This document shows, one piece after another, positions 1 to 64,000 of a stretch of DNA of 64,000 bases; position 1 is the stretch's first letter, and every line of letters begins with the position of its first letter. Below the pieces are notes generated by a model that searched no databases, had not been told where the DNA came from, and saw only the letters and a program-made list of their open reading frames with translations. The translations under genes and the position numbers were made by a program. Source of the stretch: Escherichia phage AV124; the sequence record OR352954, one strand, 5' to 3'.

Positions 1-1200
1 AGGCCCGTGCATGACAAGGACTATGTTTGTGTCGGGTACACACACGAAGAGATGATCGCCGCCGGATTTACACAGGTTGGTGCAAATTTTGCAGTATACC
101 TTCATCCTGAAACCAAAGAAGAATACGCACTGGCCCGTACTGAGCGCAAAACGGGTGAGGGCCATACTGGCTTTGAGACCTTCTTCAGCCCGGATGTAAC
201 TCTGGAAGAGGATTTATCGCGTCGTGACCTGACGATCAATGCGATGGCTAAAGACATGGAAACAGGATTTATCATTGATCCGTTCAACGGTATGCATGAC
301 CTGTGCAACAGGACTCTTCGTCATACCACTTCGGCATTCATGGATGACCCATTACGTATCCTGCGACTTTTCCGATTCAAGGCCCAGCTGGGTGATGGTT
401 GGACTGTCGATCATGAGACATATAGTCTCGCTTACAACAACCGTTACCGCCTGGCAGAAATTAGCCCAGAACGCAAATGGAAGGAGATGGAGAAAGCTCT
501 TAATTCCAACAACTTTATGAGTTATGCTTACGAAATGGCCGTGCTTGGTGAACTCCCAGAGCTAGATGCCCTTCATGGTGTAGAGCAACCACCTGAGCAT
601 CATCCAGAGGGTGATGCCTTCATCCACACCCTGATGTGCCTGGAGCAGGCAGACAAAACCTTTTGCTCTCCTCAGGTGAAATTTGCGGTGCTGTGCCATG
701 ACTTTGGAAAGGCGATCACTTTCCGTAAGTACGGTAATCTCCTCGGTCATGAAGAAGCTGGTCTTGATCCTGTGCGGACGCTGTGCAGTCGAATTCGAGT
801 TCCTAACGAATTCAGGGATATTGCACTGTACGTGACAGAGCACCATACTCGTGTGCATTGCATTTTGGGCCGTGGGAATAATAAAGGAATCAAGCCACGT
901 TCCATGATGAAGCTTTTCGAAGCCGCAGGTAACGTGGCTAGTCAGAAGACACAGGACAAGGTGTTTGCCTTAGCAGACGCTTGTTTCTGCGATGCCCGTG
1001 GTCGTGGTGCCACGCACGCAGATAAGGAATACCCGCAAGGAAAAATTCTCCTTGATGCTTTCGATGCGGTTGTAAATACGGACAGCAAGGCGGTATCTTC
1101 AGCAATGCTGGAGAAAGGAAAAAGCGGCAAGGAGATCGGTGAGGCGATCCGTGTTGCACGTATTGATGCAATTCGTAATGTCCTTAAGGAGAGATCATGA
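1..1200 (+). CDS. cca: tRNA nucleotidyltransferase (CCA-adding enzyme) with HD domain; 5' end truncated by window edge
   Basis: Frame open from base 1; translation (DKDYVCVGYTHEEMIAAGFTQVG, YALARTERK, RRDLTINA, HHPEGDAFIHTLM, CHDFGKA) matches head and HD-domain motifs of bacterial class II CCA enzymes; track start at 7 is an internal GTG. Confidence 0.85.
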   Translation, partial: RPVHDKDYVCVGYTHEEMIAAGFTQVGANFAVYLHPETKEEYALARTERKTGEGHTGFETFFSPDVTLEEDLSRRDLTINAMAKDMETGFIIDPFNGMHDLCNRTLRHTTSAFMDDPLRILRLFRFKAQLGDGWTVDHETYSLAYNNRYRLAEISPERKWKEMEKALNSNNFMSYAYEMAVLGELPELDALHGVEQPPEHHPEGDAFIHTLMCLEQADKTFCSPQVKFAVLCHDFGKAITFRKYGNLLGHEEAGLDPVRTLCSRIRVPNEFRDIALYVTEHHTRVHCILGRGNNKGIKPRSMMKLFEAAGNVASQKTQDKVFALADACFCDARGRGATHADKEYPQGKILLDAFDAVVNTDSKAVSSAMLEKGKSGKEIGEAIRVARIDAIRNVLKERS

Positions 1201-1655
1201 AACTTGTAAGTCACGAAGATTTTAACTTGTGGTGGATAAGACGTTCTCCAAAGAATATTATAGACGCGAAGGCAGAGTATGCTCGACTTGTGGCGAGATG
1301 TGATTACCCGGCTTGGGAATTCCTTAAGTTCTTGGAAAAAGAGGCGAACAACTTTAGGACTGCAAATGAAGGGAAAAGGAAATTTCTTGTGTGGAAAAAT
1401 GGAGAGCTTCCTTTCCGCATAGAGAAGGTGGAAATCTTCGATATAACTGAGTATGGGGCTGATCACGCAATCAGTTTTAAAGGAATTTCTTGGGCGACTC
1501 TGTTTGAGAGAACGCTGCTCAACCATGCGTTAGCAAGACTTTTCAACCTGGCAGACAGCCACACGGAAAAAGATGAGAAACTGCTTGAACTTGAATCTTT
1601 CCAACAGACCAGAAATGAACTTGGGAATTGGCTGGAGGAGCAGAATAATGCCTAA
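1197..1655 (+). CDS. hypothetical protein
   Basis: ORF overlapping cca stop by 4 nt (coupled); no recognisable motif. Confidence 0.45.
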   Translation: MKLVSHEDFNLWWIRRSPKNIIDAKAEYARLVARCDYPAWEFLKFLEKEANNFRTANEGKRKFLVWKNGELPFRIEKVEIFDITEYGADHAISFKGISWATLFERTLLNHALARLFNLADSHTEKDEKLLELESFQQTRNELGNWLEEQNNA

Positions 1656-1857
1656 GGACAAAGAGGAGTACACTTACGAGAAACACCATTTCTTTCTGGA
1701 CAAACACGCAGGGAAACAAGTTTGTGCTTGGTGCGGCTTAGTCGCCCTGCGTAACAAGGCCACAGACTGGTGTATCGAAAAAGGTTGTAATTATCGCTTG
1801 CATCCAAGCTACAAGGGTGCTATGTTTAAATACACAGAGTTCTTTAAAAAAGGATAG
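1648..1857 (+). CDS. hypothetical small Cys-containing protein
   Basis: ATG at 1648 preceded by GGAGGAG; track ORF 1573..1857 shortened to SD-supported start. Confidence 0.4.
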   Translation: MPKDKEEYTYEKHHFFLDKHAGKQVCAWCGLVALRNKATDWCIEKGCNYRLHPSYKGAMFKYTEFFKKG

Positions 1858-1861
1858 AAAA

Positions 1862-2173
1862 ATGAATTATCTTGATGACGTTGTACTCCCTGTATGGAGA
1901 TTTATTTTTGATAACGCAGCCTTGTTGGTTATCGTTCTAAGCATCTTGGCTGGATTGTGTGTTGGTATCGTTTATCGTGCAGAGGATGATACAATCTGGG
2001 ATAAGTATGGAATACCGGCTTTTATAGCTGCTATGTGCGGTTTATTCCTTCCGGTGATTATAGGCTTGGGTATTCTACTTCTTCCTGCATTTATATTCCT
2101 CGCCATAACTGCGGCTATCAGTTTGGGGGTGTTCCTTCTGGTTAAGTTTGTGAAGGAAAGGAAAGAAAAATGA
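1862..2173 (+). CDS. hypothetical membrane protein
   Basis: ATG at 1862 after AAGGA; two long hydrophobic stretches. Confidence 0.45.
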   Translation: MNYLDDVVLPVWRFIFDNAALLVIVLSILAGLCVGIVYRAEDDTIWDKYGIPAFIAAMCGLFLPVIIGLGILLLPAFIFLAITAAISLGVFLLVKFVKERKEK

Positions 2174-2385
2174 TTTTTGCCATTATCTATATTATTCTCA
2201 GTATTATCACAGCGGGAGCTGTAATTTATTACACCCTTCGTGAACAAGATTTGCTGAGGGTAGAAGATATTTTAACTTCCCTGATCTGCGGTGTTTTTTG
2301 GTGGTTAACTATTTTATGCGGCGCCCGTGCTTGGATAGGAAAGCATCTTAATAGCAGGACAGTTGTGTATAGGAGAAAGAAATAA
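2170..2385 (+). CDS. hypothetical small membrane protein
   Basis: ATGA overlap with upstream gene; hydrophobic N-terminal half. Confidence 0.45.
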   Translation: MIFAIIYIILSIITAGAVIYYTLREQDLLRVEDILTSLICGVFWWLTILCGARAWIGKHLNSRTVVYRRKK

Positions 2386-2876
2386 TGAAGACACGCATGT
2401 ATTGCGTAGTAAATCAGTATATTGCAGGTATCCATGCCGGAATTCAGTCTGCTCATGCCATGACTGAAGTGTTCTTAGACTACCCACAGCGTAGGAACAA
2501 GGCCAGCAACCTGTTGTGGGACTGGGCGGATAGCGATAAGACGATGATCGTCCTTAATGGTGGCTACCAGTCAAACTTACAGGACCTTTGTTCAAAATTG
2601 CGGTTTCTCAGTGGCACTTACCCGTGGGCATTTTTCTGTGAAGAACACGATGCTCTAAACGGGGCAATGACAGCAGTTGCTGTTGTACTGCCGGAGTATA
2701 TGTACAACCCACAATACATGGAAGTTACGGATCTCGTATATCGACCAGGCCAACTCGTAGGGCCGCAGATTGCTAACCAGTACCGGGACGAGCTGGGCAA
2801 TGTGGTCCACAACTACACCCAAACAGAGAAAGACTTGATCACCATGATCAAATCCTTCCGCCTGAAAGGCGAATAA
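2385..2876 (+). CDS. peptidyl-tRNA hydrolase, Pth2-like
   Basis: GIHAGIQSAHAMTEV and PQRRN...MIVLNGG resemble the GKxAAQCSHAA / IQRRN...KVVVK core of Pth2-family hydrolases. Confidence 0.5.
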   Translation: MKTRMYCVVNQYIAGIHAGIQSAHAMTEVFLDYPQRRNKASNLLWDWADSDKTMIVLNGGYQSNLQDLCSKLRFLSGTYPWAFFCEEHDALNGAMTAVAVVLPEYMYNPQYMEVTDLVYRPGQLVGPQIANQYRDELGNVVHNYTQTEKDLITMIKSFRLKGE

Positions 2877-2877
2877 T

Positions 2878-3252
2878 ATGAATGATGTTCGTGGTGATAC
2901 TCTCAAGGTCGGCGACTCAGTTTATATTTATTTCGGGTACAATGAACTAAAACCTGGTATTGTAAAGCAGATCCGTGGTAAGCTGGCTAAGGTGCTGGTT
3001 GATGCATACCCTAACCGGGAAGACGACGAGAGTCGTTATTCCCTATCTAAGTGGAAACCTGGTGTCTGCATGATCAAGGCTGATGAGCCTACAGGTTGGT
3101 ATCCCGACGAGGTTATCCTACTCTTAGAAGAGATCCGCAGGTTGCGGGATGAGGCCCCTAGTAACAAAGAAGGTTTACCGACTAAACAACTATGCCAATA
3201 CCTCTTGAATTATTGGGATAGAAAACGACCATGTAACCTAGTCTGTTCATAA
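2878..3252 (+). CDS. hypothetical protein
   Basis: ORF directly after upstream stop; no motif. Confidence 0.5.
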   Translation: MNDVRGDTLKVGDSVYIYFGYNELKPGIVKQIRGKLAKVLVDAYPNREDDESRYSLSKWKPGVCMIKADEPTGWYPDEVILLLEEIRRLRDEAPSNKEGLPTKQLCQYLLNYWDRKRPCNLVCS

Positions 3253-3261
3253 GGAGAGATA

Positions 3262-4332
3262 ATGGAAAAGTTTGAAGTGATGCGATGCTATTCCGGTAGC
3301 CTCGCTTATGGCACAAATCTTCCAACTAGTGATGTGGATATTCGGGGTCTGTTCTGCGCCCCACCTAAATTCATCCGCACGCCGTTCTTTAACATCAAAG
3401 AGCAAACCTTGGAAGATGAAGAGGATGGGAAGATTTATGAGTTGACAAACTTCATGAGATTGTTTTCAGAGATGAACCCCAACATCATTGAACTGATGTT
3501 TGTCGATGACAAAGACATTTTACAAACCTCTGAAGTTTATGAATATCTTCGCACAATGGCCCCGGCACTGCTGACCAGTAAGGTAGCGTTCTCCTTCTCT
3601 GGGTATGCGATGGCACAGCTTAAACGTATTCGCGGTCATGATAAGTGGATCAGCAATCCGCAGCCTGAAGAAAAGCCTACGCAAAAAGAGTTCTTCCGAT
3701 TAGTTCACAACTATAGTGAGAACGAATTCCTTGCCGGGGCAATTAAGCACGATCGCTTCATGGAAGCAATGAACAATCTCAACGATATGTGTATCCTTGT
3801 ACCTTATGGGAACGATATCTATGGGGTGATGGAAAACTTCAGTAGCTCAGGGATGTTCAATGCTAACGGTTCAATTCGCCATGTTGACTATCAGCAACTT
3901 TCTGACTCTGACAAGCGGAGAAAACCTGTCTTTATTGTCAAATATTTGGCAGAGGAACACAAACAGGCCAAAGAGAAGCATCGTAACTATTGGACATGGA
4001 AACAGAACCGAAATGAAGTTCGTCACCAGCTCGAAGTTGATTTTGGTTATGACACGAAACATGCGATGCACCTTGTGCGCCTGATGCGTATGGCAGAAGA
4101 GATTCTTTCTGATGGGAAGGTCCTAGTGAAGCGTCCTGATGCTCAGGAACTTCTCGACATCCGGGCAGGTAAGTGGACTCTTGACGAACTGCTCTCTTGG
4201 GCTGATGAGAAGGACCGTTATATTCGTGAGGATCTGTACAAAAAGACACAGCTTCCTAAAATGGCGGATCTTGACCTGTTTGCTAGGGTTCTCATGACGG
4301 CTCAGGATATGTGTTGGAGTAAACTGGTATGA
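3262..4332 (+). CDS. Pol-beta superfamily nucleotidyltransferase
   Basis: N-terminal GS-x9-DVD motif (YSGSLAYGTNLPTSDVDIRG) typical of Pol-beta-fold nucleotidyltransferases; SD GGAGAG upstream. Confidence 0.55.
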   Translation: MEKFEVMRCYSGSLAYGTNLPTSDVDIRGLFCAPPKFIRTPFFNIKEQTLEDEEDGKIYELTNFMRLFSEMNPNIIELMFVDDKDILQTSEVYEYLRTMAPALLTSKVAFSFSGYAMAQLKRIRGHDKWISNPQPEEKPTQKEFFRLVHNYSENEFLAGAIKHDRFMEAMNNLNDMCILVPYGNDIYGVMENFSSSGMFNANGSIRHVDYQQLSDSDKRRKPVFIVKYLAEEHKQAKEKHRNYWTWKQNRNEVRHQLEVDFGYDTKHAMHLVRLMRMAEEILSDGKVLVKRPDAQELLDIRAGKWTLDELLSWADEKDRYIREDLYKKTQLPKMADLDLFARVLMTAQDMCWSKLV

Positions 4333-4541
4333 TTGAAGCACTGGTAGGAATATTTGGTGTTGCATATTCAATCATTGGCGTGATATACTCAATCAGGATG
4401 GAAAAGGACACAGTCCTTAAGCAAATCTATAAAGCCAAGACGGACCGGGACTGGTCTGAAATTTGTTTCACCATCGGTTTTGCATGGCCCTTCGGGGCCT
4501 TAATCCACTATGTTATGAGGAGAAGAAATGCGACAGCTTGA
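4329..4541 (+). CDS. hypothetical small membrane protein
   Basis: ATGA overlap with upstream gene; hydrophobic segments. Confidence 0.4.
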   Translation: MIEALVGIFGVAYSIIGVIYSIRMEKDTVLKQIYKAKTDRDWSEICFTIGFAWPFGALIHYVMRRRNATA

Positions 4542-4704
4542 GTTTATGGGGAGAATGGTAGAACTGGTTTCCGAATGGCAATCAGAATATAAGATGCACA
4601 GGAATCTCTCCGAAGAGCCTGAGAACTGGCCCGACACCAGAGATCAGGAAGATTGGTTGGGTGATTTCTTTGTTTGGCTACAATGTAAGGGGTATACAGT
4701 ATGA
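4528..4704 (+). CDS. hypothetical small protein (58 aa)
   Basis: ATG at 4528 preceded by GAGGAGAAG; below track size cut-off; fills gap between neighbours. Confidence 0.3.
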   Translation: MRQLEFMGRMVELVSEWQSEYKMHRNLSEEPENWPDTRDQEDWLGDFFVWLQCKGYTV

Positions 4705-4937
4705 GCTATGGGCCACTGACCGCAGAGCAGGCTAAGATCCTGCAAGACCGTTATTATGAGCAGCAAGGTATCAAGAAAGTTGTCTGGCCTTCTCCCGGTG
4801 ATGGTGATACCGGAACTGTGAAATGCATGCACGACGCTTGTCCTAATTGTGGTGGCACGGGTGTCAGAAAAGATGGCACTGGTTTATGCGTTCACGGCAT
4901 CTCTTGCCCTTGCCCTAAATGCAGCTTTAAGTGCTGA
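4701..4937 (+). CDS. hypothetical Cys-rich protein (putative zinc-binding)
   Basis: CPNCGG...CVHGISCPCPKCSFKC cysteine cluster. Confidence 0.4.
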   Translation: MSYGPLTAEQAKILQDRYYEQQGIKKVVWPSPGDGDTGTVKCMHDACPNCGGTGVRKDGTGLCVHGISCPCPKCSFKC

Positions 4938-5009
4938 ATCGTCCCTATCTTATATGATAACCCTGTTTTTCATGATAAAATGGATCTATCATTAAGATAG
5001 GAGGCTAGT

Positions 5010-5489
5010 ATGTTTCAAAAGATTGTACGTGAACACCCTATCCTTCGAGAGCACTGGCATACTCTGCTGGAAAAGGGTTTTATAGAAAACTCAAAAGGTT
5101 GCATCGCTCTCGTAAGGGAGCCTGTGACAGAAGAACGAGTTCTCGTCATAAGGGATGCCAAAAACGGCATCCTTTTTTCTATCAAAGTTGGTCGTCTGGA
5201 CGTCACTAGGGGTTCAAATACCATAAGACCAACAACTTACACTTTTCGTGTTGGAGACATGGGGAAGCTCTATCCAGAACATCTGGAAGAGGCCTTTGAT
5301 AGTTATGAAGGGTTCGAAGCCTCTATTCGTGATCTCTATAGATCGTTGGATAGGATTATCAGTGAACACAAGAAAACGCTAGGTGTAAAATACCGAGTAA
5401 AAGACTGGTTCAGAAATTCCAATAACCGCTGGTTTCTCCTAGCGGCAGTTCTCTACGGCCTGTTGACGGTATTTCTGACCTTGCACTAA
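5010..5489 (+). CDS. hypothetical protein with C-terminal transmembrane helix
   Basis: SD AGGAGG before ATG; C-terminal hydrophobic stretch WFLLAAVLYGLLTVFL. Confidence 0.5.
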   Translation: MFQKIVREHPILREHWHTLLEKGFIENSKGCIALVREPVTEERVLVIRDAKNGILFSIKVGRLDVTRGSNTIRPTTYTFRVGDMGKLYPEHLEEAFDSYEGFEASIRDLYRSLDRIISEHKKTLGVKYRVKDWFRNSNNRWFLLAAVLYGLLTVFLTLH

Positions 5490-5501
5490 GAGGAGATTCT
5501 T

Positions 5502-5876
5502 ATGAGAGATCGTCAGGAGTATTATCGTCAGTATGCCGCCCGTCGTCGTGAGATTGATCGTCAGCGGCGTTCTACACCAGAAGGTAAAGCAGAACAACTT
5601 CGTATCCGTCTTGCCCGTATTGAAGCAGAGAAACGCGCTACCCTTCATAGTGAGTGGGATGAGTTTGTCAGGGATGAGGCTGATCACTTGTGTTCTGTTC
5701 GTTGTGAAGATACTGGTATCAAGTGGGAACCAGACCACATGCTACCACTAAGGGCAACCAAAGTATCCGGCCTTAACTGTGGTGATAATATACAGGTGAT
5801 ACCTGCAACTCTCAACAGGAAGAAGAAAAACCGTATGATTTATACCGAAATGAATGAATGGTTGAAAGATGTATAG
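5502..5876 (+). CDS. HNH endonuclease
   Basis: WEPDHMLPL...GLNCGDNIQVIPATLNRKK resembles the HNH His-Asn-Asn core; SD AGAGGAG. Confidence 0.5.
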   Translation: MRDRQEYYRQYAARRREIDRQRRSTPEGKAEQLRIRLARIEAEKRATLHSEWDEFVRDEADHLCSVRCEDTGIKWEPDHMLPLRATKVSGLNCGDNIQVIPATLNRKKKNRMIYTEMNEWLKDV

Positions 5877-5908
5877 AAAAAACCCGGCGATTGCCGGTTT
5901 TTTTTTTA
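5877..5908. terminator. bidirectional rho-independent terminator
   Basis: A6-CCGGC-GATT-GCCGG-T10; stem-loop flanked by A-run and T-run between convergent genes. Confidence 0.65.
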
Positions 5909-6202
5909 TTGACCTTTGGATAGCTTTTCTATCACGAGATGGTCTGAATCATCCAGGTGCATCAGGTGATCAACTCGGATATCATGCAGGTATGGGAGTC
6001 CATCAACGTGGCAAAGAAACCATGATTCGTGACGAGGATAATATCCATTTACACCGAGAACGGTCTTCTCCAGCACAAGACAACGTTTACCGTTAAGGAT
6101 ATTATTCTCCGAGAATCCATACAACAGGCAGATTGAATCAACACAAACCTTATGGTCTGGCTCATTACGATCAGGCATACCACTATCTTCTAATTTCAGC
6201 AT
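5906..6202 (-). CDS. hypothetical protein
   Basis: Minus-strand ORF inside plus-strand block; overlaps upstream ORF by 7 nt. Confidence 0.4.
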   Translation of the reverse strand: MLKLEDSGMPDRNEPDHKVCVDSICLLYGFSENNILNGKRCLVLEKTVLGVNGYYPRHESWFLCHVDGLPYLHDIRVDHLMHLDDSDHLVIEKLSKGQ

Positions 6203-6435
6203 TTTTTATCTCCAAAGTTAAGTTCGCCATTCAACTTTTGTACACGGTGCGGGAGAATTTCCTGCCACCACCAATCCTTCTCATGAAGACGATAAGACAC
6301 ATAGACCTCTACGGTATCCTCGTCCTTACGGACAGTCCTGGTATAGATATCCCGAATGGTTGCTTCGAATTGACCGTCAACAAGGACGACCTCGTAAATT
6401 TTGTACTTGTCTTGTTCAAGAATTTGTTCTGACAT
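6196..6435 (-). CDS. hypothetical protein
   Basis: Minus-strand ORF, first gene of a two-gene opposite-strand cassette. Confidence 0.4.
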   Translation of the reverse strand: MSEQILEQDKYKIYEVVLVDGQFEATIRDIYTRTVRKDEDTVEVYVSYRLHEKDWWWQEILPHRVQKLNGELNFGDKKC

Positions 6436-6644
6436 TTTATCTCCTATTTGATTCTTTTTCCACCATGTTTTTCATAGATGGAGATGACTTTTTCTAAGTC
6501 TAGCACAGAAACGGTCTCGACAAACTCCACTCATCCTGTTCAAGCTCTTCTGCACAAGTAACACCGAAATCACTATAGTTCAAAATCAACCTCCTCTAAA
6601 GTCTGTACGGGGAGTATACCAACAAATTTGGTATCAATCAACTG

Positions 6645-6672
6645 TTGACACGACCTCTTTTTCTGTCATAAT
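6645..6672 (+). promoter_or_regulatory. sigma70-like promoter (TTGACA-N16-CATAAT)
   Basis: Consensus -35 hexamer and near-consensus -10 in intergenic region. Confidence 0.4.
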
Positions 6673-6842
6673 GCCAAGAAAAACAATTTCAGAGGAGAAA
6701 TCCTTGAGCATATTGTCAAAGCTGTCACCAACAACCAGAAAAAGAGAGACCAGTTTGAGAGAGGCTCATTAAATCGGGCAGTGATGACAGTGGCTATCGA
6801 TGAGCTTTTGTATGTTGGAGATTTCATAATGAAGAGGGGCGC

Positions 6843-6992
6843 ATGAAAAAATTCTGCGTCTATGGGTGGGTGAGCGTTGACAACGGCTGGTATTTGTGCA
6901 AATCTAGTGTCAGTGAAGACGAGCTTGCCAAGTTGCTGGACTACTACCGTAAAACTTGGCGTTATGTTAAGGGGATTTCTTACAATGAATAA
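6843..6992 (+). CDS. hypothetical small protein (49 aa)
   Basis: ATG after AAGAGGGG; below track cut-off. Confidence 0.3.
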   Translation: MKKFCVYGWVSVDNGWYLCKSSVSEDELAKLLDYYRKTWRYVKGISYNE

Positions 6993-7281
6993 ATTTAGGC
7001 TAAAATGTCAGGGTGGGCGATGGTGGGTTCAGGAAAAGTTCTTTGGATTCATGTGGCTAACCATTTGGAATTCCTCTTTGACGAAAGAAAGTGCAATGGC
7101 AAAGATTGCAGAGCACGTTCAGGAAAAGGAGGATGAGTGCATTTACTATCCAACACAGGAAGAGATTATCTCCGCAGTCTCTGCTAAAATGGTGCGACCA
7201 AGTACACCTCCCTCTCCACCAGCAGACTACTCTTTAAAAAGGAGACAGATATGTTCGAATGGTTTAAGCGAAGAAAGCTAA
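6988..7281 (+). CDS. hypothetical protein
   Basis: Track ORF 6877..7281 trimmed to internal ATG overlapping upstream stop (ATGAATAA). Confidence 0.4.
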   Translation, partial: NKFRLKCQGGRWWVQEKFFGFMWLTIWNSSLTKESAMAKIAEHVQEKEDECIYYPTQEEIISAVSAKMVRPSTPPSPPADYSLKRRQICSNGLSEES

Positions 7282-7520
7282 ACCTGATAGGTACATCAAA
7301 GTGGCAAATCAACTGGACAGATACAGGGTGTCAAGAGAAAGGGGTGTGGCTATATTACCAGTCAGAAAGTGGTAGACGGGAGATCGAATCATCTGCCATT
7401 CCCTGGGTCTATAAAGGTATGGGTGGTGAAACTCGCCTCCCAGGATATCCTGAGGCCCTGACGTGGTTGCGAGGAGGCACCCTACCAAAAAGCTTTGTTG
7501 GTGTTAAGGAGACGTTATGA
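7251..7520 (+). CDS. hypothetical protein
   Basis: SD AAGGAG before ATG. Confidence 0.45.
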   Translation: MFEWFKRRKLNLIGTSKWQINWTDTGCQEKGVWLYYQSESGRREIESSAIPWVYKGMGGETRLPGYPEALTWLRGGTLPKSFVGVKETL

Positions 7521-7762
7521 TTCAAGACGATTTTGAGTTGATAAAAAGAAACCTTCAGGAGTCTAGGAGCAATGGGATTTATTTCCGTGACCCGGCATGG
7601 CTGAAAGGAATTTACATCTATCTTTCCCAAAAAGGTAGTTTGTACATGGTCTACAACTTGGAGGACATGTTTGGAGGTGAGGGTTATCGATACACCCAGA
7701 TCAACGAGTACGATCTCCCTAACCTCGGTTGTAACTTTGAGATTTGGGAAGGTTCTGTATGA
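7517..7762 (+). CDS. hypothetical protein
   Basis: ATGA overlap with upstream gene. Confidence 0.45.
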   Translation: MIQDDFELIKRNLQESRSNGIYFRDPAWLKGIYIYLSQKGSLYMVYNLEDMFGGEGYRYTQINEYDLPNLGCNFEIWEGSV

Positions 7763-7935
7763 TTGAAATCTGGAAAACCTTGGGGTGTGTCATCATGACC
7801 ATTATTATGGGGACTGGCTTGGTGCTGACAACAGAATTCCGTGAATTCTTAGGGATGTTGTTGTTTGGAATGGCATTCGCATTCTGGGCTAACCTTTTCC
7901 TTGTCCGTTTTTGGCGGCTATTAGAAAATTATTAG
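7759..7935 (+). CDS. hypothetical small membrane protein
   Basis: ATG after GGGAAGG; hydrophobic throughout. Confidence 0.4.
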   Translation: MIEIWKTLGCVIMTIIMGTGLVLTTEFREFLGMLLFGMAFAFWANLFLVRFWRLLENY

Positions 7936-7943
7936 GAGACCAC

Positions 7944-8102
7944 ATGGGAAGCACTTTTACTGTTCAATACTGGACAAACGCCTACGAAGGCGAGTATAAA
8001 TACTACGTGTTCTGGCAGGGCGAGAGCTTTGACGAGGCCATTCGGCAGATGGTAAAATGTAAGGACAAAGGCTACGGTTGCGTGAAGCTGGAATGGCGTT
8101 AA
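7944..8102 (+). CDS. hypothetical small protein
   Basis: ATG after AGGAGAC; track ORF 7911..8102 trimmed. Confidence 0.35.
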   Translation: MGSTFTVQYWTNAYEGEYKYYVFWQGESFDEAIRQMVKCKDKGYGCVKLEWR

Positions 8103-8196
8103 CATATGGGCGCGAAGCGCCGCGCCGCCTCAATCCAGTACCCCCGCTACGCCGGGGCCTGGATTTTGCCGTCGATCTTTTTGTGAAGGAGTTTTC

Positions 8197-8304
8197 GTGG
8201 AAAATGTTAAAAAGGCATTAGAGCATCTTGATACAACGCGTCCCGGTATTCGATGGGCGGAAGGAGTTTCTAAGTTAATACCGACACCGGGAGTTATGAA
8301 ATGA
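8197..8304 (+). CDS. hypothetical small protein (35 aa)
   Basis: GTG after AAGGAG; ends in ATGA overlap with next gene. Confidence 0.25.
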   Translation: MENVKKALEHLDTTRPGIRWAEGVSKLIPTPGVMK

Positions 8305-8495
8305 CCACAGAAGAATACCTGAAAGAACTCTCTGATGAGCGACTGATTGAGTATGCCGAGACGGCAGAGAGTTACCTGGTAGAACACCCAGAACCTGAAA
8401 TTCTAAAAGGTCGTAGCCAAGTCCGTAAATGGGCCAGCTTTGCTCGTGAAGAGCTGGAACGTCGTAGATTAACGAAGGTGGGGAATGGAAAATAA
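8301..8495 (+). CDS. hypothetical protein
   Basis: ORF in co-directional array. Confidence 0.45.
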   Translation: MTTEEYLKELSDERLIEYAETAESYLVEHPEPEILKGRSQVRKWASFAREELERRRLTKVGNGK

Positions 8496-8805
8496 CATAA
8501 CCAGTCTTATTAGAAAGATAAGAGATATTTTCCCGCCTCAAGTAGACGTCAGTTGGGTAGGAAAAAACGGAAAATGTTATCAAGTAGCCTTGGTGCTCAG
8601 ACACATTTTCCCGGATTCAGAAATATGTTACTCCCCAAGTGAAGGCCATGTTTATACCAAAATAGGGAAGGTGTTCTACGATATAGAGGGGGCACATTTA
8701 TCCGTCCCTCCCGATACCACCAGATTGGATCATAACCGTGGGCACAAGCCGCACAGATGGCATAAAAGCTTTGGTGACATACCTATCGATAAATGGATAA
8801 TATGA
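8485..8805 (+). CDS. hypothetical protein
   Basis: ORF overlapping upstream gene end. Confidence 0.45.
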   Translation: MENNITSLIRKIRDIFPPQVDVSWVGKNGKCYQVALVLRHIFPDSEICYSPSEGHVYTKIGKVFYDIEGAHLSVPPDTTRLDHNRGHKPHRWHKSFGDIPIDKWII

Positions 8806-8806
8806 G

Positions 8807-9043
8807 ATGAACACCCTAAACACCTACACGAAAGTCTTTCACTTCTGGTGGCAAAATCTGGGAAGGCTCGATGTCGGCTCAAAAGATGAGGCACTCAGAG
8901 GTTGGCGAGACTGTATGCTTAAGCAGCACGAAATCAATGACAAAGGGAGTATCCTTCGGGGAACAGATGCTTATTGCTTGGGGTGGAACGCCGCTGTCGA
9001 GTTTATTCTTGGGGAGAATTACTATGGCTTACAGAACATTTGA
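8807..9043 (+). CDS. hypothetical protein
   Basis: ORF starting 2 nt after upstream stop. Confidence 0.45.
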   Translation: MNTLNTYTKVFHFWWQNLGRLDVGSKDEALRGWRDCMLKQHEINDKGSILRGTDAYCLGWNAAVEFILGENYYGLQNI

Positions 9044-9227
9044 TGAATGGAACGCCCGTGGGAGGATCGTCAAAAAGGGCGAGAAAGCTATGGGTCACCT
9101 TCTTGACGGAACTGCTCTTTTTGGGAAGGAACAGACCAAAGGGAAAAAGAGTCGTGACTGGGGAGAGACTGACCTGGGTGATGCGCCAGACTCCTGGTAC
9201 ATGGGTGGGCCTGAGGATTATTATTAA
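9024..9227 (+). CDS. hypothetical protein
   Basis: Track ORF 8871..9227 trimmed to internal ATG near upstream stop. Confidence 0.35.
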   Translation: MAYRTFDEWNARGRIVKKGEKAMGHLLDGTALFGKEQTKGKKSRDWGETDLGDAPDSWYMGGPEDYY

Positions 9228-9511
9228 TGAAACATATCCTACTGAAGAAGTGCAAACCTATAACCTACTGCAAATTCTGCAAAGCCATTGGTATACGCAG
9301 GCGTTGCACAGTTATGACGAAATACCAACCGCCGTGGGGACTGCGTGACTGGTACAAGCATTACGCCTGTGATGAACACAAACACCTGATTGAAGACCCC
9401 GACCCACGGGGAATCATGGAAGCTGCTGCAAAGAACCCTGCCCCACCACAAAAAGTTGCACGTGATGAGCACCACACAGAAGCTGACTATCAAACCTGGA
9501 TGAGGCTATAA
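9227..9511 (+). CDS. hypothetical Cys-containing protein
   Basis: ORF in array; CKFCK and CDEHKH motifs. Confidence 0.45.
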   Translation: MKHILLKKCKPITYCKFCKAIGIRRRCTVMTKYQPPWGLRDWYKHYACDEHKHLIEDPDPRGIMEAAAKNPAPPQKVARDEHHTEADYQTWMRL

Positions 9512-9940
9512 ATGATAAAACATTGCCATAATTGCAGTGCCTGTTGTGAAGTTATCGCCATAGATAACATCACGCACGAAGAATTTCACGAAAAGGTCAG
9601 GACCGGAAGAGTATCGGCTATCCACGGGGAGATGATGAAACCAATCTCCAGGGATGAGGCCTACAAACGGAATCCTCTTGTTGTTACAGGTCGTGAAGAG
9701 GTTGGTAAAGGAACAAAACACTTCACCAGCTACTTTACCTGCACAAAGCTGAAAGACAACAAGTGCTCAATATACGGGGATCGCCCGTACATGTGCAGCG
9801 GATATCCGTTCTATGACCGAGTGCCTGTGGACACACAATCACATGCTTCTCTGTGCAAGACACAGCTTCGCAGGAAGGACACCCCGTACTCCTCAACATG
9901 CACGTATGTCCCAAACCTGATCGCAGTCAAGAATATCTGA
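9512..9940 (+). CDS. YkgJ-like putative zinc/iron-chelating protein
   Basis: CHNCSACC near N-terminus and GDRPYMCSGYPF resemble the CxxCxxCC / RPxxC signature of the YkgJ family. Confidence 0.4.
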   Translation: MIKHCHNCSACCEVIAIDNITHEEFHEKVRTGRVSAIHGEMMKPISRDEAYKRNPLVVTGREEVGKGTKHFTSYFTCTKLKDNKCSIYGDRPYMCSGYPFYDRVPVDTQSHASLCKTQLRRKDTPYSSTCTYVPNLIAVKNI

Positions 9941-9950
9941 CCCACACAAC

Positions 9951-9981
9951 AAGGGAGCCTGAAGAGGCTCCTTTTCTTTTA
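9951..9981 (+). terminator. rho-independent terminator
   Basis: GGAGCCT-GAAG-AGGCTCC stem-loop followed by TTTTCTTTT, directly after last plus-strand gene. Confidence 0.6.
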
Positions 9982-9993
9982 TCTAAATTTTCC

Positions 9994-10022
9994 TTGACGT
10001 AAACAGTCAGCCCTGATATAGT
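9994..10022 (+). promoter_or_regulatory. sigma70-like promoter (TTGACG-N17-TATAGT) reading into ORF-poor region
   Basis: Hexamers with 17 nt spacing just past the terminator. Confidence 0.35.
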
Positions 10023-10834
10023 CATTATACGCCAAATCTCCTGAAGCGGGAGGATACAATCACCACCCCTGCGTGAAAGGTTGCACATCCCATTAACACA
10101 CATAATATGAAGGGTCTCCCCGATATGTCGATAAAACACCATTTCATAAACACATTGCCGTAACGTGTCGATGCCATAAACATTACGGTGCGAAGCACTT
10201 TGCCAAAGGCAAAAACCTCCGGTGCTATAAATATATCGCCTTGGGCGATTAGCCAGAGGCTAACCCGTACACGGGTAAATATATCGCGTAAACAGGCCCC
10301 TGTTTTCCCCGTATAACCACCCCTTCCCCCCGTGGGGAAATCAAAACATACCCCCTGCCGAAAATATCACTTGCCGAAAAATATCATGGCTTGGTCCTTG
10401 GGTAAAAAATATTGTATTCGCACCATCTGCGGTGTTAGACGGACAGCTCCGGGCGTCAACTATCTTTACGGATCTTTACAAAATATCATGGGCAAGGTCG
10501 ATCCGGTTCCCGGTTCCTCGGGGCCTCTTCAGGCATGATAGTTACTTGCCGAAACTAATAATAATTGGGTGTGTCAGATAGCAAGCTTATGGTTTGCCAG
10601 CTTAGAGCACGATTTGCTATTGACTTGTTTATATTTATATGAATTACACCATTTAACATAAAACACGTTATACGCACTGACCAACAACGCATAGCAGACT
10701 AATAATGCCCCAATGTTACCAGTGTGACGCATAGGACAGCCGCTTCAGGTCATTACATGGTGTGACTGTTACTGTGGTGATAGTTTCATATGTGATTATT
10801 CATGTTTTAGGGTTGTTTTGTGAATGAGACGACG

Positions 10835-10889
10835 AATGAGAATCATTATTATTTCGATTTCGAATTCAATTTCGAAATGAGAATCATTC
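10835..10889. repeat. two copies of palindrome AATGAGAATCATT flanking TTCGA-rich palindromic core
   Basis: AATGAGAATCATT at 10835-10847 and 10877-10889; related copies at 19711-19723 and 19744-19758. Confidence 0.6.
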
Positions 10890-11179
10890 CGCAAATATAA
10901 ATATTTTGTAAATTTATAAATAAAAGCTTGACGAGGGAAGAGAATCGTGTTTAGCAATACATACTCTTTGAGCATCATTATCATTTGCGACTAATTCCCA
11001 TAAACCCTTGCTACGCAAGGGATTGATAGATATTTTCGATAATAAAAACACTTGACACTTCAGATAAAATCATGCTCAAAAACAAGCCTTTTCTCATAAG
11101 ATACGATCATCATTCTAATGGTTTGTCAACCATTAAACACGAATTAATTTGATTAAACTGCTAATTGTTTACAGGGTTT

Positions 11180-11530
11180 ACTATCATCAGCGACACAATA
11201 ACACAATGCCCTTCGGGTTGTTTTCGCCACGGAAAACAATGTCCAGATTGACCAAAGGGGTTTTGTGAATCCCCTTTATCTGGACACAATAACACTAGGG
11301 CGATCAACGATAGTTGATCGGTGTTATCGTGGCGATGTGATAAAGTTTCATTGCTAATCATTACAGATGTAATGATAATATACTGTGATAATTTCGTCCT
11401 TGATCGTAGCGTCTACGAGCCACGATAACGCGAACGAGAATGCGATTTGTTCGCATTTGAGTTACCCTAGTGTTATTGTGTCGCTCGCTCCGCTCGCGCC
11501 ACTCCCCACGATTCGCGAACGAGAAATTTT
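11180..11530. repeat. nested inverted- and direct-repeat cluster (origin- or operator-like)
   Basis: GGACACAATAACACTAGGG (11283) vs reverse complement at 11464; GATCAAC-GATA-GTTGATC; GTTATCGTGG vs CCACGATAAC; CGAACGAGAA twice; several GC hairpins. Confidence 0.55.
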
Positions 11531-12142
11531 ATTGACAGAAAATGATTTCTATGCTCATAAAAAGCCAGTTCACACAATGAGTTAGATGAGGAAAGTTATC
11601 ATTATAGTGATTTATGCTCATATTCACTTCCAGTGCATAGAAATTCATGATTTATTCAGTTAATAACATGCGTTATTAATTAGGTGGGGTTGTGGGGTGA
11701 AAAGCCAGGACCGACACACAATTAAACGCAATATAAAGCGTTTTGAGCGTGGTTATCGGTTACCCTCATCATGGTATGTCTTGTGTTAGATCTCAATTAT
11801 GCACTTTTTTGCATAGCGGCGGGGCCGTGGTGTGGGTTGTTTATGGTGTGGATCTGCAAAGAGAAAAGCCAGGTAAAAACCTGGCCTTTGTGTGATTGTC
11901 TTATGACTGGCTAGCCATATTGTTTTAGATAGTTTACAGCGGAAATTATTGCTTGTGCTCGGCTGTACTCTTCGCCGTTCACACGATAGCGCCGCGCGCC
12001 TTTATGGCACTGGGTGATCATAACCTGGATTATTCCATCCATAACATAGAATGCTTTACTTACGAATAAAATCATCTGATACTTTGCAACCGTGATCCGT
12101 GGCGTATGTTATCGCGTCATCAATTTTTAACATGTCACAACC

Positions 12143-12355
12143 TCATTCATTGATTAGTTTAAATTCCGCTTCAGGGTGATAAAGATCAGCCATATAGCGC
12201 ATTTTGTAATAGAAAGATACTTCCACAATGTGAGGCGCTTCGATTTCTATTTGTGTGATGAGAACGCTACCCGGCTTAAATCCTGGGGCGATGTCCGGTA
12301 ATTCGATAATCATTCCGCCTTTTAAATCTTTCGCTTTTACAGTTCCCATGATCAT
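12143..12355 (-). CDS. hypothetical protein
   Basis: First ORF of leftward block; ATGA overlap with upstream gene. Confidence 0.45.
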   Translation of the reverse strand: MIMGTVKAKDLKGGMIIELPDIAPGFKPGSVLITQIEIEAPHIVEVSFYYKMRYMADLYHPEAEFKLINE

Positions 12356-12585
12356 TAGCCTTTTTTACGTTTCATTACTTTGATCGCTTTTATGCCTTTT
12401 TGTTCGAAAAATTCCGGGCTTCGCAATTGTGCGGCACTGCTACGGCTTTTTACCTTAGTAGACAATACACCATAATAGCGCCCGTCATCATACTGACCAA
12501 TAAAATAAAAATCGTTTACGCCATATTTTTCATCCCCTGCTTTCTGGATGATTTCGGATAACTTGTCAATACTAATATTAATCAT
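12355..12585 (-). CDS. hypothetical protein
   Basis: ORF in co-directional minus-strand array. Confidence 0.45.
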   Translation of the reverse strand: MINISIDKLSEIIQKAGDEKYGVNDFYFIGQYDDGRYYGVLSTKVKSRSSAAQLRSPEFFEQKGIKAIKVMKRKKG

Positions 12586-12633
12586 AATTGCTTTACCTCA
12601 AAGGATAGCGGGGCGGCTAGCGCCCCGGTTTGA

Positions 12634-12963
12634 TTATTTGTTAAGCTCTTTATATTCAGCGATCCAGCGGGTAAAAATCTCATACTGTTTTTGTGCTGCT
12701 TTCGCTGTTTTGTGAGAGATAACAGTTATATACCAGCAATTTCCTAAAACATAACCGGATGAATGATAAACCCACGGATATTTCGGATCGATCTCTTTCA
12801 GTTCTTTTTGACGTTCTGGGGACTCGCTCCAGACGTGAGAGACAAAATCAACGGCAGTATAACGGGGAACTTCAAGCGGGACACGCTGACCGAAAGCGTC
12901 AAACTTAAAATTGTGCGACTCTAAATGCTTGTCTAAAAAGGTGAAAAATTCTGATTTTGTCAT
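12634..12963 (-). CDS. hypothetical protein
   Basis: ORF in minus-strand array. Confidence 0.45.
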   Translation of the reverse strand: MTKSEFFTFLDKHLESHNFKFDAFGQRVPLEVPRYTAVDFVSHVWSESPERQKELKEIDPKYPWVYHSSGYVLGNCWYITVISHKTAKAAQKQYEIFTRWIAEYKELNK

Positions 12964-12969
12964 TTCCGT

Positions 12970-13137
12970 TTACCTCGTCAAGTTGTTTTCGTTTGTTTGC
13001 CCTACGAGATAAATAATAATATAAGCGGGGATCGCTGTAAATAGCTCTTTACGTATCTTTACATTACTGTCGTTGTTGAGAGTAATTCTCATTACCGGAA
13101 TAGCGGGCACCTCCGGTGGCTTTCCTCCGGTATCCAT
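12970..13137 (-). CDS. hypothetical small protein (start uncertain)
   Basis: Track ORF 12970..13242 trimmed to internal ATG; weak SD; hydrophobic C-terminus. Confidence 0.25.
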   Translation of the reverse strand: MDTGGKPPEVPAIPVMRITLNNDSNVKIRKELFTAIPAYIIIYLVGQTNENNLTR

Positions 13138-13210
13138 CGTTGCCGCTTCAAAAAAGAATAGCAAAAACCAGGACCGAAAGCAAGCCCTAGAATTGTAAAG
13201 ATTTTGCCTA

Positions 13211-13678
13211 TCATACCAGGCCGGATCGCTTCGCCTTTGCAATGTCTGAATATAATTTCCTGAAGTATGCCGGGCCTCGCTCGTTTACTCTCACATATTC
13301 ATCACGCGCCGCCAACTGGTGATCGTCGGGTAATAACCCATGATAACCACTGCTAACAACGGCAATCCGCTTTTTGTTGCAGTCATAGTAAACATATGAA
13401 CCATCGGCTAGATAAATTGTGCAGTTCTGCCGGATGTAGGGTATCAAATACGCGTTGCCCTGGTGCCGGATTTTGTAAAGCGCCATTTGTCCATTGTAGA
13501 TCCGGCGGACGTGATAAGGGTCATTGATTGCCTGGTGAATGTTTTCCTTCCAGGCCTGGCGAGCGTTGCCAACATTACGGATCAGCGCTTCCACCTCTGG
13601 GATCACGACGTTAGCACGGGCGGCGGCTTTTGCCTGGTCTGATAATTCATCGTAATAAAACATTCGTACACTAATCAT
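13211..13678 (-). CDS. hypothetical protein
   Basis: ORF in minus-strand array. Confidence 0.45.
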   Translation of the reverse strand: MISVRMFYYDELSDQAKAAARANVVIPEVEALIRNVGNARQAWKENIHQAINDPYHVRRIYNGQMALYKIRHQGNAYLIPYIRQNCTIYLADGSYVYYDCNKKRIAVVSSGYHGLLPDDHQLAARDEYVRVNERGPAYFRKLYSDIAKAKRSGLV

Positions 13679-13873
13679 TTTTTAATCCCCATGAAAGGAA
13701 AGCAAGCCAGATCGGCGGGGCGCAAGTGGTTAACACGTCGCCAGCCTTTTGGCGTTTCAACAAAAACGCGGTTTTCAATCCAGTGATAAATTTTACCAGA
13801 TCGCATATTGAGAAAACGTATCATTTGCGTTTATCCGTAAAAGTTGCCCCGGATCGCCGGGGCCTGGTGTACA

Positions 13874-14644
13874 TTATGCCACAATGGCGGGACGGTTTAC
13901 AACGGTTGTTTTTACGTCCTGATAGGTATCGTGTTTTTTAACGGTAGCCTTAAACTTAACAACCGCGCCAACCGGGCCGAACTCTTTTGATCCGATGTAT
14001 GTTACTAGGTCATCGCCCTGGCGGACTTTGATAATATAGTATGATGATTGATTCCATTCATCAATTTTGAGATAAGAGAAAACGATCTCACCCTCAAAAA
14101 CCAGGCGATCGCCAATGTTACCGATCCAATTGCTTTTTAAATCCTCGGCTTTACGCTCGGCGCGTTTCTGGTCACGGGCTGCAATGTAACCATGATCAAG
14201 AGCATAACCCAAACACGCCGCGCTTAGTGCTTCCATTACCGGGCCGTTATCTGGCTTGTTTGCCATATCAGCAAAAAATAAAACATAGGATTCTTTAACA
14301 TCGGCAAACGTTTTACCGCAATGCTTGCCAAAAGGAAAGCGCCCCGCTTCGATTTCTTCGATCCGGGCGGTATCGACGATCGACAATTTACCGCGACGTT
14401 GCCCCAGCTCAAAATCTGCGTAGCCTGCAAAAACTTGTTCAAAGTTTTCTGTGTTGGCGATCCGCGCGGTTACTCGATCAAAATATTCCTTTGCTTTAGT
14501 TTCTGCTTTTTGGGGATCGGTTGAAAGATTGCAGATGTAAGAATCTGCAAAAACGCCACCGCCAAAGTTACGGCGGCGCAATGTATACATTGCATTCAGC
14601 TTGCCGGAGTCGATGTAATAGGTAACGGTGATTTTAGTAGTCAT
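13874..14644 (-). CDS. hypothetical protein (FPFGKHCGKT motif)
   Basis: 256-aa ORF; hairpin CCCCGG-ATCG-CCGGGG downstream of stop. Confidence 0.5.
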   Translation of the reverse strand: MTTKITVTYYIDSGKLNAMYTLRRRNFGGGVFADSYICNLSTDPQKAETKAKEYFDRVTARIANTENFEQVFAGYADFELGQRRGKLSIVDTARIEEIEAGRFPFGKHCGKTFADVKESYVLFFADMANKPDNGPVMEALSAACLGYALDHGYIAARDQKRAERKAEDLKSNWIGNIGDRLVFEGEIVFSYLKIDEWNQSSYYIIKVRQGDDLVTYIGSKEFGPVGAVVKFKATVKKHDTYQDVKTTVVNRPAIVA

Positions 14645-14751
14645 TCTGTTTTACCTCGATTTGTGGGCCGTCGCATCATTGCCGCCCTATACATTAAATA
14701 TAATAAAAGTCGCTCACGTTTGCAAGCGACTTTTTAGATTAATTTTCTCAA

Positions 14752-15075
14752 TTAGTTAGCACGGAAAACATCGTTTACAATAGCAGTTGTAAACATCCAG
14801 ACCAGATCCGGGGTGGTTATCGGCAGGCTGTCAGCCTGTTTTATTGTTACTCCGCTTCTTTCAAGAGTGTAGGCGATAAAATGACGGTTTTCAAGTTTTC
14901 CACTATGTGATTGAATAGATTTTTCAGTACGGATCAGGACGGTTAAACGGTCCGCTTGTTCGCTGTCATTCTCATGACAAAACACTAACATGGTTTTTTC
15001 TCCCTGGCGATTAAAGTCACAATTAACATTATCGTTAACATTTTCCAGAAAGAAAAATTTGTTTGCCTTTTCCAT
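14752..15075 (-). CDS. hypothetical protein
   Basis: ORF in minus-strand array. Confidence 0.45.
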   Translation of the reverse strand: MEKANKFFFLENVNDNVNCDFNRQGEKTMLVFCHENDSEQADRLTVLIRTEKSIQSHSGKLENRHFIAYTLERSGVTIKQADSLPITTPDLVWMFTTAIVNDVFRAN

Positions 15076-15146
15076 ACTATTTTACCTTTTTGTTAGTGGG
15101 CCAATCTTGCCCGGTCCAAGTAATATAGCCTAACCGGGCCGGGTGA

Positions 15147-15443
15147 TCAATGATTATTTTCTTTTTCGGCGTACATCTGGATCAAGCTGGCTGCGTCGAT
15201 ATTGTCAACAAAAAACGAGGATACCGCCACCGCCGGATCACCGTCTACTGGTTCACCATCCGGCATAGGTTCGACTTCTGGCGATGGTATGCACGCCGGA
15301 TTAATCCAGCGCCCATAGCGCTGATAGTCAACGGCGACGATCTCGCAAGTCAATTGATCATCATAGCTTTCTACTACATAATCGCCACACTGTTTTAAGG
15401 CTAGCGCACTATAAAAACACACACCCGCGAATACTTCGAACAT
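15147..15443 (-). CDS. hypothetical acidic protein
   Basis: ORF in minus-strand array. Confidence 0.45.
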   Translation of the reverse strand: MFEVFAGVCFYSALALKQCGDYVVESYDDQLTCEIVAVDYQRYGRWINPACIPSPEVEPMPDGEPVDGDPAVAVSSFFVDNIDAASLIQMYAEKENNH

Positions 15444-15453
15444 GTTAACCGCC

Positions 15454-15696
15454 TTATTTTTTCAGAGTAATGATCGGGCGCTTGTCGCCCTCTTTGACGC
15501 CAGGATCTAACGTATCGCAGATCCCCACTTGCTCACCCTTTTTCAAAGTGTAGCTGTTTTCGTACACCTCGCAAGCTTGTTCGTCATCAAAAACTTTCTT
15601 TACAGTCCAATCACATTGTAATGACATTGAACTAACAGAAATGTGACAAGCTAATAAAATAAATCCGAACATGGTAGCCGCCTTAATGGGGCGCAA
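15454..15696 (-). CDS. small lipoprotein (predicted lipobox LLAC)
   Basis: N-terminus MRPIKAATMFGFILLAC: basic n-region, hydrophobic core, L-L-A-C lipobox; mature part about 63 aa. Confidence 0.5.
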   Translation of the reverse strand: MRPIKAATMFGFILLACHISVSSMSLQCDWTVKKVFDDEQACEVYENSYTLKKGEQVGICDTLDPGVKEGDKRPIITLKK

Positions 15697-15710
15697 GGCC
15701 CCGCTATTGA

Positions 15711-16034
15711 TTATTTGTTGATCTGGTTTGTCTGATTATAGATCCCATATTGAACACGGGACACGGTAACAGATTGAGGGAGTAAGCAACGAACACGATC
15801 CGCGCGGTTGTCATATTTTTTAATATGCGCCGGAGTATTGTTGCGGGTAAACTTAACACGCAAACGTAATTTATTTGGATCGCGGTCATCGATGCCGGTT
15901 ACCACACCGAAAGCGATTTGGCCATAGTTATGATAAACCATTTTACCCAGAAATTTTGATTCAAGATCGGCGATGTTAGATTTTACGTTTTGCATGTTGT
16001 TTACCTTTTTCAGAGTGGCGGTGAATTCCGCCAC
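15711..16034 (-). CDS. hypothetical protein
   Basis: ORF with SD-like AAAAAGG before ATG. Confidence 0.45.
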   Translation of the reverse strand: MAEFTATLKKVNNMQNVKSNIADLESKFLGKMVYHNYGQIAFGVVTGIDDRDPNKLRLRVKFTRNNTPAHIKKYDNRADRVRCLLPQSVTVSRVQYGIYNQTNQINK

Positions 16035-16295
16035 TGATTAAAGGATAGCATAACGCCGACAGGATGCAACAAATATTTTTAGAATTGTTGAGAACTGTTC
16101 TCATATGCAGTGATATGCATAGAAAATCGCTGTTATGCAATTAGTTTCAACTGGTTACTAAATTTGTGGCGTTTTGAGCGTGGCGCGGCTATCCGATACC
16201 CTCTAAAACGCCCTCAAATCGATTCTAAGCGCTTCAATCTGTAGCCCTGGTAAGTGCATTGCTACGCTGAGATCTCGCTAAATTCACTTTTTTGC

Positions 16296-16324
16296 ATAAA
16301 AAAGCCGGGGATAATTCCCCGGCC
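16296..16324 (-). terminator. rho-independent terminator (minus strand)
   Basis: GCCGGGG-AATTAT-CCCCGGC followed by TTTTTTAT on minus strand just after stop of 16328..16543. Confidence 0.6.
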
Positions 16325-16327
16325 TGG

Positions 16328-16543
16328 TTACTCACCTGTTACGGCGTATCGCTGCAAATTACGTTTACGATCGGCAAGGCGTTTATTTAACTTCGGGTCG
16401 TACTGGTCCGGCGACCATTGAACCGCGATCCGTTCCGGCTTATGCCGTTTATTGTTACGCTCTCGCCGCTCGTTAGTCTCACCAAAAGCAAGGCGATCGC
16501 GCTGGCTTGTCATCTTCTCAAAGTTGCGGCTTTTTGCTGTCAT
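16328..16543 (-). CDS. hypothetical highly basic small protein
   Basis: 71 aa rich in R/K/E (RRERNNKRHKPER); possible nucleic-acid binder. Confidence 0.45.
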   Translation of the reverse strand: MTAKSRNFEKMTSQRDRLAFGETNERRERNNKRHKPERIAVQWSPDQYDPKLNKRLADRKRNLQRYAVTGE

Positions 16544-16880
16544 GTTTTGATCCTCTGTGGTTGTATGTTTCCGCTCGCCATTCCGCGATCTGTTTTTTGC
16601 GATACTCGATCAGCTCTTCGATGTAGTCGAAAGATCCCTCTTTATGTACCAGGACCACGCCGCCCCGGTGTTTAATCTCACAAATCAGGCCGCTACCCTC
16701 CAAATCATTTAACGGCCCGGATCGCCTGGTGTGGTACTCCTCCCCCTGGAAGCAATATTCTATATAATGAAACATTGTTTTAACCCTGTACCAGTAGTAA
16801 AACCACTTCAGAACACGCCAGATCCTGACGTGAATTTTTGCATAATAACAAAATATGAGTAGAATCAAAAATTCTTTCAT
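16518..16880 (-). CDS. hypothetical protein
   Basis: Track ORF 16518..16952 trimmed to ATG adjacent to upstream stop. Confidence 0.35.
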   Translation of the reverse strand: MKEFLILLIFCYYAKIHVRIWRVLKWFYYWYRVKTMFHYIEYCFQGEEYHTRRSGPLNDLEGSGLICEIKHRGGVVLVHKEGSFDYIEELIEYRKKQIAEWRAETYNHRGSKHDSKKPQL

Positions 16881-16881
16881 A

Positions 16882-17277
16882 TTACGCCGCGCTGTTTTTA
16901 AATGGCTTATCCCATGATCCGAACTGTAGATCGATATAGTGACCAACATCAAAATAATCTGTCATCACGTCGCTATTGTTATAATTATCAGTGTCTAGCG
17001 CTTCAATGATTTTTTCAAGCGTTGCGGTAAACTCTTTATCACTCGAATAAGTATGAGCGTTATAATGGTTAACACTGATATATGTAAAGCCGTCCGGGTA
17101 TCCTTCTTTAACTGATTTATGATCCATTTTAGACACAAGATCAAACGGCGCGGATCGGATAGTGCAAACAATAGTTGAATAGTGACGGATCGCAAATGTT
17201 GCTTTCCAACCTTTGGGCAATACAGCTTTTACCGCTTCGACAATTTTCGCTTTCTTCTCTTTATTCATGTAGGCCAT
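16882..17277 (-). CDS. hypothetical protein
   Basis: ORF with SD AAAAGGTAAAC before ATG. Confidence 0.45.
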   Translation of the reverse strand: MAYMNKEKKAKIVEAVKAVLPKGWKATFAIRHYSTIVCTIRSAPFDLVSKMDHKSVKEGYPDGFTYISVNHYNAHTYSSDKEFTATLEKIIEALDTDNYNNSDVMTDYFDVGHYIDLQFGSWDKPFKNSAA

Positions 17278-17336
17278 TTTGTTTACCTTTTAGGTTATGC
17301 CGGGGACAATTCCCCGGCTTTAATCAGTATAGCGGT

Positions 17337-17849
17337 TTAAAGAATCTTTGCAACGTCTTTATAAGACCATGCAAAAAGAGAATTTTGCTTACCTGGTGCA
17401 ACGTCCGCCAGACGTCCAGCAAATCGGGCGCGGTTATGGGGGAACTCAAAGACTACCACGCGCCCGGATATCATTTCCACGCGATCACCGTTTTTCAGAA
17501 GTTTAATCCGGTCAATCAGTGCTTTATGCTCTTTTTTGTGTTTAACATGTTGACGACAAGCGGCGCGCCAATTAACGGAGAATTCATCTTGTTGCGTGGA
17601 TCGCTTAAGGAATTTTTCAGGACAATTGTAATAACACGGGCCGCAGGATTCATCCATATCTTTATAAAAAACCATACCATCTTTGCGGGAAAGGATTGTA
17701 ACACGAATGTAAAGACTTTCATCTCTCGCCCTTGCAAGCTGATAAACTTCATTGCCTACAATAGACGTTTCGATCACGCGGTTATCAGTCAGATAATTTT
17801 CAACAAATTTTTTGTTATTAAGATTAGAATAAATGCTAGTCCAGCCCAT
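17337..17849 (-). CDS. hypothetical protein
   Basis: ORF with SD GAGGTAAATAAA before ATG; downstream of consensus promoter. Confidence 0.5.
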   Translation of the reverse strand: MGWTSIYSNLNNKKFVENYLTDNRVIETSIVGNEVYQLARARDESLYIRVTILSRKDGMVFYKDMDESCGPCYYNCPEKFLKRSTQQDEFSVNWRAACRQHVKHKKEHKALIDRIKLLKNGDRVEMISGRVVVFEFPHNRARFAGRLADVAPGKQNSLFAWSYKDVAKIL

Positions 17850-17891
17850 TTTATTTACCTCGTTTAGTGTTTAATTTGTTGGTGCCTGGTA

Positions 17892-17921
17892 ATTATAGGC
17901 CCTTTCCGGGCCTGGTGTCAA
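17892..17921 (-). promoter_or_regulatory. sigma70 consensus promoter TTGACA-N18-TATAAT with hairpin-forming spacer
   Basis: Minus-strand read: TTGACA CCAGGCCCGGAAAGGGCC TATAAT; -35 overlaps stop of upstream gene. Confidence 0.5.
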
Positions 17922-18703
17922 ATGATACGTTCGAATTTATCGAATCTTTTTGCGGATCTGCCGTGAACGTCGATCACGACGTTGGCGCGTTTACCATCGC
18001 ATAAGCCGCAATCTAAGCAGCTAATGTTGTGAGTGGTATTAACGCAAGTGATCTCGCCCTCCAGGCGGCGCATATTGTGAGTTTTCACGCGGAAAGTTTT
18101 ATAACCCTTGCGCCATGCTGTGATCGCTTGTTTTTCCGTATCGGCTGAGATCTGGCAAATGGTAGCGATACGATGATCAAAATTCTTATGGTGGATCTGG
18201 TGAGTGTACCCCGTATTGCCTTGCGTATGGTTGACCATGTTTTGCCATACCTCAAAAGGGACCGCCGCCGGATCGCCGTAGGAACCTAAACGGATATAAC
18301 GCCCCGCAAAATGTACCAGATCGCGAGAATCAAGATCTTTATAATTGCCTTTTTTGTAAGACTTCCAGACTGACAGCGGGGCCTGGTGTAATGTCACATA
18401 ACAAGCGCCGTTTAAGCTGGTACGATGGGGACACATACCGCAAACAGATGAATCAAGTTTTTTAGCGCTCGCTTCCAGTGGGCTAACATCCTCACGCATG
18501 ATCCAGGTTTGAACCATATCGCCAGTCTTATCGTTAGCGGTTGACATTGTAGCAATGACCACGATCGGGGCCTTATCCAGGACTGACGGGCCTTTATATA
18601 ATACATAACCCTTTTTTGCTGTGGATTTTTTACCCGGTACACTATGCACGATCTCGGATTCAGAGTTGACAACCAGACCATTATTAAGTTTAAACGTAGA
18701 CAT
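17918..18703 (-). CDS. hypothetical protein
   Basis: 261-aa ORF; several Cys (CGMCPH, CLDCGLC). Confidence 0.5.
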   Translation of the reverse strand: MSTFKLNNGLVVNSESEIVHSVPGKKSTAKKGYVLYKGPSVLDKAPIVVIATMSTANDKTGDMVQTWIMREDVSPLEASAKKLDSSVCGMCPHRTSLNGACYVTLHQAPLSVWKSYKKGNYKDLDSRDLVHFAGRYIRLGSYGDPAAVPFEVWQNMVNHTQGNTGYTHQIHHKNFDHRIATICQISADTEKQAITAWRKGYKTFRVKTHNMRRLEGEITCVNTTHNISCLDCGLCDGKRANVVIDVHGRSAKRFDKFERII

Positions 18704-18795
18704 TGCTTTTTACCTCGATTTATCGCGGCCCTTGCCGCCTGAGAAAACACTTTAGCAAGGGCGCTAACTGAAAGCAAGCGCCCAGGGTAAAATAT

Positions 18796-18963
18796 TTTAT
18801 TTAGCTAGTGATAAGGTTTTTCCGTGGTTGATCCCAGGGATAACCCATTGCCCGGCGCCATCTTTAACAGGCTGACGTAAACGCGCCGCCGTGGTTACCT
18901 TGCTGTTAACATTACGGGCAAAAGCGCGGGCCTGGTCACGGGTAGTAAAAGAAATATTTTTCA
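18796..18963 (-). CDS. hypothetical small protein (55 aa)
   Basis: ATG after GAAGAGG on minus strand; below track cut-off. Confidence 0.3.
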
Positions 18964-19252
18964 TGTTGTAGCCTCTTCAGTAGATGTAATTTTGTTTTGC
19001 CCTGGATTTTGGAGATCCTCACCTTTCCGGGCCAGATTGAATCCTCATCGCTTGCGCTTTACTCCACGCCCCACTATTTCAACCGGGGGCCTTGGATTCA
19101 CCCCGCCCCGGTGAGATGAATATTAAGTGATAGCGATCCCCGCGTCAATCCCCTGGATGAAAATAAATTAAAAATATTTTTGTTCGTGTGGGCTTGCGCC
19201 CCGGCCTGGTTAGTGTACTATATAAGGACTCCCACAAATAAAGGTAAACGAA

Positions 19253-19438
19253 ATGGAAAACGCAAAAGTGATAACGAGTGAAACAATGGTTACCCTTTCC
19301 ACCTGGGAGACGGAAAGCGCAGCGCCCCAGGTTAGGATCGTGCCTTTACCCTTCGCGTTGAAAATGTATAATGCAGGATTTACCAGGGTGAGAATTGTTG
19401 CGGAAAATGGGGAAGTGATCGCGGACTCCTGGGAGTAA
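19253..19438 (+). CDS. hypothetical small protein (plus strand, within minus block)
   Basis: ATG after AAAGGTAAACGAA; promoter-like TTGCGC-N16-TACTAT upstream. Confidence 0.3.
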   Translation: MENAKVITSETMVTLSTWETESAAPQVRIVPLPFALKMYNAGFTRVRIVAENGEVIADSWE

Positions 19439-19818
19439 AAAATATTTTATCACGGGGCTTGCAAACGGCCCCGACCTGGGTTATATTTATCAGACAGGAG
19501 AAGAGACGCCACCCCCACGGCGGAAAGGCGGGGCTAACATACCAGGCGCGGCGATCTGGTTGGAAGGTGGATCGCCGGTAGCTCGCCTTAAGCCTGTTTG
19601 TAAAGAATTGTAAAGACGATTGCAACCGGGGGTAGGATATACTATATTATACACATAGCGGGAACATTGAAACCGGAGTACAAAACACCGGGGGTGCCTA
19701 TCATTCAGCAAATGAGAATGATTACCATTCAAATAACTAAATAAGAATGCTTCTCATTCAACAAAAAATTTAAATATTGACTTCTGATTTTTCGTGTGAG
19801 ATACTGAGCGATACCCCT

Positions 19819-20024
19819 AAAAAATTTTTTCGCGTAAGAAAACAAATACGATCTGGAAATTGAGATCTCGATCGAGAACCGGGCCGAAAAATTTTTTCTA
19901 GAGAGAAAACAATTACGATCTCGATTTTGAAAAACCGATCGAGAACCCGGTTGATACAGAGAAAAATTTTTTGATAGTGAGAGCAAATACGTTTTTGAAA
20001 ACGAAAAGTCGATCGAGAACCCAG
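19819..20024. repeat. three tandem imperfect direct repeats of about 70-75 bp
   Basis: Each unit has AAAAATTTTTT, GAGAAAACAA(T)TACG and CGATCGAGAACC; units start near 19819, 19887, 19962. Confidence 0.7.
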
Positions 20025-20297
20025 AGTTTGCTACCTGAAAATTTGAGTTATCTTTTTCGCTTATTTGAGATAAATGTCCAATCTTGATGCCAAGATACCT
20101 ATAGCAATCATACACTTGTGCATCATTTTTCGACATAGCTCCCACAAAGGTTTGAGATAATCTACTCCCAAAACTCTTGATTTAAAAATTTGCAGGGAAG
20201 ATGAAATCCGTTTCAAAAACGATTTTGAAAACCATTTCGAATTTTAAAATATCTTTGGGATATTAAATATCATACAAATATCCCACAGTTTTGAATC

Positions 20298-21134
20298 TTA
20301 TCTGGGATTGAAAATATCCTTCCATTTAATAATATCATAGGTTGTGCCTGTAGAAATTTCATACATTTTAATCTCATCTGGGGTCGGATTACAAATGTCA
20401 ATGAAAAATGTGCTCAATACAGAAATCAGGAACCGTTCTGTCTTTCCTGGGACTGTGTAAACAATACGCATATCACCGGGAATAGGAGAAATGGCCAAGG
20501 AGGTAGGGCCATTCATAAGTGTAACGGTATTATCAGCAATCTTGATACGACCATCGACACCATACACCAAATCATGGACAGAAGAATAATGTGCAAGCAC
20601 CTCTACTACCGGGTTACCGACAAGGTTCACGAGGTAATCAAGATACAGGTCTCGCCATCCACGATTCTGCATCATGTACCGTATATGGGAACCTCCATCA
20701 AACATCTCGCCCAGTTGCTCTGCGATCCAGGCAACACCATTTGCAATGTCTTCTCTGTTCCAAGTGTTGTCGATATCTAAAATATCCTTGCTGAACTTGT
20801 TCAAACGGCGCATAGCATTGAGTACATACTCACCTCTTTCAACGAAGGCACGTTCAGTGTCTTTTGCATAATCGAGAAGCCCTTCAACCTCTGATCCTGT
20901 GGCGTATTGCTTAAGGTCATCAAGCACACTTTCCACACTGGCCTTGGCCTGATTGAAAGTATACTCATCAGTCTCGTCAGTAGAGAATTCTACACCACCA
21001 AGGGCGTATGTAGCATCATCATAGAGCTTTTTGAGATCATGACGCATATCCGGGAAGTCATAACCAACCTTGTTATGAGGGATAAGTTCAAGAGTGTTTA
21101 AAATAGTAGTCATCGTATATCGTCCTGTAATCAA
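20298..21134 (-). CDS. hypothetical protein
   Basis: 278-aa ORF; no motif. Confidence 0.5.
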   Translation of the reverse strand: MITGRYTMTTILNTLELIPHNKVGYDFPDMRHDLKKLYDDATYALGGVEFSTDETDEYTFNQAKASVESVLDDLKQYATGSEVEGLLDYAKDTERAFVERGEYVLNAMRRLNKFSKDILDIDNTWNREDIANGVAWIAEQLGEMFDGGSHIRYMMQNRGWRDLYLDYLVNLVGNPVVEVLAHYSSVHDLVYGVDGRIKIADNTVTLMNGPTSLAISPIPGDMRIVYTVPGKTERFLISVLSTFFIDICNPTPDEIKMYEISTGTTYDIIKWKDIFNPR

Positions 21135-21394
21135 TCCTGAGGCGTTTTATTAAAAGGCAGTACGTTTGCCTATCTTACATGCTAAAAACCCCGCTACGGC
21201 GTTCCTACGCATCATACGGGGTATTCTAGCATCTGTTTTTCAGTCACGTTTCATTTGGTAGCGCATATACGCCATATTCATTCTGTGTTTGACGTTGTAA
21301 GTTACCGGAAGATGACCAAATACAAAGTAACAGACATCATACAGGATCTCCCAGAACTTAAAAACCAAATATTTAGACCGTTTTTCTAAGCTCA

Positions 21395-21805
21395 TCATCT
21401 CACCTCCACAGGTTCAATAAAATAGTTCTGGCCTTGTTTTGTTTGACAAAATGAACCAATGTACCAGACACCGCCGCCGCCATGCTGGGTGATACGGAGA
21501 ATATCATACCCACCAAGCTTTTCTGGTCTTTTGACACTTGCTGGTGCATCGACTATCTTCATCAACAAATCAAACCCAGACATTGACATCAGGAACTTGT
21601 TCCCGTCTTGATCGACCATTTCAATATTCGCAGCAGAACGACCACGACTGAATCCAGTATACTGGAGTTTCAGCTCTCGAATTTCATGACGATCGGAAAC
21701 ATCCACCTTATCTTCCATCTTCCAGTCATGGGCGTACCCGGTATACCAAGCATTACTGCCCTTCAGGTATAGTGCGGGGTATCCGCGCTTTCCTAACTTA
21801 GCCAT
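21395..21805 (-). CDS. hypothetical protein
   Basis: Track ORF trimmed to ATG with GAGGG SD overlapping upstream stop. Confidence 0.45.
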   Translation of the reverse strand: MAKLGKRGYPALYLKGSNAWYTGYAHDWKMEDKVDVSDRHEIRELKLQYTGFSRGRSAANIEMVDQDGNKFLMSMSGFDLLMKIVDAPASVKRPEKLGGYDILRITQHGGGGVWYIGSFCQTKQGQNYFIEPVEVR

Positions 21806-22148
21806 GCTTACCCTCGTTCTTTTCAATACCAAGGATCATACCCTGGAGTTGCTGTTTCATTGGAATCAGGATTGGCATATCGTCAATCCAGACATCTGGT
21901 GTCCAGCGATTTTCTGCACACACCTGTGCCTTTTGTACACCACTACAGTAGATTATCTTGATATCCAGCTCATTAGCCCAGAACTCAATGTCCGAGTTAT
22001 TATCAGTCGGATATCGGAAGGTAACGAAACGAACATCAAAGTCACCCTCGATGACCATCAAATCAACAATGTGATGCCACATGGTTGGATTTAACGTGAA
22101 AGTATCATCGAAGTCAAGTGCTATTTTCTTTTTCTCGAATGGTTTCAC
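21798..22148 (-). CDS. hypothetical protein
   Basis: ORF in minus-strand array. Confidence 0.45.
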   Translation of the reverse strand: MKPFEKKKIALDFDDTFTLNPTMWHHIVDLMVIEGDFDVRFVTFRYPTDNNSDIEFWANELDIKIIYCSGVQKAQVCAENRWTPDVWIDDMPILIPMKQQLQGMILGIEKNEGKHG

Positions 22149-22531
22149 TCAGCCTCCCACTTGACTACAATCCCATGTGCTGACAAATACTTTTCAACAC
22201 TGACCTTGCATTCCAGCCGACACGCATTATGTATTGCTGCCAAATCATCATTGCCGAATTCACCATCAACGTAATCAGATGGTAATCGGCGGGATGCTAG
22301 ATTCACGGTGACGGTGCGGGACTCCAACTGAGAAATCCGCTGCTGCACCTTCTCCAGCGCCTCTACCAGCGCGAGAACGTTGACAGGGTTAGCAAGACTA
22401 ATAAGATTTATCTTTGACTTATGAACGGTACAAATCTGATGGCCTTCCTCAAACCATTCACTGTCGTAATTTTTAATAACGCGCACTGCTGCCGCTTTCA
22501 GGCTCTGCGCCAGTTCGTTGATATCAATCAT
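22145..22531 (-). CDS. hypothetical protein
   Basis: Track ORF trimmed to ATG preceded by AAAAAGGA. Confidence 0.45.
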   Translation of the reverse strand: MIDINELAQSLKAAAVRVIKNYDSEWFEEGHQICTVHKSKINLISLANPVNVLALVEALEKVQQRISQLESRTVTVNLASRRLPSDYVDGEFGNDDLAAIHNACRLECKVSVEKYLSAHGIVVKWEAE

Positions 22532-23174
22532 GCTGAGAATCCTTTTTATCTTCTTTTGTTTTGGCGGCTGCATCCAACTCTTCAGTATATTTCTTGATTT
22601 GAGCATCAAGATACTTAATGGTGCTATCAGCCAGTTGTTGTGTACGTGGTGACTCAACCACATTCTGACCTACATACGCTGCCAGCATCTTATAGGCCGT
22701 CTCTTTCTGCGGCATAAAGTTAGCGTACAGGATACCTAGGAAACATATAACCATGCCAAAGACTGCGATCTTACGTGGACCTTTGGTAACATCCTTTACC
22801 ACAACAGGTGTTGTTGATTGGCCTTCCTTCCGGGTTACTTTGTAGATTGTGGACTGCTTAATATCGTTGCTGGAGACCCTTCCATTCGGCAAGCGAACTC
22901 GAAGCGTATTATCACTGTTCCATACCGTAACGATTTCAATCGTATCCCCGGCCTTACATCCATTCCAGTCTTGATTAAGAATCAGGTTTTCACCTTCGAA
23001 GAACTGATACCCTAAGGCTGTACCATTCTTCTCAAGATCTTCATAAATCTTCTGACCGAAATAGCAACCGGCGTATGCGAGAGCAGAGATAAGCATCAGA
23101 GCAACCCAACCACCATAATTACCGTCTGTAGTCAGAACATCAATTACATAAATCAGAAAAGGCCATGAACCCAT
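22524..23174 (-). CDS. hypothetical membrane protein (two TM segments)
   Basis: Hydrophobic stretches near N-terminus and mid-protein; Lys-rich C-terminus. Confidence 0.5.
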   Translation of the reverse strand: MGSWPFLIYVIDVLTTDGNYGGWVALMLISALAYAGCYFGQKIYEDLEKNGTALGYQFFEGENLILNQDWNGCKAGDTIEIVTVWNSDNTLRVRLPNGRVSSNDIKQSTIYKVTRKEGQSTTPVVVKDVTKGPRKIAVFGMVICFLGILYANFMPQKETAYKMLAAYVGQNVVESPRTQQLADSTIKYLDAQIKKYTEELDAAAKTKEDKKDSQHD

Positions 23175-23199
23175 TTTGTAATCTCCTCTTAGGATAACT

Positions 23200-23460
23200 T
23201 TAATTAAGTGTTAAATTTCCAACAGTTTCAATGAAGCCGAAGGGCATAGAGAATACCTTCACCATATAAATCTTGTCCTTACCATCTTCATAGTAAGGCA
23301 CAACTACAACATCATCAGCTCCCAGAGGAAGCATAGTCATAATCATACCAGAATCTACAACGTATTCAAGCACAGCTTCTTTGGTGGCAGGAATTTCTTT
23401 CTCTGTTTGTTTGCTTTCCAACAGGCCACCACGGTGTTGACGAATACGGATCGTTTTCAT
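23200..23460 (-). CDS. hypothetical protein
   Basis: ORF in minus-strand array. Confidence 0.45.
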   Translation of the reverse strand: MKTIRIRQHRGGLLESKQTEKEIPATKEAVLEYVVDSGMIMTMLPLGADDVVVVPYYEDGKDKIYMVKVFSMPFGFIETVGNLTLN

Positions 23461-23777
23461 TTGTTGTCGGCCTCGCGCCGCCCCCAGTTAAGTCGTTCAT
23501 AAGATTCACTGTCGCCCATGCCTCCATCACATAAGCGAACAAGTTCGCACTTCCACACACATCTAACACCCGTAAACGGGTTAGCTCATGGCTAATCCAC
23601 TTGTGGATGACTGAAGTGATGAATCACTTCCTCTTGAAACTAACTATACACTAACTAAACCATAGATCAAGATCTTTTTATAAAGATCTATGTTTTATGT
23701 TTTTAAGATCTTATGTGTATTATTTTATATATGTATTCATGTGCAAAATTTGCATGACACGAGACGCAAAATTTGCA
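23461..23777. promoter_or_regulatory. operator-like palindromes in intergenic region
   Basis: 32-bp near-perfect palindrome CATAGATCAAGATCTTTTTATAAAGATCTATG (23661-23692); direct repeat GCAAAATTTGCAT at 23743 and 23766. Confidence 0.4.
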
Positions 23778-24056
23778 TCACAAGACGGTGTACTCATACG
23801 TACTCATCCCTCTGCGTTCTGTAGATAGATACCCTAGTGCCACGAGGTTTTTTATGGATGTACTGATTGACCTTTCAGACACACCCGTAGCTTCACTAAT
23901 CGTTTTATAACTAGCAAAGTATTTCTTCCCTTTTGTCTCTAAGTATCCTGCCTTGTACTTTATGTGGAGCAGGACACGAAGATCTGTGCATGACAGGTTC
24001 TTATCATGCAGCTCTTTTTCGTCACAAGCTACCCACTTCTCACTCTTTTTTGGCAT
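23778..24056 (-). CDS. winged-helix DNA-binding protein (putative transcriptional regulator)
   Basis: ASYKTISEATGVSERSISTSIKNLVALGYL is a typical HTH recognition pattern; start trimmed to ATG after GGAG. Confidence 0.45.
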   Translation of the reverse strand: MPKKSEKWVACDEKELHDKNLSCTDLRVLLHIKYKAGYLETKGKKYFASYKTISEATGVSERSISTSIKNLVALGYLSTERRGMSTYEYTVL

Positions 24057-24450
24057 CCAAGTATTTCTCCAAATGAGTGAGTACAACCCCTTGGGCATAC
24101 TCTTGAGATGCATCATTGTGGTGAAGAACAGCCAGATCACATCCAAGTTTGTGCAAACTCCTCTCGAATGGAGACAAGTGTGTCATCATAACTTCGACCA
24201 GACTAAGCTCTTCTTCTGTGATGTGGAGGGGATCATCCGTGAAATCCCTGGAGATGAGAATCTCTCTCTCACCTCCTTCTCCGTGACCATAGACCTCGAC
24301 AATCCTCCTGTTACAGAAAATTTCGTACTGATAGCCGTTCCAATCTTGACCGTCTTGGGCTTCAAAGTTCACAATGAGGCAACAACCAAGCCCCAACAAG
24401 AGTACCTGGAAATCCAAATTGTGAACAATTTTTTTATTTAAAGTGTTCAT
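24040..24450 (-). CDS. hypothetical acidic protein
   Basis: ORF in minus-strand array. Confidence 0.4.
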   Translation of the reverse strand: MNTLNKKIVHNLDFQVLLLGLGCCLIVNFEAQDGQDWNGYQYEIFCNRRIVEVYGHGEGGEREILISRDFTDDPLHITEEELSLVEVMMTHLSPFERSLHKLGCDLAVLHHNDASQEYAQGVVLTHLEKYLDAKKE

Positions 24451-25873
24451 CTAAGTCCACAGCTTTTCCAAATGGTGGAATCCAACCCTTGCGCCCACCG
24501 CAGATAACCCAGAGAGTGTTGTACTTACGCCCCCAGCTTGAGCCACGATGTCTCAGGTCCTCTATGTAACCATCTGTGAAGATTATAACCTCTTTTGCCT
24601 TAGGAATAAACTCATCGATGTACTCAAAAGCACATGCAGCAGTTGTCCCACCAGTCGATGTAACTCTGTAATCCAGAATTTCCTTTATGTTATCCTGTGT
24701 GTACACGTTGACGTTGCCAACTTGGGTTGACCAACAGAACAATGTGATACGGAAACATTGGTACAGGGTGCTCAAAGCGATTATCTCATTGAAGATACGT
24801 GTCATTGTTTGACGAGAGATAGAACCTGAAACGTCAAAACCGATTACAATATCAACAGTCTCTGTTCTTTTTCTGCCAGGCATAACCATGAACTGTTTCT
24901 TAGTTAGAGCGCCGTGATCACGAAGGACTTTTGTCATTCCTCCTGATCGACGACCTAAGACCCGATAAGTACGGTCTGATTTAACACGAGAAATCATTCG
25001 CTGCTTAATGATTTGCAGGTAATTAATCTTCGGTTTACCTTTTTGTGCGATTAATTCTCTGGCTTCTTTTGGCCCTTCACCACCTGCGGCTTTCATAGCA
25101 GCGTCAATCATGTCCTCAGACCAAGACATATCCTCATCTTCCTGATCAGCAGACTTCTGTGGGTGTGGGTCCGTATACCCCAGGATGTCAAGGTCTTTAT
25201 CATAATCCCCTATGTGCGCTCCCAGCGGCTTACCTTCACCGTCACCAATCTCTTCCGGTAGTAGAGCATAAATCTCTTCAGCCGTTTTTCCCTCATATTG
25301 GTAATCGCAATAACAGTAAGCAAGGAAACCAAATTCTTTTGACTTATCAAACACTTGTCGATGAGTGAACCATTTCAAACTCTCGGCTTTCTGGCCCAAC
25401 TCCTTGACTAGGTCAGTATTGATATAGTGATCAGCGGCGATGTTGAAACGTTTGCGATCAAATGTTTTCCCACGAGACATGTGGTCGTTGGTGACATGGC
25501 GGACCTCATGCATCATGATGAATACAATTTCTTTCATGGTCTTTTGACGATAAAATACATTGATGTACTCTTTGTAATCATCTTTTTGCTGTTGTGTCAT
25601 CATCGGATGCTTGTCAATACGAGCAAAGACTTTTTTCTTGCGATCAGCAGGCATACCCATAATGAACTCTGGGTTAAAGTATAGATTGCGATGATCAGTT
25701 GCTGCGGTTGGAAGCCATGCACAGTCAACTATCAGCGGCATACCGCTTAATAATGTCCCATAGAATGGTCGATTAGTAAGTAAAGCGATGCGGGCAGACT
25801 GAACTCTCTTCAGTGCTTCATCAGCCAGTTCCATAATGCTTTCTTTTTCATCAGTATACATTCTTATCTCCAA
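24434..25873 (-). CDS. vWA domain protein with N-terminal HExxH metallopeptidase-like domain
   Basis: HExxH motif (MMHEVRH) in N-terminal half; MIDAS-like DVSGSIS in C-terminal half. Confidence 0.6.
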   Translation of the reverse strand: MEIRMYTDEKESIMELADEALKRVQSARIALLTNRPFYGTLLSGMPLIVDCAWLPTAATDHRNLYFNPEFIMGMPADRKKKVFARIDKHPMMTQQQKDDYKEYINVFYRQKTMKEIVFIMMHEVRHVTNDHMSRGKTFDRKRFNIAADHYINTDLVKELGQKAESLKWFTHRQVFDKSKEFGFLAYCYCDYQYEGKTAEEIYALLPEEIGDGEGKPLGAHIGDYDKDLDILGYTDPHPQKSADQEDEDMSWSEDMIDAAMKAAGGEGPKEARELIAQKGKPKINYLQIIKQRMISRVKSDRTYRVLGRRSGGMTKVLRDHGALTKKQFMVMPGRKRTETVDIVIGFDVSGSISRQTMTRIFNEIIALSTLYQCFRITLFCWSTQVGNVNVYTQDNIKEILDYRVTSTGGTTAACAFEYIDEFIPKAKEVIIFTDGYIEDLRHRGSSWGRKYNTLWVICGGRKGWIPPFGKAVDLDEHFK

Positions 25874-25910
25874 GAAAAAAGGCCATCAGTTACGATGGCC
25901 TTATTATAGG

Positions 25911-26171
25911 TTAATTCATCACCCTTTGCAATGCAATTTGGGGTAAAAATTCATCTATCCCCTCAACCCTGAAACCCCACGCTAATTGTGGACCAGGCGC
26001 TCCCGGAAGGTGAGGAACAGCAAACAAGACGATCCCATCAATAGCTCCGCGAATCGCGTTCTCTGTGAAAGTCTCTACCAGATCCCCGAAATTAAGACCC
26101 GGCCTGAAGCCAGCATTCAGCATTTTTTGCTCTGGCGCGGATGCAGGCCTGCCCAAGATATCTTCGTACAT
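25911..26171 (-). CDS. hypothetical protein
   Basis: ORF in minus-strand array. Confidence 0.4.
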   Translation of the reverse strand: MYEDILGRPASAPEQKMLNAGFRPGLNFGDLVETFTENAIRGAIDGIVLFAVPHLPGAPGPQLAWGFRVEGIDEFLPQIALQRVMN

Positions 26172-27037
26172 TACACCACCTTGTTGAGCATTGCTGCAAC
26201 TTTTGGCAGGCTCAGGCCCGTCTGGATCATCAGTTGGGTCATCGCAGTTTCCATTTTCTTGGAGACAATGATGAAATTATCTTTGGCAAAGCCAATGTTC
26301 AGATCCAGAATCAGAATAGATTTCGGTTCTTCAGTTAATTTTTCACCAGATAAGGCACAGGTGTTGCGAATGTATCGTGCCTTAAATTGCGAATAGGTGA
26401 CCGATACAGACATTCCAGCCTCGTGGAAGGTGTTGCAGTAACGGGCATACGCCAATGCAACAGAGACGTCCTCAGGCAACTTCTGGGCCTCTTTCTGAGC
26501 ACTTGTCTCTTCCGCCGCAGGTTTTTGGTTGTGAACATGTTCTTCGGCATTATCCATAGCGTTCTGCATTGTCTCTTCAGTATTCATTTCGTTCTCCTGT
26601 TGTGGGATATATTTGGTTTTCAGTTTTTCAAGGTGGTCTTTGGACATGTTCAACATCATGGCCTTTACTATTTCGCGATCTAAAGGATCTTGAATCAGTA
26701 TAGATGTTGTCTTGTCAACTAAACGGTCCTTAAGTTGGTTTGCGCGAAGCATAACCACACAGACGTTTCCCCGGACATACCCTTTCGAGTCATCGATTCT
26801 CTCTATAGACGGATACCTTGGGTTAGCTTCCTCACCATCATTCGCGATGTTGGTACTGAAAGGTAGCCCCGTGTAATCACAAGAGCCGTGGCCCAAAAGC
26901 TTGAATCCGAGCATACGCATATCTTGCATTGTTAAATCACAGTCAAGGCCCCGTTTTCGAGCATTCAACTTCTTATGCTTCAAACGATTCCTCAACTTTT
27001 CCACTTCTTCAGGTGTAAACTCTTGTAATACAGACAT
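26171..27037 (-). CDS. HNH endonuclease-like protein
   Basis: CDYTGLPF...PSIERIDDSKGYVRGNVCVVMLRANQLK matches phage HNH nuclease core; SD AAGGAG. Confidence 0.5.
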   Translation of the reverse strand: MSVLQEFTPEEVEKLRNRLKHKKLNARKRGLDCDLTMQDMRMLGFKLLGHGSCDYTGLPFSTNIANDGEEANPRYPSIERIDDSKGYVRGNVCVVMLRANQLKDRLVDKTTSILIQDPLDREIVKAMMLNMSKDHLEKLKTKYIPQQENEMNTEETMQNAMDNAEEHVHNQKPAAEETSAQKEAQKLPEDVSVALAYARYCNTFHEAGMSVSVTYSQFKARYIRNTCALSGEKLTEEPKSILILDLNIGFAKDNFIIVSKKMETAMTQLMIQTGLSLPKVAAMLNKVV

Positions 27038-27076
27038 TTCTAACTCCTTGGGTCTTGCCCGTTCTTAGTAAGGTGA

Positions 27077-27104
27077 TTATCACCATTCGGAAAAGGGTTG
27101 TCAA
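27077..27104 (-). promoter_or_regulatory. sigma70 consensus promoter TTGACA-N17-GATAAT (minus strand) in divergent region
   Basis: Minus-strand read TTGACA ACCCTTTTCCGAATGGT GATAAT upstream of SD AAGGAG and ATG at 27037. Confidence 0.5.
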
Positions 27105-27170
27105 CCCTTGATTTCTAAAAAGTGGCGGTGTATCTTTGTCCATTATTCGTATAAGAGGGTAAGTGAGATT

Positions 27171-28178
27171 ATGAGCAAAGTAGATATTAATGTAAAACCA
27201 AACGAGGCTTGGAATGAGGAGCGAGATTTCATAGATAAGTTGTTACAAGGGAAGCAGGCTGCTCAAGAGAGATTTCTTTCAACTTTTGAGAGGGACAGAC
27301 ATGTTGACAATCCCATCACCCGCTTTATCGAGTATCTTCGTGGGGTGGGGGATCAGAATCCTGTGTTGGAAATTGTTTTGTCTTGCCTTCATAAACTTCC
27401 CACACATGGCGGACCTTTTTATTGGGAATGGTTTGATGGTAATGATGAGGATGTGATGGATTTCGCTTTTGATATGAATCGGAAGACTACCTCTCATTCC
27501 CTATCCAGTATGGTGGCAGAGCATAGAACACATCGCACAGGCGGAAATCATCCTTGGTCAGATCGTTTAACAGAGACAGTGGAACTTTGTTTTCATGGTC
27601 ATGGGAATAGTGAGGCGTTTAAATGCTCGTTCTGGGATTTTTCACACCGTACCCGCAATTTTCTTTATCATTTGAAGCCTCTTCTTGAGGATATGTCGAA
27701 TGGGGATGACCTTCGTTTAGTTGTAGAGTATGCGAGTCATCAAAGAAATGCCTCGATATCGTGGAAGAATCTCCCTGCTGGTCGATTTGAACTTCTGCAT
27801 GTGAGGCTGGTTTGTGGTGACTTGGTTCTTTACTCTGACTATCTTGAGCCTTCGGCGTTCGATCGTGTTTGTAGCCAACTGAACCATTCTGTTATCAACA
27901 TCATGAACAGAAAGATCGCTAATAAGGCACGTAAAGCAATGTTCGTTTGTTCTCCGAAAGAAACGATGTTCCACTTGGAATATGACCCCAAGCTACAGAG
28001 CATGATGGAGGGGGACTCCCCGACAGAAGAAGAACTCATGATGATGTCTATTGCAGGATATGAAGATGAGTTTTGGCTTGACAACGTAAAATCTTTCGAT
28101 AGACTGAACATAAAACCCTTTAACCTAGAGGAAGCTGTCAAATGGTATCAACAGACAAGAGTTGTATTCAAGCTTTAA
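27171..28178 (+). CDS. hypothetical protein
   Basis: First gene of rightward block; track ORF 27108 trimmed to ATG after AGAGGG. Confidence 0.5.
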   Translation: MSKVDINVKPNEAWNEERDFIDKLLQGKQAAQERFLSTFERDRHVDNPITRFIEYLRGVGDQNPVLEIVLSCLHKLPTHGGPFYWEWFDGNDEDVMDFAFDMNRKTTSHSLSSMVAEHRTHRTGGNHPWSDRLTETVELCFHGHGNSEAFKCSFWDFSHRTRNFLYHLKPLLEDMSNGDDLRLVVEYASHQRNASISWKNLPAGRFELLHVRLVCGDLVLYSDYLEPSAFDRVCSQLNHSVINIMNRKIANKARKAMFVCSPKETMFHLEYDPKLQSMMEGDSPTEEELMMMSIAGYEDEFWLDNVKSFDRLNIKPFNLEEAVKWYQQTRVVFKL

Positions 28179-28651
28179 GTCCAGCACAAGAACTTGCTTT
28201 GGCAATTAAAATTGCAGCAGAAGGCCACCTGAATCAGAAAGATAAGGGTGGTAACCCGTACATCCTTCATCCACTGAAGGTAATGCACTACCTGAAGACT
28301 GATGATTTTCAGCTCATGGCTATCGCTGCCCTACATGATGTTATCGAAGATACTGACGTTATGGCGGCTGATCTCGTGATGATGGGATTCTCCAACCGTG
28401 TTGTCTGTGCAGTGGTCCTACTGACGAAGACACCAAACCAGTCACCAGAAGAATATTTTCAGGGTATTGCAAGCAACTACGACGCGGTTCGTGTGAAGCT
28501 TGCAGACCTGCGTCACAACTCTGACGTTCGTCGCCTGAAAGGTCTGACAGATAAGGATTTGTTGCGTGTTCGTAAGTATCACGACATGTATCTTCGTTTG
28601 ACAAAGATGAAAGAACACCACGAAGCGATCAACGTCTTATCTAAACTATAA
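28142..28651 (+). CDS. HD-domain phosphohydrolase, SpoT/RelA (p)ppGpp-hydrolase-like
   Basis: GNPYILHPLKV and AALHDVIEDTD match the SpoT-type HD hydrolase signature. Confidence 0.75.
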   Translation: MVSTDKSCIQALSPAQELALAIKIAAEGHLNQKDKGGNPYILHPLKVMHYLKTDDFQLMAIAALHDVIEDTDVMAADLVMMGFSNRVVCAVVLLTKTPNQSPEEYFQGIASNYDAVRVKLADLRHNSDVRRLKGLTDKDLLRVRKYHDMYLRLTKMKEHHEAINVLSKL

Positions 28652-28710
28652 AGGAGTGCCACTGATGACAATTAAATCAAGTGATGAATTTGAACTGAGG
28701 GGGATAAAAA

Positions 28711-29088
28711 ATGCCTGACTGGAAAACTACTCTTGACATAAGTGATATATGGTCTAAAAGAAATGGTGAATGCGGCAGAGAAGACTGGACAGACAAGACG
28801 GTGCATGAGCTTGCTAAGGAGATAGCTCGTCGTCTTGAACGGAAATTCCCTCGCGAGTCAAACTATGACAACTGGGATAATGGCTGCGATTATGAGCTGT
28901 GTGATATAATTGGCTATTTCCGGGATGTTTCAACATACCCAGATTGGTTAGCCTCTATTGCGGAATGTGAGAATGAGGGGTATGATGCCGACCCAATTCG
29001 CCATTATACACCCTTGCGGGAATTCAACGACATCATGAAAGATTTTTATGATTGGTGTGATGAAAATCGTGTTTGGGTGGATAAATAA
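28711..29088 (+). CDS. hypothetical protein
   Basis: ORF in array; Trp/Asp-rich. Confidence 0.45.
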   Translation: MPDWKTTLDISDIWSKRNGECGREDWTDKTVHELAKEIARRLERKFPRESNYDNWDNGCDYELCDIIGYFRDVSTYPDWLASIAECENEGYDADPIRHYTPLREFNDIMKDFYDWCDENRVWVDK

Positions 29089-29151
29089 TCATTGCAATGG
29101 GGGAGGATCAAATGTATCCTGCTCCCGAATTTCATTTACAGGAGACAAATA

Positions 29152-30348
29152 ATGTCAAGTCGCAACATCTTTTCTGGTAACTGGATCACTTTGCGTGATC
29201 TCCCGCCGCTCGTACAATTTTGCCAGCGTCACAAACGTTCACTGATGATCTTCGGCGGGGCAGGTATTGGTAAAAGTCAGGCTGTGAAGCAAATTGCGGA
29301 TTCTCTTTTCGGGCCTGGTGATAACTTGGTAGACTTCCGCTTGGCTGATAAAGATAACACCGACCTCACCGGGGTGCAGATTCCATACACCGATGACAAT
29401 GGTGTTACTCGCACAGTGTACGCCTTGCCGGATTTCTGGCCTCGTGATCCTAACTGGAAAGGTATTGTGTTCCTTGACGAGCTTCTCCACGCCGAGCCTT
29501 ACCTTCAGAAACTGGCATTCCAAATCATGCTGGACCGTCGAATCGGGACCTACCAGTTCCCTGAAGGGGCTGTACTGGTTGCTGCTGGTAACCGTGCTGG
29601 GGATGGTACTGCCGTGACTGCACTGGAAGCTCCTTTGGCTAACCGTATGATGCTGGTAGAGCTTACCTATAGCGCATCGGTGTTCATCGAAGACTATGCC
29701 ATGCAGAACGGTATTCATTCGTCAATCATTGGTTTTCTGTCTCGTAAGAACAGTGCTATTGAAAACTATGAAGAAATGCTGGATATCGGGTGTCCTTCTT
29801 TCGCCACACCGCGTACTTTAACTTACGCCAGTGATGTATTGTACGATTACGATGCTAATTTGCTGCCTGCCAACCTAGCTAAGGTTGCTCTTCAGGGCTT
29901 CATTGGCACACCTTTAATGGCTGAACTGTGGGCATACCACACTAAGATTCGTAATATGGTCCCGATCGAAGACGTTATGAACGGTACTGCCCAAGACCCC
30001 GGAGACCTTCCATCCGATAGTTTGTGGATTTTAGGTTCCGAAGGTGCTATTTGGTTGCGTAAGGCTATTGCAGATACCAACTACACCGATGATCAGATTA
30101 TTGAATTCTCTGGTAACTTCCTACAGTATCTTTATGATCACTTTATGGACCAGAACCGAGACTTCGTAAGCTCTATTTTCCTGTCGTTCATTAAGGAAAA
30201 TGCATTCGGTAAGGCGCTGTTGACCACTGCAAGCAACCGTGACAAGCTTCCTGCACGTTTGTTGAAGGCAAAGCCCATCATAATGAAAATTATGGCAGAC
30301 TTCCAGGTCAACTACGCTGAAGATATTAAGCTTATCGAAGGAAAATAA
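29152..30348 (+). CDS. AAA+ ATPase (AAA_5/MoxR-like)
   Basis: Walker A GGAGIGKSQ, Walker B VFLDEL, sensor region AAGNRAGDGT; start trimmed to ATG after AGGAGA. Confidence 0.6.
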   Translation: MSSRNIFSGNWITLRDLPPLVQFCQRHKRSLMIFGGAGIGKSQAVKQIADSLFGPGDNLVDFRLADKDNTDLTGVQIPYTDDNGVTRTVYALPDFWPRDPNWKGIVFLDELLHAEPYLQKLAFQIMLDRRIGTYQFPEGAVLVAAGNRAGDGTAVTALEAPLANRMMLVELTYSASVFIEDYAMQNGIHSSIIGFLSRKNSAIENYEEMLDIGCPSFATPRTLTYASDVLYDYDANLLPANLAKVALQGFIGTPLMAELWAYHTKIRNMVPIEDVMNGTAQDPGDLPSDSLWILGSEGAIWLRKAIADTNYTDDQIIEFSGNFLQYLYDHFMDQNRDFVSSIFLSFIKENAFGKALLTTASNRDKLPARLLKAKPIIMKIMADFQVNYAEDIKLIEGK

Positions 30349-30350
30349 TA

Positions 30351-30379
30351 TTGACAGCCCCTCTTGGGGCTGTTATGCT
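30351..30379 (+). promoter_or_regulatory. sigma70-like promoter TTGACA-N17-TATGCT with hairpin in spacer
   Basis: TTGACA GCCCCTCTTGGGGCTGT TATGCT; spacer forms CAGCCCC-TCTT-GGGGCTG stem-loop. Confidence 0.4.
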
Positions 30380-30411
30380 TCATGTATCAAACAAAACGAG
30401 GATAGACTCAA

Positions 30412-30750
30412 ATGCAAATTACTGAAACTCTGAATGATCAACAACGTCTTATGTCTTTGGGACACAAAGAAGCTCTCCAACAGACATTCCCTATTTTCAA
30501 CGAGCTGACTGCTGACGGCTATGAAGTTGAGTTCTATTATGTGGATGGTTTTGGTGGCCTGACCATCGTTCCAAGCGTGAAGCGTATCCGCGTTAAGGCA
30601 AACCAAGAAGCGTTAGCGGATGCTGATTATTGTTCTAGCTTCGCGCACAAAGTACGCCAGTCTTTTGAATCGCGTCTGACTAATCCTAAATTCTTGGCAG
30701 GCCAGAAAATTTCTACCAGACTCAAACACAAGGGTCATTACAGTGTCTAA
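30412..30750 (+). CDS. hypothetical protein
   Basis: SD AGGATAG before ATG. Confidence 0.45.
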   Translation: MQITETLNDQQRLMSLGHKEALQQTFPIFNELTADGYEVEFYYVDGFGGLTIVPSVKRIRVKANQEALADADYCSSFAHKVRQSFESRLTNPKFLAGQKISTRLKHKGHYSV

Positions 30751-30903
30751 TTCTGTGATCTACAAAAACCAGTTTCGTAACATCTGGCGCAAGTTTGTTA
30801 ACGGTAAAGGCTATGTGTCTGGTGACCAAGGCCTCACTTGGACAGAAAACGGTGCCTCTGAGGACTTGATAAAGCGATTACCTTATTACGTGGAGGTTAA
30901 AGT

Positions 30904-31203
30904 ATGATCCGTTCACCCGGTTTTGGTTATATCTACATCCCAGATTTCACTGGGGAAGATCGTCTTGTTAGGATCAGTGATCTTGACATCAGTGATATTG
31001 AAAATCAGGCACGATATGGACAGGCTGAAAAAGAGTGTTATATTCGTACAGATAATGGCTTCTGTCAGACAAGCTGGACATCGGGCATAACTGCAATGGA
31101 AGTTCTTGAGAAGATTGCTAAACACGATAAAGATAATCTTGGAGCCTTCCGTGATTATGCACATCGTAACCGGATTGTCTTAATGAAGGGGGAATTATGG
31201 TAA
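30904..31203 (+). CDS. hypothetical protein
   Basis: SD GGAGG before ATG. Confidence 0.45.
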   Translation: MIRSPGFGYIYIPDFTGEDRLVRISDLDISDIENQARYGQAEKECYIRTDNGFCQTSWTSGITAMEVLEKIAKHDKDNLGAFRDYAHRNRIVLMKGELW

Positions 31204-31523
31204 AAAACTTTTCGAATTCTGACGATATCCCTTCTTCTGTACCAATTACGGAAGAGCATTTCCAGATTGTTGGTAATGCGTGGGAGTTGGTTATGTCATA
31301 CAAACCAATTTGGTATGATGTTGAAGCACTTTCCTACTTCTTCGTGTTCTGCTCTAATCGAGACAGCATGTATAAGCCTGCTTGCGATGCTGTTGATCGA
31401 CTCTATGGTGAGATCAAGAATGAAGGTTGGAACGATAATCGAATTCAGCGTTTCAAGAACTTAGATGCTCTGTCGCGTGAAATTCATGATACGACCCCTG
31501 ATATGTTCGTTCAGGACATGTGA
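31197..31523 (+). CDS. hypothetical protein
   Basis: ORF overlapping upstream stop. Confidence 0.45.
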   Translation: MVKNFSNSDDIPSSVPITEEHFQIVGNAWELVMSYKPIWYDVEALSYFFVFCSNRDSMYKPACDAVDRLYGEIKNEGWNDNRIQRFKNLDALSREIHDTTPDMFVQDM

Positions 31524-31795
31524 TGAGAGACATACCTGAGAGCAAGTATCAATGCTTCTGGAAGTGCCGCCGCTGTGGAACATTCCTACGCCTAGGTGTT
31601 AGGTATTGTGATTGCGGCTGTCAGGAGATCGTTGCAGAGCTTATAGGTCTCGATGTGCTGGCAAGTTATGGCTACCTTCCCGACCGAAAGGTAGAGGTTG
31701 AATTGAAAGGCCAAAAACCTAAAAGGTTAGAAGATTTGCGAAAAGCACAAGCGTATCTGAATGAACTTATCAAACTGGTGGAAGAAGATGGCTAA
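31520..31795 (+). CDS. hypothetical zinc-ribbon protein
   Basis: CFWKCRRCG...CDCGC cysteine pairs. Confidence 0.45.
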   Translation: MMRDIPESKYQCFWKCRRCGTFLRLGVRYCDCGCQEIVAELIGLDVLASYGYLPDRKVEVELKGQKPKRLEDLRKAQAYLNELIKLVEEDG

Positions 31796-31964
31796 GTTTA
31801 AATTCCAGAAATCTGAGCTAAACGAGTGTTGGTGGCTTGACACCGCCGACTGTGTTATGGCAGGATACACCTATCGACGGCATCGGGTTTTTGTTGTCTG
31901 TGCGAAAAATCGTGCGGATGCTATTGAATCCATGAAAGAGTTTAAAGAGAGGAGTTGCAAATGA
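31791..31964 (+). CDS. hypothetical small protein
   Basis: Track ORF trimmed to ATG after GGAAGAAG. Confidence 0.35.
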   Translation, partial: AKFKFQKSELNECWWLDTADCVMAGYTYRRHRVFVVCAKNRADAIESMKEFKERSCK

Positions 31965-32473
31965 AGGAGAGCGAAGAGGCATTGCAGGCACTTAAATCTT
32001 CCTTCTCATATGACCCTGAGACAGGTTTGTTTACTTGTATCAATCCTCTCGCTCGTCGTCATTTTGGTAAGGTTGCAGGCACAAAAAGGAAAGATGGGTA
32101 TATACGCCTCGGTGTTAAGGTAAGCGGCAAGCTGAAAATGTTTCTCGCGCATAGGGTTGCCTGGGCTTTTTATCACGGTGTGTGGCCTGATGGCCTTATT
32201 GACCATAAAGACTGGGACAGACAAAATAATAAAATAGACAATCTCAGGGTTGTTGACAAAAGCACAAATAATTATTATTATTCCCCTTGGAAAGGGAAGT
32301 CACAGACAGGTTACAGGGGTGTTAGGATAGATAAAAGGAGAAATCCTCCCAGATATCAAGCTATTTTCTGCGACACTCATCTTGGGATGTTCTCTACAGC
32401 AGAAGAGGCATATGCTTGCTATCAAAAGTATGTTATGAAGACACAGGAGATTATCGCAGATGCTGAAATATAA
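31955..32473 (+). CDS. HNH homing endonuclease with AP2-like DNA-binding domain
   Basis: HRVAWAFYHG...IDHKDWDRQNNKIDNLRVV (HNH) followed by GYRGVRI...YQA (AP2-like). Confidence 0.65.
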   Translation: MQMKESEEALQALKSSFSYDPETGLFTCINPLARRHFGKVAGTKRKDGYIRLGVKVSGKLKMFLAHRVAWAFYHGVWPDGLIDHKDWDRQNNKIDNLRVVDKSTNNYYYSPWKGKSQTGYRGVRIDKRRNPPRYQAIFCDTHLGMFSTAEEAYACYQKYVMKTQEIIADAEI

Positions 32474-32951
32474 AGTTGGTGATTTGATTAAAGCTATTCA
32501 AGATGGTGAAGTAAATGTTTTTGGTCATGGTTGTAATTGCTTTGTGACTATGGGTAGCGGGATCGCCCCGTTGATCAAAGAAGCATTCCCTAAGATGTAC
32601 GCTGCCGACCTGAAAACTGAGAAGGGCGACAAGACCAAGCTGGGAACCTGTACAATGGCCTTTTTGAATGATGGGTCTCTCGTAGGATTTAATCTGTACT
32701 CACAGTACGGTTATAATCGCCGCAAACAGGGTCTCAGGGACCTTGACTACAATGCCCTGTATGATTCAATGGTTGAAATGAAAAAGCTCTTACAGAGCTA
32801 TACAGACGGCCCTATGGACACCTATCGAATCGGGTTCCCTAAACTAGGTGCTGGGCTTGCAGGGGGTGACTGGAATGTCATCGAAGCAATGATCAAATCA
32901 ATCTTCTTTGATTGTGATGTAACTGTGTACATTCTGCCGGAGAAAAAGTGA
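32460..32951 (+). CDS. macro domain protein (ADP-ribose binding/processing)
   Basis: GDLIKA..VNVFGHGCNCFVTMGSGIAPLI and IGFPKLGAGLAGGDW match macro-domain core motifs. Confidence 0.65.
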   Translation: MLKYKVGDLIKAIQDGEVNVFGHGCNCFVTMGSGIAPLIKEAFPKMYAADLKTEKGDKTKLGTCTMAFLNDGSLVGFNLYSQYGYNRRKQGLRDLDYNALYDSMVEMKKLLQSYTDGPMDTYRIGFPKLGAGLAGGDWNVIEAMIKSIFFDCDVTVYILPEKK

Positions 32952-32952
32952 T

Positions 32953-33126
32953 GACAGAAAAGAAAAACCTACACCCTGATACTGCATATGATCGTATTGT
33001 TGCGGCAATTCGTGCAATCGACCCGAAATTGGTAGACGCCCTTGACAGAAAGGATGCCCTCAACGATATTAATGATGCTTGCTATGAAGTTTTATGGCAA
33101 GATTGGATGGGGGATGATGAATGATT
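32953..33126 (+). CDS. hypothetical small protein (57 aa)
   Basis: Below track cut-off; start overlaps upstream stop, stop overlaps next start. Confidence 0.3.
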
Positions 33127-33330
33127 GAACTTAAAGACGGCATGGTGGCCCACACCAAGAAGATCGACCTTCACGTTGGTAACACAGTGTTTACATACAA
33201 TGCACCACGAGGAAAGAGCTTTGTTGTTCTTCTACTTGGCGTAGAGAAGCCGGATGGTCAAGGAGAAGGTATTCAGATTGACGAATGGCTGAATAGTCGT
33301 GGCTGGAAGCTGGAGGGTCCTGATGAGTAA
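33121..33330 (+). CDS. hypothetical protein
   Basis: ORF in array. Confidence 0.4.
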   Translation: MIELKDGMVAHTKKIDLHVGNTVFTYNAPRGKSFVVLLLGVEKPDGQGEGIQIDEWLNSRGWKLEGPDE

Positions 33331-33541
33331 ATCGGTTTTTGTCATCTATGACACTGTTGACAAATGCCTCTGGAACCACAAAGCCAAGATTGGGTGGATT
33401 AGTTCCGGCGCGGCGAAGAACGCCTGGAATCTTGCCCACGCAACCTGGAGTGGGAAGCAGTATTTTGATGACCAGCAAAGATATGTAGTTCTTGAGCTTT
33501 CTGGCGGACACGTTAGTAAATTATTTGAGGAGAATAAATGA
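33323..33541 (+). CDS. hypothetical protein
   Basis: Track ORF trimmed to ATG after GGAGGG. Confidence 0.4.
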   Translation: MSKSVFVIYDTVDKCLWNHKAKIGWISSGAAKNAWNLAHATWSGKQYFDDQQRYVVLELSGGHVSKLFEENK

Positions 33542-33894
33542 CCATGAATGAATCTGTAGATTCTGCAACCACCCCAATGATCGGTGGTAAGATTTACGCT
33601 GGCGTTATCATCAACGCCCGTCCGTTTGTGGAGGTATGGCCCCGTTGTATTTGTGGTTATCTGGCTGGCAAGGATCATCACAACCGAGGGTTTGATAATG
33701 GCCCTATTCGTACCTCCACGGTGCAAAGCCTGCTGCTGGAGAATGGTAAGCTATTCGCCATCACACTGAATAGCGCTTATCGCCTAGAATCTGTAGATCT
33801 GGCAGCTTTTCTTAATTGTCCTGGGTGGTTCGATGACCTTGATAATTTGATCACTCAGGCTGTAGCTCCTAAAAAGGGGGTGTCCATTGACTAA
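33538..33894 (+). CDS. hypothetical protein
   Basis: ATGA overlap with upstream gene. Confidence 0.45.
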   Translation: MTMNESVDSATTPMIGGKIYAGVIINARPFVEVWPRCICGYLAGKDHHNRGFDNGPIRTSTVQSLLLENGKLFAITLNSAYRLESVDLAAFLNCPGWFDDLDNLITQAVAPKKGVSID

Positions 33895-34930
33895 ACCAAT
33901 TAAATACCCAAGCACCGCACAGTTCCGTCAGGTTATCCGCACCATGCATGATAAACTGACGTTCGACGGTCTTGATGAAGAAGGCAATATCAAGCGTAAG
34001 GTTTTGCCACCGGACGCATACTTGATCCCGTACATTGGTACGGTTAAGCTCCACGGCACAAATGGTAGCGTGGTATTCCACTCTGAGGATGAAGTTGTCT
34101 TCCAGTCCAAAGAGCGTGTCGTTACTGTAGGTGACGATAACAATGGCTTCGCGGCTTTCATGTCTCGAAAAGACACCTCAGAGCTGCTTTCCCAGGTTAA
34201 ATACCTGTGTGAAGTCAATGAAGTTGAGTTCCAGTTCCCGGTTGAAATTGCTGGTGAATGGGCTGGTCGCGGCATTCAGAAAGGTGTTGCCATCACTGAA
34301 GTAGAGCCATTCTTTGCTATCTTCCGTGTGGCTGTAGGCCGGGATGAGGCGACGGATACCCTCAACTGGCTACCACCAACGTTCCAGTTTGGAATGGGAT
34401 TGCCGGATGCTCGTATCTACAGTATCCTTGACTTCGGTTACTGGATGGCTAATATCCCATTCAATGAGCCAGAACTTGTCCAGAATGACTTGGCAGAACT
34501 GACTCGTGAAGTGGAAAACAAATGCCCGGCAGGTAAGTTCTTTGGCGTAGAAGGTATCGGTGAAGGCATTGTCTGGTCTCCAAAAGATCCTGAGCTTTCT
34601 AAAATCTCTGGTCTGTGGTTTAAAGTCAAGGGTGATAAACATTCTGTATCCAAAGTTAAGACCCTGGCAGCGATCGACCCAGAACGCCTCGCAAGTATGC
34701 GTGAGTTCGTTGAGTACGCTGTGACGGAAGCACGTCTTGAGCAGGGTGTTAGCGAAGTCGGTCTTGACCAGACTAAGATTGGTGAATTCATTGGATGGAT
34801 TAACCGAGACATCAACAAGGAAGAGGGTGATGTTCTGGAAGCCAGCTCCATGACCATGAAAGATGTTGGTAAGTTTATCAGCAACAAAGCTCGTGCATGG
34901 TACATGACTCGTCTGAGTGAGGAGGGCTAA
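33887..34930 (+). CDS. RNA ligase, Rnl2-like
   Basis: Nucleotidyltransferase motif I KLHGTN, EIAGEWAGRGIQKGV (cf. T4 Rnl2 FGEFAGPGIQKNV), motif IV EGIVW, motif V WFKVKGDK. Confidence 0.75.
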   Translation: MTKPIKYPSTAQFRQVIRTMHDKLTFDGLDEEGNIKRKVLPPDAYLIPYIGTVKLHGTNGSVVFHSEDEVVFQSKERVVTVGDDNNGFAAFMSRKDTSELLSQVKYLCEVNEVEFQFPVEIAGEWAGRGIQKGVAITEVEPFFAIFRVAVGRDEATDTLNWLPPTFQFGMGLPDARIYSILDFGYWMANIPFNEPELVQNDLAELTREVENKCPAGKFFGVEGIGEGIVWSPKDPELSKISGLWFKVKGDKHSVSKVKTLAAIDPERLASMREFVEYAVTEARLEQGVSEVGLDQTKIGEFIGWINRDINKEEGDVLEASSMTMKDVGKFISNKARAWYMTRLSEEG

Positions 34931-35112
34931 TGGCCCTCATTGTAGCCACAACGCGGTCTGTTGAAAAAAGACCTGGACATTCTTTCACCGAGTGTGATAC
35001 CTTGATTTTCGAAGATGAAGAACAGGGAAAAAAGTTTGTTAAAGATAACAAACAGTTTGTCTATAATGTCCAAAAAGCGAGGGTCATTAAAAATGGTGAG
35101 ACCAGAACCTAA
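34930..35112 (+). CDS. hypothetical small protein
   Basis: ATGGCC overlapping upstream stop. Confidence 0.35.
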   Translation: MALIVATTRSVEKRPGHSFTECDTLIFEDEEQGKKFVKDNKQFVYNVQKARVIKNGETRT

Positions 35113-35278
35113 GTTTAAAGTCGGGCAGACAGTCAAAGATACCTGGAGCGGCAAGGTTGGCCCTATTTCCACCATGTACTTTTCAGAAGGAGACCAGTAC
35201 AACAAGGCAGAATGGGCATATTCTATAGACCATATCGGGTGGTTATTCCATCCAGAGTCTGACTTGGAGTCGGTGTAA
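35093..35278 (+). CDS. hypothetical small protein
   Basis: Track ORF trimmed to ATG after GAGGG. Confidence 0.35.
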   Translation: MVRPEPKFKVGQTVKDTWSGKVGPISTMYFSEGDQYNKAEWAYSIDHIGWLFHPESDLESV

Positions 35279-35697
35279 TGGGTCTTCGTGAATACTTAGC
35301 AGTCAAATTAAAACATGCAAAGGGGCAATCTATGGTTAAAGTGAATGGTAATACCATCACGATCAACGGGAATACCGTCGTTAATGGTGACATCATTGGT
35401 GGAGACTTGAGTATTTCTGCAAATGGGGATAAAATCCTCATCAACGGAAAAGAGGTCTATACCACTTCTGATAAAAACATTACCGTAGTCATCCACGGAA
35501 ATACAGGAAGCATAAACACCACATCTGGTGGTGTGAAGGTGTATGGCACAGCAGGTAATGTTAAGACTGTTTCTGGTGATGTCCGTATCGAAACAGGGTC
35601 ACTTGCAGATGTGACTACCGTCTCAGGAGATGTTATAGCAGAAACCATTGAAGGTAATGTGAAAACAGTTTCAGGAGATGTTTCTCACCGTCGTTGA
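35278..35697 (+). CDS. beta-strand repeat protein (bactofilin/GIN-like repeats)
   Basis: Repeats of TVSGDV / NG-x-I pattern throughout the 139-aa product. Confidence 0.4.
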   Translation: MGLREYLAVKLKHAKGQSMVKVNGNTITINGNTVVNGDIIGGDLSISANGDKILINGKEVYTTSDKNITVVIHGNTGSINTTSGGVKVYGTAGNVKTVSGDVRIETGSLADVTTVSGDVIAETIEGNVKTVSGDVSHRR

Positions 35698-35701
35698 TAT
35701 A

Positions 35702-35724
35702 CAGCCCCATTATGGGGCTTTTTA
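35702..35724 (+). terminator. rho-independent terminator
   Basis: AGCCCCA-TTA-TGGGGCT followed by TTTTT. Confidence 0.55.
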
Positions 35725-35739
35725 ATTTGGAGTGTAAAT

Positions 35740-36270
35740 TTGAAATTGAAAAATATGATTTTGGCAACCGCCTGTATCCTTTCTCTGACTACCACACCTG
35801 TCTTAGCCAAAGAAAGTGTAAAGAAGCCCAAAGTTATCCATCTTTGTAAGAAGGATGACACAGCGGTAAACATTTTAGCCTGCAACATGTACAAAGAAGC
35901 TCGTGGAGAGAGTGATTCCGGGTTAATGTCGATCGCATTCGTAACTTTGAATCGTAAGGATAACGATAAGTACCCTGGAACAGTAAAGAAGATCGTCTAC
36001 CAGCCCGGACAATTCTCCTGGACATCTTCAGGAACAACGTTTAAAGTCTATGAAAAGGATCGCTGGGAGAAGGCACAAGAGTTTGCAAAAGTTCTGATCA
36101 AGATTCATAAACAAAACAGGGTCGTCTACGATGCTCTGGACATAACACATGGAGCAACCCACTACCATTCACGAAAAGTAAAACCCTACTGGACAAAGGC
36201 CATGCTACGCACAGTCAGGATCGATAACCATATCTATTATAAAGAGAAAGAAGATTCTCAGGGGGCATGA
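35740..36270 (+). CDS. secreted cell wall hydrolase, SleB/CwlJ-like
   Basis: N-terminal signal peptide (MKLKNMILATACILSLTTTPVLA); NMYKEARGES...VTLNR...YQPGQFSW matches SleB/CwlJ catalytic-domain motifs. Confidence 0.6.
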   Translation: MKLKNMILATACILSLTTTPVLAKESVKKPKVIHLCKKDDTAVNILACNMYKEARGESDSGLMSIAFVTLNRKDNDKYPGTVKKIVYQPGQFSWTSSGTTFKVYEKDRWEKAQEFAKVLIKIHKQNRVVYDALDITHGATHYHSRKVKPYWTKAMLRTVRIDNHIYYKEKEDSQGA

Positions 36271-36274
36271 ACTC

Positions 36275-36430
36275 ATGAAGAAATTCTTAGCAATATTTGT
36301 TTGCATTACCCCTTTGTGTGTGATATTGTCACTGTCACAGCCCATATATTGGGAACAAATTTGTGGAGCATACGCAATAGGTATGGCTACAGCGGCCTTT
36401 AGACTAAATACAAACAACTGCAAAAAGTAG
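36275..36430 (+). CDS. hypothetical small membrane protein (51 aa)
   Basis: Below track cut-off; hydrophobic; weak SD. Confidence 0.25.
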   Translation: MKKFLAIFVCITPLCVILSLSQPIYWEQICGAYAIGMATAAFRLNTNNCKK

Positions 36431-36439
36431 GAGAAGTAG

Positions 36440-38431
36440 ATGATAATCGAGCGTAATGAGAAGAAGGTAGAAGTTAGTACCAACGTCAAACGCTATCAAG
36501 CTGGTATCGCGATCAATGCTGAAACTTTCAGTATCTTGATCGATGGTATTTATGAGGACAAGATCCTTGCTGCCTGTCGTGAACCCCTGTTCAATGCGGT
36601 AGATGCACACACAGAAGCCGGATGCCGGGACAAACCGATTATCATCCACTCCCCAACGGACTTGGAACCGTGGTATTCTGTCAAGGATGGTGGTATTGGG
36701 ATGGACTTTGACATGGTTACCCAGACCTTCATGATGCTGGGATCGTCCACTAAACGTGAATCCAACGATCTGATCGGTGCGAAAGGTATTGGTTCCAAGG
36801 CCCCGTTCACCGTTACGGACATGTTCAGTGTCATCTCTATCAAAGATGGTACTAAAACTGTGTACTCTGTTCATAAAGACCAAGGTATTCCTGAGGTTGT
36901 TCCTCTTCACGAGTCTAAAACCATAGAAGAAAATGGTGTTGAAATCAAATTCAACGTTGATCCGACAGAGACTGAGAAATACCGCCGTGCAATTATTAGT
37001 TGCCTGCGTTATGCTAAGTTCCCTTACGAGATCAATGACCCGTTTGTGACTTCATCTATTCGAGACCGTACCTACCCGGTGCAGTATACGTTCAAAGATG
37101 AAGAATCTGGTTGGATGCTGGAAATGTATTCGTCGGTATCTAACAACGCCGATAGCGTTGTGGTTATGGGACAACAGCCATACAAGTCAAAGTTTCTGAG
37201 CAATAACCCTGAATGGCCTTTAATGATGGTTTCCATTCCGATCGGGGATTGTGACGTAAACCCAGGACGTGAATGGACTATCGAGGGTAAGAATGACCGT
37301 GGATTCGAAGAGCGTCTTAAGGCATTTGTCCAGACTGCCCTTGATCGTCGTGGTGAAGAAATCTATCATGAACTCCGTAAGCTTTCAAATCTGGCTGATG
37401 TATTAGCTTATATGAAGCGGGTAGGTGGTTGGTTTGCCACTAAATATGGTGCAAAGTACATCGCAGAACTCTTCGCAGAGCACACTAACTCTTTGAATAT
37501 TAAAGAGTGCGTGACTTATAATGGTCATGGTGAAAAGCGGAGGATGGATAAGACATACTCTTACACAGACATGATGAACGGCTTCCACCTTGTCTACAAC
37601 GATATTAATAAACTTGTTCGTAGCCGTTGTAATCAGTTATTTGATGTAACAGGCAAGGCCGTCTATCTGACGGACAATCTTGGTGTGGCACAAATGTGTG
37701 ATAATCCATTCTTTGCGGGAATGGTCCATAAGCTGTCGGATTTGGAAAAGCGTCCAGCATCGAAATCGGATAAAAAGTATGGCGGATATAGCCTGTATGA
37801 ACCAGGGCATCCAGTATGGATCATTGAGCAGAGTGGAGCTATTAGGAAAACACGTATCTCCCGTGCGGAATTTGATGATATCAAATATGCCATGGTCTAT
37901 TCTGGTGGTCAGGCACGAGGGACTTGTGACCTTGGGTCTACGGCGTACCTTTCTAACCGTCATCAACCGGAGACCTTCTTGTCAGATCTTGGTATTGATG
38001 ATAAATTATACATCGTACCTTTAAACCGAGTGAGTTGGCTGGATGATGATGTTAGGATGATTACACAGGACGACCTTTATAAGGTTGCAAGTTCAAACCT
38101 GTTGGATTATCATCTTAGTCAGTTAACCAGACAGCGTGAGTATCGCTCTCTCTTGGACGACTTAAAGGGAATAGGTGTAGAGGTTGTCAAAGATCCTGAA
38201 TACAAGCAAAAGGTTAATATGGCTAACACTCTTTACAATATTAAAGGTTATTATAGTGCAGAAAGAACTGCGAAGAGAATCATCAATGGACGTATTCGTG
38301 TTGGGAAAAGTCTGATTAACAAGGTAAAAGAGCGTTACCCGTTGCTGAAACACGTCCCGATGCAACATTTTAACTCACCAGAGGTGGTTGAGTACCGTAA
38401 ATTTATTGATAGCAAAGGAGAAAATAAATGA
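36440..38431 (+). CDS. rIIA: rIIA protector from prophage-induced early lysis (GHKL ATPase-like N-terminus)
   Basis: N-terminal 150 aa align closely with T4 rIIA (MII..E, REPLFNAVDAH, VKDGGIGMD, ESNDLIGAKGIGSKAPF). Confidence 0.8.
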   Translation: MIIERNEKKVEVSTNVKRYQAGIAINAETFSILIDGIYEDKILAACREPLFNAVDAHTEAGCRDKPIIIHSPTDLEPWYSVKDGGIGMDFDMVTQTFMMLGSSTKRESNDLIGAKGIGSKAPFTVTDMFSVISIKDGTKTVYSVHKDQGIPEVVPLHESKTIEENGVEIKFNVDPTETEKYRRAIISCLRYAKFPYEINDPFVTSSIRDRTYPVQYTFKDEESGWMLEMYSSVSNNADSVVVMGQQPYKSKFLSNNPEWPLMMVSIPIGDCDVNPGREWTIEGKNDRGFEERLKAFVQTALDRRGEEIYHELRKLSNLADVLAYMKRVGGWFATKYGAKYIAELFAEHTNSLNIKECVTYNGHGEKRRMDKTYSYTDMMNGFHLVYNDINKLVRSRCNQLFDVTGKAVYLTDNLGVAQMCDNPFFAGMVHKLSDLEKRPASKSDKKYGGYSLYEPGHPVWIIEQSGAIRKTRISRAEFDDIKYAMVYSGGQARGTCDLGSTAYLSNRHQPETFLSDLGIDDKLYIVPLNRVSWLDDDVRMITQDDLYKVASSNLLDYHLSQLTRQREYRSLLDDLKGIGVEVVKDPEYKQKVNMANTLYNIKGYYSAERTAKRIINGRIRVGKSLINKVKERYPLLKHVPMQHFNSPEVVEYRKFIDSKGENK

Positions 38432-39663
38432 GCAATCTTTTTAAATCCCGTGCAGATGCTCGTGTTTGTGCTGCAAGTCGTGGTATGAAAGTTGTGGACC
38501 GTGGTGTATCTCCGGCGGTCCTGGCAGAGGGGCGTTGGATGGTTGTCCCCAAAGACAGTATTGGTGCTTCCCCGGAAAAGACGATTTCCTTCGATATGGA
38601 AACTTACCCTGCGCCAACTGCTTCTATGTTCTTTGCGAGTCGGGGAGAAGCCCGAGCATTCTCTAAGACTGTACAGAATGCGAAGATTATCGATCATGCA
38701 AAGACAACAGCAGGACATGACAAAGAGGAGGGGGTTGTCAAGGACCTTGGCAAGCGTGGTAAGCGCTGGGAAGTGGTGTTCGTAGTTTCTGATGTAGAAG
38801 TGAGCATTACTGTTCCTCAGCTTCCAGAACCTACACCTGTGCCTATTAAGATTTCGGTTGTTGATGACACGAAAGCTGATCCCATTGTCATCATGACACC
38901 AGGCAACGTTTCCATCACACTTCCCGATGGAACTATTCATACTCTGGGCAGTAACAGCGAAATCTTTAACGACGTTGGTATGTTACTGTTAAACAACAAG
39001 ATCGACGAAGCCGTAGCTCTTATTGAGGCGGGAATCGCTGCAAAAGCTGAGGTGGCAATCGATCTTGGACCGGATATGAAGCTACTCGACGGTGTTCTAT
39101 ACTGGCACGGCATCAAACAAGAAAGCGGTATTGCTCGCCGTATTGTTTCGGATATCGAGACCGGGAAGTTCGATAACCGTTATGTTGAGTTCATGCGTAA
39201 ACTGATGCTCAACCCTTCTTACAAATCGGTTGAAATGCTGTACGACTTCCTGGAGCATAACAAGTTTGAGATCCTGGAGAATGGCAACATCTTGGCCTAC
39301 AAGGGGCTTAAACGCACTGAGAATGGTCCTCGTGACTGGTTCACAGGCTTGGTCCCTAACTGGGCTAACACCACCGTCACGATGCCAAGAAACATGGTTG
39401 AAGATGACCCAACCAAAGCTTGTAGTCAAGGGCTGCACATCGCTTCCAAGGAATATGCCCGCGATTATGGCAATGTGGTTGAGGTTTCTGTTGACCCGGC
39501 AGACATTGTTAGCGTACCATATAACTACAATAACAAGAAATGCCGATGCTGCCGCTATGAAGTATTGACAGGAAAAGAAAAGCCAGCAGGTGCTCCTGAT
39601 GTTATTGTTGTGGGTGTAAGGGGTGCTATCCTGGACGAAATTTATCTCGATAAGGAGGATTAA
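38428..39663 (+). CDS. rIIB: rIIB protector from prophage-induced early lysis
   Basis: C-terminal region matches T4 rIIB (CSQGLHIASKEY vs CSRGLHVCSKSY; IVSVPYNYNNKKCRCCRYEV vs VVSIPIDYNDAKMRTCQYEV); directly downstream of rIIA. Confidence 0.75.
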   Translation: MSNLFKSRADARVCAASRGMKVVDRGVSPAVLAEGRWMVVPKDSIGASPEKTISFDMETYPAPTASMFFASRGEARAFSKTVQNAKIIDHAKTTAGHDKEEGVVKDLGKRGKRWEVVFVVSDVEVSITVPQLPEPTPVPIKISVVDDTKADPIVIMTPGNVSITLPDGTIHTLGSNSEIFNDVGMLLLNNKIDEAVALIEAGIAAKAEVAIDLGPDMKLLDGVLYWHGIKQESGIARRIVSDIETGKFDNRYVEFMRKLMLNPSYKSVEMLYDFLEHNKFEILENGNILAYKGLKRTENGPRDWFTGLVPNWANTTVTMPRNMVEDDPTKACSQGLHIASKEYARDYGNVVEVSVDPADIVSVPYNYNNKKCRCCRYEVLTGKEKPAGAPDVIVVGVRGAILDEIYLDKED

Positions 39664-40970
39664 TGTCTGATTTTGGAGTGGGAACGGAAGAGGCCTTAGG
39701 TGCTATCATTGAAGGCAAAAACGTTTTCATTACGGGGCCGGGGGGCAGTGGCAAGAGCCATCTGATCAAAACAATCCAATCCCTGTATCCAAGTTCAACA
39801 TTAACAGTGGCCCCGACAGGGGTCGCTTCACTTAATGTTGATGGAATGACAACTCATCGAGCTTTCGGGTTATCAATGGGGATAGCCACAGAAGATGATG
39901 GTAAGACAGTAAAAACTAAACCTAAAAAACTTTTAAAAAGCAAATCTCTTGAGCGTATCATTATTGATGAAATATCTATGGTCCGAGCCGACAAATTGTG
40001 GGAAATGGATCAGAAACTGCGTGTTGCGAGAAGGGAGCCTAAGAAAGCTTTCGGCGGTCTTCAGGTCATCATGTTTGGTGATTTCTTTCAGAACCCTCCC
40101 GTTCTGACAGAGTCTGAAGAAAACGCTTACTTTGAACTCCACAGCACAGAATTATCTTGTTTCTCAGACACTTGGGGAGAGATAAGTCCATACCCTGTGC
40201 TTCTTGACAAGATTTATCGTCAAAACAGCGTGCATTTTTCATCGCTATTGAATCATATGAGGAAAGGCGAGCGTATTGATGAAATAGTTAAATTCCTCAA
40301 CAATCAGTGCTATTCAAAGGGTGCAGCACTGAATGCGATTACCCTAACTTCAACTAATGCCGCAGCGGAGCGTATCAACAAAAAGCATTACGATCAGATA
40401 CCGGGTGAAGAGGTTATTTACAAAGCCTCCAAAACAGGAGATTTTGCCCAGCGTCCAGTTGCTGAGAGTCTACACCTCAAGGTAGGGACTCGTGTCATGA
40501 TCACCGTTAATGATCAGAATCCAGATGAAGACGGTCCTAAATTTGTCAACGGAACGAGGGGTATTATCAAGGCTCTCGGAAAATTTTCGGTAGATGTTGA
40601 GCTGGAAAATGGTAAGATCGTAGAGATCGAAAAGAATGTGTGGGAGAATGTAGAATACTTCCCAAGAAAGGTTATCAAGAATGGTAAGACTGAAGAGGAA
40701 TTGGAAAAGATTGTTGTTGGAACATACACAAACTTGCCCATTCGCCTTGGTTATGCAGTGACCATTCACAAAGCTCAAGGCTTGACTTTGCCAGAGGTTA
40801 ATATAGACTTTGGTTATGGAGCTTTTGCTCCTGGGATGGCCTATGTTGCCTTTAGCAGGGCCACTTCTACAAAAGGTTTAAGATTGTTGCGTCCGGTTAA
40901 AGAACGTGATATTATCGTAGACCAAAGAATTGTTAAATTCTACAAAGACACATTCCCAGGAAAATTTTAG
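39663..40970 (+). CDS. SF1B DNA helicase, Dda/RecD-like
   Basis: Walker A ITGPGGSGKSH, Walker B IIIDEISMV, C-terminal TIHKAQGLT motif. Confidence 0.75.
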   Translation: MSDFGVGTEEALGAIIEGKNVFITGPGGSGKSHLIKTIQSLYPSSTLTVAPTGVASLNVDGMTTHRAFGLSMGIATEDDGKTVKTKPKKLLKSKSLERIIIDEISMVRADKLWEMDQKLRVARREPKKAFGGLQVIMFGDFFQNPPVLTESEENAYFELHSTELSCFSDTWGEISPYPVLLDKIYRQNSVHFSSLLNHMRKGERIDEIVKFLNNQCYSKGAALNAITLTSTNAAAERINKKHYDQIPGEEVIYKASKTGDFAQRPVAESLHLKVGTRVMITVNDQNPDEDGPKFVNGTRGIIKALGKFSVDVELENGKIVEIEKNVWENVEYFPRKVIKNGKTEEELEKIVVGTYTNLPIRLGYAVTIHKAQGLTLPEVNIDFGYGAFAPGMAYVAFSRATSTKGLRLLRPVKERDIIVDQRIVKFYKDTFPGKF

Positions 40971-40979
40971 GAGAAAATA

Positions 40980-41438
40980 ATGGCATCATATTCTCGTCTG
41001 GAGCTGGTAGAAAAGTTCCGCAAAGAACTTGAAGTATGGAATCAATGGCAGGTTCCTCGCTCTGAAAAAGCTATGGACACTACCCACATCCAAATGGCCT
41101 CTCTTGACGAGATGATGTCTGCTTATGGGTATGTCCCTCGTCGTCTTTCGAACTTCCCAGAAGTTAAAGATGGTCGCTTTGGCTACCAGCTTGCATTCCC
41201 TCGATGTAAAAAGATTTGTCGCCCATTCTTTATCTCGTTACAGGATGCAGTTAGCATCCATAATGGCAATGGGTACAAGGGGAATCCATTCCGTAGGTTG
41301 GGGGATCGCATGAGTTTTGCTCTACAGAACCGTATTGTTGAGCAGGTGGCGGTTCAGAGGGATAAGTCTTTGGAAGGTGGTATCAAATCAACTAAGAAGT
41401 GGATTAAGTTCTATGAGGAGAACAAAAATGCAGGTTGA
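40980..41438 (+). CDS. hypothetical protein
   Basis: ORF in array. Confidence 0.45.
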   Translation: MASYSRLELVEKFRKELEVWNQWQVPRSEKAMDTTHIQMASLDEMMSAYGYVPRRLSNFPEVKDGRFGYQLAFPRCKKICRPFFISLQDAVSIHNGNGYKGNPFRRLGDRMSFALQNRIVEQVAVQRDKSLEGGIKSTKKWIKFYEENKNAG

Positions 41439-41610
41439 AGATTTTACCGACTTGAGTAAGGTAACAACAGAAAAGCTAATGAAACTCCGTGATATCGCTC
41501 AAGATTATCACGATGAGATGCAGCAAGCTGAACTGGAAGCGTGGGAAAGACTCCAAGATATAATTCATGAAATTGTCAAGAGGGCGAAGAATGTTCAAAC
41601 GTCTAATTAA
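41428..41610 (+). CDS. hypothetical small protein
   Basis: Track ORF trimmed to ATG after GAGGAGAA. Confidence 0.35.
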   Translation: MQVEDFTDLSKVTTEKLMKLRDIAQDYHDEMQQAELEAWERLQDIIHEIVKRAKNVQTSN

Positions 41611-41905
41611 CTGGCTCTTTGCCAAAGAGGATGACACCACAGAAAATGAAGTTCGGGTATTCGACTTCACAGAGCAAGGGCCTGGTCATGACATCACTAT
41701 GCGAGTAATCAATGATGGTGAATATGCAGAGGCAGTGGTTGCCCTGAAACTTGCGGATCTGCCGCCTGCGGTTGGTGACTTCATTGTCGTAGTTTTAGAT
41801 GGTGTCCACAATACTTTTGTGGTAGAAACAGTGGAAGGCGTGAGCCTGACAGTTACTAAATTGACCCTGACTCGTTATGAAGGTGCAGAAGATGAAACAT
41901 CGTGA
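41591..41905 (+). CDS. hypothetical protein
   Basis: Track ORF trimmed to ATG after GAGGG. Confidence 0.4.
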   Translation: MFKRLINWLFAKEDDTTENEVRVFDFTEQGPGHDITMRVINDGEYAEAVVALKLADLPPAVGDFIVVVLDGVHNTFVVETVEGVSLTVTKLTLTRYEGAEDETS

Positions 41906-42374
41906 AAATATTTGTAAGCTTATTGATGATTTGAAGCGCATCGCAAGACAAGCAACACCAGGTAAGTGGTGGATAGATTCACATGGCCATGCTATGGTTG
42001 CATTTTCAACGGAAGATGCTGGCATGGAAACAGTGTTTGTGACAGACGGGAATATGGGTCCGGTTGTGCGCCATGAGAACACAGGTAATCTCTCGGCTTG
42101 GCGCAATGATATGGATGCAACATACATTGCGACTGCCTGCCCTCAGAATGTGCTGGCAGTTCTGGAATATCTAAGTTCTGGTGCTAACGCGTGGAATACC
42201 ATAAGCACTTATATGGAAACTCGCCTGCATGGTGATGCAGCCGCTTTACGTAATGATGTAAGCCGGAAGTTGTTTGATGACGGTTGTCATAGTGCAGCAA
42301 TCCATGCAATTCAGTTTATCGAGGCACTGATTGACCAGAATATTGAATTAAAGGCCGAACTGGAGTCTAAATGA
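41892..42374 (+). CDS. Ead/Ea22-like protein
   Basis: QATPGKWW motif characteristic of the Ead/Ea22 family; start ambiguous (41877 or 41892). Confidence 0.45.
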   Translation: MKHRENICKLIDDLKRIARQATPGKWWIDSHGHAMVAFSTEDAGMETVFVTDGNMGPVVRHENTGNLSAWRNDMDATYIATACPQNVLAVLEYLSSGANAWNTISTYMETRLHGDAAALRNDVSRKLFDDGCHSAAIHAIQFIEALIDQNIELKAELESK

Positions 42375-42607
42375 TAAAAGATTGTTTTGGGAATGAGGCG
42401 AGAGTTGGCGACAAGATCGCCTTCTCTCAAGGCAATGCTGGAGCAAAAAAGTGGGAATTCGGGGAGATTACCCGGATAACCGATAAGTGCATATATTTTC
42501 ATGGTCGCGCCGGGGGAATGTTCCGTGACTGGCGTGATGATACCGAGCTTCGCCGTGGAGAAGGCGCGTTCGTAATTAATTTAGAAGCGAGAGGACTTAA
42601 TGAGTAA
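42371..42607 (+). CDS. hypothetical protein
   Basis: ATGA overlap with upstream gene. Confidence 0.45.
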   Translation: MIKDCFGNEARVGDKIAFSQGNAGAKKWEFGEITRITDKCIYFHGRAGGMFRDWRDDTELRRGEGAFVINLEARGLNE

Positions 42608-42884
42608 AGCCGCACTTCCTGTAGAGATCGAATTCAGTTATGACCACCCTACTGCTGGTGTCGTCACCGTCGAAGCACTTTATTCTGTGATGGAAGGCGA
42701 CCGTAACAGTCGTGAAAGCGATGTAGATTACAACGGTTTCCAGGATCTGGAGTATTATGCTGTATTCTCTGGAGATAAACAGATCTACGTTGACATTCCA
42801 GATGATGTCCTATACCATCATTTACGCGAGTATATCCGCAATCTTGAAATTGTAGGTTGCTTCCAGGAAGAGGAGGATTTTTAA
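42600..42884 (+). CDS. hypothetical protein
   Basis: ORF in array. Confidence 0.45.
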   Translation: MSKAALPVEIEFSYDHPTAGVVTVEALYSVMEGDRNSRESDVDYNGFQDLEYYAVFSGDKQIYVDIPDDVLYHHLREYIRNLEIVGCFQEEEDF

Positions 42885-43102
42885 TGAAACACGAAGTTAA
42901 AGTCGTTGAATTCGAATTCGGTAAACACAGAGGTCCAGACTATGTGGCTAAAGTGTTGGCAGAACATCTTGATGAAGGATATACTATCGTAGGGCAATCT
43001 GAAAGTGCTAGATATCTGACCTACACTCTAGTTAAAATTATCCCAATTTCCATGACGGGTACGGTAACAAATGCCGATCACCAAGGGGTCAGTTTCCACT
43101 AA
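42884..43102 (+). CDS. hypothetical protein
   Basis: ATG after GAGGAGGA. Confidence 0.4.
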   Translation: MKHEVKVVEFEFGKHRGPDYVAKVLAEHLDEGYTIVGQSESARYLTYTLVKIIPISMTGTVTNADHQGVSFH

Positions 43103-43805
43103 GGGAGGCCGTTTGAAGAAGAAAGTGATCATTCTTTATGATTACACTTCGGTCATGGCGCGTCCTTGGTTAGAGGCTGGCTATGAAGTTTGGACTTTTG
43201 ATGGTCAACATTCACCAGGAGTCACCCGCGAGGGTGACCTTGTTAAAGTCGGGATGTGGTTCTTCCACGACAAGACCGTTCAACAAGCTCAAGAGATCAA
43301 AGAAATGGTTGGTGACAATGTTCACATCGTCTTTGGTTTCCCGGAATGTACTCACCTGACCAATGCGGGTTCACGTCATTGGGCTAAGAAAAGAGCAGCA
43401 AACCCTAACTTCCAGAAGGAAGCAATGGAACTTTGCCTATTGGTAGAGAAGGTTGGAGATTTATATAATGTTCCGTGGGCCTTTGAAAACCCTGTCGGTG
43501 TTCTTTCTTCAATGTATCGAAAACCTGATTACATGTTTGATCCTAAGGATTACGGCGGGTATCTCCCAGCCAATGATATACACCCACTATATCCGCACGT
43601 ATACCCTCCTCAGGACGCGTATAACAAGAAGACGTGTATTTGGATGGGTAATGGCGCAAAACAGCCTGACAAGCTTCCTGTGAAGGAATTGTACAAGGAC
43701 AATCCGGGCTGGAAGAAGTGTGGTGGCAAATCCACCAAGACTAAAAATATTCGTAGTTGTACACCTCGCGGTTTTGCGGAGGCGTTTTACCAGAAAAATA
43801 AATGA
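43071..43805 (+). CDS. DNA cytosine-5 methyltransferase-like protein with degenerate SAM-binding motif (start ambiguous; alternative TTG at 43113)
   Basis: LEAGYEV (post-motif I region), FGFPECTHLTNAG (motif IV-like PC), AFENPVG (motif VI-like ENV); canonical FxGxGG replaced by YDYTSVMARP. Confidence 0.35.
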   Translation: MPITKGSVSTKGGRLKKKVIILYDYTSVMARPWLEAGYEVWTFDGQHSPGVTREGDLVKVGMWFFHDKTVQQAQEIKEMVGDNVHIVFGFPECTHLTNAGSRHWAKKRAANPNFQKEAMELCLLVEKVGDLYNVPWAFENPVGVLSSMYRKPDYMFDPKDYGGYLPANDIHPLYPHVYPPQDAYNKKTCIWMGNGAKQPDKLPVKELYKDNPGWKKCGGKSTKTKNIRSCTPRGFAEAFYQKNK

Positions 43806-45877
43806 GAGGGATAATGGGAAATGGACCGGATTGGGCGGCGTATCGCAAAGGCGGCAATGAAAACCCAAGAGCAGGTTTTGGAAGTAATCGCGGAGGCAAG
43901 TTGAGTTATAGTAACAATCGAGTAGAAGAGACCCTGGAATCAGTGCTGTCTGGCACCCGCATCATGGCTGTTCCCGAAATGAGTCTCTCTCTTGAAGCAG
44001 CACAGTATTTTAAGATCCGTTCTGCGGTATCCCCGGCGGATGGTATCACCCCGGTAGCAACATACTTGCCATATTATGATAAGTATGGGAAACTGACAGG
44101 ATTCAAGAAACGTGACTGGACGCTACAAAAGGAGAAGACGGGACACTTTTCAACTGTTGGCGCTGTGAAGGCATCATCTCAGTTCTTCGGGCAGCATGAA
44201 GCCTCTATGGGTGTTGGTCGTAAACAGATCAATATCGTAGAAGGTGAAGGTGACGTATGCGCAGCATGGCAGGCAGCGTATGAGATGGTCAAGGCTATGT
44301 CTACCAGCCCAAAAGCCAGTAAAGGCGTTAAGGACTGGGCCGATAGCATCCTAAAAGGTATCCGTCATATCCAGAACGACGAAGACATTGGCGGTCTTCC
44401 GACACTACCTTATGTCGGATTAAACTGTGGTACTGCAAACGCTGTTGATACTTTCGCAAACAACGAAAAGTTCATTCGCAGTTATGAGAAGGTAGTCTTA
44501 GGTTTTGATAACGATGAAGCAACAGCGTTAGAAAAAGAAAAGAAAATAAAGAAAGGTAAAGAAGCAACCGACGATGTAGCCAGCTTCCTGCTGTCAGAAA
44601 ACATTTACGTTGTGCGATATCCCAACGAGCGTAATGACCCGGATGGCTTTAAAGACATTCGTGACATGTTTGATGCTGGTAAGATACGTGAACTTTACGC
44701 AATGTTCACCAAAGCAGACGATCGCTATGTTCCTGATAAATTGATCGGTCTTAAGGATATCACCATTGAAAACCTTCGTAAGAAGAAAAAAGATGGTGTT
44801 CCATTACCGGGTATGCCGGGGCTTTACAACCTTACCAGAGGCCCTCGTACTGGTGAGCTTTGGACATTGACCGGGCCGTCTGGTGGTGGTAAGTCTACAA
44901 TCTCTCGTAAGATTGAATACGCAATCATTGATTATCTTCGTGATATGTCAATTCCCCGCCTCGATGGCTGGACCGAGAGTGAGAAAGTAGCTATCATCCG
45001 GCTGGAAGAGGATGAAGAAGAGTCTGTAAACAGCTTGTATGCTGAAGAGCTGAAGGTGGACCCTAAGGCATTTGTTGCTGACCCGGAGCAGTTCTTAACC
45101 GAAGAGCAACACCTTGAAATTCACCAACGCTGGATTAGGGAAGATAAGATTAAGATCTTCGATCACTTTGGTTCTATCCCGACAGACCAGCTTATTCAGA
45201 AACTTAAGCAGATGGTGTTCCTTGATGGTTGTAAATGGATCATCCTCGATCACCTGTCGATGGTAATCTCTGGTCTTAAGTCCGACAACGAACGTCGAGA
45301 CCTTGATAACATCATGACCGAGCTGGCGGCTTTCTGTAAGAAGTACGATGTTTTCATCTTATCAATCAGTCACATGAAGCGTAAAGAACTTCAGCTTCCG
45401 AAAGATAAAGATGGGAATCTATTACCGTTCTGGTATCCGGTCCGTAAAGAAGACCTGCGCGGTTCTGCGGCCCTTGAACAACTCTCATGGGTGGTTCTGG
45501 GTGTTGAACCAGAAGAGCTTCCTGACCGCTCCCGTGGACGTGTACGTATCGTGGTGCTGAAGAACCGCCCACACAAAAAACTGGGTATCGCTGATACAAT
45601 GGTTATGGATGACAACGGGCAGTTCTCCGATGCTTCCGGCTGGGAATGGGAAGATGGGATGTTCAAGCTTAATGGTGAAGTTATGCTTCGTCCTCAGAGT
45701 CTGATCCATCAACTCTCTCTGGAAACTCCGGTTGGAAAGGTAAATGTTCCGGCACCTGAGTATAAGCCAACCATCGATCTTGATAGGACACCAGTCCCTA
45801 CTCTTGATCCTGACGATGATACGCCTTTCGCCCCGATAGGATTGCAATACGCAAAACATGCAATTTATGTAATTTAA
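43802..45877 (+). CDS. primase-helicase (TOPRIM primase fused to DnaB-like helicase, T7 gp4-like)
   Basis: TOPRIM motifs IVEGEGD and GFDNDEA; helicase Walker A GPSGGGKST and DnaB-like WIILDHLS. Confidence 0.8.
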   Translation: MRGIMGNGPDWAAYRKGGNENPRAGFGSNRGGKLSYSNNRVEETLESVLSGTRIMAVPEMSLSLEAAQYFKIRSAVSPADGITPVATYLPYYDKYGKLTGFKKRDWTLQKEKTGHFSTVGAVKASSQFFGQHEASMGVGRKQINIVEGEGDVCAAWQAAYEMVKAMSTSPKASKGVKDWADSILKGIRHIQNDEDIGGLPTLPYVGLNCGTANAVDTFANNEKFIRSYEKVVLGFDNDEATALEKEKKIKKGKEATDDVASFLLSENIYVVRYPNERNDPDGFKDIRDMFDAGKIRELYAMFTKADDRYVPDKLIGLKDITIENLRKKKKDGVPLPGMPGLYNLTRGPRTGELWTLTGPSGGGKSTISRKIEYAIIDYLRDMSIPRLDGWTESEKVAIIRLEEDEEESVNSLYAEELKVDPKAFVADPEQFLTEEQHLEIHQRWIREDKIKIFDHFGSIPTDQLIQKLKQMVFLDGCKWIILDHLSMVISGLKSDNERRDLDNIMTELAAFCKKYDVFILSISHMKRKELQLPKDKDGNLLPFWYPVRKEDLRGSAALEQLSWVVLGVEPEELPDRSRGRVRIVVLKNRPHKKLGIADTMVMDDNGQFSDASGWEWEDGMFKLNGEVMLRPQSLIHQLSLETPVGKVNVPAPEYKPTIDLDRTPVPTLDPDDDTPFAPIGLQYAKHAIYVI

Positions 45878-45933
45878 TACCAACTGAGAGGTGGGCGACG
45901 GTACAGTCTAGCCCACTTTGAATAGGAGGAATC

Positions 45934-48300
45934 ATTAAAGGTCTGTTTATACTGGATAACGAGGCCGATGGCCTGTTAGACGAAGTAACTAAGTACCATT
46001 GTACTTTGCTGAAAGAATTCGGAGTCAACAACTGGAACCTGTTTTTAGACCCCGCACACCCTGAATATGAAAGCGCTGTAGCCTTTGCCAGGAGCAAGAA
46101 GGATGCTAATCTTACAATTCGTTCATACGACGAGCTGGAAAGCTTCCTGAAGACTTGTAGAGCCATTGCGTGTCACAACCTGTTTGGTTATGACCTGCGC
46201 CTGTGGAAGAAGTTATCGGGCATTGAATATGATATGTTCAAAGACCCGAAGTGCATGGGGACGATTGGGGATACACAGGTAAATCTCTACGACACCCTCT
46301 CTATGAGCCGTGTGCTTTATCCTGACCGTCCATTACCTAACGGTTGCCCTGACTCTGTTCTTAACCCGGTAACCGGGAAGCGAGACCGTGTAGGTCCTCA
46401 TGGCCTGTTGGCCTGGGGCTACCGCGTAGCAAACAAGAAAGTTCAGATCGATGACTGGCGTAACCAACCCTTGTGGGAATACGTTAATCGTGTCTGGGAA
46501 GACGTTTTAATCAACGAGTTAGTATGGCAATCCCTGATCGATGAATCTACAGGTGCTCGCTGGCCTGATGACAAGCAGTTCATGTACAAAGATAAACCGG
46601 AAGGGATGCGGCAGATCAACTGGAAGAACGCGCTACGCCGCCGTATGTTGACTGATTACCTGATGATTGAGCAAGAAATTCAGGGTGTTCCATTCAATAA
46701 GCATGAAGCTGAAAAGCTGAGAGACCGTATTGATGTAATGATGAAAGAGATTGAGGAAGAAGTAGAACCTCAACTCCCGCTCAAAGAGATGACGAAGTCT
46801 CAACAGCCAAAATTCCCTGCTAATCCTTTTGATGGTGCAGGAAGAATTTCCCATCACGGGTGGAATTGGTTAGAATACAAGCTGGGATATCCAGTTAATC
46901 GTGAAGCGCTGGAATTCAAAGGTCCACCGAAGACGGCGTTTAAAGGTAACGGTGATGTAAGTGCAGCAGGGGAAAGATACTGTATCCAGAATGGTGTTGA
47001 AGACCCGGCAGCGATGCCAGACTTCATTAGAAGCCAGATAAAGAAAGAGAATACCCTTGTCCCATTGCCACCAGACCTAATGGAAAAGGCAATTGCCGAT
47101 CTTCGTGCTGGAAAGATGCCAGACCTGATGGTTCCGATGAAGATCTCGAACCAGGACGACATCAAGAAGTACCTGATCCGCGATGCGGGATGGAAACCAA
47201 CGCTCTGGCGTGTTAAAGATGTGACGAAAGACCAGTTCAAAAAGACCCGCGATGATGCGGAGGTTGATGGTCTGGTGCGTAAGTACATCGAAGAACTTGG
47301 AGAGTCCGAGTATAAATCTCTGATTCTTGAGCACTTAAATAATAGTGACGCAAAGTTCAATATCTCGGAAAACAAGTTCGACCATCGTCATGGTTCTGAT
47401 CGTGTTTACGAGGAGGTCTTCAAGAAGTTCCGACGCAAAGCTCGTCAACTGCCGACTTCACCACAGTTGAAGGATAACTTTGGCAAGCTGTGTCCTAACC
47501 TTGAAGTTATCGATGTTCACTTGGCTAAACAGATTGTTAAGTGGCTGTCATTACGTAACCGTCGTTCTGTTCTCGACCCTATTGACGAGGATAAAAACGA
47601 TACAGGGCTGTTGAATCATCCTCGCCTGGCGATTGATGGAAAACTTCCAGCTCGTTTCTCTGGTATCACTAACACCGGGCGTTGTAAGCACACCATTTGT
47701 GCAAACATGCCTAAGCCAGATCCTAAGGTGTTGTTGGGTAAAGAGATGCGTGGTCTCTGGGGTGTGACCGATGAATATTACCAGGTCGGTATCGATGGTT
47801 CTAACCTCGAAGGTATGATCGCGGCATGGGGTGCATATCAGTTCGATGGTGGTGAATACCTCCGTATCATGGAAAGTGGAGATGCCCACGCACGAAACGC
47901 CGAGGCATACACCAAAGCTTCTGGTACTCTGGTAACGCGTAACGGTGGTAAAGGGGTAACCTACGGCATCATGTATGGTGCTCAGGCAGCTAAGATTGCA
48001 GCAATGCTTCACATTTCCCTTGACAAGGCACAGGCGGTAATCGATGCTTTCTGGGATAGTAACTTTGGTTTGAAAGGTCGTAAGGAATGGCTTGAAAACT
48101 TCTGGGAAGCAACGGGTAAACGTTATATCCCTGGTCTCGATGGTCGTAAGATTTGGACCCGTTCTAAGCACTCTCTTCTGAATGCTTTCCAGCAAAACGG
48201 TGGTGCATCTCTATTCGATCTGGTTGGTATCCTGCTTCACTGGGAACTGATCAAACGTGGCTGGTATGATGATGACGTTCGTCGCCTGATTTACTACCAT
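45934..48300 (+). CDS. DNA polymerase, family A (T7 gp5-like), 5' exon; apparent non-canonical start
   Basis: Alignable to T7 gp5 (LDNEADGLLDEVTKYHC exo I region, GPHGLLAWGYRV, motif B KGVTYGIMYG); frame open from 45922 with no ATG/GTG/TTG before conserved exo I motif; exon ends at YYH just before motif C. Confidence 0.75.
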
Positions 48301-49071
48301 AAATAACATTGTGGCTTTGTGAGGTAACTCACATCGAATAACTCCTTTAATTGCTGGGAGGCTAAGGTTGATATTCACTCGATAATAGAGTAAAATACAA
48401 CTATGTTAATCAGCAGCGAAGAGGATCAATGAAAAGTGTAAACTACCACGGATATGTGGTTTACGAAGACGGAACCATTATCGGAAGGCGCGGGAAACCG
48501 ATGCAAAAGGTAGATAATGGGAGGGGCTACCTAATTGTAAGTCTCTACCTTAATAAAAGAACAACGACAAAAGCTGTGCATGTTTTAGTGGCTGAGTGTT
48601 TCGTTCCCAACCCGGATAACCTCCCAGAGGTTGACCACAAGGATGGTGATAAGACCAACAACCACTACACCAACCTCCGCTGGGTAACAAGAGGTAAGAA
48701 CATAGAACATTGCTACACGTTGGAAGGTAGAAGTGCAACAGGTATTGCCAATGCAAACAGTAAGTTGTCAGAGGGAGAAGTGGAGAAAATCTGCTACCTC
48801 TTGCAGGAAGGCTTTAGTCAAGCTGCCATCCGAGACATGGGCTACCCATACGGAACAGTTAGGGCCATCAAGCAGAGACGACAATGGCTGCATATATCAT
48901 CTTCGTATCATTGGTCTTAACGTTCAGAGGCCAGCCGAAAGGCGTAGACGAGCGAGTGCCGTCGAAATGGGGAGCATCCTGAAAAGGATGGTGATATGGT
49001 CCGATCCTACGTGAAAACGTATGGCAACACGTAATGGTGTGGGCGAGATTAACGACCTCGCTAAACTTTTG
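48301..49071 (+). mobile_element. putative group I intron in DNA polymerase gene, carrying HNH homing endonuclease
   Basis: Polymerase frame stops at YYH-K-stop; in-frame C-terminal continuation DEYQ resumes at 49072 and restores motif C HDE; upstream exon ends in T, intron ends in G; internal ORF has own SD. Confidence 0.6.
48429..48920 (+). CDS. HNH homing endonuclease (intron-encoded)
   Basis: EVDHKDGDKTNNHYTNLRWVTRGKN HNH core; SD GAGGA before ATG. Confidence 0.7.
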   Translation: MKSVNYHGYVVYEDGTIIGRRGKPMQKVDNGRGYLIVSLYLNKRTTTKAVHVLVAECFVPNPDNLPEVDHKDGDKTNNHYTNLRWVTRGKNIEHCYTLEGRSATGIANANSKLSEGEVEKICYLLQEGFSQAAIRDMGYPYGTVRAIKQRRQWLHISSSYHWS

Positions 49072-49419
49072 GATGAATACCAGCTCCAGGTTCCTAAGAA
49101 ATACCTGAAGAAGTGGGAGTTCGACACCCTGGAAGAGGCAACAGCTTTCGTCAAAGAATGGGAAGCAAAAGGCCGGGTATTTGACGGACATGAATGGAGA
49201 AAGGCCGTCAAAGATGACAACGGTGATAAAGTCAAGGATGCGGAAGGCAATACAGTCTACGAAGGTATTTTCGGGGACGATGGTAAAATCCACATCCAGT
49301 ATTGCCCTGTTGGTGAAATGGTCGTAAGATGTGTAGAGAAGGCCGCTCGTATCATGGGCAGTCCTGTACATATCACAGGGGCATATCTTACGGGCGCCAA
49401 TTGGGCGCAATGTCATTGA
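49072..49419 (+). CDS. DNA polymerase, family A, 3' exon (motif C to C-terminus)
   Basis: DEYQ...TLEEATAFVKEWEAKGRVFDGHEW...ANWAQCH aligns with T7 gp5 C-terminus (HDEIQ...RTEEIAQVV...WVGDHW...PNWAICH). Confidence 0.65.
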   Translation, partial: DEYQLQVPKKYLKKWEFDTLEEATAFVKEWEAKGRVFDGHEWRKAVKDDNGDKVKDAEGNTVYEGIFGDDGKIHIQYCPVGEMVVRCVEKAARIMGSPVHITGAYLTGANWAQCH

Positions 49420-49437
49420 TATATAAGGATATTTTAT

Positions 49438-50073
49438 ATGGAATTATGGAAAGACATCCCCTCTACGGAGGGGAGATACCAAGTAAGTAATTATGGAAGA
49501 ATAAAAAGGCAACGGTATTCTCGCATAAACAGCAATCAAGCAGCAAGTTGGGAGCAAGTATATGAAACAAAGATATTAAAGCCTTCAAAGGACACACACG
49601 GTTACCTACAAGCTTGTTACCTTGTGGAAGGAGAGAGGACTATAGCCCTGGTCCATAGGCTTGTTGCAGAAGCCTTCCTTGCACCGCCAAGTCAAGAGTT
49701 GATAGATGAATGTATGAAGGCTGGTCACAAAGTGGTTCTTGTCAACCACAAGGATGGAAACCCACTTAACAACCATGTTGACAACCTTGAGTGGTGTACT
49801 CCTTCTTACAACAATGAGTATAGTCCCCAAGATTATTCAAATAGGTCTGGGGATAACTGTAAACATGCGGTTCTTAAAGAATCTGATGTTGACAAAATAC
49901 TGGAACTACGTGGTAAAATGAGTCAGCAGGCCATCGCGGATATGTTCGATGTGAAACAGATCACTATCAGCAACATTTTCACCGGAAGGTCTTGGTCTTC
50001 TTATACCGGAATACCTCGCAAAGAGCGTAACAAAGGAAAACGTGCAGCTAAGACCAAACTGTTATCACAATAG
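49438..50073 (+). CDS. HNH homing endonuclease (free-standing, NUMOD-like N-terminus)
   Basis: IPSTEGRYQVSNYGRIKR N-terminal module; HNH core VNHKDGNPLNNHVDNLEW. Confidence 0.7.
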   Translation: MELWKDIPSTEGRYQVSNYGRIKRQRYSRINSNQAASWEQVYETKILKPSKDTHGYLQACYLVEGERTIALVHRLVAEAFLAPPSQELIDECMKAGHKVVLVNHKDGNPLNNHVDNLEWCTPSYNNEYSPQDYSNRSGDNCKHAVLKESDVDKILELRGKMSQQAIADMFDVKQITISNIFTGRSWSSYTGIPRKERNKGKRAAKTKLLSQ

Positions 50074-50081
50074 GAGATACC

Positions 50082-50309
50082 ATGTTTCCGAACAAACCTA
50101 AAGAAGCCACCCATTATTTTATGTATCCAGGGCATCCTACTCCGGGTGGTAATTGGGCATACTATGTCAGCTTTTTCAGGAAAGTTGCAGGTGAGTGGAT
50201 GGTGTACACTACCGATACCGACAATGAGTACCCAGGCTGGACATTAGCTTCTCGACGCTATAAGAATAAAAGCTTAGAGACTATGATTGAATATTTGCAA
50301 GAAATTTAA
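50082..50309 (+). CDS. hypothetical protein
   Basis: SD GGAGA before ATG. Confidence 0.45.
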   Translation: MFPNKPKEATHYFMYPGHPTPGGNWAYYVSFFRKVAGEWMVYTTDTDNEYPGWTLASRRYKNKSLETMIEYLQEI

Positions 50310-50405
50310 AAAATAGTGTTGACACCCGTTTCGAATAGCATTAAAGTGTATCACATGAAGACGAGAGATCTCGCTTCAAAACAACCTCACAAACAGGAGA
50401 ACGAA

Positions 50406-52436
50406 ATGACCGCAAAATATGAAACCGTACCTTATGCTGACTTCGTAAAAGCTCTGAAAGCTCAGTTCGCTGTCATGCAAGCGCTGGGTGCGCTTTACAC
50501 GGTCGATGTACCGAAAGATGAACTGTACGACCTGTACCTTGATTCTTTCCCGGAAGGCACCAACCTGATGTATAAAGAGCGCCGTGAATACGACTGCAAC
50601 TGCTGCAAGAGCTACATCCGTACTCTGGGCCGCGTAGTTGCTATTCACAACGGCAAGCTGGTATCTATTTGGGACGTTAAAGTTGGTGGTTATTACCAAG
50701 TAGTTGCCGATGCGATGAAAGCGCGTGTTGAAAGCTCCGAGATCCGCGATCGCTTCTTCCACTTCGAAGGCCGCGTTGGTACTGAGAGCAACGTAGTTCT
50801 CCTGGAAAATGGGAAAACCAAAACCTGGACCCACTTCCATCAGGCCCTGCCTCGCGAACTGGTTAAACGTGGTGAAGATATCCCTTCTGCCCTGGGTGAG
50901 TACCGTGACAACGCAACTGTGCTGGCACGTTCTCTGAAAGATATCGATATGGACTCTGCCGAAACGGTAATGGACCTGATCAACCAAGGCTCTCTGTACC
51001 GTGGTGATGAGAAAAAGCACATTGTTGCTGCCTTTATTAAGGCGAAACGTGCATACGACAAAACGCCGGAAGACCAGCGAATGAACTTCTGCTGGAAACA
51101 AAGTGAAACGCTGGGTAGACTGGGTCGCTTCCGTAATGATGTCATCGGAACACTGATGAGCGATCTGGCAGAAGGTGTTGATCTTGAAGCCGCAGTGAAG
51201 TCCTTTGAAGACAAAGTCTCAGGGACCAACTACAAACGTACTACTGCTCTGGTAACTCCGGGCATGATCAAGGCAGCACAAGAGAAAGTTGAAGCCCTCG
51301 GCTTGACTGAATCTCTGGCACGTCGCTTTGCGGTGACCTCTGACCTGACGATCAACAACGTGTTGTTTGCTGACCGTTCTGCAAAGGCCCAAATGAACGT
51401 ATTCGAGCAACTGGCAGCGTCAACCAAAAACGCGCCTAAGTCACTGTCGAAAGTGGAAGAGATCAGCATTGAGGATTTCATCAACAACGTTCTACCGAAA
51501 GCGGACACTATCGAAGCGCTGGTTGAAGGTCGTCTGACACCGAACCTGATGAGCTTGGTTGCCCCGGCAAACGCAGGTGCTCCTAACCTGTTCAAATGGG
51601 ATAACGGCTTCTCCTGGTCGTATAATGGCGAAGTAACTGACTCCATCAAGGAGCGTGTGAAAGCCGCTGGCGGCAGCGTGACTGGTGACCTGCGTGTTTC
51701 GTTGTCTTGGTACAACAGTGATGACCTCGACCTGCACGTATTCGAGCCTGGTGGCGGTCAAATTTACTTCGGTAACAAACGTGGTCGCTCAACGGGTACG
51801 CTGGATGTGGATATGAATGCCTATGGCAAGTCAGACGCACACCATCCGGTTGAGAACGTTACGTGGGAAAATGAGCGTAATATCACGGAAGGTGTTTACA
51901 AGGTTGTTGTTAACAACTATAATAAGCGCATGACTGATCGCGTTGGCTTCGAAGTCCAGATGGAATACAAAGGCCAAGTGTTCAACTTCGCATACCCGCA
52001 AGCTTTGGGTAATAGCAAGAGCCAGACCGTTGTAACATTTAAGTATTCTCGTGCGAAAGGTGTTGAAATTGTAGACAGCATCGGGCATACTAAGCAATCT
52101 AAAGAAGTGTGGGGCGTCTCTACCGAGACCTTCCAGAAAGTTTCTCTGGTGCTAAATTCTCCTAACTTCTGGGATGGTCAGACCAAAGGTAACAAACACT
52201 ACTTCTTTATGCTGGAAGGTTGCATTAACCCTGACGATACTCGTGGCTTCTACAATGAGTATCTGCGTGACGAGCTGCATGAGCATCGTAAAGTGTTCGA
52301 AGTGTTGGGTTCCAAGCTCAAAGCTGAACACTCCGCTGATCAACTGAGCGGCCTGGGCTTCTCGTCTACCCAGCGTAATGAGTTGGTTGTGAAGGTGACT
52401 GGTTCTTTCAACCGCACCCTGAAGATTAAGTTCTAA
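50406..52436 (+). CDS. hypothetical protein (676 aa), strongly codon-optimised
   Basis: ATG after AGGAGAACGAA; CTG/CGT/GGT/GAA/AAA-dominated codon usage and higher GC than flanks; hairpin after stop; track start 50316 likely upstream extension. Confidence 0.6.
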   Translation: MTAKYETVPYADFVKALKAQFAVMQALGALYTVDVPKDELYDLYLDSFPEGTNLMYKERREYDCNCCKSYIRTLGRVVAIHNGKLVSIWDVKVGGYYQVVADAMKARVESSEIRDRFFHFEGRVGTESNVVLLENGKTKTWTHFHQALPRELVKRGEDIPSALGEYRDNATVLARSLKDIDMDSAETVMDLINQGSLYRGDEKKHIVAAFIKAKRAYDKTPEDQRMNFCWKQSETLGRLGRFRNDVIGTLMSDLAEGVDLEAAVKSFEDKVSGTNYKRTTALVTPGMIKAAQEKVEALGLTESLARRFAVTSDLTINNVLFADRSAKAQMNVFEQLAASTKNAPKSLSKVEEISIEDFINNVLPKADTIEALVEGRLTPNLMSLVAPANAGAPNLFKWDNGFSWSYNGEVTDSIKERVKAAGGSVTGDLRVSLSWYNSDDLDLHVFEPGGGQIYFGNKRGRSTGTLDVDMNAYGKSDAHHPVENVTWENERNITEGVYKVVVNNYNKRMTDRVGFEVQMEYKGQVFNFAYPQALGNSKSQTVVTFKYSRAKGVEIVDSIGHTKQSKEVWGVSTETFQKVSLVLNSPNFWDGQTKGNKHYFFMLEGCINPDDTRGFYNEYLRDELHEHRKVFEVLGSKLKAEHSADQLSGLGFSSTQRNELVVKVTGSFNRTLKIKF

Positions 52437-52486
52437 TTAAACAGCCCCTTCGGGGGCTAATATTGAAATCATAGAGGAGATAAAAG

Positions 52487-52882
52487 ATGACCACTACTAA
52501 CCTGTTCGAAGTTGCCACCCGTAAAAAACTGCGTTTTGCAAGTCCGAAAGGTCTACTGACCACAGAAGATCTGTGGGATCTGCCGATGACTGGTAATACC
52601 AGCCTAGATACGGTTTCCAAACTGGCTAACCGTGATGTGAAAGCATCTGCTGAAGAAAGTTTCGTTGTCGAGGCCAGTGCTGTAAATGGCGAAGCAAACC
52701 TGAAGCTGGATATCCTGAAGTACATCATCTCGGTGCGTAAAGCGGAGATCGCGGATCGCCAGGCAGCGAAAGAGAAGGTTGAGCGTAAGCGTAAACTTCT
52801 GGACCTGCTGGCAGAGAAGGATAACGAGAAAGATGCAGCGATGACTCGTGAAGAAATCCTGAAAGAGCTGGAATCTCTGTAA
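52487..52882 (+). CDS. hypothetical protein (131 aa), strongly codon-optimised
   Basis: ATG after AGGAGATAAAAG; same codon bias as upstream gene; followed by terminator. Confidence 0.55.
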   Translation: MTTTNLFEVATRKKLRFASPKGLLTTEDLWDLPMTGNTSLDTVSKLANRDVKASAEESFVVEASAVNGEANLKLDILKYIISVRKAEIADRQAAKEKVERKRKLLDLLAEKDNEKDAAMTREEILKELESL

Positions 52883-52889
52883 TCTGCCC

Positions 52890-52914
52890 GCCAAGGCCCT
52901 TCGGGGCCTTTTTG
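52890..52914 (+). terminator. rho-independent terminator
   Basis: AAGGCCC-TTCG-GGGCCTT followed by TTTTT. Confidence 0.6.
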
Positions 52915-52927
52915 CATTGGAGAAAAA

Positions 52928-53287
52928 ATGAAAGTAACTGGCAAACAAACTGTTGTACAGAACGTGGAAGTAGATATCTCTGATGAAGAGATCATGAATA
53001 TTGTCAAGGCACAAACACCAGACTACCTCGCAGATGTCCTCACCAAAGAACTGCTGAGGAACTTCATCTATAGCTTGCCAGCAGATTTTACTGGTGAGCG
53101 GGCCGTGTGGGAAACACGTAAAAGAGGATATGAACCGTTTCTTGTACTTGTCCATGTAGACGCTTGGTGGGACTACCACAACAATGTTGGTGTGGATGAA
53201 GAAGTCAGACCGCTCACCGAAGAAGAAACGGCAAAATATAATATGATTTGCGGTTTGCGGGACTACATTAAGCATCTGCAAAAATAA
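52928..53287 (+). CDS. hypothetical protein
   Basis: SD GGAGAAAAA before ATG. Confidence 0.5.
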   Translation: MKVTGKQTVVQNVEVDISDEEIMNIVKAQTPDYLADVLTKELLRNFIYSLPADFTGERAVWETRKRGYEPFLVLVHVDAWWDYHNNVGVDEEVRPLTEEETAKYNMICGLRDYIKHLQK

Positions 53288-53356
53288 TTCAAAAGCCTCT
53301 TGACTTCATGGTTGAGGGGCTTTATTGTTATGGAAGCTAAATAACCTGGGGGGTGT

Positions 53357-53524
53357 ATGTTAGAGGCAATCAATTATTTCTTTTTAGTTCTGGCAGCAGT
53401 GGCCTGTGTTTCTTGTGCCTTCGGTGCTGTCTTTTCAAAAGATGAAACACACCGTACGGTGTACGTGCTTTGTGCAGTCATCAACGCCGCTTTTACGGTG
53501 CATCTCTGGAGTATCGCCCTATGA
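53357..53524 (+). CDS. hypothetical small membrane protein (55 aa)
   Basis: ATG after GGGGGG; hydrophobic; below track cut-off. Confidence 0.3.
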   Translation: MLEAINYFFLVLAAVACVSCAFGAVFSKDETHRTVYVLCAVINAAFTVHLWSIAL

Positions 53525-53715
53525 AGCTTTCACATTTTATTTATGCTGTGTTAGGCCTTATGGCCCTGACCATGCTGACAACGTTGGGGCTTTCATTTAC
53601 AGCAGGTCATGAGCAACAAACAAAAGAAATTTTGGGCGCAGGTTTCGGTATGTTCATGCTTGAATTCTTCCTGCTTCTTTTGGGAGGCGTGATTGTGGAT
53701 ACTTCCGGCTGGTAA
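53521..53715 (+). CDS. hypothetical small membrane protein
   Basis: ATGA overlap; two hydrophobic helices. Confidence 0.4.
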   Translation: MKLSHFIYAVLGLMALTMLTTLGLSFTAGHEQQTKEILGAGFGMFMLEFFLLLLGGVIVDTSGW

Positions 53716-53725
53716 GGAGAAATAA

Positions 53726-53932
53726 ATGCGTGGATTTATGCCTTTGGTGAAACCTTTAGTAATCGTTGGAATAATTGTGGTAGTGGCGCTTTTTATTGTT
53801 GACACAGCAGATACCGTCACTCATAATTGTAAGCCTAACGGTGAGCAACGCCTTGCAAACAGTGCGGATGGCATTGTCGTTGAGAACAAACTGATCTGCG
53901 ACGGTGGTCGCGTGAAGTGGTCTCGCTACTAA
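53726..53932 (+). CDS. hypothetical small membrane protein
   Basis: SD AAGGAGAAA; N-terminal TM helix. Confidence 0.45.
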   Translation: MRGFMPLVKPLVIVGIIVVVALFIVDTADTVTHNCKPNGEQRLANSADGIVVENKLICDGGRVKWSRY

Positions 53933-53967
53933 ATCCTGACTAAATAATCTCAAGAGGAGAAAAACAA

Positions 53968-55056
53968 ATGACGATTACTCGCGGCCTTATCTTCGGGAAG
54001 TTTGCACCCCTGACCAACGGGCATATTGAATTCATTCGCCAGGCGGCTTCGCAGGTTAGTGCTCTGTACCTGTTCCTGTCATATGATCAGAAATTCGTTG
54101 ATGCACAACCAGAATGGATTCGTCCAAAGCTGGGGCTTGCTGATCGTTATCGTGACCTGCTGGATGTTATTGCCGATGAGGGACTTGACAACGTGAAGGT
54201 AGACTACGTTGATGAGTCGAATATCCCAGGATACCCTGAAGGCAGTGCTGCCTATGCAAAACTGATCCGTGAAAAGCAACCGTTCGTTAAGTACGATTTT
54301 GCTTTCTCTTCTGAGCCGGAGTATGAGTCTTACTTCAGTGAGTTCTTCCCTGAAGCGAAGCATGTAGTTATCGACGCAGAACGTAAAGCTGTTCCTATCT
54401 CAGCCACGATGATCCGTAATGATCCGTACAACAACTTCTACAACCTAGCGTGGCCTGCACGTAAGCGCTTCATGAAGAAGGTTGCCATCATTGGTGTTGA
54501 GAGTACGGGCAAGACAACCCTGACAAAACATCTGGCGCATACCTTCGGTGCTGGTTGGATTCCTGAGATCGGACGGCTTATCTGTGAGCGTGAATATCAC
54601 TCCAGTGAGTTCGCAATGTCTCGTGAAGACTACCTGCGTATCGCTATGGAGCACCGCCTGAAGGAGATGGAGTTGGCTGGTTGGGGTGATCGTGGGGTTA
54701 TGTTCTCTGACACCACAAACCTGATCACACACTTCTCTGGTGTTTGTGCTGATAAGATCGACTACGCAGACCTGTTGTTCCGGACACTAAGCCGTGAAGA
54801 GAGCTACAACTTCTATGACCTGTTCCTGCTCCTCACACCAGAGGTTCCGTGGGTTGCTGATCCTCTTCGCTTGCAGGATACACCAGAGAAACGTAAAGAA
54901 ACCCATTCTTTGCTTGACACAATGATCAGAGCATCTTACGATACAAGCAAGGTGGTGGTTATCTCCGGCAGTGATTACGAAGAGCGTACTCAGAGAGCTG
55001 AAGAAGCTGTCCGTAAATTGCTGAATATCAAAGGAGAACAAGATGGATCAAACTAA
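53968..55056 (+). CDS. nadR: bifunctional NMN adenylyltransferase / ribosylnicotinamide kinase (NadR-like, no HTH domain)
   Basis: N-terminal nucleotidyltransferase signature GKFAPLTNGHIEFI (GxFxPxHxGH); C-terminal P-loop GVESTGKTT; layout as NadR catalytic domains. Confidence 0.75.
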   Translation: MTITRGLIFGKFAPLTNGHIEFIRQAASQVSALYLFLSYDQKFVDAQPEWIRPKLGLADRYRDLLDVIADEGLDNVKVDYVDESNIPGYPEGSAAYAKLIREKQPFVKYDFAFSSEPEYESYFSEFFPEAKHVVIDAERKAVPISATMIRNDPYNNFYNLAWPARKRFMKKVAIIGVESTGKTTLTKHLAHTFGAGWIPEIGRLICEREYHSSEFAMSREDYLRIAMEHRLKEMELAGWGDRGVMFSDTTNLITHFSGVCADKIDYADLLFRTLSREESYNFYDLFLLLTPEVPWVADPLRLQDTPEKRKETHSLLDTMIRASYDTSKVVVISGSDYEERTQRAEEAVRKLLNIKGEQDGSN

Positions 55057-55468
55057 TCTGGCAATTCTTCAGTTCTTGAAAGAGGATTTGGAGAGAACCG
55101 AGGCATGGACTTTCCACTATGTTATTGAGGAGGCCTTAGACCTCAGTCCGATGGTGGTGGACATCTCCCTCACGCAACTGGAGCAGGGTAAGATGATCAC
55201 TCGCTGCCTGTGTGGTTGCAATGGCATTATGATTGCCCCTGGTGGGTATGAGGTGCTTCCAAAGCCTGAAAAGAAAGAGCAGATTCTGGTCTGGAAAACA
55301 GCACAAGGAGATGTTGTCAGGTTGACTCATATGGCAGATGATCATCTCCGTAACGCGATGGTATGGCTTCTGGAGCAGCCCTATTTGAGCGAAGAATACG
55401 AAGGTGTTGGTATAACGACATGGCTCAAGGAGATGTCAATTGAACTGCACAGGAGATTTTCACTATAA
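55043..55468 (+). CDS. hypothetical protein
   Basis: ORF overlapping nadR stop. Confidence 0.45.
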   Translation: MDQTNLAILQFLKEDLERTEAWTFHYVIEEALDLSPMVVDISLTQLEQGKMITRCLCGCNGIMIAPGGYEVLPKPEKKEQILVWKTAQGDVVRLTHMADDHLRNAMVWLLEQPYLSEEYEGVGITTWLKEMSIELHRRFSL

Positions 55469-55662
55469 TGGCGATCAAAGTAATCTCCGAAGGTACTCCG
55501 TTTACGGCAACGTGTAAGAGTTGCAGGTCTGTGGTTGAATACAATTACACGGATACCTATGTATATTCCTACACTGTTGCTCGTGGAATGCGGGTAGGTC
55601 ATGGTGCGTACCGCTGCATCACCTGTCCTGTGTGCTCATCAAGGATCAGGCATAATGGCTAA
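55468..55662 (+). CDS. hypothetical zinc-ribbon protein
   Basis: CKSC and CITCPVC motifs. Confidence 0.4.
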   Translation: MAIKVISEGTPFTATCKSCRSVVEYNYTDTYVYSYTVARGMRVGHGAYRCITCPVCSSRIRHNG

Positions 55663-56008
55663 GGTGCTCAACTTCTACCACATTGGTAAAGTGATCCCTG
55701 AAAATGCCGAATACATGGGGCGAGCAATGCCCCATCTAGGCCTGAAGCAATCTAAATTCGCTAACCCATATAAGTTGTCGAAGGATGAGCCTCGTGGAGC
55801 CACCATTGAGCGCTATCGCGTGTGGTTGTGGCAACAGATCCGTTCTGGGAAAATTACTATTCAAGATCTTCTTGACTTGGATGGTAAAGACCTTGTATGC
55901 TTCTGTAAACAGCCGAACAAAGAGGTGGCATGTCATTGTGATGTGATACTTGCGGCAATCGAATGGGCAAAACAGAGGAAGACAAATGGCAATTCATGCA
56001 AAAAGTAA
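55655..56008 (+). CDS. hypothetical protein (conserved Cys/His motif)
   Basis: Track ORF trimmed to ATG; VCFCKQP...CHCDVILAAIEW motif. Confidence 0.4.
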   Translation: MAKVLNFYHIGKVIPENAEYMGRAMPHLGLKQSKFANPYKLSKDEPRGATIERYRVWLWQQIRSGKITIQDLLDLDGKDLVCFCKQPNKEVACHCDVILAAIEWAKQRKTNGNSCKK

Positions 56009-56222
56009 TGGTCTGCTGATCGGCGGTAAGATCATCGAGGAGACACTGACAGGCTGGGTTTTCCAGGCAATGGATAACAAAGGTACTAATTTTGTGTTCA
56101 AGTCAGATGAGAAGAACCAAGTTTTTGACGGACCGAATGCTGTTGACGAAGCAATGGCTTGGCAAACTAAAGTCCGGGCAGAAATGAAAAATAAAAAGAG
56201 AAAGGGGCGCAAAAATGGCTAA
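55986..56222 (+). CDS. hypothetical protein
   Basis: Track ORF trimmed to ATG after GAGGAAG. Confidence 0.4.
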   Translation: MAIHAKSNGLLIGGKIIEETLTGWVFQAMDNKGTNFVFKSDEKNQVFDGPNAVDEAMAWQTKVRAEMKNKKRKGRKNG

Positions 56223-56475
56223 AGATACATGGGAAGTATTTCAGGATGACGACGAAATAAAGGTCATTGTCTCAGGCTCTCTTGAGGTAGGTGCCGGGTG
56301 GCGATCTTACAGCGACGTGTGTTCAGAGATTAATAACCTTGATGATGCAAAACTCATTGCCGCAGCACCTGAATTGCTTGACGCGGTTCTGGATCTGAAG
56401 TATAAGTTATACGGTAACGGCGCAGCAAGTCCTAAAATCGAGGCACTGTTGAAACGCTTGGAGAGAATTACATGA
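56215..56475 (+). CDS. hypothetical protein
   Basis: ORF in array. Confidence 0.45.
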   Translation: MAKDTWEVFQDDDEIKVIVSGSLEVGAGWRSYSDVCSEINNLDDAKLIAAAPELLDAVLDLKYKLYGNGAASPKIEALLKRLERIT

Positions 56476-56702
56476 ACAAATACTACTTCGCCTTCGGAAT
56501 GAACCAAGAAACGAAGGATGGTATGTCTCTCGGTAATTACTACGTCTGCATCGAAGCCAAACACCATTACGATGCCAGATTTGAGATGTTCGATGCTCGT
56601 GGCAGTTCTTGGTCTTTTTGCTACACAGAAGAAGAATTTGCTGGACAACCAGAAAAATATGGATTAAAGTCTATTTCGTTAGACGAAGTTCGTATCCGAT
56701 AA
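56472..56702 (+). CDS. hypothetical protein
   Basis: ATGA overlap with upstream gene. Confidence 0.45.
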   Translation: MNKYYFAFGMNQETKDGMSLGNYYVCIEAKHHYDARFEMFDARGSSWSFCYTEEEFAGQPEKYGLKSISLDEVRIR

Positions 56703-56722
56703 ACAATAGGAGAAAAGATTAC

Positions 56723-57424
56723 ATGATGAATCTATACGTAAAAACAACCTGGACAGACTTCTATGGTTGGACAAAACTCGAATACCTTTGGCTTCTAATC
56801 TGTTCTGCATCCATTGCAACGGTCTCTATCGTTACAGGTGGTACGGTGGTGGAGTTTATTTCCTCCGTCACAGGCATCGTCGGTGCGATTCTGGTTGCGA
56901 AAGGTAAACTTTCCAGCTACTATTGGGGCTTCATTGCCACGGTTCTGTATGCATATATCTCTTTCACGTACAAGTTGTACGGTGAGACGATTATGTACAC
57001 CCTGTTGTTCACCCCCATGCAGGTCATTGGCGGGGTGATCTGGGCGCGTAAGTTAACCGTCTCTGCGGATGGTGAGCGTGCGGATGTCATAAAGAAATAT
57101 CTGACCACAAAACAGCGCTGGATTGTTGGTATCGGGACATTGGTGACGATCGGATTATACGCCGAGTTCGTTAGCCTATTGAAAGGAAGTATGCCGGGTC
57201 TAGATTCTGCGACAGCAATCCTGTCAGTTCTAGCAACCTACCTGATGATGGTTCGTTATGCAGAACAATGGCTGATTTGGCTACTGGTGAACACTGTTGC
57301 AATTGTTATGTGGGTACAAGCTACGATTCATCATCAAGGAGCTGGTTCTGCAATTTTGGCTATGTGGGTCACATTCTGGCTCAACTCTCTTTATGGTTGG
57401 TATAAGTGGAGAAAGAATGGCTAG
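56723..57424 (+). CDS. pnuC: nicotinamide riboside transporter PnuC
   Basis: Multi-TM protein; TGIVGAILVAKGKLSSYYWGFIATVLYAYISF and C-terminal WLIWLLVNTVAIVMW resemble conserved PnuC segments; ATG after AGGAG; track start 56609 is upstream extension. Confidence 0.7.
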   Translation: MMNLYVKTTWTDFYGWTKLEYLWLLICSASIATVSIVTGGTVVEFISSVTGIVGAILVAKGKLSSYYWGFIATVLYAYISFTYKLYGETIMYTLLFTPMQVIGGVIWARKLTVSADGERADVIKKYLTTKQRWIVGIGTLVTIGLYAEFVSLLKGSMPGLDSATAILSVLATYLMMVRYAEQWLIWLLVNTVAIVMWVQATIHHQGAGSAILAMWVTFWLNSLYGWYKWRKNG

Positions 57425-57538
57425 AAAACTAGTGTACGGGGTGGGCGAGTGATTCAACGCTTTACGGAAGTTCTAGACGGTATACTGGAAGACATTTCAA
57501 ATTTACGTGAAACAACCAATTTTGGAGGGGGGTAATAT

Positions 57539-57910
57539 ATGATTGGATTTTGGGAATGGTTGACCATGCACAACAACTGGGTTCCTGGCGTTATCATGTA
57601 TGCAATGATGTTGCTATGGGCTTTGGTCATCGCTTTCCGTAGTACGTGGAAAGGGTATGTTGTTGCAATCGTCTTGATGGCTGGTGTTGGTGGTACACTG
57701 TTTAACTTCCTCAGCACATACCTTGACGGTTATGGAATGTATCAGCGCCATTATACTACTTGCGCAAAGCCAGAGGCTGTGGTATCATTCTATGTGTTTG
57801 ATGCAAAGAAAGAGCGCTGTTATAAACCTGTTGTTGGATTTGCACCTGTTGATGATAATCAGGTAAAGACTCTGACACCGAAACAAATGGAGACTGGAGA
57901 ATGGCTTTAA
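57539..57910 (+). CDS. hypothetical membrane protein
   Basis: SD GGAGGGGGG; two TM helices. Confidence 0.45.
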   Translation: MIGFWEWLTMHNNWVPGVIMYAMMLLWALVIAFRSTWKGYVVAIVLMAGVGGTLFNFLSTYLDGYGMYQRHYTTCAKPEAVVSFYVFDAKKERCYKPVVGFAPVDDNQVKTLTPKQMETGEWL

Positions 57911-58185
57911 CTCGTGAAGAACGCACAGGTGCCAAGTTTGTCGAGATGTATGAAGCAAGCTTAGGGGACAATCCTAATCTGGAAGAACAGTTAGTTCTCT
58001 CATATTTCAAGAAAAATGTAGAGGACCTGCCCGTGGACTTGTCTGATCCAACAAGTTTCCACAAAGCATTCCGGCAGGTTGACATCTGCCGTAAAGGTTA
58101 TCAAGACATGGTGATTTGGTCCCTGATGTCTGGTGGAGAATTAAATACAATCTGGAAAGTTTTGGAGGAATTTTATGCTAATTGA
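57901..58185 (+). CDS. hypothetical protein
   Basis: ORF overlapping upstream stop. Confidence 0.45.
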   Translation: MALTREERTGAKFVEMYEASLGDNPNLEEQLVLSYFKKNVEDLPVDLSDPTSFHKAFRQVDICRKGYQDMVIWSLMSGGELNTIWKVLEEFYAN

Positions 58186-58477
58186 TGAACTTGGTGTTAG
58201 TGGCCTTGTCCCAGATGCTTGGGCAGAGGCATATGGTAAGCCACAAGCTGATCCTCATTCTGTTTTCGCAGAGCTGCTTGGTGTAACACGACAACAAGCG
58301 AAGGTAATCAATTATGAGTATATGTACTCTGAAGAGGCCAAGCATGTTCGGGCGATCAAACTGTGGCATCTGGCGGGAAAAGAAACTCGGTATGTTTACC
58401 GGAAGCTTGCTAACCTCTTGTTGGAGAATGGGGTTATTGTTCCTCCACTGAGAGAAATTCTTGAAGAGATGGATTGA
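58175..58477 (+). CDS. hypothetical protein
   Basis: ORF in array. Confidence 0.45.
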   Translation: MLIDELGVSGLVPDAWAEAYGKPQADPHSVFAELLGVTRQQAKVINYEYMYSEEAKHVRAIKLWHLAGKETRYVYRKLANLLLENGVIVPPLREILEEMD

Positions 58478-58478
58478 A

Positions 58479-58883
58479 ATGACTAAAATCCGAAAATTTT
58501 TCAAATGGTTATTGGGGTTATTCAGTACAACAACGGTCGTATCTATAGGGAAAGGAAACAGCACTTTTGTTAGCCAAACAACCAAGGTGACCACAATATC
58601 TTCTGAAGAGCTTAATGAGATGCTCAACAAAGCCTTTCGTCAAGCAAGACAAAATAGTGAGCGTAGATTGAAAATGTCACCCCCAACGCCACCTTCACCG
58701 CCTAAAAGACGTGTGGTCGTGGAGGATGGCGGTTATCGCCGGAGAAATGATGATGCGGCGATCATCAATACAACCACGATTAGTGATACGTATACCCATC
58801 ATACGCCAAGTCACTCGTCAAGTAGTCATGACTCGTATTCCTCCTGTGATTCGAGTTCATCATTTTCAGGTAGTTGTGATTAA
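58479..58883 (+). CDS. hypothetical membrane-anchored protein with Ser-rich C-terminus
   Basis: N-terminal TM helix; Pro-rich linker; Ser/Cys-rich tail. Confidence 0.4.
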   Translation: MTKIRKFFKWLLGLFSTTTVVSIGKGNSTFVSQTTKVTTISSEELNEMLNKAFRQARQNSERRLKMSPPTPPSPPKRRVVVEDGGYRRRNDDAAIINTTTISDTYTHHTPSHSSSSHDSYSSCDSSSSFSGSCD

Positions 58884-58892
58884 GGAGATAAA

Positions 58893-59114
58893 ATGAAAAT
58901 TGGTTTCTTAGGTCTTTTGGCGTTGGTATTTATCACGCTTAAACTGTGCGGCGTGATCGCCTGGTCTTGGTGGCTTGTTCTACTGCCGCTCTACTTCGGG
59001 TTGGCACTTGTTGTTAGTTTCGGGGTGGTTTTTGTTCTCGGAGCTTTCGGTGTATTCGCTGCTTCTGCGCTTATTGAAAAACTCAAATTCTGGAATAAAA
59101 AATCTGGAAAATAA
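58893..59114 (+). CDS. hypothetical small membrane protein
   Basis: SD AAGGAGATAAA; two TM helices. Confidence 0.45.
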   Translation: MKIGFLGLLALVFITLKLCGVIAWSWWLVLLPLYFGLALVVSFGVVFVLGAFGVFAASALIEKLKFWNKKSGK

Positions 59115-59117
59115 TTA

Positions 59118-59146
59118 TTGACATAACGAGTGTAAAGGGGTAAGAT
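59118..59146 (+). promoter_or_regulatory. sigma70-like promoter TTGACA-N17-TAAGAT
   Basis: Consensus -35 with 17-nt spacer; hairpin AAGGGG-TAAGATA-CCCCTT overlaps -10. Confidence 0.4.
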
Positions 59147-59173
59147 ACCCCTTCACTCATAAATGGAGGATTG

Positions 59174-59512
59174 ATGACTGAAGAAGTAACCCCTACCAAC
59201 GAAGCACGATTCCTTGGACTAGACCCCAATCAGTTCGGAACTGTGGTCTTCCTCTCAAGTGCCAGCGTTCAGATGGCTGACCATATCAATTCTGAACCCG
59301 TCAGAAAAGAAATGGAACGTTTAATCAGTGAAGGCAAACACGAAACTATCGAAACGGCGTTGGCCTGGGTTCGTGGTCAGCGTAATGCTGTGATGCAACT
59401 GAGCGGAGCTTCAACCTTCGCGCAAAACCTTTTGGCGCAAGTTGAAGATATGTTGGTTGATCAACTTCTTGCTGTACCAGTTACACAAGCCGTTGAAGAA
59501 AAATCTGAGTAA
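59174..59512 (+). CDS. hypothetical protein
   Basis: SD GGAGG before ATG. Confidence 0.45.
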   Translation: MTEEVTPTNEARFLGLDPNQFGTVVFLSSASVQMADHINSEPVRKEMERLISEGKHETIETALAWVRGQRNAVMQLSGASTFAQNLLAQVEDMLVDQLLAVPVTQAVEEKSE

Positions 59513-59525
59513 TAAAGGAGAGAAG

Positions 59526-60713
59526 ATGAGCGTAGTAAACGAATACAAAGACCCAATGTCCGGCAAAGTAAACCACTTCGCAAAAGGCAGCATCAAATTC
59601 ATCAGCATCAAACCCGTGAAGAATGCTGATCAAGATGGTATTAAGCGTACCCACATCCCTGCACGTAACGGTCAACCTGCTAAGGTGATTGAAGCCACCC
59701 ACACTATCAGCTTTTTAATGCAGGAAGTTGATGCGGATAATAACGTGGTAGACCCACAGAGCCAAGGCGATTGGATTGGTATGGGTGAGAAGAAACTTCA
59801 CGCCAGCCACACGGATAAGGTTCAGGTCAAGTTTGATTCCGGTTATAAAGATATTCTAGCTGGCATGGTTGTATCTTTCCCGCTGAAAGTCTCTAAGAAT
59901 GGGGATAAAACCTATATCAACGGCACTTTAAGCGGTAAGACATTCAACATTCTGGATGAAAGCAAAGCGGGCCAAGCTGCCCCTCGTCAACAGCAGTCTT
60001 CTGCCCAGGCAGCACAGTCGGGCGGTGGTGTTAAGATCTATGGTGAGATTACCGAAATCGTAGGTAATCTGGCGACTGTTAATGACGAGAAGAACGGCCC
60101 CGGCGGTGTAGTTCTTTCCGATGAACAACTGGCACAGGTATCTGTTGGTGGACGAATGACTGCCTTTGTGGATATGTCTAACGGTAACATCCTGAATGGA
60201 TTCAAAGCTTACGGCCCCGCAGGTCAGAACAACGGCGGTTCTGGTGGTAAAAAGAGTGGTGGGTACGACCAATTTGGTGTTGAAACAGGGCACGCCATTA
60301 ACGGTCTGAAAGAGTTGATGGGTGCTGGTTATAAAGTGAAGGATGAGCTGGAGACAGCTAAAGCCATTCACCGTGCCACATTGGATATGAAAGCGTTCGT
60401 TGCGGAGCGTACTGGTAAGCCAGTCGATTCTAACCCGGTTGGTGCAAGTGCAGGCAACGCAATTCTGGTTGCATGTAGCCGTTTCAATGCTAAGTCAGAT
60501 GTTTCTGAAGCAACGATTCTGAACGCAGCCAAAGATGTGTATACAAAGCTCTCTGAGCCGCTTTATACGTTCATTAGTGAAAGTGCCAAGGGTGCCGATC
60601 AAACTCCGTCACAGCCCGTCCAGGAGCGTTTAACGACACCTCCTGCCCAAGAGGCGCCCGCTATGGATTTTGATGAGCCACCGATGGACTGGGACGAAGA
60701 AATACCGTTTTGA
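59526..60713 (+). CDS. single-stranded DNA-binding protein (SSB-like)
   Basis: Gly-rich linker (GQNNGGSGGKKSGG) and acidic C-terminal tail MDFDEPPMDWDEEIPF typical of SSB; ATG after AAGGAGAGAAG. Confidence 0.55.
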   Translation: MSVVNEYKDPMSGKVNHFAKGSIKFISIKPVKNADQDGIKRTHIPARNGQPAKVIEATHTISFLMQEVDADNNVVDPQSQGDWIGMGEKKLHASHTDKVQVKFDSGYKDILAGMVVSFPLKVSKNGDKTYINGTLSGKTFNILDESKAGQAAPRQQQSSAQAAQSGGGVKIYGEITEIVGNLATVNDEKNGPGGVVLSDEQLAQVSVGGRMTAFVDMSNGNILNGFKAYGPAGQNNGGSGGKKSGGYDQFGVETGHAINGLKELMGAGYKVKDELETAKAIHRATLDMKAFVAERTGKPVDSNPVGASAGNAILVACSRFNAKSDVSEATILNAAKDVYTKLSEPLYTFISESAKGADQTPSQPVQERLTTPPAQEAPAMDFDEPPMDWDEEIPF

Positions 60714-60715
60714 TA

Positions 60716-61141
60716 ATGAAAAGATGTTCTAATTGTGGGGCTGAAAAGCCCCTTGAACAATTTCAGATCAGGAGGGCTTCTAAGGATGGATATACCGCAT
60801 CGTGCAAGATTTGTCTTAAGGAACGCGACCGAATCAGGGACCAAGATCCTGAACGTAAAGCAATGAAAGAACGATACGTTAAAGGTATCGGAAGAGAAGC
60901 GGCAGCACGAGCAAAGCGGAAGTATATCGAGAAGAATCCGAAGAAGAGATCTGTGCATATAAAAACAGGTAATGCGATCCGTGACGGCAAGATATTTAAA
61001 CAGCCTTGTGAAGTTTGCGGAAGTGAAAATGTACAAGCTCATCATTGTGATTACGATAAACCTTTAGAGGTTATGTGGCTATGTCCTATTCATCATGAAG
61101 AGTGGCACAGGCAATACGGCGAGGCAAAGAACGCTATATAA
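60716..61141 (+). CDS. HNH endonuclease (zinc-finger type)
   Basis: CSNCG...CKIC zinc-finger pair and HHCDYDKPLEVMWLCPIHHEEWH HNH core. Confidence 0.65.
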   Translation: MKRCSNCGAEKPLEQFQIRRASKDGYTASCKICLKERDRIRDQDPERKAMKERYVKGIGREAAARAKRKYIEKNPKKRSVHIKTGNAIRDGKIFKQPCEVCGSENVQAHHCDYDKPLEVMWLCPIHHEEWHRQYGEAKNAI

Positions 61142-61173
61142 AAGAAAAGGCTCCCAAATGGGAGCCTTTTTTA
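61142..61173. terminator. bidirectional rho-independent terminator at strand switch
   Basis: A-run, GGCTCCC-AAAT-GGGAGCC, T6; between convergent HNH (+) and tail fibre (-) genes. Confidence 0.7.
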
Positions 61174-62934
61174 TTACGGTCTTTGATAGACAGCTACATC
61201 ATAGACAGTCCCTCTTCCACAATAGGTTACTTGTAGAATTGTAACTGAATTTGCAGTAGTGCTGATCGTACCACCATTTATGATTTTATAAGATGCATCA
61301 AGGGTGACGGCATGTCCGCCAGTTGCATCCTGGAACAGATAGATCGTGGCAGTAAAAGCACTACCAAGATTTGCCCAAGGCCCGATAGTTAAAGTATTTG
61401 TCACATCTACGTTGTAGATGTTATTCATCTTCGTCAGATCAGAGCCTGTCCCTCCTGGTGTCCAAGTTGTTCCTGCGGAAGGTGTGGTAACAGAACCAGG
61501 GGTTGTTCCTACAAAATTCGCAGTGACCTTAGGAGCCGTTGCTTCACCCGTAATAACGAGGGATGCACCTTTTAGAGACCCGTATGCCTCTATTGTGGTG
61601 GTTGCCAGAACGGAGTTAGGGTTAATGTCCTTCCCGTTGACATCAACAGAAACGCCCGTTAGAGTACCAAGTACGTTAAGATTGTTTACAGTTGTTGTGC
61701 CTGTCCCACCATTATTAAGGTTGGCGTTTCCAGTAACTGTAAGGTTGGTGCTTACCGTAGCTGCCCCAGTAACTGCAAGCAGGCCCGTGATGGAGAGGTT
61801 TCCTGCAACAGAGCTAGCACTACCGGCTGTAAATCCCCCAGTTAATGTGCTGTTTCCATCGACTGTTAATGAACTTACTACGCCTAAATTCTGAATAGAG
61901 GCACTTCCGAGAGTTGTTACACCGTTTACAGTTAGATCAGACCCTATCTCGGCTGTTGTCGTTGTGGCAATAGAGTTGGGGAGAATGTCTAAGCCATCAA
62001 CACCGACATTGACACCGGACAACGAACCCGTTACTCTTACGTTTTCAAGTTCTGTCGTTCCGGTTACCTTAAGTCTTGGTTCCGTAGAGGCCTTGGAAGA
62101 GTTCCCTCGGATATACACATAGTCGAAGGTGTTATTACCGACACCAGTTAATGACATTGTGGTGTTATCTGCACTAGCTGTCCCATTCACAATAACTGCG
62201 GAAGTCAGATTATTGGTTTGAACAGAGTTCGGAGATATGATAGTCTTCAGATAGTTAGAGGCAGCGGTGTAGTCAAAAGAAAGAGTGGCAGTTTGTCCAG
62301 ATAACGAAATTTTCTGGAATTTACCAAGCACACCAGAGGCATCAAGCGTCCCACCAAATTGGGATGTCCCAGAAACAACCAATGTGTTAAGGGTTGAAGC
62401 ACCAACCACCGTAAGAGCAGCATAACTTGGAGAAGACCCAGCAAGAGAATTGATCGCTGCTGCGACAGCCAAGTTGACAAATGCAGTTGTCGCTATTGCA
62501 CCACTATTACTTCCCTGAGCAGGGGTAGGCGCTGTCGGAGAACCGACAAATGCAGGGGTATTAAGAGGTGCAAATTTTTCAGAAACTACAACGGAGTCAT
62601 TATAAACTTTCCAAGCGGTGCTTGTGGACGGATCGGCAGGTAAAGTGATAGGTGTAGATGGTGACGCTCCTGGGGCATACCACCAGAAAGTCCCTGCTGA
62701 ATTGGTGAAGGAATACAGTTGATTAAAAACTGTCGCCTGTGTACCAGCCACCCAAGGTTGTGGTGGTGTTTTAAAATACACATTGTCAAGAAGCGCTTTA
62801 CGTAATGTTGGAATCGTGCTACCATCTTCTACAATAACAGTGTCGATCGCCGATCCGTTGACCACCTTATGGAGACGCTCAGAATCCTCGATAACCTGAT
62901 CCACAGCCTGTTCAAATTGTGTTGTATCAGCCAT
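61174..62934 (-). CDS. tail fibre protein
   Basis: 586 aa, Gly/Ser/Thr/Asn-rich with repeated TVxG / LTVTG beta-rich segments typical of phage fibres. Confidence 0.6.
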   Translation of the reverse strand: MADTTQFEQAVDQVIEDSERLHKVVNGSAIDTVIVEDGSTIPTLRKALLDNVYFKTPPQPWVAGTQATVFNQLYSFTNSAGTFWWYAPGASPSTPITLPADPSTSTAWKVYNDSVVVSEKFAPLNTPAFVGSPTAPTPAQGSNSGAIATTAFVNLAVAAAINSLAGSSPSYAALTVVGASTLNTLVVSGTSQFGGTLDASGVLGKFQKISLSGQTATLSFDYTAASNYLKTIISPNSVQTNNLTSAVIVNGTASADNTTMSLTGVGNNTFDYVYIRGNSSKASTEPRLKVTGTTELENVRVTGSLSGVNVGVDGLDILPNSIATTTTAEIGSDLTVNGVTTLGSASIQNLGVVSSLTVDGNSTLTGGFTAGSASSVAGNLSITGLLAVTGAATVSTNLTVTGNANLNNGGTGTTTVNNLNVLGTLTGVSVDVNGKDINPNSVLATTTIEAYGSLKGASLVITGEATAPKVTANFVGTTPGSVTTPSAGTTWTPGGTGSDLTKMNNIYNVDVTNTLTIGPWANLGSAFTATIYLFQDATGGHAVTLDASYKIINGGTISTTANSVTILQVTYCGRGTVYDVAVYQRP

Positions 62935-62945
62935 TTAAGGTCTCC

Positions 62946-63221
62946 TTATTTAATTTCTTGTTTATCTTCATCTTCCGCTGCCTTTATAGCTAAACCCCAG
63001 CGAAGTGAGATTAGCTTGCTTATAAGTTGTGGAGCTGCTACAGTAGGTGCATATACCCACATGTACCATTCTGTAAGGGTTCCTTTAAATCCCCAGTACA
63101 GGAAAACAGCCGTCATGGATGCCAGACCTATATTGCTCCAAAACTTGGTATGTGAGGCCTTATCAGGGTCTATAGGGGACCTGACTAAGTCCTTTAGGAA
63201 CTTCATTATTCGAGTTGGCAT
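62946..63221 (-). CDS. hypothetical small membrane protein (holin-like?)
   Basis: Track ORF trimmed to ATG after GAGGT; two TM segments, charged C-terminus. Confidence 0.35.
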   Translation of the reverse strand: MPTRIMKFLKDLVRSPIDPDKASHTKFWSNIGLASMTAVFLYWGFKGTLTEWYMWVYAPTVAAPQLISKLISLRWGLAIKAAEDEDKQEIK

Positions 63222-63234
63222 TTTACCTCGGGGA

Positions 63235-63708
63235 TCAATGAGTGAAGAATGGTAATGCCCTGGCAATCACCAACAGGCTTATGACAGTTGCAGTTTTTAT
63301 CCATTCCTTTATCGTCGTGTCTTTAAAATTTGCACAAAGTATGATAATTTCCATCCAAGTTTGGTAGGAAGAATTTATTACAAAATCAAAGAGTCCGGGG
63401 ATTATTAACGGAAACTGCATGGATATTATCTGGCAGAAGAGAATTGGCACTGCTACAGAGAGTGTTAGCTTTTTCTTCCATCCCGATAATATACACGCAG
63501 CACCAAAGATAAAAGAGATATCTAGGAACCAACATAGATTAAGGTAAAGAGATAGATCGAAAAACTGGGTGTTTGAAGAAAACCACCATAGGAGGGTATT
63601 CTCAAGAAAGATATGGACCATGCCAAAAACAGACATGATCCTTATACCTTTGTCAGAATGAAACAACAAAATAATAAAGCACAGAAAATAGAATACTGAG
63701 CTTATCAT
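63235..63708 (-). CDS. hypothetical multi-pass membrane protein
   Basis: At least four hydrophobic helices; ATGA overlap with upstream gene. Confidence 0.45.
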   Translation of the reverse strand: MISSVFYFLCFIILLFHSDKGIRIMSVFGMVHIFLENTLLWWFSSNTQFFDLSLYLNLCWFLDISFIFGAACILSGWKKKLTLSVAVPILFCQIISMQFPLIIPGLFDFVINSSYQTWMEIIILCANFKDTTIKEWIKTATVISLLVIARALPFFTH

Positions 63709-64000
63709 TTTGCGGATCTTTCCATTAACATCTGGAATTGCTTGGTGAGGTCTGTTCTTAAATCACCAACATCTCCCTTGATGTCCCTTCTAAGATCGGA
63801 AACATCATCCCTAATCGCTTTTAGCTTTTTATCTAAGATATCATCCAGCTTTTCTTTAGTGACCATTTCGGCCCTTATACGGATGATATCTTTGTCAAGC
63901 TCATCAAGGCGCTCTTGAGTCTTTTTGTAATCCGAGTACGTTATTCTTAGGACTCCGATCAGGACAAAGGTAATAACCCCCCAGACCGCCTTCAGGATAG
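63705..64000 (-). CDS. hypothetical membrane/coiled-coil protein, 5' end beyond window
   Basis: Minus-strand frame open to window edge; N-terminal-side TM (ILKAVWGVITFVLIGVL) then charged heptad-like region. Confidence 0.4.
   Translation of the reverse strand, partial: ILKAVWGVITFVLIGVLRITYSDYKKTQERLDELDKDIIRIRAEMVTKEKLDDILDKKLKAIRDDVSDLRRDIKGDVGDLRTDLTKQFQMLMERSAK

Follow-up and report, generated by a model that had tools for sequence, protein, structure and literature searches.

The DNA analysed here, a 64-kb window, belongs to a Klebsiella-type phage of the genus Mydovirus (Vequintavirinae) and is approximately 89-90% identical to that of Klebsiella phage KB57 and Proteus phage Mydo. Its equivalent in KB57 runs from 101,409 to the end of the record and then on to 28,402. 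With relatives of 142-150 kb, the phage is one of roughly 145 kb and not a jumbo phage. The window opens with a tightly packed block of co-directional genes, closed by a bidirectional terminator-like hairpin (Table 1). Three genes of this block, all on the plus strand, are the subject of the present analysis: a gene for a CCA-adding enzyme (cca), a gene for a putative hydrolase resembling the peptidyl-tRNA hydrolase Pth2 and a gene for a nucleotidyltransferase of the RlaP family (rlaP). The sequence-only reading had named all three, and both their identities and the positions assigned to them were borne out.

Table 1. Coordinates of the genes and features discussed, numbered from the first base of the window
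Feature	Position	Strand	Basis
cca, class II CCA-adding enzyme with C-terminal HD phosphohydrolase domain	1..1200	+	PF01743, PF01966, phrog_2244, NF008137
ORF, 152 aa, start overlapping the cca stop codon	1197..1655	+	phrog_19588, E 1.3e-84; gene call in contigs L039 and L040
ORF, 69 aa	1648..1857	+	phrog_7020, E 1.3e-41; gene call in L039 (9264-9473)
ORF, 103 aa	1862..2173	+	phrog_22743, E 2.9e-56; gene call in L039 (9478-9789)
Membrane protein, 71 aa	2170..2385	+	phrog_14512 'membrane protein', E 1.6e-27
Pth2-like putative hydrolase, 163 aa	2385..2876	+	PTH2-fold core plus C-terminal extension of ~55 residues
DUF7205 protein, 124 aa	2878..3252	+	PF23835, E 1.1e-43; phrog_2112
RlaP-family Pol-beta nucleotidyltransferase, 356 aa	3262..4332	+	PF10127, phrog_388
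Bidirectional terminator-like hairpin, end of the block	5884..5897		
RNA ligase, Rnl2 type	33887..34930	+	PF09414, E 6.5e-08; phrog_548 'RNA ligase', E 2.9e-77

The orthologues in the genus (KB57_152, KB57_157 and KB57_159 of Klebsiella phage vB_KpnM_KB57; gp119, gp115 and gp113 of Proteus phage Mydo) keep the same order, spacing and orientation, and are named in RefSeq as tRNA nucleotidyltransferase, hydrolase and nucleotidyltransferase, without reference to PTH2 or RlaP. The window differs from both phages as a separate isolate or a species-level variant would, with local insertions elsewhere, and is matched over positions 1-5531 by contig L039 at 99.93% identity. Between cca and the Pth2-like gene lie four small unrelated genes. 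The 152-aa product has no match in Pfam, NCBIfam or PADLOC and the 69-aa product none in Pfam, and the translation of the 103-aa frame contains long hydrophobic stretches. The DUF7205 gene separates the Pth2-like gene from rlaP throughout the Vequintavirinae, occupies the same place in contigs L008-L017 and is absent from the loci compared outside this subfamily.

The CCA-adding enzyme and the tRNA genes of the genus

The cca frame is open from the first base of the window. Its truncation by the window edge had been noticed from the sequence; the cut falls at codon 20, and only the first 19 codons are missing. A disruption further upstream had been considered as well; in contig L039 the gene is intact and encodes 418 aa beginning with MQDKKIYLVGGAVRD. 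The translated part matches the PolyA_pol head domain, whose N-terminal portion lies beyond the window edge (PF01743; 47.9 bits, cut-off 23, E 2.2e-12), the HD domain (PF01966; 23 bits, cut-off 22) and phrog_2244 (E 2e-135). With the NCBIfam model PRK10885 (NF008137) it aligns over positions 18-406 of 409 and scores 385.6 bits, which does not reach the equivalog cut-off of 451, although the ~19 missing residues lower the score somewhat. Nucleotidyltransferases of class II are recognised by motif A, GGxVRD followed by DxD, and by motif D, EDxxR. The window translation shows DKD and EEDLSRRD as well as an HD motif, and GGAVRD, which falls just upstream of the window, is seen in L039. Alignment with Cca of E. 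coli K-12 (b3056) is collinear over the full length, with 45% identity in 408 columns; the arrangement of head, body and HD domain is shared and the motifs are kept, the LCHDFGK of the phage protein facing LCHDLGK of the host enzyme. The description of the enzyme as near-host-like thus holds for the architecture only: at 45% identity, and with a score below the equivalog cut-off, it goes too far, and the gene is no recently copied host gene.

No tRNA gene was detected in the 64-kb window by ARAGORN and no match was obtained with Rfam, and a degenerate T-loop pattern occurred once, as expected by chance. In KB57, 25 tRNA genes are found at 60.9-67.6 kb, approximately 34 kb upstream of cca and beyond the span of the window. 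This array of about 25 genes is common to all the close relatives listed and is conserved in the genus. The earlier statement that the window has no tRNA genes is therefore literally true and yet carries no meaning, because it reflects only where the window was cut. CCA is encoded in 22 of the 25 tRNA genes of KB57 and, consequently, Cca is not needed for the maturation of these tRNAs. This supports a putative role of Cca in repair rather than in maturation.

A PTH2-fold protein and an RlaP-family nucleotidyltransferase

Against the Pfam PTH2 model (PF01981) the 163-aa protein scores 17 bits (E 0.007), below the gathering cut-off of 23, and a profile search of PDB sequences returned no Pth2 among its matches. 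Within the family, 16 of 37 members match PTH2 at E ≤ 0.05, the best at 1.4e-06, and the predicted structure has the alpha/beta fold of PTH2. Transitive alignment of the window protein through P0110 to the archaeal Pth2 structure 1wn2, in which the pairwise steps are weak (E 0.13-0.21), places Q21 and H24 at the glutamine and histidine of the AQxxHA motif, an invariant glutamate (E86) at the position of the motif aspartate and, seemingly, His17 at that of the Pth2 lysine. In mutagenesis of S. solfataricus Pth2, the aspartate of the RDAG motif and the lysine preceding AQxxHA reportedly proved to be active-site residues. The glutamine and histidine of AQxxHA, a tryptophan, a Lys-Thr pair and an acidic residue at the aspartate position are invariant, or nearly so, in the family.

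Compared with archaeal and eukaryotic Pth2 (PF01981; 1wn2, 2zv3), the window protein is only 18% identical and falls under the Pfam threshold, has Glu in place of the RDAG Asp and carries the additional C-terminal residues. The Pth2-like proteins constitute a family of their own, which numbers at least 2,546 clusters and was seen mostly on phage records and viral contigs. The glutamate, the low score and the extension mean that the substrate might be another ester. A more radical proposal is that the protein is not a peptidyl-tRNA hydrolase at all and instead removes some other 3'-terminal or nucleotide-linked adduct, or binds tRNA ends without catalysis. These same three features would fit such a protein, as would the second-best structural match, 2gax, a PTH2-fold protein whose function is not known. 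The retention of the Pth2 signature positions, including an acidic residue at that of the aspartate, and a gene context that, where informative, is always related to tRNA speak against this proposal and make it quite improbable.

The question of whether the 356-aa nucleotidyltransferase is a tRNA-modifying, a CD-NTase-like or a minimal nucleotidyltransferase could be answered: it belongs to the RlaP family of RNA 3'-end nucleotidyltransferases. The match to PF10127 (55.5 bits, cut-off 23) covers only the nucleotidyltransferase core, at model positions 23-141 of 249, and phrog_388 is matched at E 4.5e-79. There are 1,385 homologues, and PF10127 was found in 120 of 120 among the matches listed. 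The Pol-beta signature is present in them as invariant G12 S13 and D24 x D26, and D55, E60 and E77, also invariant, are candidates for the third carboxylate. The AlphaFold model (pLDDT 90.6) matches viral nucleotidyltransferases in Foldseek, including that of Rheinheimera phage Barba19A, and T4-like homologues align with residues 6-122 only, at ~27% identity. Three other assignments were rejected. For CD-NTases and minimal nucleotidyltransferases, PADLOC gave no match and Foldseek searches of the PDB gave E values above 2 and of 0.09, respectively; the match to the aminoglycoside nucleotidyltransferase ANT(4') in the same database was weak and partial (E 4e-3, TM 0.21-0.29).

The RlaP family takes its name from a gene neighbourhood with RNA ligase. 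No RNA ligase gene lies beside rlaP in the window, where the nearest one, of the Rnl2 type, is 29.5 kb away; its neighbours are instead cca and the Pth2-like gene. This distinguishes it from the bacterial PfRlaP and PaRlaP, which are encoded in RtcB-RtcA operons (PMC12776372) but share with the phage protein PF10127 and an architecture in which a helical C-terminal domain comes after a Pol-beta core bearing GS and DxD. The Pseudomonas RlaP adds one or two NMPs to RNA 3'-OH ends, prefers mimics of cleaved tRNAs and rescues the aminoacylation of a tRNA that is one nucleotide short (PMC12776372). According to the same preprint, viral members of the family, such as T4 NrdC.11, sit in separate sequence clusters (PMC12776372).

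Recurrence of the gene linkage in other phages

In Rheinheimera phage Barba19A, cca, the Pth2-like gene and rlaP are three contiguous genes, and in Vibrio phage SRILMA cca is directly followed by the Pth2-like gene. Another contig (L029) combines these two with an RNA ligase gene. In four further contigs (L019, L022, L026 and L030) the Pth2-like gene lies within arrays of 7-12 tRNA genes, and in the last two of them rlaP is found 0.7-1 kb downstream of it. The linkage of the three genes is thus recurrent across divergent phages without being universal, since at 10 of the 22 loci from outside the Vequintavirinae genes for Cca, RlaP, RNA ligase and tRNA are all missing at distances of up to 6 kb from the Pth2-like gene.

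These observations bear on the view that the three genes are independent and stand together by descent only, the block being simply a region of nucleotide and RNA metabolism of the Vequintavirinae that holds no pathway. The unlinked loci accord with it, as do the four small frames that split cca from the Pth2-like gene, the DUF7205 gene that splits the latter from rlaP, and the jumbo phages, in which tens of kb separate the two genes (located at 38 kb and 88 kb in fHe-Yen9-04). Against it, direct adjacency recurs in lineages whose Pth2-like proteins are mutually only 32-48% identical, and cca stands immediately upstream at 3 of the 22 loci, where random placement in genomes of 100-300 genes would, roughly estimated, yield fewer than 0.3. 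Mere common descent is accordingly given only a small chance.

The RlaP, CCA-adding enzyme and PTH2 families, and RNA ligases too, are shared with the RNA repair and ribosome rescue set described in jumbo phages, which was interpreted as putting back nucleotides that have been lost, rebuilding CCA and freeing peptidyl-tRNA (Iyer et al., 2021; PMC7824862). In contrast to the jumbo phages checked, where the genes are far apart, they are neighbours in the window phage, Barba19A and SRILMA. The present analysis adds the observation that the three genes adjoin in unrelated phages and that Pth2-like genes are located inside tRNA arrays elsewhere.

A probable tRNA-maintenance set

The identities of the genes, their folds, the conservation of their motifs, the intact cca and the recurrent linkage are established by this analysis. 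The three genes probably constitute a conserved phage set for tRNA maintenance, which would return damaged or sequestered tRNAs to use. This reading is plausible, but the idea has already been published for jumbo phages (PMC7824862). The protection of tRNAs that the sequence-only reading had suggested was upheld in so far as it agrees with the biochemistry of RlaP (PMC12776372) and with the recurrent linkage of the genes to one another and to tRNA arrays.

From these data we infer as follows what the phage proteins do, on which substrates they act and in which order. The pool to be maintained during infection would comprise the host tRNAs and the approximately 25 phage tRNAs encoded elsewhere in the genome, which host ribotoxins, exonucleases and stalled translation may damage or sequester. 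First, the PTH2-fold protein would cut the ester between the tRNA 3' end and a peptide or an N-blocked amino acid, releasing tRNAs that have dropped off, or have been cleaved on, ribosomes. Second, Cca would clear phosphorylated ends with its HD domain and rebuild a trimmed CCA tail with its nucleotidyltransferase head. Third, RlaP would re-extend, by one or two nucleotides, a 3'-OH end shortened after cleavage. Finally, phage RNA ligases could reseal the break, with the help in relatives of a kinase-phosphoesterase-Rnl1 cluster.

The same genes could provide a general boost to translation unconnected with ribotoxins, in which routine CCA turnover and the recycling of dropped-off peptidyl-tRNA would serve a large phage tRNA set under a late translation load. 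In pth(rap) hosts, drop-off of peptidyl-tRNA limits the growth of lambda, and the routine repair of CCA ends is a task of E. coli Cca; both facts count in favour of such a boost, together with the Pth2-like genes embedded in phage tRNA arrays and the size of the tRNA set in the genus. However, CCA is encoded in the phage tRNA genes, Cca and Pth1 are already supplied by the host, the sole activity known for RlaP fits damaged ends, and relatives carry a complete RNA repair cluster for healing and sealing, which is not known to serve housekeeping in bacteria. A general boost therefore appears rather unlikely.

A more specific form of the tRNA-maintenance reading, put forward as a long shot, would make cca, the Pth2-like gene and rlaP a dedicated pathway for the repair of acceptor ends, distinct from anticodon-loop repair of the T4 type and directed against a host defence that trims or blocks tRNA 3' ends. 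The PTH2-fold esterase would strip an acyl, peptidyl or other adduct from the 3' end, RlaP would restore nucleotides upstream of CCA, such as the discriminator base, and Cca would then rebuild CCA. Losses of this type are beyond the reach of Cca. If true, this would explain why rlaP lies beside cca instead of beside an RNA ligase gene.

The Rnl2-type ligase of the window is a distant part of the phage RNA-repair gene set. In KB57, genes for a metallophosphoesterase, an Rnl1-type ligase, a cREC domain protein and an AAA_33 kinase lie side by side. The Rnl1-type ligase, the kinase and the phosphoesterase recall the Pnk/Rnl1 system of T4, a phage counter-measure that restores tRNAs cleaved in the anticodon loop by healing and sealing, whereas any action of the three genes analysed here would be directed at 3' ends and acyl esters. 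T4 has one bifunctional Pnk and no known Cca, unlike the separate kinase and phosphoesterase of KB57 and the cca of the window.

The co-directional block and its three enzymes

The window opens with a tight run of co-directional ORFs on the + strand (1-5876), several of which have overlapping stop and start codons. The block ends at a terminator-like GC hairpin (Table), which matches terminators annotated in phage Mydo. The three genes from which a sequence-only reading of this DNA had proposed a tRNA-maintenance cluster were confirmed on the + strand within this block. Searches with window 1-4400 matched 35 phage records; in 30 of these the match spans 80% or more of the query, with 88-90% DNA identity. 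All fall within Vequintavirinae, in Mydovirus or nearby, examples being Klebsiella phage KB57 and the Proteus phage Mydo. KB57 is collinear with the entire window, from 101,409 to the end of its record and on to 28,402, and window 1-5531 has a counterpart with 99.93% identity in the metagenomic contig L039.

Table. Features of the window and of the KB57 tRNA array (KB57 positions refer to locus L004)
Feature	Position	Strand	Remarks
cca	1-1200	+	ORF open from base 1
Pth2-like ORF, 163 aa	2385-2876	+	borderline PTH2 match
RlaP-family nucleotidyltransferase (NTase), 356 aa	3262-4332	+	PF10127
Bidirectional terminator-like GC hairpin	5884-5897		T-runs on both strands; marks the end of the gene block holding the cluster
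HNH_3 endonuclease ORF	31955-32473		abuts Macro-like 'phosphatase' ORF
Macro-like 'phosphatase' ORF	32460-32951		PF01661, 21.5 bits; phrog_335
Small 'methyltransferase' ORF	33538-33894		between Macro-like ORF and Rnl2-type ligase
Rnl2-type RNA ligase	33887-34930
HNH homing-endonuclease ORF	48429-48920		HNH_3; in extra DNA of 48300-50070
HNH homing-endonuclease ORF	49438-50073		NUMOD4 + HNH_3; in extra DNA of 48300-50070
KB57 tRNA calls with abnormal loop or without CCA	L004 12865-12934, 14182-14259, 14536-14610, 17540-17612		ARAGORN

The first gene encodes a CCA-adding enzyme in which a head domain of the class II nucleotidyltransferases (PF01743, E 2.2e-12) is joined by an HD domain (PF01966, 23 bits); among phage families it falls in phrog_2244 (E 2e-135). 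In NCBIfam it scores best against the enterobacterial 'multifunctional CCA addition/repair protein', with 385.6 bits over nearly the whole model, below the equivalog cut-off of 451. The translation can be aligned over its full length with E. coli K-12 Cca, with 45% identity, and the DxD, EDxxRRD and HD motifs are all in place. The description of this enzyme as near-host-like thus holds for its architecture but not for its sequence distance. Only the first 19 codons are removed by the window edge. In contigs L039 and L040 the gene is intact and encodes 418 aa, with the N-terminus MQDKKIYLVGGAVRD; a frame disrupted upstream of the window, which would have counted against the sequence-only reading, is thus not seen. 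In a relative, the 145,759-bp IMG/VR contig L008, cca (3785-5031) is divided between the ORFs 3785-4030 and 4027-5031, perhaps because of a frameshift or a sequencing error, or because it is a pseudogene there.

The 163-aa protein scored 17 bits against the Pfam PTH2 model, whose cut-off is 23. Searches of PDB sequences with the protein and with its family profile gave no significant match, and the link to Pth2 came from fold comparison alone. Alignment of 37 homologues (34-87% identity) showed that 16 of them match PF01981 independently (E <= 0.05), and no other family recurs; one homologue bears the UniRef name 'aminoacyl-tRNA hydrolase'. Five residues are invariant in this alignment, Q21, H24, W47, T53 and E86. 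By a transitive mapping, through the alignment of the family member P0110 to the Pth2 structures 1wn2 and 2zv3, they appear to correspond in Pth2 to Q and H within AQxxHA, the conserved Trp, the Lys-Lys position and the Asp within RDAG. With E86 at the RDAG Asp, the acidic residue of that position would be retained in this family, but as Glu. The proteins also have a C-terminal extension, ~55 residues long, that is specific to this family. The family is large, with at least 2,546 clusters (50% identity, E <= 0.001), and lacks a Pfam model of its own. Its range includes Vequintavirinae, KVP40-like and Aeromonas T4-like phages and jumbo phages of the GAP32 and 121Q types, among others.

The 356-aa protein passes the Pfam threshold for RlaP (PF10127, 55.5 bits) through its NTase core only. 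Invariant positions across 33 homologues include G12, S13, the D24-x-D26 pair and other acidic residues. In the predicted model (pLDDT 90.6) a helical domain follows the Pol-beta core, and structure comparison matched the model to many viral 'nucleotidyltransferases'. Foldseek against the PDB returned only weak ANT(4') and MNT matches, with no RlaP-family structure, the PfRlaP crystal structure included, among them, and the PDB sequence search gave no significant match. NCBIfam had no match for this NTase, the DUF7205 protein encoded upstream of it or the Pth2-like protein. PADLOC scanning of the cluster proteins identified no CD-NTase and no defence-system family, a trivial HD/Cas3 similarity in Cca aside. 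The family of the NTase, which had been posed as a question from the sequence, is therefore RlaP.

Linkage of the three genes in other phages

The order of cca, the Pth2-like gene, DUF7205 and rlaP is fixed within Vequintavirinae, which could be explained by simple descent. The linkage also recurs outside this subfamily. In the Rheinheimera phage Barba19A (84.6 kb), cca, the Pth2-like gene and a PF10127 NTase are three contiguous genes; in Vibrio phage SRILMA the Pth2-like gene directly follows cca, and in the IMG/VR contig L029 both are found with an RNA ligase. In four further loci (L019, L022, L026 and L030) the Pth2-like gene is located within arrays of 7-12 tRNA genes, and in two of these, L026 and L030, an RlaP gene lies 0.7-1 kb downstream of it. 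The Pth2-like proteins of the linked loci share 32-48% identity with one another. None of these linkage features occurs within 6 kb of the Pth2-like gene in 10 of the 22 non-Vequintavirinae loci; four more have a single tRNA gene only and one more a distant NTase-like ORF only. In the jumbo phages compared, long distances separate the genes. The linkage is thus recurrent but not universal. A class II NTase-like ORF located 4.7 kb upstream of the Pth2-like gene in L025 was too remote from Cca to be scored as a linked gene.

Other variations were observed around the Pth2-like gene. The Vequintavirinae-like IMG/VR contig L012 (93,589 bp) carries cca and the Pth2-like gene together with a fragment of DUF7205, and no RlaP match was found within 6 kb downstream; its rlaP may have been lost or replaced. 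An HD_4 hydrolase (RelA/SpoT-type) is encoded near the Pth2-like gene in three contigs (L020, L027 and L032), and an AAA_33 P-loop kinase 1.3-1.9 kb upstream of it in three T4-like contigs (L021, L023 and L031).

The locus itself adds little that is new, because its orthologues carry annotations in Mydovirus phages already known and all three families of enzyme had been listed among phage RNA-repair and ribosome-rescue factors. RefSeq already names the Mydovirus orthologues 'tRNA nucleotidyltransferase', 'hydrolase' and 'nucleotidyltransferase', the last two of which can now be named PTH2-fold and RlaP. RlaP, the CCA-adding enzyme and PTH2 were listed together as RNA-repair and ribosome-rescue factors of jumbo phages, with the same roles as those proposed here (Iyer et al., 2021; PMC7824862), and a peptidyl-tRNA hydrolase is noted along with a tRNA nucleotidyltransferase in several genome papers on jumbo phages. 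The modest novelty is the recurring three-gene adjacency in non-jumbo phages and the association with tRNA arrays.

tRNA genes and a proposed role in tRNA maintenance

Toxins that target tRNAs form one of the major classes of antiphage defence, to which phages respond with tRNAs of their own and with repair enzymes. The sequence-only reading had proposed tRNA protection in a region devoid of tRNA genes. ARAGORN found no tRNA gene in the 64-kb window, Rfam gave no match over its whole length, and the T-loop pattern occurs once, as expected by chance. This absence reflects only where the window was cut. In KB57, ARAGORN called 25 tRNA genes at 60.9-67.6 kb, which places them ~34 kb upstream of cca, beyond the span of the window; RefSeq annotates 16 of these calls, one as a pseudogene. 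The array is present in all the close relatives listed, including the best matches to the cluster, from which we infer its presence in the AV124 genome. Two KB57 calls, labelled tRNA-???, have abnormal anticodon loops.

Since 22 of the 25 KB57 tRNA genes end in CCA (the three others are one tRNA-???, Leu-taa and a second Met), a need for Cca to mature phage tRNAs without encoded CCA was ruled out. Because the tRNA genes of the genus encode CCA, the phage enzyme would more likely act, as in E. coli, in the repair of tRNA ends than in the maturation of new tRNAs.

The name RlaP derives from the association of this family with RNA ligases. A 2025 preprint on two RlaP enzymes of Pseudomonas shows that they extend RNA 3'-OH ends by one or two NMPs, with the 5' half of a cleaved-tRNA mimic as the preferred substrate, and that they partly restore the aminoacylation of a tRNA missing one anticodon-loop nucleotide (PMC12776372). 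The three phage enzymes, whose individual steps we infer, would together probably keep up the tRNA pool by de-esterification, restoration of 3'-end nucleotides and rebuilding of CCA, alongside phage RNA ligases. The idea of tRNA protection is partly supported: the gene identities stand, and the meaning given to the absence of tRNA genes does not. It seems unlikely that the genes form a pathway dedicated to acceptor-end repair, with RlaP restoring the bases upstream of CCA and so enabling Cca to act. The recurring adjacency and the Pth2-like genes within tRNA arrays define a concrete three-enzyme module, which can be tested biochemically and against tRNA-directed defences.

Other RNA-repair genes and the polymerase region

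The genes at window 31955-34930, which include the Rnl2-type ligase, may form a second RNA-end processing cluster. Outside the span of the window, KB57 carries at 73.4-76.3 kb (L004 23454-26312) four genes side by side, for a metallophosphoesterase, an Rnl1-type ligase (PF09511), a cREC protein (PF20274, a cyclic-phosphate-processing domain) and an AAA_33 kinase; together they make up a complete set for RNA repair by healing and sealing. Compared with KB57, the window has an additional ~1.77 kb at the 3' end of its family A DNA polymerase gene (46006-48306), and this extra DNA harbours both homing-endonuclease ORFs.

Follow-up and report, generated by a model that had tools for sequence, protein, structure and literature searches.

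Vequintavirinae are virulent phages, and one of them, Proteus phage Mydo, carries what is the closest described counterpart of the locus reported here, i.e. the unit formed by gp106 and gp107, which is flanked by annotated 'terminator' features and shares slot, orientation, terminator and promoters with our locus. A second homologous unit, gp173 of phage PVP-SE1, contains only one of the two genes concerned (gene B below), and both of its divergent promoters as well as both of its bidirectional terminators are annotated in the PVP-SE1 record. Other kinds of systems also share features with the locus, among them toxin-antitoxin operons, some of whose toxins (CcdB, MazF) have SH3-like barrels, and homing endonucleases. 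Among the latter, CapR-type domains have been described as the DNA binding domains of putative T5orf172/GIY-YIG homing endonucleases (10.1101/2020.11.28.402263). Our locus is found in a stretch of 64,000 nucleotides of Escherichia phage AV124 (sequence record OR352954), which is referred to as the window in the following. A search of the rV5 genome paper and of the Vequintavirinae transcriptome literature returned nothing on this unit, and the records of related phages annotate it as hypothetical genes. Judged by its sequence, the unit is an ordinary conserved antiparallel operon, presumably expressed early, and not a toxin-antitoxin pair or a recently inserted moron, although a preliminary description of the window had likened its layout to a moron or a small toxin-antitoxin-like insertion.

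When the region 4500-8000 of the window was compared with known sequences by megablast, 52 phage records matched at 90-95% identity, all of them Vequintavirinae and chiefly Mydovirus, the Mydovirus matches being Klebsiella phages KB57, KpS8, BIS47, KPP-1 and KP12, Proteus phage Mydo and Raoultella phage Ro1. On sequence similarity, the phage of the window is therefore classed as a Mydovirus-like member of the Vequintavirinae. The 79-aa protein described below matches a protein of Escherichia phage AV124 at 100% identity. No tRNAs were found within the window.

The coordinates of the features discussed in this paper are collected in Table 1. As stated in the preliminary description, the ORF list contains two minus-strand ORFs of 79 and 98 aa (genes A and B, respectively) that overlap by 7 nt (ATGCTGA), and the cassette does run against the local direction of transcription, the genes on both sides (up to 5876 and from 6843) being oriented rightward. 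Gene A is preceded by the Shine-Dalgarno sequence AGGAG (6445-6441), while that of gene B, GGAG (6213-6210), is located within the last codons of gene A, a position which implies translational coupling of the two genes. The same arrangement is seen in GAP31 and in a metagenomic relative (overlap there TAATG). The product of the HNH/endonuclease VII-like gene matches PHROG 1035 'endonuclease VII' (E 1.4e-19), with no match above threshold in a Pfam search, and the 49-aa gene on the other side is conserved in Mydo, KB57, KP12 and Ro1. Two plus-strand ORFs that overlap the cassette (5869-6096 and 6133-6432) were considered and rejected in favour of the minus-strand frames, because conservation, in-frame indels and dN/dS all match the latter. 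Judging from the sequence, the two small minus-strand genes make up a genuine operon, for which a separate promoter and a terminator are predicted.

Table 1. Features of the A-B locus and its immediate surroundings (positions in the window)
Feature	Position	Strand	Description
HNH/endonuclease VII-like gene	5502..5876	+	124 aa; last gene of the upstream rightward operon
Bidirectional intrinsic terminator (predicted)	5878-5907	both	A-run, CCGGC/GCCGG stem (5884-5897, 4-nt loop), T-run
Gene B	5906-6202	-	98 aa, ATG start; acidic, pI 5.5; conserved core of the slot
Gene A	6196-6435	-	79 aa, ATG start; acidic, pI 5.1; predicted SH3/Tudor-like barrel; accessory upstream partner
3' endonuclease remnant	6444..6518	-	Last ~25 codons and stop of a putative CapR-type homing-endonuclease gene
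5' endonuclease remnant	6500..6583	-	Ribosome-binding site, TTG start, ~24 codons
Predicted sigma-70-type cassette promoter	6641-6613	-	TTGATT-N17-TATACT; 9/12 consensus positions; TG extension flagged
Rightward promoter (predicted)	6645-6672	+	TTGACA-N16-CATAAT; TG extension; 11/12 consensus positions
5'-truncated 67-aa gene remnant	6691..6846	+	Intact counterparts: Mydo gp105, KB57_167
First intact gene of the downstream rightward operon	6843..6992	+	49 aa; PHROG 2381, E 7e-20

Both genes are conserved in the manner of protein coding sequences. Pairwise Nei-Gojobori comparisons with Mydo, KP12, KB57 and Ro1, each based on 9-22 synonymous differences, gave dN/dS values of 0.05-0.14 for gene A and 0.02-0.08 for gene B, which resemble those of the neighbouring genes, the HNH/endonuclease VII-like gene yielding 0.01-0.04 against its relatives. 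Furthermore, the indels in the protein alignments across genera are in frame. A and B are genuine genes under strong purifying selection. In an alignment of 25 B sequences reaching down to 34% identity, nine residues are invariant (P10, D11, R12, D16, G29, N37, G38, L80 and D87) and six are nearly so (G8, N13, Y28, L36, G68 and I91); the alignment of A contains 21 invariant residues.

The structures predicted for the two proteins are alike in kind, both being modelled as small acidic SH3-like barrels. For B, an SH3/KOW-like barrel is predicted, together with a helix at the C-terminus and an extended stretch at the N-terminus that bears the PDRN..D motif. For A, the best two of five AF2 models reach pLDDT values of 75-80, and the other three 52-57; a helix-turn-helix (HTH), ribbon-helix-helix (RHH) or AbrB-like fold is absent from its predicted structure. 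The two proteins are nevertheless not paralogues as far as can be detected by hhalign profile comparison, in which they were unrelated. Searches of Pfam, NCBIfam, PADLOC and the PDB, with single sequences as well as with profiles, gave no functional match for either of them, the matches in PHROGs were solely to families of unknown function, and those in BFVD solely to uncharacterised viral proteins. A similarity of A to eL15, which extends over about 25 residues (E 0.01-0.07), did not reach the threshold and was put down to chance. An exhaustive profile search with B in 1.8 billion representatives retrieved 15 clusters, and all the cases that were traced are in phage-like contexts; the lone long match to this profile, the YDG-repeat protein P0090 of 1,159 aa, was dismissed as spurious. 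No relatives of B were found in 72,556 plasmids, and the DNA of the cassette had no match in 5,426 complete E. coli genomes.

On its left side, the cassette ends at the symmetric A-run/hairpin/T-run element that the preliminary description had proposed as a terminator common to the HNH gene and the cassette, and both the terminator scan, which found the element on both strands, and folding support this. The element fills the entire 29-nt gap between the stop of the HNH gene (5876) and that of gene B (5906), and consists of a 5-bp GC stem followed by 10 T in the plus-strand transcript and by 6 T in the minus-strand transcript. Its folding energies are -14.3 kcal/mol (plus) and -12.1 kcal/mol (minus), with z of about -4 and none of 200 shuffled sequences as stable. 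Equivalent elements are annotated in the Mydo and PVP-SE1 records, and the terminator is retained in relatives although its sequence has changed. The element has a 6-bp version in Mydo and an inverted loop in contig L018 (see below), while the stem in PVP-SE1 is CCCGCC/GGCGGG, a difference in sequence which indicates that the structure of the terminator is conserved rather than its sequence.

On the right side, the TTGACA-N16-CATAAT promoter noted earlier is present, and the exact pattern has a chance expectation of only 0.01 in the window, but it points rightward, away from the cassette, and probably serves the downstream plus-strand operon. The candidate promoter of the cassette itself is located on the opposite strand, the two -35 elements lying back-to-back 3 nt apart (TGTCAA-CAG-TTGATT). 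As this minus-strand promoter agrees with the consensus at only 9 of 12 positions, its predicted use rests on conservation, which we have evaluated in 11 loci from three genera oriented in the cassette direction. The back-to-back module, in the form of TGTCAA-N3/4-TTGAYY, is found in all 11 loci, with the rightward promoter (...ATTATG...TGTCAA in this orientation) 3-4 nt from the cassette -35. The latter reads TTGATT, TTGATC, TTGACT, TTGACA or TTGCTT, and is separated by 16-17 nt from a -10 element (TATACT, TATAAT or TATGAT) that is clear in most loci and weak in GAP31 and in contigs L013 and L014. Wherever the locus is intact, the -10 element sits 28-31 nt before the first start codon; the cassette promoter thus combines hexamers within the 16-18 nt spacing of sigma-70-type promoters with a conserved distance to the first gene. 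A second module of this kind, TGTCAA-CCC-TTGATT, was found at 27099-27113 of the window, at another strand switch, and the recurring back-to-back arrangement seems to be a layout typical of the phage.

The position of the cassette in the genome is also conserved. The order of the slot is an RlaP nucleotidyltransferase, small genes, a virion structural protein and the endonuclease VII-like gene, followed by B, and B is antiparallel in this slot in the Mydovirus phages Mydo, KB57, KP12 and Ro1, in the Seunavirus phages GAP31, FENT2 and PVP-SE1, and in the Henunavirus phages Hena1 and pEp_SNUABM_01. The B protein of the window is 95% identical to that of Mydo and 55% identical to that of PVP-SE1, and both the slot and the opposite strand are retained even in metagenomic and assembly contigs whose B is just 38-49% identical. 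By tblastn, B was detected in 62 records and the neighbouring virion protein, which was used as a marker, in 174. Outside Escherichia phages and rV5-like phages mislabelled as 'Campylobacter', the counts of B and marker are equal for each host genus (Klebsiella, 26; Salmonella, 14; Cronobacter, 7; Erwinia, 6; Raoultella, Proteus and Enterobacter, 2 each), and all 62 non-Vequintavirus relatives carrying the marker gene have B in this slot, antiparallel to its neighbours. In Vequintavirus FV3, the whole region is on one strand and lacks B. As only this distant genus is without the slot, any insertion must have been ancient, before the split of the three genera. The GC content of the cassette is 0.40-0.42, compared with 0.42-0.49 in the flanks, and the GC skew flips with the coding strand only. 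The synteny comparison that the preliminary description had proposed for its view of the cassette as an insertion thus found B in all the relatives that were examined from Mydovirus, Seunavirus and Henunavirus; with the slot fixed across three genera, native composition and no insertion signature, a recent insertion is not supported, and what was observed is essentially the outcome that would speak against one.

The two genes are not inseparable, and they differ in how faithfully they occupy the slot. B occurs without A in contig L013 and in Salmonella phages of the PVP-SE1 type, and in the Henunavirus phages B is paired with a basic protein of 138-190 aa to which A showed no relatedness by hhalign. 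Conversely, the Stephanstirmvirinae Klebsiella phages FBKp34 and 05F01 have A without B, co-directional with its neighbours. The clearest case of exchange is provided by contig L018, in which the HNH gene, A, the gap and the 49-aa gene match those of the window at 97-100% identity (99.8-100% in the intergenic DNA and A, the A proteins being identical), and which carries in place of the B of the window a 103-aa allele of the Seunavirus type with 62.5% nucleotide and about 50% amino-acid identity. The replacement spans from about codon 9 of B to the terminator. As far as these sequences go, B is the constant core of the slot, and A is a dispensable and exchangeable companion.

What had been described as about 400 bp of non-coding sequence next to the cassette is a gap of 407 bp (6436-6842) that indeed has no intact gene, but it bears two deletion scars and the remnants of genes. 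The corresponding intergenic region of Mydo, by comparison, is 121 bp long and is accompanied by an intact 67-aa gene. The window was aligned with the KB57 locus (L008), which carries an intact KB57_166: window 5401-6518 aligns with L008 3799-2685 at 94% identity, 6513-6702 with 1189-1000 at 85%, and 6691-7211 with 951-432, so that about 1,495 bp, nearly all of KB57_166, are absent from the window. KB57_166 (546 aa) is annotated as an endonuclease, is located upstream of A in the same operon, and contains three CapR domains (E 1.8e-34) and DUF723, with no nuclease domain above threshold. Both ends of this gene are thus still recognisable in the window at the same site. The 3' remnant reads, in its native frame, ETVSVLDLEKVISIYEKHGGKRIK followed by the stop, and matches the C-terminus of KB57_166; the 5' remnant is joined to it out of frame, forming a leader ORF of 27 codons (6583-6500) with the translation LNYSDFGVTCAEELEQDEWSLSRPFLC and a stop. 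The junction of the deletion is at the microhomology (A/G)AGACC, at about 6513-6518.

The second scar concerns the 67-aa gene. A deletion of 48 bp between exact 12-bp repeats (AGAGGAGAAATC, surviving copy at 6691-6702) has removed its ATG and 16 codons, and its remaining frame, 6703-6846 with the TGA at 6844-6846, has no usual start codon; window 6691-6982 aligns with the Mydo locus (L001 3752-4043) at 95% identity. Two metagenome contigs that come from different runs have the same 407-bp gap at 100% and 99.8% identity, which indicates a natural lineage rather than an assembly artefact, and metagenomic contig L017 matches the window at 100% identity throughout the locus. A search of Rfam with the gap and the terminator gave sub-threshold matches only and no structured RNA. 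As a result of the deletion remnants, the predicted leader upstream of A is 177 nt long in the window, compared with about 30 nt at intact loci, and the leader ORF and the long leader could alter the expression of A and B.

Other endonuclease genes are found at this locus in the relatives. KP12_225 (321 aa), a shorter relative of KB57_166, occupies the same place and has CapR and a sub-threshold GIY-YIG/MUG113 match, FENT2 has another endonuclease gene at the same position upstream of A, and gp071 of Ro1, an HNH_3 endonuclease (E 6e-11), is inserted in the 3' end of A. To judge by these sequences, the signatures of insertion and deletion at the locus belong to the putative homing-endonuclease genes and not to the A-B pair.

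Of the explanations that compete with an old and fixed unit, the one closest to the preliminary description is that of a moron, i.e. a fitness unit with transcription of its own that was acquired horizontally and entered between two phage genes in fairly recent times. The predicted promoter and terminator of its own and the opposite orientation agree with such a unit; in addition, Vequintavirus FV3 has no such slot, which implies a single gain or loss deep in the subfamily, and A alone occurs in another subfamily, so at least A has moved. The self-contained architecture seen in the preliminary description therefore stands, with a predicted promoter and a shared terminator, while a recent insertion is not supported, B being conserved across genera. 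No Mydovirus, Seunavirus or Henunavirus record lacks B at this site, its divergence (to 38% identity) follows that of the backbone, its composition is not deviant, and neither flanking repeats nor empty sites, and hence no presence/absence pattern with an insertion signature, are seen among the relatives. Moreover, the operons on either side probably make use of the bidirectional terminator and the divergent promoter as well, which makes the unit part of the transcription plan of the genome, and the phages being virulent, there is no prophage state for a moron to act in. We therefore regard a moron as unlikely. It is still less likely that A and B are the cargo or accessory of a recurrent homing endonuclease, for instance by protecting the genome or regulating the endonuclease, as could be suggested by the CapR-type genes that directly precede A within its operon in KB57, KP12 and FENT2, the HNH_3 gene in the 3' end of Ro1 A, the remnant in the window, and the far greater divergence of A than of B between carriers and non-carriers (dS 0.68 vs 0.26). 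Against this, B occurs without an endonuclease gene in Mydo, GAP31, PVP-SE1, the Henunavirus phages and contigs L013 and L014, and in the lineage of the window A and B are still under purifying selection after the endonuclease was lost. A simpler reading is that the endonuclease genes exploit a tolerated, promoter-proximal site.

The toxin-antitoxin-like layout could be taken to mean a type II system, with A as the antitoxin and B as the toxin, acting in addiction, abortive infection or as an anti-defence decoy. The order of the genes, their sizes, the overlapping stop and start and the single promoter all resemble type II operons, and so do the SH3-like barrels, given those of CcdB and MazF. 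A and B are small, adjacent and overlapping, as the genes of such modules are, but neither family homology nor co-inheritance of cognate partners is seen: there is no match in Pfam, NCBIfam, PADLOC or the PDB and no HTH, RHH or AbrB-like fold in A, each gene occurs without the other (B in PVP-SE1-type phages and L013, A in Stephanstirmvirinae), the Henunavirus partner is unrelated, and in L018 an identical A stands beside a B of about 50% amino-acid identity. The cases traced among the 15 clusters of the B family are, furthermore, all in phage-like contexts, and nothing was found in plasmids or E. coli genomes. With separable partners, no family match and no relatives in the plasmids and E. 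coli genomes searched, the proposal is unsupported, and we consider it highly improbable. The least probable of the explanations is that the segment is mainly transcriptional punctuation, a terminator and divergent promoters, with the ORFs being incidental. The conserved terminator and promoter module probably does serve the neighbouring operons as well, and a similar back-to-back module exists at the other strand switch (27099-27113); on the contrary, dN/dS values of 0.02-0.14 with many synonymous changes, the nine invariant residues of B including the PDR..D motif, the conserved ribosome-binding sites and coupling, and the confident fold predictions for A (in the best two of five models) and B are those of genes.

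We therefore favour, with a probability of roughly 0.7, the reading that A and B constitute an old, positionally fixed and autonomous transcription unit of a virulent Mydovirus-like phage, encoding small proteins predicted to be SH3-like. The anatomy of the unit, its conservation and purifying selection, the separability of A and B and the two scars are read directly from the sequences; the use of the promoters, the timing and the function of the unit are what we infer from sequence and position. Host RNA polymerase would start at the predicted sigma-70-type promoter, which stands back-to-back with the one predicted for the next, rightward operon, and the transcript would run leftward through a 177-nt leader, which consists of the out-of-frame wreck of the deleted putative CapR-type homing-endonuclease gene. 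It would then cover gene A and the translationally coupled gene B, and stop at the hairpin that would also terminate the converging upstream operon. A and B would act early by binding components of the host, and would be neither enzymes nor virion parts nor a toxin-antitoxin pair; this host-binding role and a host-dependent target are suggested by the size and charge of the proteins, their position in the genome and one allele swap. In particular, the exchange of whole B alleles between otherwise near-identical genomes suggests that the target of B may vary between hosts.

A more specific proposal goes further than we would readily commit to, and is rather improbable: B might be the founder of a new and narrow SH3/KOW-like effector family, marked by the conserved PDRN..D segment and directed at a host machine that differs by enterobacterial genus, e.g. 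a component of transcription, translation or defence, with A as an optional modulator. If true, this would explain why the whole of B is exchanged by recombination between otherwise identical genomes, and the antiparallel, insulated placement would give the unit its own timing, possibly with silencing by convergent read-through from upstream. Whatever the function, a layout that appeared toxin-antitoxin-like or moron-like is, by our comparison, a constant element in how Mydovirus, Seunavirus and Henunavirus organise their transcription, and many such phages are therapy candidates against Klebsiella, Salmonella and Cronobacter. B, an orphan that is always antiparallel and whose alleles are swapped whole, would be a reasonable candidate for a host-specific early effector. 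In addition, the locus appears to be a hotspot of putative homing endonucleases, and the window offers a clean example of their decay through deletions at microhomology and direct repeats, with a long leader left behind.

Compared with known systems, the two proteins are closest in predicted architecture to the KOW domains of Spt5/NusG, PsaE and the chromo domain of MRG15, but they have no sequence similarity to these (no match to Pfam KOW or in the PDB). The predicted structure does show the five-stranded SH3-like barrel expected of a KOW domain, while the Pfam KOW search gave no match and none of the 25 members of the B family had a Pfam hit; moreover, B adds the N-terminal PDRN..D segment and an acidic C-terminal helix to the barrel of KOW, Tudor or chromo-like domains. 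With type II toxin-antitoxin operons, the unit shares two small, overlapping and (as predicted) co-transcribed genes, the smaller one upstream, and it differs from them in that A and B are separable and exchangeable, and lack family homology as well as bacterial or plasmid relatives. KB57_166, KP12_225 and Ro1 gp071 occur sporadically at this locus in the manner of the free-standing homing-endonuclease genes of T4-like and ICP1-like phages (GIY-YIG/T5orf172 with CapR-type DNA binding domains; HNH_3), and the decayed copy in the window keeps only about 50 codons, out of frame. Finally, the unit resembles the morons of lambdoid phages in forming a self-contained unit of transcription that is set between two genes of an extended operon series, and it departs from them in belonging to a virulent phage, in its position fixed across genera, in its native composition and in the control elements that it shares with its neighbours.

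The divergence between the A gene of the antiparallel A-B operon (window 6196-6435, minus strand) and its counterpart in phage Mydo (3343-3582) lies far above that of the neighbouring genes, and it follows the presence of the CapR-type homing-endonuclease gene upstream of A. The phages that carry this endonuclease or its remnant (AV124, i.e. the window, KP12 and KB57) share an A N-terminus of the form MSEQ/E..., whereas that of Mydo, a non-carrier, begins MPHK.... When the carriers are compared with Mydo, A has a dS of 0.65-0.76, well above that of B (0.26) and of the HNH gene (0.33), and the homology between the window and Mydo stops 10 bp into the 5' end of A. Judged from these sequences, the raised divergence of A is consistent with either a co-conversion tract or target-site divergence beside a homing-endonuclease site.

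A itself has been entered by another homing-endonuclease gene in phage Ro1 (see the table), where the HNH_3 insertion cuts A to 68 aa and re-employs its final ~22 nt, together with the ribosome-binding site of B and the 7-nt overlap with B. In the metagenome contig logan:SRR24653453 (3234-3592, compared with window 5860-6202), only B is swapped: apart from B, the contig is 97-100% identical to the window around the locus, and its B is a 103-aa Seunavirus-type allele with 62.5% nucleotide identity to that of the window. The swapped tract runs from about codon 9 of B to the terminator, whose hairpin loop is inverted between the two (GATT in the contig, AATC in the window).

Positions of features in the window and in related phages
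Feature	Record	Position	Remark
RlaP-family (PF10127) nucleotidyltransferase	Window	3262-4332	356 aa; E 9e-15
Second back-to-back -35/-35 module, TGTCAA-CCC-TTGATT	Window	27099-27113	context 27030-27190
HNH_3 homing-endonuclease gene	Ro1	1920-2507	195 aa; inserted in 3' end of A
Upstream partner of B, Henunavirus	Hena1	1930-2502	
Upstream partner of B, Henunavirus	pEp_SNUABM_01	1816-2511	

The nucleotidyltransferase is a landmark upstream of the operon's slot, kept in all relatives examined. Further along the window, the stretch 9940-12355, free of ORFs of at least 75 aa on both strands, separates the end of the rightward block from the start of the long leftward one; no tRNA genes were found across the whole window. 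The second promoter module, a pattern expected by chance 0.05 times in the window, sits where a leftward gene block gives way to a rightward one, flanked by plausible candidate -10 elements (GATAAT leftward, TATCTT rightward).

The neighbouring virion-protein search also returned 16 'Campylobacter phage' records (MG0656xx) with an rV5-type virion protein, at 31-34% identity, the same as for Escherichia Vequintavirus phages. They look like rV5-like coliphages that were named after the source they were isolated from, and not like genuine phages of Campylobacter.

In Henunavirus, B has a different upstream partner, a basic protein of ~190 aa (pI 9.1) that has no match in Pfam. The pEp_SNUABM_01 homologue looks too short as annotated, its start apparently placed too far downstream, since ~150 nt upstream of that start there is a perfect TTGACA-N16-TATAAT promoter, and also an ATG with GGAGG. 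The N-terminus of the partner, QPTLYSCVTTCIAMLLG, is reminiscent of the catalytic cysteine motif of papain/C39-like proteins.

Follow-up and report, generated by a model that had tools for sequence, protein, structure and literature searches.

A probable direct terminal repeat and a conserved folded element in the gene-free region of a Mydovirus genome

Layout of the region between the convergent gene blocks

The question raised by this locus is what occupies roughly 2 kb of phage DNA that lies between two converging gene blocks and encodes hardly any protein. The window analysed here, i.e., the whole 64-kb stretch, comes from a Klebsiella-type Mydovirus (Vequintavirinae) and groups with phages KB57, Ro1, DP, and KPP-1. 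Positions 9941–12354 form its longest run without an ORF of at least 75 aa (2,414 bp, with the runner-up at 602 bp), which bears out the ORF-poor stretch described by an earlier sequence-only reading. That reading offered 3 candidates: a replication origin, a packaging site or genome terminus, and a locus for non-coding RNAs.

The rightward gene block ends at 9940, and the terminator reported just after it is confirmed as a hairpin at 9951–9974 (a 10-bp stem followed by a T-run on the + strand, flagged on the − strand as well); the interval 9943–9987 around it is kept in all relatives. As for the leftward block, its end had been placed at 12143, which is wrong, the true end being 11911. The small gene at 11911–12134 (− strand) has 77 aa in relatives and is intact in DP, P8734, and VLCpiM5b, whereas an 11-bp deletion splits the window copy into pieces of 25 and 54 aa. 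The truly non-coding span is approximately 9941–11910. A second terminator hairpin, at 11868–11885, ends the leftward block on the − strand, where its tail, read straight from the sequence, is TTTTCTCT. It is also flagged on the + strand and, having an A-tract on one flank and a T-tract on the other, could terminate transcription in both directions. Annotated terminators are present at the equivalent site in the Mydo and PVP-SE1 records.

Each of the flanking genes has a PHROG family match (E-values 6e-82 and 2e-46), and the 6 longest internal ORFs have no match in PHROGs or Pfam. ARAGORN detects no tRNA or tmRNA, and the Rfam 15 covariance models yield zero matches in 9900–12200 even at E-values up to 1. 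No terminase gene was identified within the 64-kb window; the OY-series annotations (terminase, major head protein) are misregistered and were left out.

The left part of the region contains a predicted sigma-70-type promoter, TTGACG-N17-TATAGT, at 9994–10022 (+ strand), with 10 of 12 consensus matches and a TG before the −10 hexamer. This element, previously noticed as reading into the region, points to the terminal repeat discussed below; its two hexamers and their 17-bp separation persist across Mydovirus and Seunavirus relatives, with the spacer sequence itself varying. Downstream of the promoter lies a conserved primary-sequence block (10029–10183, + strand), which shows 66–94% identity in KB57, KNP2, KpS8, BIS47, 4MG, and GAP31, has indels of 2 and 19 nt, and in relatives is always located just left of the repeat flank. 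The block does not form an ORF, and RNA structure is not detected in it either: zero compensatory pairs are found in 10029–10200, and the folding z-score of 10029–10320 is −1.45. A small RNA downstream of the promoter was rejected on these two counts. The proposal of a non-coding RNA locus thus finds no support at 10030–10560, given these negative results on folding and covariation and the lack of any Rfam hit, but it may hold further to the right, because the interval 11281–11484 has a conserved fold with strong covariation.

The probable terminal repeat and its cut sites

The region is very probably the place where the ends of a Mydovirus chromosome lie (in a concatemer, the junction between genomes), with 10438–10951 being a 514-bp direct terminal repeat (DTR) present as a single collapsed copy. 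The packaging-site or terminus option of the sequence-only reading is therefore considered correct, as supported by DTR placements in relatives, conserved cut sites, and convergent, terminated gene blocks. For KPP-1 a DTR of the T7-type class was established at 116,316–116,829 by twofold coverage and PhageTerm (PMC9862379), and the DP record carries an identical 514-bp repeat_region at both ends. Both repeats align gap-free to 10438–10951 (at 95.1% for DP and 94.0% for KPP-1), and the KP12 record begins at window position 10438, so that 3 independent placements concur. The window holds one copy of the repeat, as expected of a collapsed assembly. Judging from these relatives, which are 94–95% identical across the repeat, the virion chromosome of the window phage would begin at 10438 and finish at 10951 in the + direction.

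The DTR is also the best-conserved part of the region, with zero gaps and 92–100% conservation in 10 relatives, and conservation falls at both edges. It measures 514 bp in Mydovirus and an implied 515–516 bp in Seunavirus. A hidden gene within the repeat was rejected, since there is neither codon-phase bias (25, 30, and 28 variable sites by phase) nor a lasting open frame (none open across all relatives beyond 48 codons).

Both boundaries fall in conserved islands, as is characteristic of fixed, sequence-specific cut sites. The left island, GTCTGnnGTGYTA|GACGGACA, is kept in Mydovirus and Seunavirus, and the right island, GTGTT|TAGCA, in Mydovirus, Seunavirus, and the Erwinia Henunavirus. Immediately outside the left cut (10432–10437, + strand) the window reads GTGTTA|, with GTGCTA| in most relatives, and these bases mirror those outside the right cut (10952–10957, + strand), where |TAGCAA has the reverse complement TTGCTA|. 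To the right of the right cut the relatives fall into 2 haplotypes, which split exactly after GTGTT.

Inside the repeat, a 12-bp inverted pair is located near the two ends: the left copy, TTTACAAAATAT, at 10475–10486 (+ strand), 37 nt inside the left cut, and the right copy, on the − strand at 10901–10912 (ATATTTTGTAAA on the + strand), 39 nt inside the right cut. The sequence of the pair and both distances are invariant in 18 of 18 genomes from 2 genera, and any inverted repeat of at least 12 nt arises in 27 of 3,000 shuffles. The pair is thus regarded as a candidate end-recognition site. The stretch 10835–10888 (+ strand) lies where the DTR is most conserved; there, 2 copies of the palindromic 13-mer AATGAGAATCATT, 41 bp apart, flank TTTCGA-type repeats. 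These are its only exact copies in the window; they are 98–100% conserved and largely retained in Seunavirus.

Short repeats are found on both sides of the left cut. Tandem TGCCGAAA(A)ATATCA repeats at 10356–10386 (+ strand), 52–82 bp outside the cut, are 92–93% conserved, and CGAAAA(A)TATC likewise occurs left of the cut in Seunavirus. The DTR itself contains one more copy of each motif, TGCCGAAA at 10547 and AAAATATCA at 10480, the third in both cases. This region contains all 3 window copies of AAAATATCA and 3 of the 4 copies of TGCCGAAA, and, of the motifs on which the original proposal drew, these repeats are indeed conserved and lie around the left cut. Regarding the 3 copies of TGCCGAAA(A/C)TA reported at that time, those at 10356 and 10547 are exact, but the one at 10372 has an extra A. 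Repetition of AAATATATCGC also holds (2 copies, at 10229 and 10277, and none elsewhere in the window); ATAAAC is indeed repeated, although its enrichment is mild (5 found versus 1.3 expected). A 27-bp unit left of the cut occurs once in the window, against a tandem pair in most relatives.

The arrangement would fit packaging of the T7 type, a model summarised in PMC4281155. Replication would generate concatemers with one repeat copy between successive genomes, and terminase would recognise the junction and cut at 10437|10438 and 10951|10952. DNA synthesis would then duplicate the repeat, leaving a copy at both ends of each packaged genome. We infer that the 12-bp inverted pair and the mirror-image bases just outside the cuts may serve as recognition sites, in which case an identical site would lie equally far from the tip at both physical ends. 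The flanking blocks, transcribed toward the junction and presumably halted at 9951–9974 and 11868–11885, would leave approximately 2 kb for cis-acting DNA. This internal plan, i.e., mirrored cut sites plus the 12-bp pair, suggests a ruler-like setting of both ends.

Two observations speak against the terminus model. In SEW_6S, a Seunavirus record, a terminal overlap of 91 bp is found elsewhere (equivalent to window 11192–11282), and older papers describe rV5, PVP-SE1, and PhiTE as circularly permuted. Given the conserved cut sites, the published circular permutation of PVP-SE1 now appears doubtful.

A replication origin as the main role of the whole region, with its repeats acting as initiator-binding iterons, is unlikely. 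Such a role would agree with repeat-dense, AT-rich DNA between convergent genes and with the clustering of short repeats at 10228–10386 and 10835–10888. Nothing, however, links these repeats to an initiator, the GC skew in these phages tracks transcription direction (rV5 paper), and the interval of highest conservation is exactly that of the mapped terminal repeat. The 13-mers of the folded element described below are not iterons of an origin; they are stem arms with free sequence in distant copies, and no DnaA-box consensus TTATNCACA was seen when 9600–12500 was scanned by eye. An origin located nearby is compatible with all of these points.

Coding sequence, decayed or unannotated, is a highly improbable explanation of the region: small ORFs are annotated within it in several relatives and a real gene at its right edge (11911–12134) is a fresh pseudogene, but the small-ORF annotations are mutually inconsistent, no ORF stays open across relatives, codon periodicity is lacking, most variable codons alter the amino acid, indel lengths are not multiples of 3, PHROG and Pfam matches are zero, and the broken 77-aa gene is the only part of the region with the properties of protein-coding sequence.

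The folded element at 11281–11484

To the right of the DTR, 330 bp from the repeat boundary, positions 11281–11484 (+ strand) form a structured nucleic-acid element, a four-way junction with helices P1–P5 supported by covariation and folding energy. P1 (11283–11300 with 11465–11482) has 18 bp and closes the element, the P2 hairpin occupies 11301–11322, and P3 (11323–11335 with 11419–11431) has 13 bp of invariant sequence and encloses an AT-rich variable loop with hairpin P4. The P5 hairpin follows at approximately 11436–11462. The AT-rich, variable centre thus lies between invariant, GC-richer arms, and insertions are tolerated only in loops, with 53 nt in the P5 loop of Mydo. Folded as RNA, the element reaches −93.5 kcal/mol (z = −11.2), and with DNA parameters its z-score is −10.7.

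In 20 sequences from 3 genera, 25 of 60 pairs are changed on both sides and 98% of cells are paired. Shuffled alignments reach the observed values in 0 of 500 cases, and slid controls give at most 7. These counts are based on a covariance-model alignment, since MAFFT with the distant copies misaligned P1; an earlier test had yielded 11 pairs changed on both sides. According to the model, the window contains a single copy (216.6 bits). The element is conserved by structure, not by sequence, in Mydovirus, Seunavirus, and Henunavirus, where it always lies some hundreds of bp in from one end of the genome. Strand asymmetry favours the + strand, with 60 G.U cells versus 4 A.C cells, and the + strand fold beats the − strand fold by 14.7 kcal/mol. 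In 2 distant copies the invariant U.G in P3 is replaced by C-G.

A 91-nt insertion at 11192–11282 (+ strand), consisting of a duplicated 13-mer GACACAATAACAC and 78 nt that fold into 3 hairpins, splits the 5′ arm of P1. It is absent in all Mydovirus relatives examined and is 92–96% identical to Salmonella Seunavirus phages. Direct repeats of 13 bp border the insert, although a single site is known for it. On the other side, an invariant GC-rich 3′ flank (11493–11527, + strand) contains a small hairpin and a second, imperfect CCACGATWACGCGAACGA copy. Two further readings of these sequences were rejected. The 13-mer GACACAATAACAC is not considered an iteron or protein-binding site, because distant copies swap in unrelated but complementary sequence. 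The 18-nt inverted repeat does not behave as a mobile element, having a single copy per genome that is always syntenic. A metagenome scan with a 17-mer returned 50 loci, of which just 6 are real.

The most likely roles of the element are those of a small non-coding RNA or else of a single-stranded DNA structure for replication or end processing, both being candidates. The former, a structured + strand RNA made early in infection and serving as a decoy, regulator, or replication primer, has a probability a little short of even. It would account for the four-way junction with its covarying pairs in 3 genera, the folding z-score as RNA, the excess of G.U over A.C cells together with the exchange in P3, the more stable + strand fold, and the confinement of insertions to loops. 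Moreover, expression of a non-coding RNA is known from PhiTE, a related phage (PMC3475682). Neither a conserved promoter nor a conserved terminator was found for 11281–11484, however. The TTGACA hexamers at 11052 (earlier placed at 11053) and 11532 are not enriched in the region (3 found versus 2.1 expected), have no −10 at usable spacing, and add nothing to the original proposal; TTGACA-N12/13-YATGCT as a phage promoter class was rejected as being at chance level (1 match versus 0.79 expected). In most relatives the hairpin of 11493–11527 is terminator-like, being followed by a T-run, but this run is weak in the window and missing in 2 distant copies. Rfam matches are zero here too, and single-stranded DNA tolerates G.T wobbles as well. 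An RNA at 11281–11484, which concerns this interval alone, is compatible with the terminus explanation of the region.

Somewhat less probable, yet still a serious candidate, is that the element works as DNA, its displaced + strand adopting a hairpin or four-way structure for replication start, as an origin or priming signal, or for terminal-repeat duplication while concatemers are processed, a role proposed for the T7 hairpin intermediate. The short distance to the repeat boundary, the z-score obtained with DNA parameters, and the AT-rich variable centre between invariant arms are all consistent with this role, as are the genes for a T7-like replisome in the window (DnaB-type helicase and family A polymerase) and the hairpin intermediate reported for T7 (PMC4281155). 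In contrast, the strand asymmetry speaks against a symmetric double-stranded cruciform, neither DnaA boxes, on inspection by eye, nor true iterons are seen, and the equivalent box of rV5 has no such element. Literature searches found neither an RNA nor an origin described for this region, and no expression data for 11281–11484.

Comparison with known systems and significance

In comparison with the DTRs of KPP-1 (MT438396) and DP (OP296941), the repeat of the window has equal length, base-identical boundaries, 94–95% identity, and a like flanking layout. The window differs from its Mydovirus relatives in the single 27-bp unit, the insertion at 11192–11282, and the broken 77-aa gene. Published accounts of Mydovirus DTRs give the length and position of the repeat only, without its internal anatomy.

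As in T7, T3, and phiEco32 / SU10, a short exact terminal repeat would be combined with unique ends and a one-repeat concatemer junction. The window also has short repeat arrays beside the repeat and a promoter reading toward it; T7 is said to have repeat arrays adjoining its repeat and a promoter across the junction, reportedly described by Dunn and Studier in 1983. Unlike T7, however, the phage is a myovirus of approximately 145 kb without sequence similarity to T7, and both flanking blocks face the ends instead of running away from the left one. A symmetric 12-bp site pair within the repeat is not known from T7.

At the equivalent position between convergent blocks of small genes, PVP-SE1 has a gene-free gap of 2.3 kb and rV5 has its “non-coding” box. 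The PVP-SE1 gap is homologous to the region (72–80% identity) and carries the islands around the cut sites, the inverted 12-bp pair, and a copy of the folded element, whereas the rV5 box shows no detectable similarity and no match to the folded-element model. As for the element itself, it resembles cloverleaf-like, Y-RNA-like, and retron msr-msd RNAs in having a long end-closing helix, 3 arms, and a junction almost without unpaired bases. This is a likeness of shape only, with no Rfam match and no reverse transcriptase or partner gene nearby.

That the chromosome begins and ends in a gene-free stretch is already known for relatives. The conserved, strongly folded element of approximately 200 nt beside the DTR, however, seems to be undescribed, and this element, as a possible new non-coding RNA family or single-stranded DNA signal, and the internal plan of the DTR are, taken together, probably new. 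If the plan is true, phages of the PVP-SE1 type, published as circularly permuted, have direct terminal repeats of 515–516 bp. True ends matter for annotation, because many records of the group were opened arbitrarily, some with spurious ORFs across the repeat, as well as for the engineering of therapeutic Klebsiella phages and for the understanding of DNA packaging. The cut sites and symmetric 12-bp sites provide a testable model of how the terminase of a large myovirus may set 2 ends 514 bp apart. The interval 11281–11484, in turn, is backed by covariation and may be a new phage signal, RNA or DNA, at a genome end, and its defined structure makes its function open to compensatory mutagenesis.

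Terminal repeat at 10438–10951

The ORF-poor region and its flanks are 85–97% identical to those of Mydovirus phages (Vequintavirinae; genomes of ~145 kb) from Klebsiella, Raoultella, and Proteus; more distant matches are Seunavirus phages infecting Salmonella, Cronobacter, and E. coli. Of the roles put forward in the sequence-only reading, that of a genome terminus or packaging site is very probably the right one, as the direct terminal repeats mapped in KPP-1 and annotated in DP fall on 10438–10951. For KPP-1, a 514-bp repeat at 116,316–116,829 was established by approximately twofold read coverage and PhageTerm, and its packaging was classed as T7-type (PMC9862379). The DP record annotates a 514-bp repeat_region at both ends, the two copies being identical. 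The window segment aligns without gaps to the repeats of DP and KPP-1 (95.1% and 94.0% identity, respectively), and the KP12 record starts with GACGGACAGC, exactly at window position 10438. Only one copy is present in the window, as an assembly with a collapsed terminal repeat would give. In the + direction of the window, the packaged chromosome would have its first base at 10438 and its last at 10951, so that both flanking small-gene blocks would be transcribed toward the ends.

According to an alignment of the window with 10 Mydovirus relatives, the 514-bp repeat shows 92–100% identity and no gaps. To the left of ~10427, identity falls to 57–68% and indels appear, among them a tandem duplication of 27 bp absent from the window and Ro1; to the right of 10951, the relatives fall into two unrelated haplotypes, which split immediately past GTGTT. 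The ~27-bp unit TTCnCACCATCTGnGGTGYT (10410–10437), directly left of the left cut (10437/10438), is tandem in most relatives and single in the window and Ro1. At 11007/11008, a 68-nt insert (CGTTACGGACCGGATACCCGGCAATGCTAAAGCATTG...) is found in KPP-1, KB57, KNP2, KpS8, BIS47, Mydo, and PVP-SE1 and is missing from the window, Ro1, P8734, VLCpiM5b, and K23PH08C2, a presence/absence polymorphism that crosses genus boundaries. Judged by sequence comparison, the repeat matches those of KPP-1 and DP in length, boundaries, and context, and is already explained for the genus.

A hidden gene as the cause of this conservation was rejected: the 83 variable sites of the repeat show no codon periodicity (25/30/28), most variable codons are amino-acid changes, and no frame across the repeat stays open in all relatives beyond 48 codons. 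The small ORFs annotated over the region by various records are mutually inconsistent and have no match among PHROG or Pfam families. Two records (OY978796.1 and OY757067.1) label features over this non-coding DNA as terminase large subunit, major head protein, etc., and flag them as pseudogenes; their annotation appears to be shifted against the sequence.

Cut sites and inverted 12-bp pair

Both cuts lie in islands that are also kept outside the genus. On the left, GTCTGnnGTGYTA↓GACGGACA (arrow, cut) occurs in 4 Seunavirus phages; on the right (10951/10952), CTTGACA-N13/14-GTGTT↓TAGCA occurs in the same 4 and in one Erwinia Henunavirus. Their spacing is 514 bp in Mydovirus and 515–516 bp in Seunavirus, and is kept although the sequence between them has ~71% identity between the two genera, with indels. 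The bases immediately outside the cuts are mirror images: GTGYTA↓ precedes the left cut, and ↓TARCAA (reverse complement TTGYTA↓) follows the right one.

Within the repeat, TTTACAAAATAT at 10475–10486 (37 nt inside the left cut) and ATATTTTGTAAA at 10901–10912 (39 nt inside the right cut) form a perfect inverted 12-bp pair. Its sequence and cut distances are invariant in 18 genomes from two genera, and the bases between cut and site differ from genus to genus; shuffling the repeat 3000 times gave an inverted repeat of 12 bp or more in only 27 cases. Because of this inversion and spacing, each physical end shows the site in the same orientation ~38 bp from its tip, a geometry suggesting that the sites would position the terminase for both cuts. 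The repeat would then be duplicated through DNA synthesis in the T7-type manner, a model with one repeat per concatemer junction, duplication alongside cleavage, and a reported hairpin intermediate (PMC4281155). Homology and geometry of the ends are observed; the mechanism of cutting and duplication we infer.

Candidate accessory sites are the conserved TGCCGAAA(A)ATATCA repeats, 52–82 bp outside the left cut, and two copies, 41 bp apart, of the palindromic 13-mer AATGAGAATCATT, lying where the repeat is most conserved. Seunavirus, too, has CGAAAA(A)TATC left of the cut. Another short ORF-poor stretch (18778–19379) holds 3 near-copies of AATGAGAATCATT (1–2 mismatches) within 50 bp, at 19711–19758.

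As for described termini, a phi92-like relative is reported to have a different short direct terminal repeat of 342 bp (PMC12210895). At the equivalent position, the rV5 paper shows a "non-coding" box free of ORFs; this paper and the one on PhiTE both describe the genomes as circularly permuted. The conserved cut sites suggest fixed ends for at least the PVP-SE1 group.

Sequences flanking the repeat

The stretch 9941–12354 (2,414 bp) is the longest in the window without an ORF of at least 75 aa, the second longest being 602 bp, which bears out the reported drop in coding density. The terminator past the last rightward gene (9951–9974) and the promoter TTGACG-N17-TATAGT (9994–10022) were likewise recovered. 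The leftward gene block, however, does not end at 12143 as proposed, since a small conserved 77-aa gene at 11911–12134 (− strand; terminator hairpin at 11868–11885) extends it. This gene is intact in DP, P8734, and VLCpiM5b and is split in the window into 25-aa and 54-aa pieces by an 11-bp deletion, which could alternatively be a sequencing or assembly error of the source record. Replication genes (PIF1-like helicase, DnaB-type helicase, and family A DNA polymerase) are located elsewhere in the window.

Across relatives, the predicted promoter keeps both hexamers and the 17-bp spacing with a variable spacer sequence, the pattern expected from a working sigma-70 promoter, and its transcription would be sent across the junction. 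Downstream of it, ~160 nt of conserved primary sequence always adjoin the repeat's left flank, including in relatives that have additional genes farther left; indels of 2 and 19 nt in this block rule out an ORF. The suggested structured RNA in 10030–10560 is unsupported, because RNAalifold gives no compensatory pairs in 10029–10200, the folding z-score of 10029–10320 is −1.45, and no Rfam family matches 9900–12200.

Among the repeated motifs, the 11-mer listed as three copies is exact only twice, since the one at 10372 carries an additional A, while its core TGCCGAAA is indeed clustered (3 of 4 window copies in the region), as are AAAATATCA (3 of 3) and AAATATATCGC (2 of 2). TTGACA hexamers are not enriched, and those at 11052 and 11532 have no −10 element at usable spacing; the pattern they share, TTGACA-N12/13-YATGCT, occurs at chance frequency.

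Folded element at 11281–11484

An 18-nt perfect inverted repeat (11283–11300/11465–11482) forms P1, the closing stem of a four-way junction at 11281–11484 (+ strand) with strong covariation. P2 and P5 are hairpin arms; the P3 stem, 13 bp long and invariant in sequence, surrounds an AT-rich variable loop that includes hairpin P4. The linkers between arms are close to zero. The element is located outside the part for which a structure search had been proposed. A small hairpin, ATGGTTTGTCAACCAT, at 11117–11134, ~60–150 nt upstream, is kept in Mydovirus and as far out as the Erwinia phage and viral contig discussed below.

RNAalifold, unprompted, returned this fold for 17 sequences with 12 compensatory pairs. 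In a plain MAFFT alignment scored against a specified structure, pairing held in 98.4% of cells, compared with 94.1% in shuffles (n = 500) and 23–48% for slid partners; 11 pairs had changed on both sides, and for 4 of 5 measures the observed value was reached by 0 of 500 shuffles. The covariance model from this alignment detects the element once in the window (216.6 bits) and at full length in Erwinia phage pEp_SNUABM_01 and a 148.8-kb viral contig (L032, 2594–2808, and L031, 5842–6087 on the − strand), with no match in the rV5 non-coding box. P1 in these two distant copies has 21 perfectly paired positions, and its sequence is completely unlike that of the others. With them included, and with the caveat that the alignment is then fitted to the covariance model, both sides change with pairing kept at 25 of 60 pairs (12 of 18 in P1), and shuffles attain the observed value for none of the five measures. 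In Mydo, 53 additional nt are inserted exactly within the P5 loop. The window copy folds at −93.5 kcal/mol (z = −11.2), and the element occurs in three Vequintavirinae genera.

Selection is on the + strand: G.U cells number 60 at 9 positions versus 4 A.C cells at 3 positions, an invariant U.G pair in P3 is replaced by C-G in both distant copies, and folding of the + strand is more stable than that of the − strand by 14.7 kcal/mol. This asymmetry argues against a symmetric double-stranded cruciform; RNA and single-stranded DNA cannot be told apart by it, as the fold in DNA has z = −10.7. There is no convincing promoter upstream, and a terminator-like hairpin with a T-run follows the element in most relatives, not all.

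A 91-nt insertion (11192–11282), made up of a duplicated 13-mer plus 78 nt forming three hairpins and bounded by 13-bp direct repeats, splits the 5' arm of P1 in the window and likewise in Salmonella Seunavirus phages. None of the Mydovirus relatives examined carries an equivalent. Its identity to the Salmonella phages is 92–96%, compared with only 70–80% for the flanks. Either the insertion is an ancient optional domain that slippage between the 13-mers has removed several times over, or it was exchanged between genera. Salmonella phage SEW_6S (PQ002171.1) has a 91-bp exact terminal overlap (L010 1–91/L011 2410–2500) that corresponds to this insertion, not to the predicted 515-bp repeat, and may have arisen in assembly or mark a real end. 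The SalP219 record starts within ~35 bp of the overlap point.

A metagenome scan recovered the element on contigs of the same phage group only, and no description of it was found in the literature. As far as we could find, neither this fold nor the symmetric arrangement of sites in the repeat has been described; the end-recognition geometry is testable, and both it and the covariation-supported fold add interest to an otherwise ordinary terminal region.
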